Assembly (NCBI GenBank): GCA_937899865.1
Contig: CALBRH010000024.1
Location: 1 to 26,513, forward strand
From: an uncultured euryarchaeote
Lineage (GTDB): Archaea; Thermoplasmatota; Poseidoniia; Poseidoniales; Poseidoniaceae
Length of the DNA: 26,513 nt
Reading direction: 5' to 3'
Shown here in pieces: positions 1 to 26,513 of the stretch; the stretch's first letter is position 1, and every line of letters begins with the position of its first letter. Made by a program: the position numbers and the translations under genes. The notes beneath the pieces are model-generated. The model made no database searches. It was given only the letters and a program-made list of their open reading frames with translations, and was not told the DNA's origin.

Positions 1-229
1 ATGCACCCGATACAAAACCGACTAAACAATCTAGCCATTCTTCTTGATTTATTGGCGAGCCACATCCTGGACAGCCAGTTAGATTTTCTTCTTTCTCAAT
101 TACCACATCATCTTGATTATTTTGTTGCCGAGACCTTCGCCTTACTGGGGCAGAGGTTTCCTCGATATCGAATGAAATATTAGTTCCAAAAGTACCCTTG
201 TTGGGACTATTACCAAGCTCTCTTCCCAT
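1..229 (-). CDS. Partial hypothetical protein with a CPGCG zinc-knuckle motif (3' end outside window; not in ORF track)
   Basis: ATG at 229-227 opens a frame with no stop to position 1: MGRELGNSPNKGTFGTNISFDIEETSAPVRRRSRQQNNQDDVVIEKEENLTGCPGCGSPINQEEWLDCLVGFVSGA... It is co-oriented with the upstream PPS gene and has an AT-rich promoter-like stretch about 30-40 nt upstream. Confidence 0.6.
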   Translation of the reverse strand, partial: MGRELGNSPNKGTFGTNISFDIEETSAPVRRRSRQQNNQDDVVIEKEENLTGCPGCGSPINQEEWLDCLVGFVSGA

Positions 230-258
230 CTATTTTCAAATTTAATTCAACGTTTGAT

Positions 259-272
259 GATAAAACTTTATC
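259..272 (-). promoter_or_regulatory. Candidate BRE/TATA-like element forming a 6-bp inverted repeat (GATAAA-AC-TTTATC)
   Basis: Minus strand reads CGATAAAGTTTTATCA, a purine-rich BRE-like run followed by TTTTAT, 30-43 nt upstream of the ATG at 229. Confidence 0.3.
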
Positions 273-305
273 GCCGACACTCTCACATTTTGTTGAATTT
301 TCGAT

Positions 306-1052
306 TCAACTCATATAATTCGCTGCAATAATATTGATACTTTTTTGCAAATTCTTCTTATTTACGAAATCAATATCTATTTCATTTTTGTAATCGCTTT
401 CAATTAAATCAATCATATTTTTAGCAACTCTAGAAATTTCATCAACAATTGTTATTGAAGCCATTTTTGCTGAGCGAGACATCGGGTTTAGATCTACTAC
501 TATTACGGTTTTACCCATTTTGACCAATGCTTCGCACCTATCACCATCTTCCAAAGGAACTAGGATTACATCACTCGAAAAAATACCCTCATGGCAACAA
601 TTTGCCCGTGGACCTTCAAGACCTGGAATCTTAGCATCAGGCTTCTCTCCAAGTATCTTAGTAGTAATGCCATGTTCAGTTTTGATTGCCTCAAGGTGTT
701 CAATAATTGCCGAAATTCTTTTTTCCGTTCGGTAAAAAATATTGATTTCAATTGGGCAATTTAATGCCTCAGCAATTTGCATCAATTCTTTTCCCGCGAG
801 TGCTGCAGTGTTGCCATTTATTGTGATAATTGGCCGCTTAGCAGCATTTAGATGAGCAAGAGCATTTTTTGTTGCAATTATGGCGTTGTTGGAACTTTCC
901 TCTCCCAACAGATAATCAAAAGCTTCTCCGCGTCCATGAGCAATCATTGCACTATCGGCTAACATACCTTTACTTGCCGCAATTTCTAATTTATGCCGAC
1001 TTAACAACGAGTTATACCTTGGGTGACTTTCGTCGGCTGTAAATTCGCCCAT
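306..1052 (-). CDS. 4-phosphopantoate--beta-alanine ligase (archaeal phosphopantothenate synthetase, PPS)
   Basis: Family motifs SHPRYNSL, AHGRGEAFDYLLGE, NGNTAAL, VPLEDGDRCEAL, VDLNPMSRSA; 248 aa; pantoate kinase lies nearby. Confidence 0.95.
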   Translation of the reverse strand: MGEFTADESHPRYNSLLSRHKLEIAASKGMLADSAMIAHGRGEAFDYLLGEESSNNAIIATKNALAHLNAAKRPIITINGNTAALAGKELMQIAEALNCPIEINIFYRTEKRISAIIEHLEAIKTEHGITTKILGEKPDAKIPGLEGPRANCCHEGIFSSDVILVPLEDGDRCEALVKMGKTVIVVDLNPMSRSAKMASITIVDEISRVAKNMIDLIESDYKNEIDIDFVNKKNLQKSINIIAANYMS

Positions 1053-2030
1053 TCAATCACCAATAATCATTGAGATATCAAGCGGCTTTACTCCGCGATT
1101 TATTGCGCTAGTAGAGATGACATCGACACCACACTCAAACCATTCTCCAAGTTTTTCAAAAGTAATGTTGCCACTTGCCTCTAGTATAATGGCTTCTCTG
1201 AGGCCCATATCTTCTAATTGTTTGACCACATCTTTACAACGCTCAGACCCAAAATTATCTAACATCACAACCAGTTTTGTCTCTGCATTTTCATGAGTCT
1301 GTTGCCATACAGCAGCAGCAGTAATGGCTTCTTTTTCATTTCTTACTTCAATTTCAATAAATGATGAGACATCATCTAATTCAAGTGTTTGAATAATCTG
1401 AGCTATTTTTTTGTCATTTTCGAGTGATGAATCATCCATTGATGCAAGGTCATTCTCTTTGATCATTAGTGCATCATTTCTTGTCAAACGATGAGTAAGT
1501 CCTCCGCCCAAGTGAACTGCCCATTTGTCGAGTAGCCCCCATGTAGTTTTTCTAGTACATGCTACCTGTTTTGCCGCCTTACTAGCCCATTTTTTGGTTT
1601 CAGTTGCAATACCTGAGAGATGTCCAAGGATGTTCAGTATACTTCTTTCTACTAGCAGTATTGTTTCACTGCATCCACTCAAGTGAGCGATTTCTTCGCC
1701 CTCTGATACTTTTTTACCATCTGAGGCACGCCAGGTTATTTGAATTGAAGGCGCCCAAATTTGGATAAGATGGTCCACCATAGCGGTGCCAGCAATTATC
1801 CCATCTCCCTTAGCAATAATGGTTGAATCAATCTTTTCGCTTGAACCAAACATTGGGCTATCAATATCATCATCAGCAAGAATAGCAGCAACCCATCTAT
1901 CCATACTTGATAGGAGTTTTCTGCTAACGCCATCTTCTGCAGTCCATAGGAGGTGGCCTCTGTCATGAGGCAGCATACTACTTCCGGCCATGCTTAACCT
2001 AATAGTTACTTGACTTTCAATTGCACCCAT
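1053..2030 (-). CDS. nadC: Nicotinate-nucleotide pyrophosphorylase (quinolinate phosphoribosyltransferase), divergent
   Basis: Motifs ERSILNILGHLSGIAT, CTRKTT, GGGLTHRL, EIEV, MLDNF, EASGNI, LDISM. The start may instead be ATG 1991 or 1976. Its stop directly abuts the PPS start (GGTGAT-TGA-ATG). Confidence 0.85.
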   Translation of the reverse strand: MGAIESQVTIRLSMAGSSMLPHDRGHLLWTAEDGVSRKLLSSMDRWVAAILADDDIDSPMFGSSEKIDSTIIAKGDGIIAGTAMVDHLIQIWAPSIQITWRASDGKKVSEGEEIAHLSGCSETILLVERSILNILGHLSGIATETKKWASKAAKQVACTRKTTWGLLDKWAVHLGGGLTHRLTRNDALMIKENDLASMDDSSLENDKKIAQIIQTLELDDVSSFIEIEVRNEKEAITAAAVWQQTHENAETKLVVMLDNFGSERCKDVVKQLEDMGLREAIILEASGNITFEKLGEWFECGVDVISTSAINRGVKPLDISMIIGD

Positions 2031-2094
2031 GATTTATGCAATCAATATTAATTTTAATGAGATATTTCAAATGACTTGATTTTATGGCAATACT

Positions 2095-3063
2095 ATGGAG
2101 AATGAGTATGCTTCACATGTTGGTGGCCACATTACTCTATTTTTCACCGTTGAGAAAGATGGACGATTATTGCGTAATCAAGGCAGTAGGGGCGTTGGAA
2201 TAAATGTTCAACACGGCGTATCAGTAAAACTTTCAATCAAAGATTCCAATGGAGATATAAATGATAGCAGCATTACAGCTTTTGATTATCAAGGTAACGA
2301 AATGGAAAATTCTGACAAGTTTTATCGAGGCCTAATTGATGATTTAGTATATGCTAGATTGTTGGATAGTAGTCCTTCATTTGACATCTCAGTATCGCTT
2401 GAATTACCGACAAGTCAAGGCTTTGCGATGTCTGCTGCAGGTTTAGTCGGAGTCGCTTTGGCATTTCATAAATTTTCAAATCGAGGTAATATTGATCAAT
2501 ATTATCGTATTTGTCATAGGATTGAGAGAATAAATGGTTCTGGTTTAGGAGATGTACTGGGAATTCATGCTGGTGGTGTTGAGATTAGATTACAGCCAGG
2601 CGCACCAGGCGCCTCAGGAACTAGTCTTGGCTTCAAGTGTAAACAACCAGTAATTTTAGTTTGGCAACCCGAAGAATCTCGCCATACATCAAAATACATA
2701 GATGATGAAATTTGGCAAGCAAAAATCACTAAAGCTGGTCATAAAGCGTTGAACAAAATAAAAACCGGTCCATGGGATCATTCACGCTGGAAAGAGATTC
2801 TTGAGCAATCAAGTAACTTTTGTCAAGAATCTGAATTGATTTTTGAGACTGAACGAAAACAATTTCTTGATACTGTAATGTCGATAGTACGTTCCACTGA
2901 ACTGCAATCATATGTTAGAATTAGATTATGTATGTTGGGAGTTTCATGTGTAATTTTGCCAACAAAACTTGACCGAATGCTGTCTGATGAGGAATTAGAG
3001 TTACTAAATTCTAAGTTTTCAGAAAAGGGCTTAGAATCAATCATTACCGGTATAGATTGTTAG
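2095..3063 (+). CDS. Pantoate kinase (archaeal PoK, GHMP family)
   Basis: GHITLFF, GSRGVG, PTSQGFAMSAAG (GHMP ATP loop), GLGDVLG, GGVEIRLQPGAPG; clustered with PPS. Confidence 0.9.
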   Translation: MENEYASHVGGHITLFFTVEKDGRLLRNQGSRGVGINVQHGVSVKLSIKDSNGDINDSSITAFDYQGNEMENSDKFYRGLIDDLVYARLLDSSPSFDISVSLELPTSQGFAMSAAGLVGVALAFHKFSNRGNIDQYYRICHRIERINGSGLGDVLGIHAGGVEIRLQPGAPGASGTSLGFKCKQPVILVWQPEESRHTSKYIDDEIWQAKITKAGHKALNKIKTGPWDHSRWKEILEQSSNFCQESELIFETERKQFLDTVMSIVRSTELQSYVRIRLCMLGVSCVILPTKLDRMLSDEELELLNSKFSEKGLESIITGIDC

Positions 3064-3065
3064 AA

Positions 3066-4094
3066 TCAAGACATTTTTGATAGGTCAAGTACTCCAGCAT
3101 CGAGCATTAAACAACCTGGAATGAATAAATTTTCACTGAATCCATGACGGTAAACAACTGCACCACTGCCCCATTCCTCAATATATCTTGACATTTGTTT
3201 AGTCATTTTTTTCCTTTGAAATTGAACATCAGCACCATAGAAGTGTTTAGCATCAATCCAAGCAACAGGTTGGCCATTAATTTCTACATGGTCAAGAAAT
3301 AGGATGTCAGGAGTGTTTATCGGACGCCCATGTTCTAATTTTTGTTCTGAGACCATTTCATTTTGACGCCTTATTTTAACACCTCTAGATTCAAACCAAT
3401 CAGATAGTATTTCTTCAAACAAGTCTGCTCTTGAATGTGTTTCTGATTGATCTACATTTGAAACTCTATCTGCAGCCTCTGCTTTTTCAAATTCTTCTCT
3501 CTCGCGCTTTTTCATTTTACTTGGGTCTCGTAAACACTCTTTGATTCTTGATTTTGACCATCGCTTTTCCGCAAGAATCACGCGAAAAATATTCATTGGA
3601 GGGAAGTCGAATCTTGTCGAAAGGTCAACAACACTCACTCCTTCATTGTATAAGCGAAATAATGCTTTAGCTCTTGATTTTAGTCTGCCGTGCCCGTATA
3701 CGGTTTTTTGTTGAAGCAGGGCAGAGCGTAAAGATAGAGCCTGGTCAAGAGTCATTTTTTTGTCTTTGACAAATTTACCGATTTCTTCTACACGTTCATC
3801 TTCAAGCCAACCGAACTCTCCCTTTCTGATAACAAATTTAGCTAGAATCTCTTCATCTTTCAATGGTACAGGATTGTTTTGCCAATCAAACGAATGCTTC
3901 TTTGGCTCAAGGATAGAATCTGGAAAACCCATAGGCCTTTCTTGTCTTTCAAATCTATCATTTGCCCTTTTCTCTACTTGTTCGATGTATTCCTTACTTC
4001 TTTCAAGCAAGACAGATTTTTTGGTTGTACCATACCGTTTGGGTTTTTGTCGAGATTGTGACCGAGACTTTTTGCGTGGGGTTTTTGATGTCAC
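3066..4094 (-). CDS. TPD-motif PD-(D/E)xK nuclease-like protein, CDIN1/C15orf41-like
   Basis: GTG start. C-terminal TPDILFLDHVEINGQPVAWIDAKHFYG...QMSRYIEEWGSGAVVYRHGF matches the TPD-family pattern TPD..PV.V.G..I.WI(E/D)SK..FG..Q...Y...FG.G.VIYW.GF. An upstream HTH-like segment GVSVVDLSTRFDFPPMNIFRVIL is also present. Confidence 0.8.
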   Translation of the reverse strand: MTSKTPRKKSRSQSRQKPKRYGTTKKSVLLERSKEYIEQVEKRANDRFERQERPMGFPDSILEPKKHSFDWQNNPVPLKDEEILAKFVIRKGEFGWLEDERVEEIGKFVKDKKMTLDQALSLRSALLQQKTVYGHGRLKSRAKALFRLYNEGVSVVDLSTRFDFPPMNIFRVILAEKRWSKSRIKECLRDPSKMKKREREEFEKAEAADRVSNVDQSETHSRADLFEEILSDWFESRGVKIRRQNEMVSEQKLEHGRPINTPDILFLDHVEINGQPVAWIDAKHFYGADVQFQRKKMTKQMSRYIEEWGSGAVVYRHGFSENLFIPGCLMLDAGVLDLSKMS

Positions 4095-4108
4095 ATTATA
4101 CTCTTATC

Positions 4109-4205
4109 GGCGACAATCTTTGAACTATCGCCTCAATATTATTGATTTACACCGGATAGTAACTTTGTAGTTCAAAGCGACTTGAGTATTGTAGTTAGAA
4201 CTACA
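4109..4205. repeat. Cluster of short inverted repeats in the leuS/TPD-gene intergenic region
   Basis: GGCGACAAT...CTATCGCC stem (4109-4132, 9 bp with two G-U pairs on the minus strand); CTTTG-TAGTT-CAAAG (4163-4177); TGTAGTT-AG-AACTACA (4190-4205); a 10-mer inverted pair CTTTGAACTA (4118-4127) / TAGTTCAAAG (4168-4177). Confidence 0.5.
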
Positions 4206-4207
4206 GT

Positions 4208-7030
4208 TTATGCAAATATGATGCTTGGGCTTAGTGGCAAGGAAGAATTTTCTCTGCCATCCTCGCCTTGATAGTCTTCAGCTCTAATTACTTCGATTTC
4301 ATTAAGATCAAGTTCTTTAGCAATAAATGATGCTCGCTCTAATAGTACCTCAGCCTCATCAATATTATCCAAAATAAGTGATTTTGATTTATCATCCCAC
4401 TTGAAAACTTGAGATAGCATCTTCTTATTCCAATATGACAAAATTTGCCCCATATTTTCATCATTTACAAAATCCATTTGTTTTAACTGTTGAATAAATT
4501 GTTTTACATTACCGCCATCATTGAGATAGTTTATCGCTGCTCTTGACAATTGGTTTTTCCATTCTGGGGAAACGATTAGAGTCAGTTTTTGTGCTTGACC
4601 GTCGAGGTGTTTTTCGGCAATTGACATTACTTTACGTGAATTTTCAAGTACTACTCGCATAATATATTCATGATTCAATACAGTTTCTTCGTCTTTAGAA
4701 ACTGGCTTGATATCGACCATTTCAGATGCAGATACCATTTCTTTGAGAGATAAACATCTACCCCACTCTTCAGCAAGATGAGGAGTTGATACTGAAATCA
4801 GATAAGTCCATGATTCGAGGACTAATCGTCCTATAGCGGCATTATTTCCGCCTCTTCTTACATACCAGTTGATATCCTTAATCAATTCATAATGAGAAAT
4901 TTCAACAGCTCTCCTCAAATCATAAATGTCCATAGCTTCACTAAATTCAGCGACCCTCTGCTTTAATCTAGCAACTAACCAATCATCTATCGGTGAAGCA
5001 TCACTACCCCAATTCAATATTGTTTCAGGCATTGTTCTCAGTTGCAACATCACACGATAGTTTGCTTCAAGAGCAGTATCAGACCAGTCCATTCCTGCAG
5101 TTGGGTTAGCAGCAAACAAAATGAATAATCGAACTGTGTCAGCACCATATTTTTCAATCATATCTTCAGGCGAAACAGTATTGCCAAGCGATTTACTCAT
5201 TTTTGCAGATCTCATGGCTAGAACATCGCCACATTGAGGACAAGGCATCCCAACATGGTCAACACTTAGGGTAATTGAGCAAGATTCACACCATGGGGCT
5301 GCTTTGTTTACCATTCCTTGACACAGTAGTTCATTGAACGGCTCATCAATAGAGTGGAGACCAATATCCCGCAACGCCTTCGTCCAAAATCTAGCATAAA
5401 TTAGATGCATTTGGGCGTGTTCAATTCCGCCACAGTAAAAATCAACATTCATCCAATGGTCTGCTAATTCTTTGGAGAAACATTCGTCATTATTTCTCGC
5501 ATCGGTATATCTCAAGAAATACCATGAAGAATCTACGAAAGTATCCATGGTATCGGTTTCTCTTCTTGCATCTTTGCCACATGTGGGACATTTTACCCGC
5601 TTGAATTCTAAAGAGGTCTCGAGAGGATTACCTTTACCAAATACAATATCTCTTGGTAATTCGACAGGTAAATCTCCTTCAGGAACAGGTACTGCGCCAC
5701 ATTCATCACAATGAATGATTGGAATTGGAGTACCCCAATATCTCTGTCTTGAGATTAGCCATGGTCTAATTTTCCAATTCAGTTTTCTTTTTCCTGAACC
5801 TTGACTTACCAGTGCATCGATAACTGCAGTAATGGCTTGTTCACCATATAATCCTTCAAAATCTGTATTCCCGGTATTAACCATCCAGCCATAATCGGTT
5901 TCTGCCTTTGTTAAATCAGCTGATGCATCACCATTTTCGGACATAACCAGTGTTCGACGAATCGGGATCGAGAATTTTTGTGCAAAGTCAAAATCTCTCT
6001 CATCATGAGCAGGTACGGCCATAACTGCTCCAGTTCCATATGATGCGATAACAAAATTCCCACTCCAAATTGGTATTTTTTCTCCAGTTAGCGGATGAAT
6101 AGCATTTTTTCCCAATGGTACTCCTTTTTTCTTATTCATATTTTTGATTCTATCAAATTCTGTCATTATTGAAACTTCATCATATAGTGCTTGCCAATCA
6201 GCCTCATTACCAGTACCAGAAACCAATGTTTTTGCCAGCGGGTGTTCGGGTGCTAGAGTTAAGAAAGTGACTCCAAATAATGTATCAGGCCTAGTTGTAA
6301 ATACAGTTATTGTCTCATCAGAATCCTCAATCTCAAAGGTTATTTCAGCACCTTCGGAACGACCCAACCAATCTCTCTGCATAGCAGCGACATTTTCAGG
6401 GAATTGAATTTGTTCAAGTCCATCAACTAATTCTTGAGCATACTTGGGGATATCTAAGAACCATTGACTCATTTCCTTTTGTTCTACAGGCCCGTTACAC
6501 CTCCAACAACGCCCAGCTTTGACTTGTTCATTTGCAAGAACAGTATTACAAGGGTCACACCAGTTTACTGGGGCAAATTCTTGGAATGCTAAACCGCTCT
6601 CGTAGAATTTGAGGAAAAACCATTGATTCCATTTGTAGTAATTTGGGTCGTGACTTTTCACCATTCTATCCCAGTCATATGAGAATCCCATTTGTTTGAT
6701 TTGCTTGGTAATCGAAGCCATATTTTTTTCAGTAATATCATGAGGGTGACCACCTTCTTTGATTGCGGCATTTTCTGCTGGCAACCCAAATGAATCAAAT
6801 CCCATTGGATATAATACATCAAAACCCATCATACGCTTGTAGCGAGCAACAGCATCTCCTATCGAATAATTTCGAACGTGGCCCATATGCATCTTGCCGG
6901 AGGGGTAAGGGTACATTTCAAGACAATAGAAAGAAGGTTTCTGATCATTTATTTTTGAAACAAATACTTTCTCTTCTTCCCATCTACGTTGCCAATAATT
7001 TTCATCGACATCTTGGATGCTATAACTCAG
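4208..7030 (-). CDS. leuS: Leucine--tRNA ligase (bacterial-type core, archaeal-type C-terminal domain); extended to a CTG start
   Basis: HMGH and KMSKS class I motifs; TTRPDTLFG and GTGAVMAVPAHDERD editing-domain motifs; WLISRQRYWGTPIP; DTMDTFVDSSWY. The frame continues 38 codons upstream of the track ATG (6916) as LSYSIQDVDENYWQRRWEEEKVF...FYCLE to CTG 7030-7028, preceded by GGAGGGGGT; in-frame TAG at 7051-7049. Confidence 0.95.
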   Translation of the reverse strand: MSYSIQDVDENYWQRRWEEEKVFVSKINDQKPSFYCLEMYPYPSGKMHMGHVRNYSIGDAVARYKRMMGFDVLYPMGFDSFGLPAENAAIKEGGHPHDITEKNMASITKQIKQMGFSYDWDRMVKSHDPNYYKWNQWFFLKFYESGLAFQEFAPVNWCDPCNTVLANEQVKAGRCWRCNGPVEQKEMSQWFLDIPKYAQELVDGLEQIQFPENVAAMQRDWLGRSEGAEITFEIEDSDETITVFTTRPDTLFGVTFLTLAPEHPLAKTLVSGTGNEADWQALYDEVSIMTEFDRIKNMNKKKGVPLGKNAIHPLTGEKIPIWSGNFVIASYGTGAVMAVPAHDERDFDFAQKFSIPIRRTLVMSENGDASADLTKAETDYGWMVNTGNTDFEGLYGEQAITAVIDALVSQGSGKRKLNWKIRPWLISRQRYWGTPIPIIHCDECGAVPVPEGDLPVELPRDIVFGKGNPLETSLEFKRVKCPTCGKDARRETDTMDTFVDSSWYFLRYTDARNNDECFSKELADHWMNVDFYCGGIEHAQMHLIYARFWTKALRDIGLHSIDEPFNELLCQGMVNKAAPWCESCSITLSVDHVGMPCPQCGDVLAMRSAKMSKSLGNTVSPEDMIEKYGADTVRLFILFAANPTAGMDWSDTALEANYRVMLQLRTMPETILNWGSDASPIDDWLVARLKQRVAEFSEAMDIYDLRRAVEISHYELIKDINWYVRRGGNNAAIGRLVLESWTYLISVSTPHLAEEWGRCLSLKEMVSASEMVDIKPVSKDEETVLNHEYIMRVVLENSRKVMSIAEKHLDGQAQKLTLIVSPEWKNQLSRAAINYLNDGGNVKQFIQQLKQMDFVNDENMGQILSYWNKKMLSQVFKWDDKSKSLILDNIDEAEVLLERASFIAKELDLNEIEVIRAEDYQGEDGRENSSLPLSPSIIFA

Positions 7031-7033
7031 ATG

Positions 7034-7042
7034 ACCCCCTCC
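7034..7042 (-). promoter_or_regulatory. Shine-Dalgarno site for leuS (GGAGGGGGT)
   Basis: The GGAGG core ends 7 nt before CTG 7030. Confidence 0.7.
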
Positions 7043-7119
7043 TATCCGCTACGGTTCCTCCCACAATAGGTTTCCATTTCAAACCCACTATTCAAGAACC
7101 GAATCTTTGTAGGGTTTTC

Positions 7120-8004
7120 ATGGCACGAAGAATCGAAGTTCGAGCCCCCTCAAGAATTGATTTAGCAGGAGGTTGGACTGACGTTCCAACTTATTGTAAA
7201 CAAAAAACCGGTGAAGTAGTAAACATAGCAATCAATCAATATGTAAGATGTGAGATGCTAATTGATGATGATAGGAAAATATCTTTGACATACAAAACAG
7301 ACATGCCAACAGGTTCTGGTTTAGGTACCAGTGGTGCTATGAATGTAGGATTTATTTCAACTATAACAAGTTCATCACAGCAACCTATTGAAACCGCGGA
7401 AATCGCTTATCAGTTTGAAGCATTACTAGGAAATAAAGGTGGGCGGCAAGATCAATGGGCTAGTGCTTTGGGAGGAATAAATCATCTTTCTTTTGATGAT
7501 GAAGCGGTTTCAGTCGAAAAGATTACTCCATCAATTGAATTTTGTAATTGGCTTGAGAATCATCTTTTGCTGTTTAATAGCCACATAACCCATGTCTCGG
7601 GAGATTTACATAAAAGCGTCTGGCAACGTTTTGAAGATGGTGATGAAGAAATAACCGACGGCCTAGATTTGATTAGAGAAGCAGGATTATTGATGGCCAA
7701 AGGAATTACGACAGAATCTGTTGAAGATGTTGTAAATGCAATGAATATGAATTCAGCAGGAGTGGATATTCTCGGACTCGAATTACATGAGCCATTTAGA
7801 GATAAGTTACAGGAATTATCGGATAATGGAGTAGTACGTGCTTGGAAAGCAATGGGCGCTGGTGGTGGAGGAGTGGTTGGAATTATTCTTGACTCATCAC
7901 AGAACAACTTCGAAGTAATCAATCAATTAGAATCAAAAGGTTGGACCAATATTCCATGGAAAATAGATACCGATGGAGTGATAAGAAAAGAGATCAATCT
8001 CTAG
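7120..8004 (+). CDS. GHMP-family sugar(-phosphate) kinase, HddA/fucokinase-like
   Basis: APSRIDLAGGWTD, PTGSGLGTSG, GGRQDQ, KAMGAGGGG. The start is set at ATG 7120 (MARRIEVRAP) because the longer track ORF from 6763 overlaps leuS head-on. Confidence 0.85.
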   Translation: MARRIEVRAPSRIDLAGGWTDVPTYCKQKTGEVVNIAINQYVRCEMLIDDDRKISLTYKTDMPTGSGLGTSGAMNVGFISTITSSSQQPIETAEIAYQFEALLGNKGGRQDQWASALGGINHLSFDDEAVSVEKITPSIEFCNWLENHLLLFNSHITHVSGDLHKSVWQRFEDGDEEITDGLDLIREAGLLMAKGITTESVEDVVNAMNMNSAGVDILGLELHEPFRDKLQELSDNGVVRAWKAMGAGGGGVVGIILDSSQNNFEVINQLESKGWTNIPWKIDTDGVIRKEINL

Positions 8005-10477
8005 CTTTGGTAAATTCCATATCAGTTTCAAGTAAAAATAGAGCTTCTTTGGTTAATTTGTAACGATTTTTAATTCCCATTTTTCGCTTCTCTACCAAGC
8101 CAAACTTTTGCAGAGTTCTCAAATGATGTGAGATGAGTTGCTGGCTCTTCTCTAACTTTTTGGCTAGTTCAGATTGGGTAGGGAATTCACCTAGTTGGTG
8201 CTCATCATCGAGTAGAGTCAGAATTTTTCCTTGCAAACTATTTGGATCCGGAGATAGCGGCGGAATAGGTAATTCGTCAGGATTCATTCCAGGGTATAGT
8301 GAATTGTTTAGAGGGTAATATCTGACGAATCTTCCATCATTTATACGCCATATCAATTCTTGATTTTCTAATAATCTAAGATGGTGTGTAATTTGGCCAT
8401 TACTCATATTTAATGCGGCCATTAGTGCTCTAAAATGACAACCAGGATTAGCAGTTAAATAACCAATCAACCGTCCTCTTTGGAAACGGCCATCAGAGGT
8501 TTCATGAGTCTTACCAACTAAAGCAAACATCCAAAGTCCTAGAGAAGTTACTGGAATTCTAAGGCTCTCTGTATTAGATATAAGTAATACTAGGGTTAGG
8601 ATTATTGATGCAGTTGCTGTACCAGTTACAGTAATAGCGACTACATCTATTTCATCAGAGGTCTCAATTTCCAATTCAGTTACAATGGAACTTTCGGGCT
8701 CAGATTCAAAATAAATTTCATCAATCACAACTAATTGTATTCCAAAAATACCACAGTTTCCAACACCGGTTTCAGCTTTTGAAACAAGATAACTTCCAGT
8801 CCAATCCTCTTTTGGCGACCACTGAGATGTTAGGAGATTTGAATCTATGATGTGAGCGTTATTTGGTGAATTAATAATCCAGCATTCATTTTGACCATAT
8901 TCGATATTTTTCCAAATTCCATCAATTTGAAAGTTATCATTTGTTGAATGGACGTCATTATTATTGACTTTGATAGAGAAATATTCATTCATTGTTAAAC
9001 CATTAAATGTCGAATATTGTATATTGATCACATCATTTTCTATAGTTTCACTTAACTCGAATTGATTGGAAAACTCGATATTTCCTCCATTTAAGGTGAA
9101 GAAGTTGCCTGGAGTGAAGCCACAAAATTCATTTACAAAACTGTTGAGTGATAAGATTTCAATCTTCAAACCCGCTAAGCAGTTAGTATCAATCCTCATA
9201 ACTTCTTGATTAGTCGATAATTCAAAATCTGAAAATACTGTATAATCAATTAAACTAGATTGAAAATCAACTTCAATATTTTTTTCTAAGCATGCAACTT
9301 CAGTATTTTTGTAAAGATGTTGATAATCAAAGGAAAAGAACTTGTTTCCGATTTCAATAATTATATTGTAAGTCCCCATTTCAATAAAGCATTGCTGGTC
9401 ATTTTTTAGACTCCATTGAAAAATCTCCTTAACATTATTTTCTGATTGTAATTGTTCTTCATTACATAGACTAATCTGATTTGATAGATATTCTGCTCCA
9501 AAATCATGGAATATTGTTACTGATGCGTCACAAACTTCAATTTGATTTTCAGTATTTGTTTGATCAAATGTTGCAAAGAAAGATACTGAGTCTTCATTTG
9601 CATAATGGTCAATTTTGATAACTGGAGATACTTGTTGCATAGATTGATCTTCATCTTGAGACTCATCATTTTGACTTTGTTCATGTTCTGGAATCGCTAC
9701 CGATACTATTTCTTCCGAACCATACAATTGGAATGTAATTGGTAGCGAAAAATCATATTTATTTTCTAAAATTATTACATGTCCAGCGTAGATGTTCTCA
9801 TTAGGGTGAAATAATTCTGTATTTCCATAACATGATTCAATCATTTGAACATAATCTGCGTTGTTAATGACAATTAGACATTTTTCATTGTCCAAATCAA
9901 GTATAGATTGACTTGGGTTATTCAACAAGATCTGTGCAGCATAGGCTTCGTTTTGAGATATTGTGGAGATTTTGTTTAGTTTTACTTCCAGTTTTAAATC
10001 TTGATTGATAGTTGACATTTTTATAAATTCTAAATTGATTGTATCATTAAGTTCTAGAATACTATGATGTAATTTGATGTAGTATTTACCGGACTCAACA
10101 TACTCATTATCATGATTTTTAAAATCCCATATTTGTCTAGGCTGCTCTAAAGCTTCATTGCTATAAATAATTGAATCTCTGATTTGATTTCGACATTCTC
10201 CAAAGTTTGAATATACTATTTGATTTTCTTCATTTTCTACTGTAATATAAACGCCACAAGAAGGATTTTCTTGATAAACTTCGGCGTTTCCATAGTTTAT
10301 TAGTAGTGAATCAATTTCAATCGATTGCCCTTCAATAAAGACTGACAGACTTTCATCAGTTGTGATTTCAAGTGATAATGAGGATTCACTATTTGATTCA
10401 GCAGTAGTGTGCGGCAAACTAGACAATAACATCAGCCCGGCGAGCAGGGCTATTGCAAACCTTTGAGCCTCCGCCAT
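7994..10477 (-). CDS. Membrane-anchored transcriptional regulator: signal peptide, large extracellular beta-rich region, TM helix, two winged HTH domains (COG3398-like)
   Basis: N-terminal MAEAQRFAIALLAGLMLLSSLPHTTA signal peptide; hydrophobic VVAITVTGTATASIILTLVLLI near aa 610-635; RGRLIGYLTANPGCHFRALMAALNMSNGQITHHLRLLE...DGRFVRYYP and PTQSELAKKLEKSQQLISHHLRTLQKFGLVE wHTH units. Confidence 0.85.
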   Translation of the reverse strand: MAEAQRFAIALLAGLMLLSSLPHTTAESNSESSLSLEITTDESLSVFIEGQSIEIDSLLINYGNAEVYQENPSCGVYITVENEENQIVYSNFGECRNQIRDSIIYSNEALEQPRQIWDFKNHDNEYVESGKYYIKLHHSILELNDTINLEFIKMSTINQDLKLEVKLNKISTISQNEAYAAQILLNNPSQSILDLDNEKCLIVINNADYVQMIESCYGNTELFHPNENIYAGHVIILENKYDFSLPITFQLYGSEEIVSVAIPEHEQSQNDESQDEDQSMQQVSPVIKIDHYANEDSVSFFATFDQTNTENQIEVCDASVTIFHDFGAEYLSNQISLCNEEQLQSENNVKEIFQWSLKNDQQCFIEMGTYNIIIEIGNKFFSFDYQHLYKNTEVACLEKNIEVDFQSSLIDYTVFSDFELSTNQEVMRIDTNCLAGLKIEILSLNSFVNEFCGFTPGNFFTLNGGNIEFSNQFELSETIENDVINIQYSTFNGLTMNEYFSIKVNNNDVHSTNDNFQIDGIWKNIEYGQNECWIINSPNNAHIIDSNLLTSQWSPKEDWTGSYLVSKAETGVGNCGIFGIQLVVIDEIYFESEPESSIVTELEIETSDEIDVVAITVTGTATASIILTLVLLISNTESLRIPVTSLGLWMFALVGKTHETSDGRFQRGRLIGYLTANPGCHFRALMAALNMSNGQITHHLRLLENQELIWRINDGRFVRYYPLNNSLYPGMNPDELPIPPLSPDPNSLQGKILTLLDDEHQLGEFPTQSELAKKLEKSQQLISHHLRTLQKFGLVEKRKMGIKNRYKLTKEALFLLETDMEFTKARD

Positions 10478-10540
10478 GGTACACAGTAGGACTCATCATT
10501 TGAAAGGGCAGCGGTTCTCAGCATGATTTAAGGGTGAAAT

Positions 10541-11299
10541 ATGTTGAAACCGAATTTGATTTTTGAAACCAACCAAATCATGGTTTTCCAACAACAATTA
10601 GGCCCATGGGATAACTTGAATCACTTATTTGTATGTAAATCGACTAAAAAAGCCTGTATCGTCGACCCATTTGATGGAGAATATTGGCATGACTTTTGTA
10701 GTTCACATGGTTTTCAGTTAAGTGAAATTTGGCTCACACATAGTCATTGGGATCATGTCAAAGGAGTTGAAGAATTAGTAAATATCACATCTGATAATAT
10801 TGTAATTAGATGCCATATATTGGAGCAAGAAAGAGGTTACAAGTTTGATGGAATTAGTTGGTGGCAACACCAAGAATTTACTGAAATTACACAATCATTT
10901 GGTGCGATGGATTTCGCTATTCATTGCACTCCAGGCCATACACCTGGCCATGTAACAATAATTGGTAATGGACTGGTGATTACCGGTGATTGCTTGTTTC
11001 TAGGTCGTTGTGGAAGAACGGATTTGTTTGGTGGAAGCCAAGATAAGCAGCGCCAATCTTTGTTATATTTACGAGATATTTTACTTGAGGTTGAAGACAC
11101 ATCATTGGTTTTGCCTGGTCATCAGTACGAGTTATCTGATGGCTCTAATCCTACTACACTAAAATTAGTTGATTTAATGGTAAATAATGAGGCATTAAAT
11201 TCAATTGATGATGAAGTAGAATGGAATAATTTACCATTTTTATCATTTGAAGATGACTTATCAAAAAAAGCCAAAAGACAGAAAGCAAGAAATTCATAA
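10541..11299 (+). CDS. MBL-fold metallo-hydrolase (glyoxalase II-like)
   Basis: THSHWDH (HxHxDH), TPGHTPGH, TGDCLF, GRTDL, LPGH; RBS GGGTGA at 10532-10537. Confidence 0.9.
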   Translation: MLKPNLIFETNQIMVFQQQLGPWDNLNHLFVCKSTKKACIVDPFDGEYWHDFCSSHGFQLSEIWLTHSHWDHVKGVEELVNITSDNIVIRCHILEQERGYKFDGISWWQHQEFTEITQSFGAMDFAIHCTPGHTPGHVTIIGNGLVITGDCLFLGRCGRTDLFGGSQDKQRQSLLYLRDILLEVEDTSLVLPGHQYELSDGSNPTTLKLVDLMVNNEALNSIDDEVEWNNLPFLSFEDDLSKKAKRQKARNS

Positions 11300-14200
11300 A
11301 ATGTCATCAAGGTTAACCATATTTGGTATTGCAGCATCTTGTTCTTCTTGTTGTTGAATTTCGAATTGTTTCCATTGTGGTAATTCTGCAGGATTTGCTT
11401 CTATCCACCCTAATGCTTTAGCTTCATCTAACTGGCCATTAGCGACATAGTAATCGATCCAAGCGGTTCTTCTTTCATCTTCTTCAGAAAATGCAGAATT
11501 TACCATTGCTTCGTCTAATTTTTCTTGTCTTGCTTTTTTCTTTGCTAAGGTTTTAGAGAATTGTGCAACGATTATTACTGATAATAGAATCACTATTGAA
11601 ATCCCAAGGTATACTAGAGTTGGCTCAATACTGCTACTAGTAGAATCTGATTCAGCCTCCCCTTCTTGTTGTGGCTCAGTTATCTTACAGACAACAGAAC
11701 TGATTTTTCCTTCGAAAATGTCAGGATCATATGGGCATGGATCGGAAGTATCACTGGTTCCATCGTTATCTGTATCAATACAACCAAATACATCTCTATA
11801 CGATGTACCAGGCACTTGTATACAATCATCTGGTTGGTGGGCTCCGCTGGTGAAATTATCACCATATCCATCACCATCAAAATCACTCCATTGAGTAGTT
11901 TCCAATGGGAAGTCATCACTTATATTGTCACCATATCCATCACCATCTTGGTCACTCCATTCATCAGGTTGTAATGGAAAAGCGTCACCTCTCTGCTCAC
12001 GTAATTCAATAATTCTTTGAGGATCTTCTAAGTCTTCAACAAAGGTTACTGTCCATAGGTAATTGTCGCCGTAACCATCACCATCGGTATCTTTCCACTG
12101 TTCGCCATCATCTGGGAATTCATCATCGACATCAGCCCAGCCATCGCCATCGGTATCAACACAACCATATCGATTGTTTTCGTTTGATGTGCCAAATGTA
12201 TCAATGCAGTCATCTCCACCAGGTTTGTCTACTTCATCGCCATAGCCATCACCGTCACGGTCAGCCCATTGTAGAGGATTCTGTGGAAAAGCGTCCTCCG
12301 GATCAACAAAACCATCACCGTCACTATCAGGGCATCCTCGAGAGATTGGATTCGCAGAGTTACCTGCTTGAGTGGGGCAAATATCTCCATTTATTGAGCC
12401 TGTTCCGTTATTATCGCCGAAACCGTCACCATCAAAGTCAGACCATTGTGTAGGGTCAAATTTGAACGCATCTCCATTGTTACCTGCAGCATTATCACCA
12501 TAACCATCTCCATCAGTATCTTTGCATTGAGTATTATCGTCGGGGAAAACATCCGGATTATTTCCCGACTGATTATCTCCACCACAATCTAATGAATCCC
12601 CGTCTCTATTTTCCCATTGAGTATTATCATTCGGAAACGGGTCTCCCTGATCTGAATATCCATCTCCATCGGTATCTAAACAACCAATTCTATCGATAGT
12701 AGAGGAACCTGATTCATCAGGACATTCATCTGGCGAGTTACCCTCTTGGTTTTCGCCAAAGCCATCTCCATCTTTGTCACACCATTGTGTTGGATCAAGT
12801 GGCAAACCATCTGCTTGACAGTAACCGGTATTCGAAACTGCACCCCAATTTGCAGTCGGGTCGGAGTATGAATCACCGTCAGTATCAGGACAGCCATATC
12901 TATCGGCGGTAGAGTTACCGAATGAATTCGGGCAGGCATCTGCATCATCACCAACTTGATTATCACCCCACCAGTCTCCGTCAGTGTCAATCCACTGGTA
13001 ATGGTTTAGAGGAAATTTATCGATTTCAGTAGCCCCAGAGATAATTATTCCAGGCCATGACTCTCCTCTATATTCATCCCATGATTGGTCAGCGTAATTG
13101 TCGCCCCAACCATCGCTATCAGAATCATTCCATTGAGTAGGGTTGTTTGGAAAAGCGTCGCCACGTTGGTTAATGTGGAAGAATGTATTGACCACTTCAA
13201 AGTAATATTCATCGCCATAGCCATCTCCATCACTATCTTTCCATTGTTCAGGGTCATTAGGTGCCCAGTCGCCATCATCAGACCATCCATCACCATCTGT
13301 ATCCGGGCAGCCATACCTGTCTTGAGTTGATGTACCAAATTGGTTTACACAACCATCAGGAGTAGTAGCAGGGTCTGGATTATCCCCATATCCATCGCCA
13401 TCAGTATCATTCCATTGGCTTCCATCGGTTGGAAACGCATCAACTACTCCATCACCTTGGTCAGTAGTATTGTATCCGTCATTATCTTCATCGACATCAG
13501 CAAACCAAAAGTAAACTCCCTCATCATTTCTTGTGTGAGATGTTACAATTTTACTTCCATCTGGGTGCCATGAAACACCATCGATTTGACCACACTGATT
13601 GTTACTTGAACCAGCACAATTGTTTGGTCTTGGCCCTGAAAATGTATCGACTAATTGGCCGCTTGCTGTCTGATAGATTTTAGCAGTAGCACCATCAGCT
13701 TCATACCAAAACAATCCGATAACAAATTTTGAACCATCTGGTGCAAAATCTATCGATGAACATGATGTTGAGGTTGGTACTTCCCAAATAATTGGCCAAC
13801 TTGCACCATCAAATTCGTGAACTTGGACCCTTGCTCCATTTGACTCATATGCTCCACACATTACGATGTAATTCCCATCAGGAGACCATGCAATTGCGTT
13901 AACGGAATCAGGGGGGTTAGTTACAGATTGTACAGTATTTCCTGTACTCATTTCTGAAATATACCAATCACCTTCACTACCTACAGCAATAAAATTTCCA
14001 TCGGGTGAAAATGCACTATCATAAAATCGATCTTCGCCTCCAGGATTGATTCCAGAACTAAAGAAATTACCAGTTGTTACGTTGATAAATGCGACAACGC
14101 CATTTGTTCCAGAATTGCCAGATCTACCAATTGATACTGCTAAGAGGTTACTATCTGGTGAGAACTCGACATCATTTACTCTTTCGTTACCTCCAACACT

Positions 14201-14698
14201 GACGCTTATTGCATTGTGTAAATTTGCCATTGTACTAGAATCAAAAATATGGACAGTATCGTCATTTACTCCAGCAGCAACATAGTTGTTATTCGGTGAA
14301 AATGCGACTGAATTTATGTTTGAGCCTAAATTTGCTGAGCGTAGGTTGACAAATGTTGTTGAGTTCCAAATACGAATAAAATCGTCATCTGATCCGGTTA
14401 CTACCATAGTTCCATCACCGGAATATTCGACATCATTGTAATCTTCGTTAGAGCCGATTATTTGTTCAGTCTGAAAGTCAGGATTCGGGGTTGTCCAAGG
14501 GTCATTAAAATCTGAAATGCCATCGCCATCACTATCTGGGCAACCGGTTTTGTCAATAGAAGAGGTCCCTGCAGACCAAATACAATCATCTGTAGAATCT
14601 CCAATGCCATCTCCGTCAGAATCAGCAGACACCGTTAATGATAACAATGATAACAATAGCAAGGCGATAATTGCAAAAACCCCGCCTCTATATTCCAT
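11294..14698 (-). CDS. Cell-surface protein with a 7-bladed WD40-like propeller and about 21 TSP3-like Ca-binding DxDGDG repeats, C-terminal TM anchor
   Basis: Signal peptide (..LLLLSLLSLTVSA|DSDGDG); seven xxFSPDG-type blades; repeated D(T/S)DGDG(Y/F/W)(G/S)D units; TM LVYLGISIVILLSVIIVAQF followed by an approximately 85-aa cytoplasmic tail. Confidence 0.9.
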   Translation of the reverse strand: MEYRGGVFAIIALLLLSLLSLTVSADSDGDGIGDSTDDCIWSAGTSSIDKTGCPDSDGDGISDFNDPWTTPNPDFQTEQIIGSNEDYNDVEYSGDGTMVVTGSDDDFIRIWNSTTFVNLRSANLGSNINSVAFSPNNNYVAAGVNDDTVHIFDSSTMANLHNAISVSVGGNERVNDVEFSPDSNLLAVSIGRSGNSGTNGVVAFINVTTGNFFSSGINPGGEDRFYDSAFSPDGNFIAVGSEGDWYISEMSTGNTVQSVTNPPDSVNAIAWSPDGNYIVMCGAYESNGARVQVHEFDGASWPIIWEVPTSTSCSSIDFAPDGSKFVIGLFWYEADGATAKIYQTASGQLVDTFSGPRPNNCAGSSNNQCGQIDGVSWHPDGSKIVTSHTRNDEGVYFWFADVDEDNDGYNTTDQGDGVVDAFPTDGSQWNDTDGDGYGDNPDPATTPDGCVNQFGTSTQDRYGCPDTDGDGWSDDGDWAPNDPEQWKDSDGDGYGDEYYFEVVNTFFHINQRGDAFPNNPTQWNDSDSDGWGDNYADQSWDEYRGESWPGIIISGATEIDKFPLNHYQWIDTDGDWWGDNQVGDDADACPNSFGNSTADRYGCPDTDGDSYSDPTANWGAVSNTGYCQADGLPLDPTQWCDKDGDGFGENQEGNSPDECPDESGSSTIDRIGCLDTDGDGYSDQGDPFPNDNTQWENRDGDSLDCGGDNQSGNNPDVFPDDNTQCKDTDGDGYGDNAAGNNGDAFKFDPTQWSDFDGDGFGDNNGTGSINGDICPTQAGNSANPISRGCPDSDGDGFVDPEDAFPQNPLQWADRDGDGYGDEVDKPGGDDCIDTFGTSNENNRYGCVDTDGDGWADVDDEFPDDGEQWKDTDGDGYGDNYLWTVTFVEDLEDPQRIIELREQRGDAFPLQPDEWSDQDGDGYGDNISDDFPLETTQWSDFDGDGYGDNFTSGAHQPDDCIQVPGTSYRDVFGCIDTDNDGTSDTSDPCPYDPDIFEGKISSVVCKITEPQQEGEAESDSTSSSIEPTLVYLGISIVILLSVIIVAQFSKTLAKKKARQEKLDEAMVNSAFSEEDERRTAWIDYYVANGQLDEAKALGWIEANPAELPQWKQFEIQQQEEQDAAIPNMVNLDDIL
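11740..13510 (-). repeat. Protein-level tandem TSP3-like repeats (about 19 degenerate DxDGDG units)
   Basis: Recurrent + strand motif ccatc(a/g)cc(a/g)tc..tatc and units such as DAFPxDxxQWxDxDGDGYGD and DRYGCPDTDGDG. Confidence 0.8.
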
Positions 14699-14803
14699 GG
14701 TCTTCGGATTGATGATACAATAAAGGAATTATGGTTAAATTGCTCTTACAACAAATCAGCAATAAGCCACAATCGCTTAGTTGTAGGAAAATCTCGCAAC
14801 ATT

Positions 14804-16318
14804 GTGAGCGCAGGGATTTCCAAGGTCAATGTACCTGTTCAAGACCGCGTAATGCTACATTTATTTGAAAACGATGAGCAGGCAGACAGATACTTAGTTG
14901 GTCCAGAGTTAACTAGGCCTGGAATTGCCGAATCATGTGCCTTACATCCACCAAATGTAAGCAGAACAATGAGGGACTTGCTCAAGAAGAATTTGGTTTC
15001 TGAACATACTCGTAATATCAAAGGTGATGAACGTCGTCAAAAGACCTGGCAGTTAACTGATGAGGGCCGAGATAAAATCCAAGTAATCAAGAAAAAATTA
15101 TCTGGCATCCAAGTCGTTATCAGGGATAATAATGGTGAATTGTTGGAACTTGAAGCATCAAGTGTGCCAAATAGACTTGATGCAAATATTTCATTGTTAC
15201 AAGTATTAATGCATGCTCAACATGAAGGAGTTCTAACCTATGGCGATATTAGATTTGGAGCGATTACCAAGAGCACTGAAACAGAACCAACCAATCCGCC
15301 AGGTCGTTTGAAAGCATTAACCGGTGTGCATGCTACTTACAATAATCAGCCACCAAAAACGCGTGTAGTTCATGGAAGAGATGATCAGTTTGCGGCACTT
15401 AATGAATGGTTTTCGGAGCGTAAACCATGTATGGTTATTCATGGCATAGCAGGCATCGGTAAATCTACACTAATTGCTAATTGGTTAAATCAGCGAATGA
15501 CAGAAACACCAAACTTGTCAGTGTGTTGGTATCCTTGCCAGCCTTGGGATACATCATTAGGAATTGCAACCAGCTTACTACATAGATTCGGTATTGATGA
15601 ATCTCATGACCCATACAATCTAATCGAAACCTTACCACTTAATCCTGGGGGTCAAGTCGATGTTGATATGTTACGTCGAAGATTACTTGCATATTTGACC
15701 GATGCTGGAACAATTCGTGAACGATTCAAGGATGAACCAGGAGGGCCTCCACCATATTGGTTGATAGTATTGGACGATGTACATCATGTGGAAGAAAATT
15801 CCGCAAAACTCCTTGGAGCAATGTTGCAAATATCACAGAATTCTCCACTACGAATAATTATGATTTCTCGTAACCGCCCTTCAGTATATGACCGTCGAGA
15901 TGTACATACAAGGGATTTAGTTTCTGAAATGGCACTCAAAGGGTTATCCAAAAATGAGATAGAAAATTGGTTAAACGAATTGGAAATTTCAGAAGATGTA
16001 GAAGCAGTTTATCAAAAAACTGGTGGCCATCCTTTAGCATTGGAATTATTTGAATTATATGGGCAATCAGTACACGTAGACTGGTTACAGTTTATTGATG
16101 ACGAAATATTGTTTAAGTTACCAGAAAATGAAAAGCGATTACTAACAACATTAGCAAATTACGAGAAACCGTTGTCATGGGAAGAATTAGCAACCGAAGC
16201 AGATTGGAAAGGACCGCCTCCTAAGGGCTTAATCTCTTATGGAATCTTAATTGAGTTGGCGGATGGAATGTGGCTTCACGAAGCACTAAGAGAGAGATTA
16301 TTGAGAGATATCAAGTGA
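14804..16318 (+). CDS. Winged-HTH + STAND-class (MalT/AP-ATPase-like) NTPase lacking a C-terminal sensor domain
   Basis: GTG start; N-terminal wHTH (TRPGIAESCALHPPNVSRTMRDLLKKNLV...WQLTDEG); Walker A GIAGIGKST; Walker B WLIVLDDVH; ISR sensor; GGHPLALEL (GxP); terminal WLHEALRE WHD motif followed by a stop. Confidence 0.8.
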   Translation: MSAGISKVNVPVQDRVMLHLFENDEQADRYLVGPELTRPGIAESCALHPPNVSRTMRDLLKKNLVSEHTRNIKGDERRQKTWQLTDEGRDKIQVIKKKLSGIQVVIRDNNGELLELEASSVPNRLDANISLLQVLMHAQHEGVLTYGDIRFGAITKSTETEPTNPPGRLKALTGVHATYNNQPPKTRVVHGRDDQFAALNEWFSERKPCMVIHGIAGIGKSTLIANWLNQRMTETPNLSVCWYPCQPWDTSLGIATSLLHRFGIDESHDPYNLIETLPLNPGGQVDVDMLRRRLLAYLTDAGTIRERFKDEPGGPPPYWLIVLDDVHHVEENSAKLLGAMLQISQNSPLRIIMISRNRPSVYDRRDVHTRDLVSEMALKGLSKNEIENWLNELEISEDVEAVYQKTGGHPLALELFELYGQSVHVDWLQFIDDEILFKLPENEKRLLTTLANYEKPLSWEELATEADWKGPPPKGLISYGILIELADGMWLHEALRERLLRDIK

Positions 16319-16320
16319 AT

Positions 16321-16650
16321 TTAGAAATCATCAGCAGTCATGTGCTGATCAATCCAATTCAACAATGCAGGTTTTGGCATAGCGCCGCTTTGCTTGCCAA
16401 CAAGGTTGCCATTATGATAGAGGAATAAAGCGGGAATGCCTCTAACTCCCAACTTGCCAGCATTCGCCGGATTTGAATCAGTATCAACCTTGGCGATTAG
16501 GATGTCTCGTTCATTGGCTACTTGTTCAAGAACGGGCGCTAATGCTTTGCATGGACCGCACCATGGGGCCCAAAAATCTACCAAGACCCATTCACTTTCA
16601 TTGATTGAATTTTCATACTCAGAATCAGTAACAGCCTTTACTTCACCCAT
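16321..16650 (-). CDS. trxA: Thioredoxin
   Basis: VLVDFWAPWCGPCK, GVRGIP, 109 aa. Confidence 0.97.
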   Translation of the reverse strand: MGEVKAVTDSEYENSINESEWVLVDFWAPWCGPCKALAPVLEQVANERDILIAKVDTDSNPANAGKLGVRGIPALFLYHNGNLVGKQSGAMPKPALLNWIDQHMTADDF

Positions 16651-16763
16651 GTTCTCACTAACTCACCCTATTGCAGGAGCATTATGAGACTTTGTGCGAT
16701 AAATAATTCATTTTTGAACACAATGCTCATGAGAATCCATCGATTGGATTGGATTGTTCTGAC

Positions 16764-17438
16764 ATGATTATAGCGCCAAGTATCCTTACCGCAGACCTTT
16801 CAAATTTGGCTGAGTCTTGCCAAGAAGCAATTGATGCAGGTCTTGATAGACTTCACTTAGATGTGATGGATGGCAATTTCGTTCCAAACATGACCTTTGG
16901 ACCGCCAGTCATCAAATCATTACGTGAATCTCTTTCTGAAAATGTGATTTTTGACGCTCATCTAATGATAACAAATGCCGAAGAATGTTTCATGGATTAT
17001 ATTGAAGCAGGTTGCAATCACATTTCAGTCCATGTTGAAGCAGCAACTCATCTTCATCGTTTAGTAACTGCAATAAGAGATGCAGGCGCTACTGCTGGAG
17101 TAGTACTCAACCCAGCAACGCCATTAGAAGCAATCATTGAGATATTACCTGAGATAGACTTGGTTCTTGTGATGAGTGTAAACCCAGGATTTGGTGGCCA
17201 ATCTTTCATTTCATCAGTTGAAGGTAAGATAAGACGCTTGAAAGCAATGATCGATGAACAGGTAAATGCTGGAGGCCGACCAGTTCAAATCCAAATTGAT
17301 GGCGGAATAAAAGCTCATAACATCGCGATGGTCGGTGAGTGGGGCGTTGAAAATTGTGTTGTAGGCTCTGGACTATTCAACGACCGAGGCACTGTGAAAG
17401 AAAATTTACAAATTTTACAATCAGCACTTGAACAATGA
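16764..17438 (+). CDS. rpe: Ribulose-phosphate 3-epimerase
   Basis: IAPSIL, HLDVMDGNFVPNMTFG, DAHLM, SVHVE, VLNPATP, MSVNPGFGGQSF, IDGG, VVGSG. ATG 16764 is preferred over the track TTG at 16749. Confidence 0.95.
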   Translation: MIIAPSILTADLSNLAESCQEAIDAGLDRLHLDVMDGNFVPNMTFGPPVIKSLRESLSENVIFDAHLMITNAEECFMDYIEAGCNHISVHVEAATHLHRLVTAIRDAGATAGVVLNPATPLEAIIEILPEIDLVLVMSVNPGFGGQSFISSVEGKIRRLKAMIDEQVNAGGRPVQIQIDGGIKAHNIAMVGEWGVENCVVGSGLFNDRGTVKENLQILQSALEQ

Positions 17439-17456
17439 TTCAGTGAAGGTGGCAAT

Positions 17457-18539
17457 GTGCGCATTCTCGTTTTATCACTAATGTATCCCTTGCCGACCAA
17501 TGTTGCAAGAGGTACTTTTGTTAGCGATAATGTCGAATTACTAACTTCAATCGGTCACGATGTTAAGGTGATCAATCCATTGCCAAGGATGTTAAAGTAT
17601 CAAGAAGCAAGGCGTTCAACACTTACAGGTGTTGCAAAAAGTCCCAAAAAATTCAAGCATGGGGAGATAGAAGTATTCGCACCAAGATTCTGGGGACTGC
17701 CTGGGCATCCATATCCATCAATTACGATTCGCAGCATGAAAAAAATCACTAAAAAAGTGACAGCATGGTTAGATGGTTGGCAGCCAGAAATAATTGTCTG
17801 TCATACTATTTGGCCTGTTGCAGAATTAGCCAATAGGTTAGCTATCAAGTGGCAGATTCCTTGGTTGTCAGTAGTTCATGGTCATGATTTTGATGTCGGC
17901 TTGCAAGATTCCAACATAGGAAACCAAATCTCTAGGTTAGCCAAGCAGGCCAATCATGTAGTTACAGTTTCACAGCGACTTGCTGAAATTGCAGAAAATC
18001 ACGAGATTACCAATCACAGCGTAATTAGATGTCATACTGCAGTTGATGATGAATGGCTAACTAAGCCGAAGAACTGGCGAGGCAGATGGCGTAAAGAAAA
18101 GTTGGATATTCTATTTCCTGCAGACCCACGAAGGCCAGAAAAGAATCATTACTTAGCATTGCAAACTGGTGAAGAATTAGAAAACAGAGGCTGGATAGTT
18201 GGTATTACTACGTTAAGACAACAACCACGAACCATAGTTTGGGATCGTATGTTAGTGGCAACTGTGACATTAATCACTTCTATTCGAGAGTCAGGTCCAC
18301 TTGTGGCGAGAGAATCATTAGCATGTGGTACTCCAGTAGTTTCAGTAGATGTTGGAGATGTTAAGGAATATCTAATGGATTGCTGTTTAGTACAAGATTA
18401 TGATTCAGTAAAATTAGCAGATGCGATTGAATCAGCATTACAACAAGATTGGCAAGGCGATTTTGAATTACCTGAAACATATTCTTTTGATTATGTCAAA
18501 AATCAGTGGATCTCATTGCTTTCCAACCTCTTGGAGTGA
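17457..18539 (+). CDS. GT4-family glycosyltransferase (TuaC-like)
   Basis: GTG start after GAAGGTGG; MRILVLSLMYP..RGTFV, HGHDF, EKNH, RESGPLVARESLACGTPVVSVDVGDV (ExxxxxxxE signature). Confidence 0.85.
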   Translation: MRILVLSLMYPLPTNVARGTFVSDNVELLTSIGHDVKVINPLPRMLKYQEARRSTLTGVAKSPKKFKHGEIEVFAPRFWGLPGHPYPSITIRSMKKITKKVTAWLDGWQPEIIVCHTIWPVAELANRLAIKWQIPWLSVVHGHDFDVGLQDSNIGNQISRLAKQANHVVTVSQRLAEIAENHEITNHSVIRCHTAVDDEWLTKPKNWRGRWRKEKLDILFPADPRRPEKNHYLALQTGEELENRGWIVGITTLRQQPRTIVWDRMLVATVTLITSIRESGPLVARESLACGTPVVSVDVGDVKEYLMDCCLVQDYDSVKLADAIESALQQDWQGDFELPETYSFDYVKNQWISLLSNLLE

Positions 18540-19962
18540 ACATGAATAATACTAATCCACTAAGAGCCAGTAGAGAGTTTGTGATAAATCCAAAACAAGT
18601 TATTGATGCTAAGGCAATACTTGTGATGAACTCTGTTTTTCGTTGTCTAATGATTACCCATAGTCTTGCTAAATGAATTGAGGTTAAGAGTAAGAAAGCA
18701 GATGACAGGCTTGAAGCAATTGCAGCTCCATATAATCCTCTAGACGGAGAATGAGCCATTGTTCCGATTAATAAAAATCCAACAATTGTAGCAAAAACAA
18801 CTACTAAGCCAATGAACATAGTAAATTTCCAAGGGTTTTCCCCTGCCTGTAAAGCGGTATAACTTGGTGTTGCAAGTAGTGTTAAACACCATCCAATTAA
18901 CAAAATCATGAACAAATCTACCGCGGAAGCACCAAGACTGCCATCGGTATATTGCTCTGGAAATGCGATTGGTAGTAAGAAGTGAATTAACAACCCACCT
19001 CCAAACAAACCAACCGGCAATAGTCCGAAACAGAGATCTAGTGATTTTTCAACAGATGTGATGAATTTAGTTTCATCATTACGTCGCTGTCCAAGTATTG
19101 GCAGTAATGCTGCTCTCATAGCTTGTGGAACAACTAATCCTGCTAACCAGGCAATTTGAGCAACATGAAATAATGCCGCCTCATCAACGCCAATTGTACC
19201 AGCGACAATGAATTTCTCAATTCTGATAACATAAGGTAAAATTCCCAAAGTTATAGCAAATGGTAAGGATTGAAGAATTAATGACTTATTGTCTATCCAA
19301 CATTCTCCCAGTTCTTCCCAACTCGAGTTATTTGATGATGTCTTCAATACTTTACGAGCAAACATAAGGGCAGAAAATAATCCTATTAATGCGCCAAATA
19401 AAAATGCCAATGCATAACTTTCAACAGAATTACTACCAATATAATACAATATCAAATAACCAGACATTGTAACCAAGCGCTCAATTACCTTTGTCCAAGC
19501 CTCCATCCATGCATATCCAGCTGCTCGCAGTCCTGAACGCGGCGCATAAGAAAATATGTGAGCCAGTGCAACAAGCATACAAGTGATAATCACTGGTAAG
19601 AATGACGTCCAATCATCAACAAATATTGCTACTCCAACAAATGCTAAGATAACAAATGGCAACATACAGATTGCTTGAATCCGATAGATGCGCCAAATCG
19701 CCTCCCAAATCTTATTGACAGAATTAGCCCCATCTCGAGTAAGAATTGTTGGTAATCCAAGATCAATTATTAGGAAAGTAGTCGCAAATACATCAAGAGC
19801 GATGATGAATATACCATAATCTTCGGTAATCAATGCACGCGTTAGTACGACTTGACCTATCAAGGCAAGAAAAACTGCAATAATGTCCGCACTGATCAAC
19901 CAACTTGAATCTCTACCCATATTCAAGTCGCGACCAGTTTCACTCGCAACTGCCTCGGACAT
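18496..19962 (-). CDS. Polysaccharide flippase (Wzx/MOP superfamily)
   Basis: About 12-14 hydrophobic segments; TRALITEDYGIF, DLGLPTILTR, QSLPFAI...RIEKFIVAGTIG..AALF pattern typical of Wzx/RfbX proteins. Confidence 0.85.
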   Translation of the reverse strand: MSEAVASETGRDLNMGRDSSWLISADIIAVFLALIGQVVLTRALITEDYGIFIIALDVFATTFLIIDLGLPTILTRDGANSVNKIWEAIWRIYRIQAICMLPFVILAFVGVAIFVDDWTSFLPVIITCMLVALAHIFSYAPRSGLRAAGYAWMEAWTKVIERLVTMSGYLILYYIGSNSVESYALAFLFGALIGLFSALMFARKVLKTSSNNSSWEELGECWIDNKSLILQSLPFAITLGILPYVIRIEKFIVAGTIGVDEAALFHVAQIAWLAGLVVPQAMRAALLPILGQRRNDETKFITSVEKSLDLCFGLLPVGLFGGGLLIHFLLPIAFPEQYTDGSLGASAVDLFMILLIGWCLTLLATPSYTALQAGENPWKFTMFIGLVVVFATIVGFLLIGTMAHSPSRGLYGAAIASSLSSAFLLLTSIHLARLWVIIRQRKTEFITSIALASITCFGFITNSLLALSGLVLFMFTPRGWKAMRSTDF

Positions 19963-20049
19963 ATTACTGCCTCAACCCGTTTCATTTCAAGCATACTCTA
20001 TACCACATGTTCAAATGATGGTTTTGTAAGGCATTGTTGAGGTGCGACA

Positions 20050-20367
20050 ATGGTAGACGCTAGTTGGGTTGAATCTGAAGTTCTCAAAGCAGTACCTAAT
20101 GCTGTAGTAGAAGTAATTGATTTACATGGTTCAGGCGACCATTTCCACGTTAGAGTAATCTCGGAAGAATTTGAAGGCGTAAGACCGCTTCAGCGTCAAA
20201 AGAGAGTTCTTGCAGTAATGAAGCAACACATCCCGCACCCTGTTCATGCATTGGACCTGAAATGCATGACTCCAAAACAAGCAGAAACTGCAGGTGATAC
20301 TGCATTTGACCCGCACGGCGGTGGGCAAGGAATTCACATTAAACGAATCATGAAAAATAAGGAGTGA
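20050..20367 (+). CDS. bolA: BolA/IbaG family protein
   Basis: GSGDHFHVRVISEEFEG..LQRQKRV...HALDLKCMTP; RBS GAGGTG at 20039-20044. Confidence 0.92.
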   Translation: MVDASWVESEVLKAVPNAVVEVIDLHGSGDHFHVRVISEEFEGVRPLQRQKRVLAVMKQHIPHPVHALDLKCMTPKQAETAGDTAFDPHGGGQGIHIKRIMKNKE

Positions 20368-20372
20368 AAAAT

Positions 20373-20690
20373 ATGGAATGGACAGAAGAAGAATTGCAAG
20401 CAATAGTAGATGAACATGCATTGGTATTGTTCATGAAAGGAACACCAAATCAAGCGCAGTGTGGATTTTCCAATCGTGCTGCACAAGTTCTACAGCAACT
20501 TGGCGAGCCATTTGCTGCGGTTAATATTTTGACTGACCCAAGAGCAATTCCAGCGGTATGCGCATGGTCGGATTTCCCAACAATGCCGCAAGTTTTCGTT
20601 CACGGTGAATTGATTGGCGGCTCTGACATAGCTCTTGAAATGCTACAAGATGGTAGTTTGAGAGAAATGTTTGATGCTGGGCGTCAATAA
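20373..20690 (+). CDS. grxD: Monothiol glutaredoxin (Grx4/GrxD, CGFS)
   Basis: LFMKGTP..AQCGFS, WSDFPTMPQVFVHGELIGGSD. ATG 20373 follows RBS GGAGTGA (20361-20367), which overlaps the bolA stop. Confidence 0.93.
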   Translation: MEWTEEELQAIVDEHALVLFMKGTPNQAQCGFSNRAAQVLQQLGEPFAAVNILTDPRAIPAVCAWSDFPTMPQVFVHGELIGGSDIALEMLQDGSLREMFDAGRQ

Positions 20691-20691
20691 G

Positions 20692-21462
20692 TCAAACAGC
20701 TTGATTCCCATCTTCAAGATAATCAAGTTCAGGTAGAAATTTTTCAAATAATGCCCTAACTTCTCGTAATCCGAGATTTTTATTATGACCCTTTGTCGGC
20801 ACTATTTCCAAATGAAAATTTGCATTAATTTCAGTTAATGTCTTTACAAAAGTCATTGCTTGTTGATCTAAATAGTCCCTTTGACCGAAGCGATTTTCAC
20901 AAATGAAAAACAGAGGGCACTCATCATTTTGCGATTTGACAAAGAGATTAAGATCATTATACTCTTCTTTAGGTGATTGCCCAAGAGCAGCTTCAAAGTA
21001 TTTTTTCATACCCAGTTCACTATAGGTTGAACCAAGTAATTTAATCTGAGGAACATTCGCATATATGGCCTTAGCCTCCAACCTAAATCCATTCAATATG
21101 GCGCCATAACCACCCATACTAGATCCATAAATACACAGAACAATATCTTCTTTGGAATTGAGTAATTTTTTTGATTCTATTATTACACTTTCAAGGAGAT
21201 CGCTAGTCGAAAGATCACCATTTTCACCTATCCACCAAGATCCTTTTTTATCCAAACCAAAATTATCTATCGGAGCGATTACATTCCAATTTTGTTCAGC
21301 ATAAAATGTAGGTCTAGAGGTAGTTCCATGCCCATGTAGAATTAGAAATATTGGTGCTGATTCCGGATTTATCTTGGCTGGACTAAGCCTAAACCACATT
21401 TTTTTACCAATATCATTTGAAACTGAATGAACTTTAGGGTCTTTTTTCCATTCTTCAGACAT
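20692..21462 (-). CDS. Alpha/beta-hydrolase-fold protein (putative esterase or acyltransferase) in a glycan locus
   Basis: ILHGHG oxyanion-like loop, IYGSSMGGYGA nucleophile elbow, ANVPQ, C-terminal KGHN His; starts 4 nt downstream of the dehydrogenase stop. Confidence 0.75.
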   Translation of the reverse strand: MSEEWKKDPKVHSVSNDIGKKMWFRLSPAKINPESAPIFLILHGHGTTSRPTFYAEQNWNVIAPIDNFGLDKKGSWWIGENGDLSTSDLLESVIIESKKLLNSKEDIVLCIYGSSMGGYGAILNGFRLEAKAIYANVPQIKLLGSTYSELGMKKYFEAALGQSPKEEYNDLNLFVKSQNDECPLFFICENRFGQRDYLDQQAMTFVKTLTEINANFHLEIVPTKGHNKNLGLREVRALFEKFLPELDYLEDGNQAV

Positions 21463-21466
21463 CTAA

Positions 21467-22816
21467 TCACACCGGTTTGCCAACAGCATAGGTTTGCCAA
21501 CCTGATTTTTGCAACGAGTCTAAGTCAAGAACTCGTCTTCCATCATAAACAAGTGGAGTTCGCATTTGCCCAAGCAACTTATTCCAATCAAGGTTCAAGC
21601 AAGCTTTGTGTGCAGTAACCAAGACTGCAATATCATAGCCCTTAGCATCTTCAATGTTTGAAATTACTTCCACTCCTTCTGGATATTCACCAAAATCGAT
21701 GTGAGGGTCCCATGTTGCAACTTTGATTCCCTTTGACATCAATGTTTCAGCCAACGGTTCAGCAGGAGTTTCTCTTGGGTCACCAACCTCTGCTTTGTAA
21801 GACCAGCCAAGTAAGAGTACCCTCGCATCACCAGCAGGAACTTCAGCATTCCACATCAAATCACTAAGCACGCCGGCGACATGACTTGGCATTGAGCGAT
21901 TAACTGCTCTGGCTGCGGTAATTAGACCAGCAGGAACCCCAACATCAGCAGCTCTTTGAATCATGTAATATGGATCAACAGGTATACAATGACCACCAAC
22001 TCCTACTCCAGGTGTGTAGCGATGAAAATTCCATTTTGTCGCCGCAGCAGATAGTACATCTTCTACATCAACATCCAATGCAGGGAAGATTCTAGCGAGT
22101 TCATTTACCAATGCAATATTGATGTCTCTTTGGACATTTTCGATGACTTTTGCCGCCTCAGCGACTTCTAATTTGCCGACATACCGAACATCTTCGCTGG
22201 TTAATTTGCTGTAAAGAGCGACAAGGCCTTCGCCTACTTCTGGATTTGAGCAACCAATAACTCTCGCAACTTGTCTAACTCCGTGAGCAGAATCTCCAGG
22301 GTTGAATCTTTCAGGACAATAAGCGATTTCAACATCCTCGCCAATAACCAACCCCAATTCTTCGATAATTGGCAGCCAAGTTTGCGCAGTAACTCCCGGG
22401 TAAACGGTTGACTCAAGCACAACAATTGTTCTTGAACCCTTTGTAATTGATTTGAAAACGTCTCTACCTGCTGCCTCAACATAAGACAAATCAGGCTTCA
22501 AATCATGAGTGATTGGTGTAGGTACGGTAACCAAAACCACATCGCAGTTTGGTACAGCTTCGGCTGCAGAAGTGGAAATATGCCATCTTTCTGTACCTGG
22601 CTGAGGTACAATATCGTCAACATCAGGGTCGCCAGTTGGGTTTTTGCCTTGCAAAACCATGTCAACTGTACGCTGTGAAACATCTACTCCCCAAACGGTA
22701 AAACCAGCGTCATGAAAGCCTATTGCTGTAGGTAATCCAACGTATCCAAGGCCGATTATTCCAACGGTAAGACTACCATCTTTAGCCAAATCGGCAAAGT
22801 TAGAAACCCACCCCAT
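21467..22816 (-). CDS. Nucleotide-sugar 6-dehydrogenase (WecC/WbpA/WbpO-type UDP-N-acetylhexosamine dehydrogenase)
   Basis: GLGYVGLP Rossmann motif, VPTP, ESTVYPG, CPERFNPG, KVIENVQRDINIALVNE, GVGGHCIPVDPYY, YKAEVGDPRETP. Confidence 0.93.
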   Translation of the reverse strand: MGWVSNFADLAKDGSLTVGIIGLGYVGLPTAIGFHDAGFTVWGVDVSQRTVDMVLQGKNPTGDPDVDDIVPQPGTERWHISTSAAEAVPNCDVVLVTVPTPITHDLKPDLSYVEAAGRDVFKSITKGSRTIVVLESTVYPGVTAQTWLPIIEELGLVIGEDVEIAYCPERFNPGDSAHGVRQVARVIGCSNPEVGEGLVALYSKLTSEDVRYVGKLEVAEAAKVIENVQRDINIALVNELARIFPALDVDVEDVLSAAATKWNFHRYTPGVGVGGHCIPVDPYYMIQRAADVGVPAGLITAARAVNRSMPSHVAGVLSDLMWNAEVPAGDARVLLLGWSYKAEVGDPRETPAEPLAETLMSKGIKVATWDPHIDFGEYPEGVEVISNIEDAKGYDIAVLVTAHKACLNLDWNKLLGQMRTPLVYDGRRVLDLDSLQKSGWQTYAVGKPV

Positions 22817-22824
22817 GTAAAAAC

Positions 22825-22840
22825 GCTAAGATAACTTAGC
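22825..22840. promoter_or_regulatory. Perfect 6-bp inverted repeat GCTAAG-ATAA-CTTAGC just upstream of the dehydrogenase start (candidate operator)
   Basis: Directly visible palindrome 8 nt from ATG 22816 in the divergent dehydrogenase/wzm intergenic region. Confidence 0.35.
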
Positions 22841-22945
22841 ATTCAATATAACGGTAGATTTGCAATAACAATTTTTTGTCAAAACCCTACATAAGTAGAA
22901 CAAATCATCGGTTTGATTCAATAATGAAATCACCTCCGACTAAAT

Positions 22946-23803
22946 ATGGGAATGGGGGGTGCTGGAGTTTTCGAATTGCATGCAAAGCGACCATTCTTAT
23001 CAGCACCGTTCGTAATGTTTTCAAATTTGAAAAATAATTTTCAAATGCTTAGACATTTTATTTCTAGGGATCTTAAAGTAAGATATCATAACTCATTTAT
23101 TGGATATGGCTGGTCTTTATTAGAACCACTTGCATTAACAATCACATTCTATATTCTATTCGCAATTCTATCTGATGATAAAGACCCATATCGTCCGTTA
23201 ACAATCTTATTGGGAATATTAGCATGGTCACTATTCGCTCGAACACTTACATCCGGTACAGTTAGTCTGCAAAGGAATTCATCTATGATAAAGCGTGTAT
23301 ATTTCCCTCGAGAAATGTTTATGTTTTCCAAATGTGGCTATCAACTCATACAAATCTCTCTAAGTTTATTTGTTATTATTCCGTTATTGTGGAATTATGA
23401 TTTAATGCCAACAATAAATATTCTCTTGCTCCCCATAGGATTAATTCTAATTGCTATGTTAGCTCTCAGTTTAGCATTTTTTACCAGTATTTTGCAAACC
23501 AAAGCAAGAGATATGGAGCACTTAGTTACAGTTGGTGTTAGAATTAGTTTTTATTTAACTCCAGTATTTTACCCACTAAATATGATTACTGGGGGAAGAA
23601 TCCCGACACAATATGCTGATCTCTATCTATACCTGAATCCAATGGCGACTTACATAACTATGATTCGTTCAGCATTTACGGGTGATGAATTAGGTATCCC
23701 TCAACACAATCTAATTTTCACTATATCTGCAACAGTAATTCTATTTTGGATTGGCTCAATTTACTTCATGAGGAACGAGAGAAGGGCGGTGAAAAATCTA
23801 TGA
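22946..23803 (+). CDS. wzm: ABC transporter permease, polysaccharide/polyol-phosphate export (Wzm/TagG-like)
   Basis: RDLKVRYHNSFIGYGWSLLEPL, IKRVYFPRE, RDMEHLV, FYLTPVFYP, LNPMA. Alternative starts at 23015 or 23045. Confidence 0.92.
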   Translation: MGMGGAGVFELHAKRPFLSAPFVMFSNLKNNFQMLRHFISRDLKVRYHNSFIGYGWSLLEPLALTITFYILFAILSDDKDPYRPLTILLGILAWSLFARTLTSGTVSLQRNSSMIKRVYFPREMFMFSKCGYQLIQISLSLFVIIPLLWNYDLMPTINILLLPIGLILIAMLALSLAFFTSILQTKARDMEHLVTVGVRISFYLTPVFYPLNMITGGRIPTQYADLYLYLNPMATYITMIRSAFTGDELGIPQHNLIFTISATVILFWIGSIYFMRNERRAVKNL

Positions 23804-24537
23804 CCAAAGATATAGCAATCTCTCTCAAAGACATCTCTCTTTTGTATCCTAAAAATAACAAAGGTATTGGCTCAATAAGGGAATTAATTACCGGGCGAAT
23901 GAAAAAACAAGATAGTAGAATGTTTACTGCTCTTAGTGAGATTAATCTAGAGATTAGTAAAGGAAGTGTTGTAGGAATTATTGGTCCAAACGGCTCTGGA
24001 AAAAGTACTCTATTACGAGTTATTGCAGGAATTTATGCTCCAGATACAGGTGCTATACAAGTTCAAGGTCGACCTACATTACTTGTAAGCGTAGGAACAG
24101 GTTTCCAACAAGATTTAACTGGTAGAGAAAATATCTATCTTACCGGAAGTATCTATGGTTTTTCAATGAAAGAGATGAAGGCAATAGAACAAGATATTAT
24201 TGAATTTTCAGGAATTGGAGACTTCATTAATGACCCAATGAGGACATATTCAGCAGGAATGAGAGCAAGATTAGGATTTTCTATTATTTCCAATTTAAAG
24301 CCTGAGATTTTACTTTTGGATGAAGTAATGAGCGTTGGAGATTACGAATTTAGGAAAAAATCGAGAGCCAGAATCGATGAAATGGTTCAAAGTGATGCAA
24401 CAGTTGTAATTGTGTCTCATTCAAAAACCATTCTAACAAGTATTTGCGACAAGGTCTATGCCTTATCTTCCGGTAAGATTGTTACAAGTGGAGATGTCGA
24501 TGAAGCATTCGAATTTTATGAATCTGACAAGGAGTGA
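23800..24537 (+). CDS. wzt: ABC transporter ATP-binding subunit, polysaccharide export (Wzt/TagH-like, no C-terminal carbohydrate-binding domain)
   Basis: GPNGSGKST, LTGRENI, YSAGMRARL, ILLLDE, VSHS. ATG 23800 overlaps the wzm stop (ATGA) and is preferred over the track start at 23746. Confidence 0.93.
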   Translation: MTKDIAISLKDISLLYPKNNKGIGSIRELITGRMKKQDSRMFTALSEINLEISKGSVVGIIGPNGSGKSTLLRVIAGIYAPDTGAIQVQGRPTLLVSVGTGFQQDLTGRENIYLTGSIYGFSMKEMKAIEQDIIEFSGIGDFINDPMRTYSAGMRARLGFSIISNLKPEILLLDEVMSVGDYEFRKKSRARIDEMVQSDATVVIVSHSKTILTSICDKVYALSSGKIVTSGDVDEAFEFYESDKE

Positions 24538-24541
24538 TTGA

Positions 24542-26513
24542 ATGTCAGACGTTGAAGAAAATCTTCTGTCTTTAGATGAAGAAAATCTTACTTTTACCAG
24601 GGAACAAATTGAATACTTAAGAGATGAATTTGAGCGACAAAGAAGATGGGTAAATCTACTATCAACTAGGGAAACTTATGCTTTGGAAGAGCTTGAAAGA
24701 ACTCAGAACTCCATTAGTTATCGTTTTGGAAGGGCAGTAACATGGTTTCCAAGAACGATAATTAAAATCCTTAAACCAAAGAAATCAAAGATAGTTTATT
24801 TTGTTAAAGAAGATGAAGAGAAAAACTCGACAGAACTATTTCCATCCTCCCTTCTAATCACTCCTGAATTATTACCTACTAGTGACAGTAAAAGAAAATC
24901 TGATTATCTTGTAGAAGAAATGATTATTGCTATAAAAAGAGGCAATATTTCTGTCAATGCAGCACGTGATATGTTTGGCGAAGGTTCTTTTTCAATGGAT
25001 GATGAAGAACAACTCGAATCTGCAAACCTAATCATGAATCACATATTACAAGTTAAAGAATATGCTCCAAGTGTGAAGAATGTTTTTGTTGGAATTCTAA
25101 GATCATTATCTCAAAGAAATAATCACTCAGCAGTTGTTTTTGGTGATTCATTTTTTCAAACTATTCTAGATGAGAGGGCAATAAGAACATTGATACAATG
25201 TCATGGTAAATGCGGTAACTTTTCTCGTCCGATTGAATTATTAAAACAGATGCCTAGAAGTCAATGGAAAAGTGAGCAAAACTCCAGATTTAAAAATTCA
25301 AACCGCATTCTCAATAATGGGATTGAATTTTCCGTTCCAAAAGCAAAGCCAATTGAGTCGAATAAGAATTCAATTCTTTATCATGCAAGTCAAAGTTTAC
25401 CACACACTAGTTCAGGGTATGCAATAAGAACGCATGGGTTAATTTCAGCATTAAATAATCACGGAATTAATGTAGAAACATTACTTAGATATGGGTATCC
25501 ACTTGATAGAAATGATTTCAAACAAAATGTGATTGAGCCAATGGAAAAAGTTGAAAATGTAAATTATCATTTTTCCCATGTCAATAGAGAAGATTCCTCA
25601 ATAATTAATTATCAAGAAGTTTACAGTTTTAACAAAATAGAAGAGTATCAAGAAAAAGCGATAACTTCTATCATAAATAAATCAAAAACATTTAGACCTA
25701 AAATTATTCATTCAGCATCAAATTTTGTTGTTGGAATGGCAGGTGCAAAGGCTGCAAAAGCATTGGGTATTCCTTCGATTTACGAAATTAGAGGATTTTG
25801 GCACTTAACACAATCAACCAAGCGACAAGGTTACGAAGGCTCAGACCACTATAACTTGACAGAAAGGTTAGAAATTGAAACTGCTAAAGCATCAGATCAT
25901 GTTTTTACAATAACTAATGCATTAAAGAATATATTAATTGAAAATGGTGTATCTTCTGATAAAATATCTGTGCTACCAAACGCGGTTGACCCAACAAAAT
26001 TCAATTTAAATACTAAGGATAAGAAATTGGAAAAAGAATTAGAATTTGAAAATAAGGTTGTAATCGGTTATGTTGGTTCATTTGTAAATTATGAAGGACT
26101 TGATATTTTATTGGAAGCATGTTCTATTTTGTATAAAAAATTAGGTGATTGCTTCAGATTATTGTTGGTCGGAGATGGCGCTATGATGCAATCTTTGAGA
26201 CGTTCAGTTCGATTTTTACAATTAGAAGATATAGTCAAATTTACTGGTAGAGTAAGCCACGATGAAGTACAAAGATATTATTCTCTAATTGATATCGCAC
26301 CTCTTCCGCGTAAGGGGTTGAGAGTTTGTGAGTTAGTTTCTCCTTTGAAACCATTTGAAGCGATGGGTGCTGGAAAAGTTTTGATTACATCAAGTGTTGA
26401 AGCCCTTGCTGAAATTGTTAAAGATGGAGAAACCGGATTTGTCTTTGAAAAAGATAATATGCAAGATTTGGCAGATAAATTAGAATTGACGATTACCAAC
26501 CAGGATCTTCGTA
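24542..26513 (+). CDS. Large GT4-family glycosyltransferase with an N-terminal helical extension (partial, runs off the window; not in ORF track)
   Basis: ATG 24542 after GGAGTGA; frame open to the end of the window. Motifs ILYHASQSLPHTSSGYAIRT, YEIRGFWH, VLPNAVD, GYVGSFVNYEGLD, VGDG, FTGRVSHDEV, VSPLKPFEAMGAGK. Confidence 0.92.
   Translation, partial: MSDVEENLLSLDEENLTFTREQIEYLRDEFERQRRWVNLLSTRETYALEELERTQNSISYRFGRAVTWFPRTIIKILKPKKSKIVYFVKEDEEKNSTELFPSSLLITPELLPTSDSKRKSDYLVEEMIIAIKRGNISVNAARDMFGEGSFSMDDEEQLESANLIMNHILQVKEYAPSVKNVFVGILRSLSQRNNHSAVVFGDSFFQTILDERAIRTLIQCHGKCGNFSRPIELLKQMPRSQWKSEQNSRFKNSNRILNNGIEFSVPKAKPIESNKNSILYHASQSLPHTSSGYAIRTHGLISALNNHGINVETLLRYGYPLDRNDFKQNVIEPMEKVENVNYHFSHVNREDSSIINYQEVYSFNKIEEYQEKAITSIINKSKTFRPKIIHSASNFVVGMAGAKAAKALGIPSIYEIRGFWHLTQSTKRQGYEGSDHYNLTERLEIETAKASDHVFTITNALKNILIENGVSSDKISVLPNAVDPTKFNLNTKDKKLEKELEFENKVVIGYVGSFVNYEGLDILLEACSILYKKLGDCFRLLLVGDGAMMQSLRRSVRFLQLEDIVKFTGRVSHDEVQRYYSLIDIAPLPRKGLRVCELVSPLKPFEAMGAGKVLITSSVEALAEIVKDGETGFVFEKDNMQDLADKLELTITNQDLR

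Follow-up and report, generated by a model that had tools for sequence, protein, structure and literature searches.

Background

Human CDIN1 (C15orf41), a nuclease linked with anaemia, has recently been described as an RNA nuclease whose activity is broadened and modulated by Codanin-1 (PMC13463051, 2026). The enzyme trims RNA in RNA:DNA hybrids and binds double-stranded DNA without digesting it, its catalytic residues are E166, D196, E214 and K216, and a D196A/E214A mutant is inactive (PMC13463051). Its substrate is fed to it by the positively charged coiled coil of Codanin-1, and in the published model an eight-helix N-domain is joined via one long connecting helix to a five-stranded alpha/beta/alpha sandwich (PMC13463051). 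In an earlier study, human C15ORF41 cleaved none of the numerous DNA and RNA substrates offered, among them Holliday junctions (PMC7261414), so that the activity may be narrow or dependent on a partner.

Orthologues of C15orf41 occur in Euryarchaeota (Swickley et al. 2020, PMC7092493), and the same study matched the human protein more closely with archaeal proteins (E 1e-34) than with those of choanoflagellates (E 1e-12). A protein that is 86% identical to the one described below is named 'TPD domain-containing protein [Candidatus Poseidoniaceae archaeon]' by NCBI. Archaeal TPD/CDIN1 genes have been annotated and described in print before, and finding one here adds nothing new in itself; the modest addition made here is the assignment to a subfamily and a probable gene replacement. 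No literature linking CDIN1 with giant viruses or Poseidoniales, or describing the A/B split or the replacement set out below, was found in the searchable literature.

The TPD gene and its active site

The window, i.e., the whole stretch of DNA analysed here, comprises 26,513 nucleotides of a contig from an uncultured euryarchaeote of the Poseidoniaceae (marine Group II) and contains, on the reverse strand, a TPD gene with the following features.

3066..4094, reverse strand: TPD/CDIN1-family nuclease ORF, type A, 342 aa, GTG start (translation; Pfam PF14811; AlphaFold2 model)
4029..4094, reverse strand: basic, Lys/Arg/Ser-rich, disordered tail, aa 1-22 (pLDDT <50 at aa 1-19)
3810..4028, reverse strand: type-A N-terminal module, aa 23-95, confidently modelled
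3465..3809, reverse strand: eight-helix domain with two HTH-like units, aa 96-210
3573-3641, reverse strand: part of the second HTH-like unit, GVSVVDLSTRFDFPPMNIFRVIL, aa 152-174
3069..3449, reverse strand: PD-(D/E)xK nuclease domain including the long E227 helix, aa 216-342 (Pfam TPD at aa 196-323; VIA-align)
3414..3416, reverse strand: catalytic Glu E227 (human E166) within ADLFEEIL (invariant column; role from PMC13463051)
3330..3347, reverse strand: six-residue 'EQxxxxG' insert marking subfamily A, about aa 250-255 (E-to-D spacing 36)
3306..3314, reverse strand: TPD (ACT CCT GAC), aa 261-263, with catalytic D263 (human D196; sequence, invariant)
3246..3254, reverse strand: D281-A-K283, the (D/E)xK element (human E214-x-K216; sequence, K invariant)
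3183..3197, reverse strand: Q300-x3-Y304 (human Q232 and Y236, modelled RNA contacts; invariant, contacts from PMC13463051)

The preliminary description of this DNA had placed TPD at 3306-3314 and WIDAKH at 3243-3260, and both coordinates are exact on the reverse-strand ORF, where WIDAKH (aa 279-284) is encoded by TGG ATT GAT GCT AAA CAC at 3260-3243. The translation also contains the other segments named there: ADLFEEIL, the family tail, which reads Q300..Y304...WGSGAVVYRHGF, the basic N-terminus PRKKSRSQSRQKPKR and the HTH-like segment. The complete PD-(D/E)xK set that it had proposed consists of E227, D263, D281 and K283. Its assignment of the protein to the TPD family of CDIN1 agrees with the Pfam profile PF14811 (TPD), which matches aa 196-323 at E 1.1e-20, its score of 74.3 bits lying well above the cut-off of 27 and far outside chance. 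A genome scan of the source assembly (2.0 Mb, 91% complete) recovered PF14811 as a single copy with 76.2 bits, and no NCBIfam model matched the 342-aa protein.

Conservation of the active site was assessed in an alignment of 23 sequences, comprising the 342-aa protein, 10 homologues from Poseidoniales and 12 from other Thermoplasmatota. No substitution occurs in this alignment at E227, T261, P262, D263, K283, Q300 or Y304, and position 281 is D or E throughout. The catalytic E, D and K and the Q-x3-Y motif are likewise invariant in 72 out of 72 sequences of a wider family set. Tails of comparable basic composition can be found in other Poseidoniales TPD proteins of the alignment.

Predicted fold

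An AlphaFold2 model computed from the 23-sequence alignment (pLDDT 88, pTM 0.82) begins with a disordered stretch (aa 1-19), followed by a helix (26-49), a strand (66-69) and a further helix (78-88), by eight helices between aa 99 and 209, and in its C-terminal part by a long helix (216-236) bearing E227 and a mixed-sheet alpha/beta domain. From the eight helices onwards, this order of helices and strands fits the published description of human CDIN1, and the predicted architecture is one of two domains, an HTH-like helical N-domain and a C-terminal alpha/beta/alpha nuclease domain. The eight-helix domain can be aligned to the N-domain of short archaeal TPD proteins; the type-A module preceding it consists of a long helix (26-49), a block of the form 'RF..P.GFP..W..P' and a G(E/D)(F/Y)G motif.

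With respect to known structures, VIA-align related the nuclease domain to AF1548, BsaWI, R.BspD6I, FokI, Vsr and the nuclease domains of Can2/Card1 (Z 5-6.5), aa 74-134 to homeodomain-like folds (Z about 5), and aa 132-183 to the HTH folds of Tn3 resolvase, DeoR and SorC (Z about 5). The structural neighbours in the PDB are weak overall, with Z <7 in VIA-align and with restriction enzymes at E above 0.09 in Foldseek, and no solved CDIN1 chain was found there by sequence or by profile. A Foldseek search of BFVD returned a viral protein without a name (E 1e-25, TM 0.72/0.80), and further matches were a 'TPD domain-containing protein' of Powai lake megavirus (E 3e-12) and a 'CDAN1-interacting nuclease 1' of a mimivirus (E 2e-9). 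The matches to viral proteins with TPD or CDIN1 names span the full length, with TM values of 0.56-0.80.

Locus, distribution and expression

The TPD gene is flanked by two genes.

4208..6916, reverse strand: leuS, upstream of the TPD gene with a gap of 113 nt (Pfam LeuS domains)
2095..3063, forward strand: GHMP-kinase gene, pantoate-kinase-like, convergent with the TPD gene (Pfam GHMP_kinases_N)

The stop codon of the kinase gene lies 2 nt from that of the TPD gene, and further neighbours in the window are nadC and a phosphopantothenate synthetase gene, of NAD and CoA biosynthesis, respectively. Both the proximity of leuS, here on the same strand, and the absence of a defence-island context had been noticed before, and they stand: the neighbours are housekeeping genes, the TPD protein has no PADLOC match at E <= 0.01 and no match among the PHROGs, and neither a methyltransferase nor an integrase gene was seen next to the TPD gene among the neighbours in the window. 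A search for a compositional anomaly of the TPD gene gave none. In the source genome no Codanin-1 was detected, the only match of PF15296 (Codanin-1_C) reaching 15.5 bits against a cut-off of 27 and containing three internal stop codons.

Of 80 Poseidoniaceae loci, 79 have the convergent pair of TPD and kinase genes and 63 have leuS upstream, as do MGIIb loci. The gap to leuS can be as short as about 70 nt or as long as 5.6 kb, which gives no support to an obligatory joint transcript of the two genes. Short metatranscriptome contigs (85-242 nt), taken from two marine studies, match parts of the gene, none of them spanning the leuS junction, and give a weak hint of its expression.

For the short-form TPD genes of other archaea (type B, see below), a conserved operon partner was sought and rejected, since their neighbourhoods differ across families except for a Cas4-like PD-(D/E)xK gene which adjoins the TPD gene on the same strand in 3 out of 16 loci. 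The Cas4-like homologue of the source genome is located on a separate contig (C33), unlinked to the TPD gene, and the pairing is therefore not applicable here.

PF14811 is present in 150 of 151 Poseidoniales genomes, covering all three families and 22 out of 22 genera, and is nearly always single-copy; the TPD gene is thus a single-copy housekeeping core gene across the order. In the Thermoplasmatota it was found in 172 of 301 genomes, and among the named control genomes only Methanosarcina acetivorans had a match, at the level of the family. The nearest public record, with 97% identity, belongs to a MAG of Candidatus Poseidoniaceae MGIIa-L1, and each of the 80 top-ranking genomic loci comes from Poseidoniales.

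Predicted activity and substrate

We consider it likely that the ORF codes for a stand-alone, catalytically intact-looking type-A nuclease of the TPD/CDIN1 family which is part of the core genome of its order and may, by analogy, be directed at RNA. The data establish its family, fold, conserved active site, core status and subfamily; dependence on metal, the RNA substrate, the role of the tail and the direction of transfer are inferred. The conservation of the catalytic residues and of Q-x3-Y across the 72 sequences makes it very probable that the protein is an active metal-dependent nuclease. In the proposed mechanism, E227 on the long connecting helix would act together with D263 of TPD, D281 and K283 of the PD-(D/E)xK alpha/beta core, the three acids would hold Mg2+, and the lysine would activate water, as in other PD-(D/E)xK enzymes. 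By analogy with human CDIN1, the reaction might be a trimming of RNA 3' ends in RNA:DNA hybrids or duplexes. The nuclease would operate without Codanin-1, and it may be speculated that the Lys/Arg-rich tail and the N-terminal module replace the positively charged, substrate-feeding surface of the latter.

RNA is a tentative choice of substrate, which is favoured over DNA because human CDIN1, as the sole relative that has been assayed, trims RNA but binds DNA and leaves it uncut. A structure-specific DNA endonuclease of repair or recombination, resembling a Holliday junction resolvase as first predicted for C15orf41, appears rather unlikely. It would be in line with the preference of most PD-(D/E)xK enzymes for cleaving DNA, with structural neighbours such as restriction enzymes, Vsr, NucS and Bax1, and with the likeness of the two HTH-like units to DNA-binding domains. 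However, the affinity of human CDIN1 for double-stranded DNA, which could be cited in the same sense, is accompanied by digestion of RNA and not of DNA (PMC13463051), and assays of a wide range of DNA substrates, Holliday junctions included, were negative (PMC7261414). The Cas4-like DNA nuclease that adjoins the gene in 3 of the 16 short-form archaeal loci might also hint at a role in DNA metabolism, but it is precisely this linkage which is missing in the source genome.

Two subfamilies of TPD proteins

A profile search of 1.8 billion representatives yielded 2,724 clusters. The best 150 of these, together with the 23 aligned sequences, provided the rows for a FastTree reconstruction, 165 of them with a long enough core, and the resulting tree is divided into two halves, A and B, with a support of 100. 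In a tree of 72 labelled sequences computed with IQ-TREE under LG+C20, the branch separating A from B has a length of 0.89 and an SH-aLRT value of 99. The origin of type-A representatives without names was judged from the names, domains and composition of the sequences.

Half B contains Marine Group III and ANME-2, with red algae (Gracilaria, Gracilariopsis, Agarophyton) in a basal position beside the A/B branch. In half A, the Poseidoniales are accompanied by a 'CDAN1-interacting nuclease 1' of Saprolegnia, a protein encoded on a 341-kb 'seawater metagenome' contig, and a Kipferlia record. All ten giant-virus copies in the tree also fall in half A, their source loci having a GC content of 0.15-0.23, and of the 15 loci in IMG/VR that carry the family, 12 are giant-virus MAG records. 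A eukaryotic source is indicated for the long half-A forms by the PPR or Stc1 domains that some of them carry. A search with the TPD region of the Saprolegnia protein among shorter proteins retrieved oomycete fragments only.

The split also runs through the Thermoplasmatota. The TPD proteins of the Poseidoniales have 320-400 aa and score 64-82 bits against PF14811, and those of the other Thermoplasmatota, including Marine Group III, have among the matches listed 245-300 aa and score 123-168 bits. Only type A occurs in the Poseidoniales and only type B in the other Thermoplasmatota with a listed match, the sister group Marine Group III among them. By its sequence, the 342-aa protein is accordingly assigned to type A, the type of giant viruses, oomycetes and further sequences of protist-like character.

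Residue spacings, counted on the alignment, distinguish the two types as well. A six-residue 'EQxxxxG' insert, or a longer one in three giant-virus copies, precedes TPD in 48 of 50 half-A sequences. With it, E and D are spaced by 36 in the Poseidoniales, the giant viruses, the oomycetes and the long forms; the corresponding value is 30 for red algae and 28-31, in most cases 29-30, for type-B archaea. Most half-A groups, the oomycetes excepted, have one more residue between K and Q, and the (D/E)xK element is D-x-K in most half-A sequences and in red algae and E-x-K in 15 out of 16 type-B archaea. The E-D/D-K/K-Q spacings of the Poseidoniales protein are thus 36/20/17 with D-x-K, and those of type-B archaea 28-31/20/16. 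An N-terminal W..P..G(E/D)(F/Y)G block is common to the cellular half-A groups (Poseidoniales, oomycete, long eukaryote-like and unnamed type-A proteins) and is found in none of the type-B proteins; of this block, most of the aligned giant-virus cores retain only G-x-(F/Y)-G.

Metazoan CDIN1, which is absent from the trees, was placed via published residue numbers and Pfam scores. The human numbering (E166, D196, E214, K216, Q232, Y236) gives spacings of 30/20/16 (PMC13463051), and in this comparison of residue positions human CDIN1 corresponds exactly to the pattern of half-B archaea and not to that of the Poseidoniales, whose protein departs from the human-type (type B) arrangement of E-30-D-20-K-16-Q with E-x-K and no insert. 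The short type-B archaeal proteins thus share the human active-site geometry and the Poseidoniales version does not, which makes the latter a poor stand-in for the human enzyme and for its ancestor. The A/B split may also explain why human CDIN1 is more like archaeal than choanoflagellate proteins (PMC7092493).

Origin of the Poseidoniales gene

A clan of all archaea was rejected for the 72-sequence set (dlnL 109, p-AU 1.2e-5) and again under LG+F+G4 (dlnL 131, p-AU 3e-6). Forcing the Poseidoniales outside the other type-A sequences cost 47 lnL units in fast searches (p-AU 0.03, p-SH 0.07). It is on the whole probable that two ancient TPD/CDIN1 subfamilies exist and that the Poseidoniales swapped an ancestral type B for the type A of giant viruses and marine protists. 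The presence of type A alone in the Poseidoniales and of type B alone in the other listed Thermoplasmatota suggests a single ancient replacement at the base of the Poseidoniales as the simplest history.

The preliminary description had left two origins side by side, an ancestral stand-alone archaeal enzyme and an arrival from eukaryotes or giant viruses. The trees and the insert do not favour the former and speak for a link of the latter kind: the archaea are not monophyletic, and the Poseidoniales group with giant viruses and protists. As to direction, the tests lean weakly towards an acquisition from a eukaryote or a giant virus. The conservation of the locus, which the preliminary description had proposed to follow across the order, is evident from the convergent pair described above.

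It might be argued that the Poseidoniales gene descended vertically from an archaeal type B and evolved fast, its grouping with viruses and protists being an artefact of long branches or composition. For a core gene with host-like composition such a history would be natural, the A/B branch is indeed long (0.89), many giant-virus rows have a deviant composition, and the tree searches were quick or fast. However, archaeal monophyly is rejected under both models, the individual Poseidoniales branches are not long, and the insert and the N-terminal block are found, besides in viruses, also in oomycete proteins of normal GC content. The longer K-to-Q spacing is furthermore common to giant viruses and long forms, though not to oomycetes, and vertical descent is therefore improbable.

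If the replacement of type B by type A is true, a core nuclease has been exchanged across domains and has gone to fixation in an archaeal group that ranks among the most abundant of the ocean. More generally, the A/B split points to gene exchange among marine archaea, protists and giant viruses.

Implications for the CDIN1 family

Two further readings have to be set against an active housekeeping nuclease. First, the protein might bind nucleic acids or act in regulation, its nuclease fold being kept without catalysis, for which its HTH-like units, its basic tail and the early assays of the human protein without activity (PMC7261414) could be adduced; yet the catalytic residues are invariant throughout the family including type A, which is unexpected in a dead enzyme, and the human enzyme has an activity that its D196A/E214A mutant lacks (PMC13463051), so that silence is very unlikely. 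Second, the PD-(D/E)xK fold with its restriction-enzyme neighbours and the relatives carried by giant viruses might suggest a nuclease of defence or restriction, or a gene of a mobile element. This is hardly credible for a single-copy gene that is kept in 150 of 151 genomes at a conserved locus beside housekeeping genes, that matches neither PADLOC nor PHROG profiles, and next to which neither a methyltransferase nor an integrase gene was seen.

As an active nuclease, the partner-free prokaryotic enzyme would be a convenient model for the question of the CDIN1 substrate, and TPD enzymes, being widespread, core and intact-looking in archaea, are worth assaying. The family is also matched, at family level, in the genetically tractable Methanosarcina acetivorans.

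Comparison with known systems

Human CDIN1 and the Poseidoniales protein belong to the same Pfam family and have in common a helical HTH-like domain, a long helix and a PD-(D/E)xK sandwich, as well as the catalytic quartet (E, D of TPD, acid-x-K) and Q-x3-Y. They differ in that the Poseidoniales genome has no detected Codanin-1, and in that the Poseidoniales protein has about 95 extra N-terminal residues (the basic tail and the type-A module), a 6-residue insert (E-to-D spacing of 36 instead of 30) and D-x-K in place of E-x-K, and lies in the opposite deep subfamily.

The type-B archaeal proteins (Marine Group III, ANME-2 and many Thermoplasmatota) possess the same catalytic residues and likewise stand alone without Codanin-1. 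In contrast to the Poseidoniales protein, to which they are 21-24% identical, they comprise only 245-300 aa, lack the N-terminal module and the insert, and have E-S-K at the (D/E)xK element; some are encoded beside a Cas4-like nuclease gene.

The Saprolegnia parasitica protein XP_012202103.1 (700 aa) and the long forms share the type-A core, the insert and a block of the W..P..G.(F/Y)G type with the Poseidoniales protein, but carry 350-480 further N-terminal residues, in some cases with PPR or Stc1 domains. Oomycetes also possess Codanin-1 (PMC7092493).

The giant-virus proteins, i.e., A0A167RJG3 of Powai lake megavirus, A0A2L2DJP4 of Acanthamoeba polyphaga mimivirus and the IMG/VR GVMAG copies, have the same insert, D-x-K and a K-to-Q spacing of 17. 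They are about 270-300 aa in size, lack the basic tail and are very AT-rich, but they match the Poseidoniales protein structurally over its full length, with TM values of up to 0.80 at an identity of 24-36%.

Genes adjoining TPD genes and additional TPD copies

A gene for a Cas4-like PD-(D/E)xK protein (Pfam Cas_Cas4/PDDEXK_1) directly adjoins the short TPD gene in three of 16 loci (L026, L027 and L036), which belong to Thermoplasmatota carrying type B, the short form of the gene. The genome from which the window derives also encodes a Cas4-like homologue (locus L120, G000:C33:61813-62145; 28% identity over 370 aa), which resides on a different contig (C33) from the TPD gene.

In addition, a second TPD match is found in each of two other Poseidoniaceae genomes of the same genus:

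G044:C4:120240-120626, second TPD match
G058:C8:601-1008, second TPD match

One of the two falls within an open frame of 940 aa, and these matches may be lineage-specific duplicates or fusions.

Features upstream of the TPD gene

Two further features on the minus strand of the window are of note:

6917-7030, minus strand, in-frame stretch upstream of leuS (itself 4208-6916)
7994-10477, minus strand, 827-aa protein with two C-terminal HTH domains (Pfam)

The first canonical leuS start codon yields a protein beginning with MYPYPSG, yet the conserved N-terminus of LeuS extends in frame 5' of it by some 35 residues (..DENYWQRRWEEEKVFVSKINDQKPSFYCLE). From the preceding TAG onwards this stretch contains no ATG, GTG or TTG; ATA, CTG and ATC codons are available, and therefore leuS may use a non-canonical start codon, or the simple ORF call may be too short. 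The 827-aa protein, with its long N-terminal region lacking a Pfam match and its C-terminal pair of an HVO_0163 N-terminal HTH and an ArsR/MarR domain, has an unusual architecture, that of a large transcription factor-like protein.

TPD genes under bacterial and eukaryotic labels

Contig NZEQ01000060.1 (L118; 51.9 kb), labelled 'Verrucomicrobiales bacterium ARS100', carries genes for LeuS (67% identical), the TPD protein (63%) and a GHMP kinase. Since these are arranged as in Poseidoniales, the contig is almost certainly archaeal and was placed in a bacterial MAG by a binning error.

The TPD protein GIQ89291.1 (P0137), labelled as from the protist Kipferlia bialata and encoded on a 2.3-kb contig, is 45-51% identical to the Poseidoniales TPD proteins and is their sister in both trees (FastTree and IQ-TREE LG+C20). 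Either the sequence contaminates the assembly of Kipferlia, or it represents the closest relative among eukaryotes, which would bear on the direction of the proposed TPD transfer.
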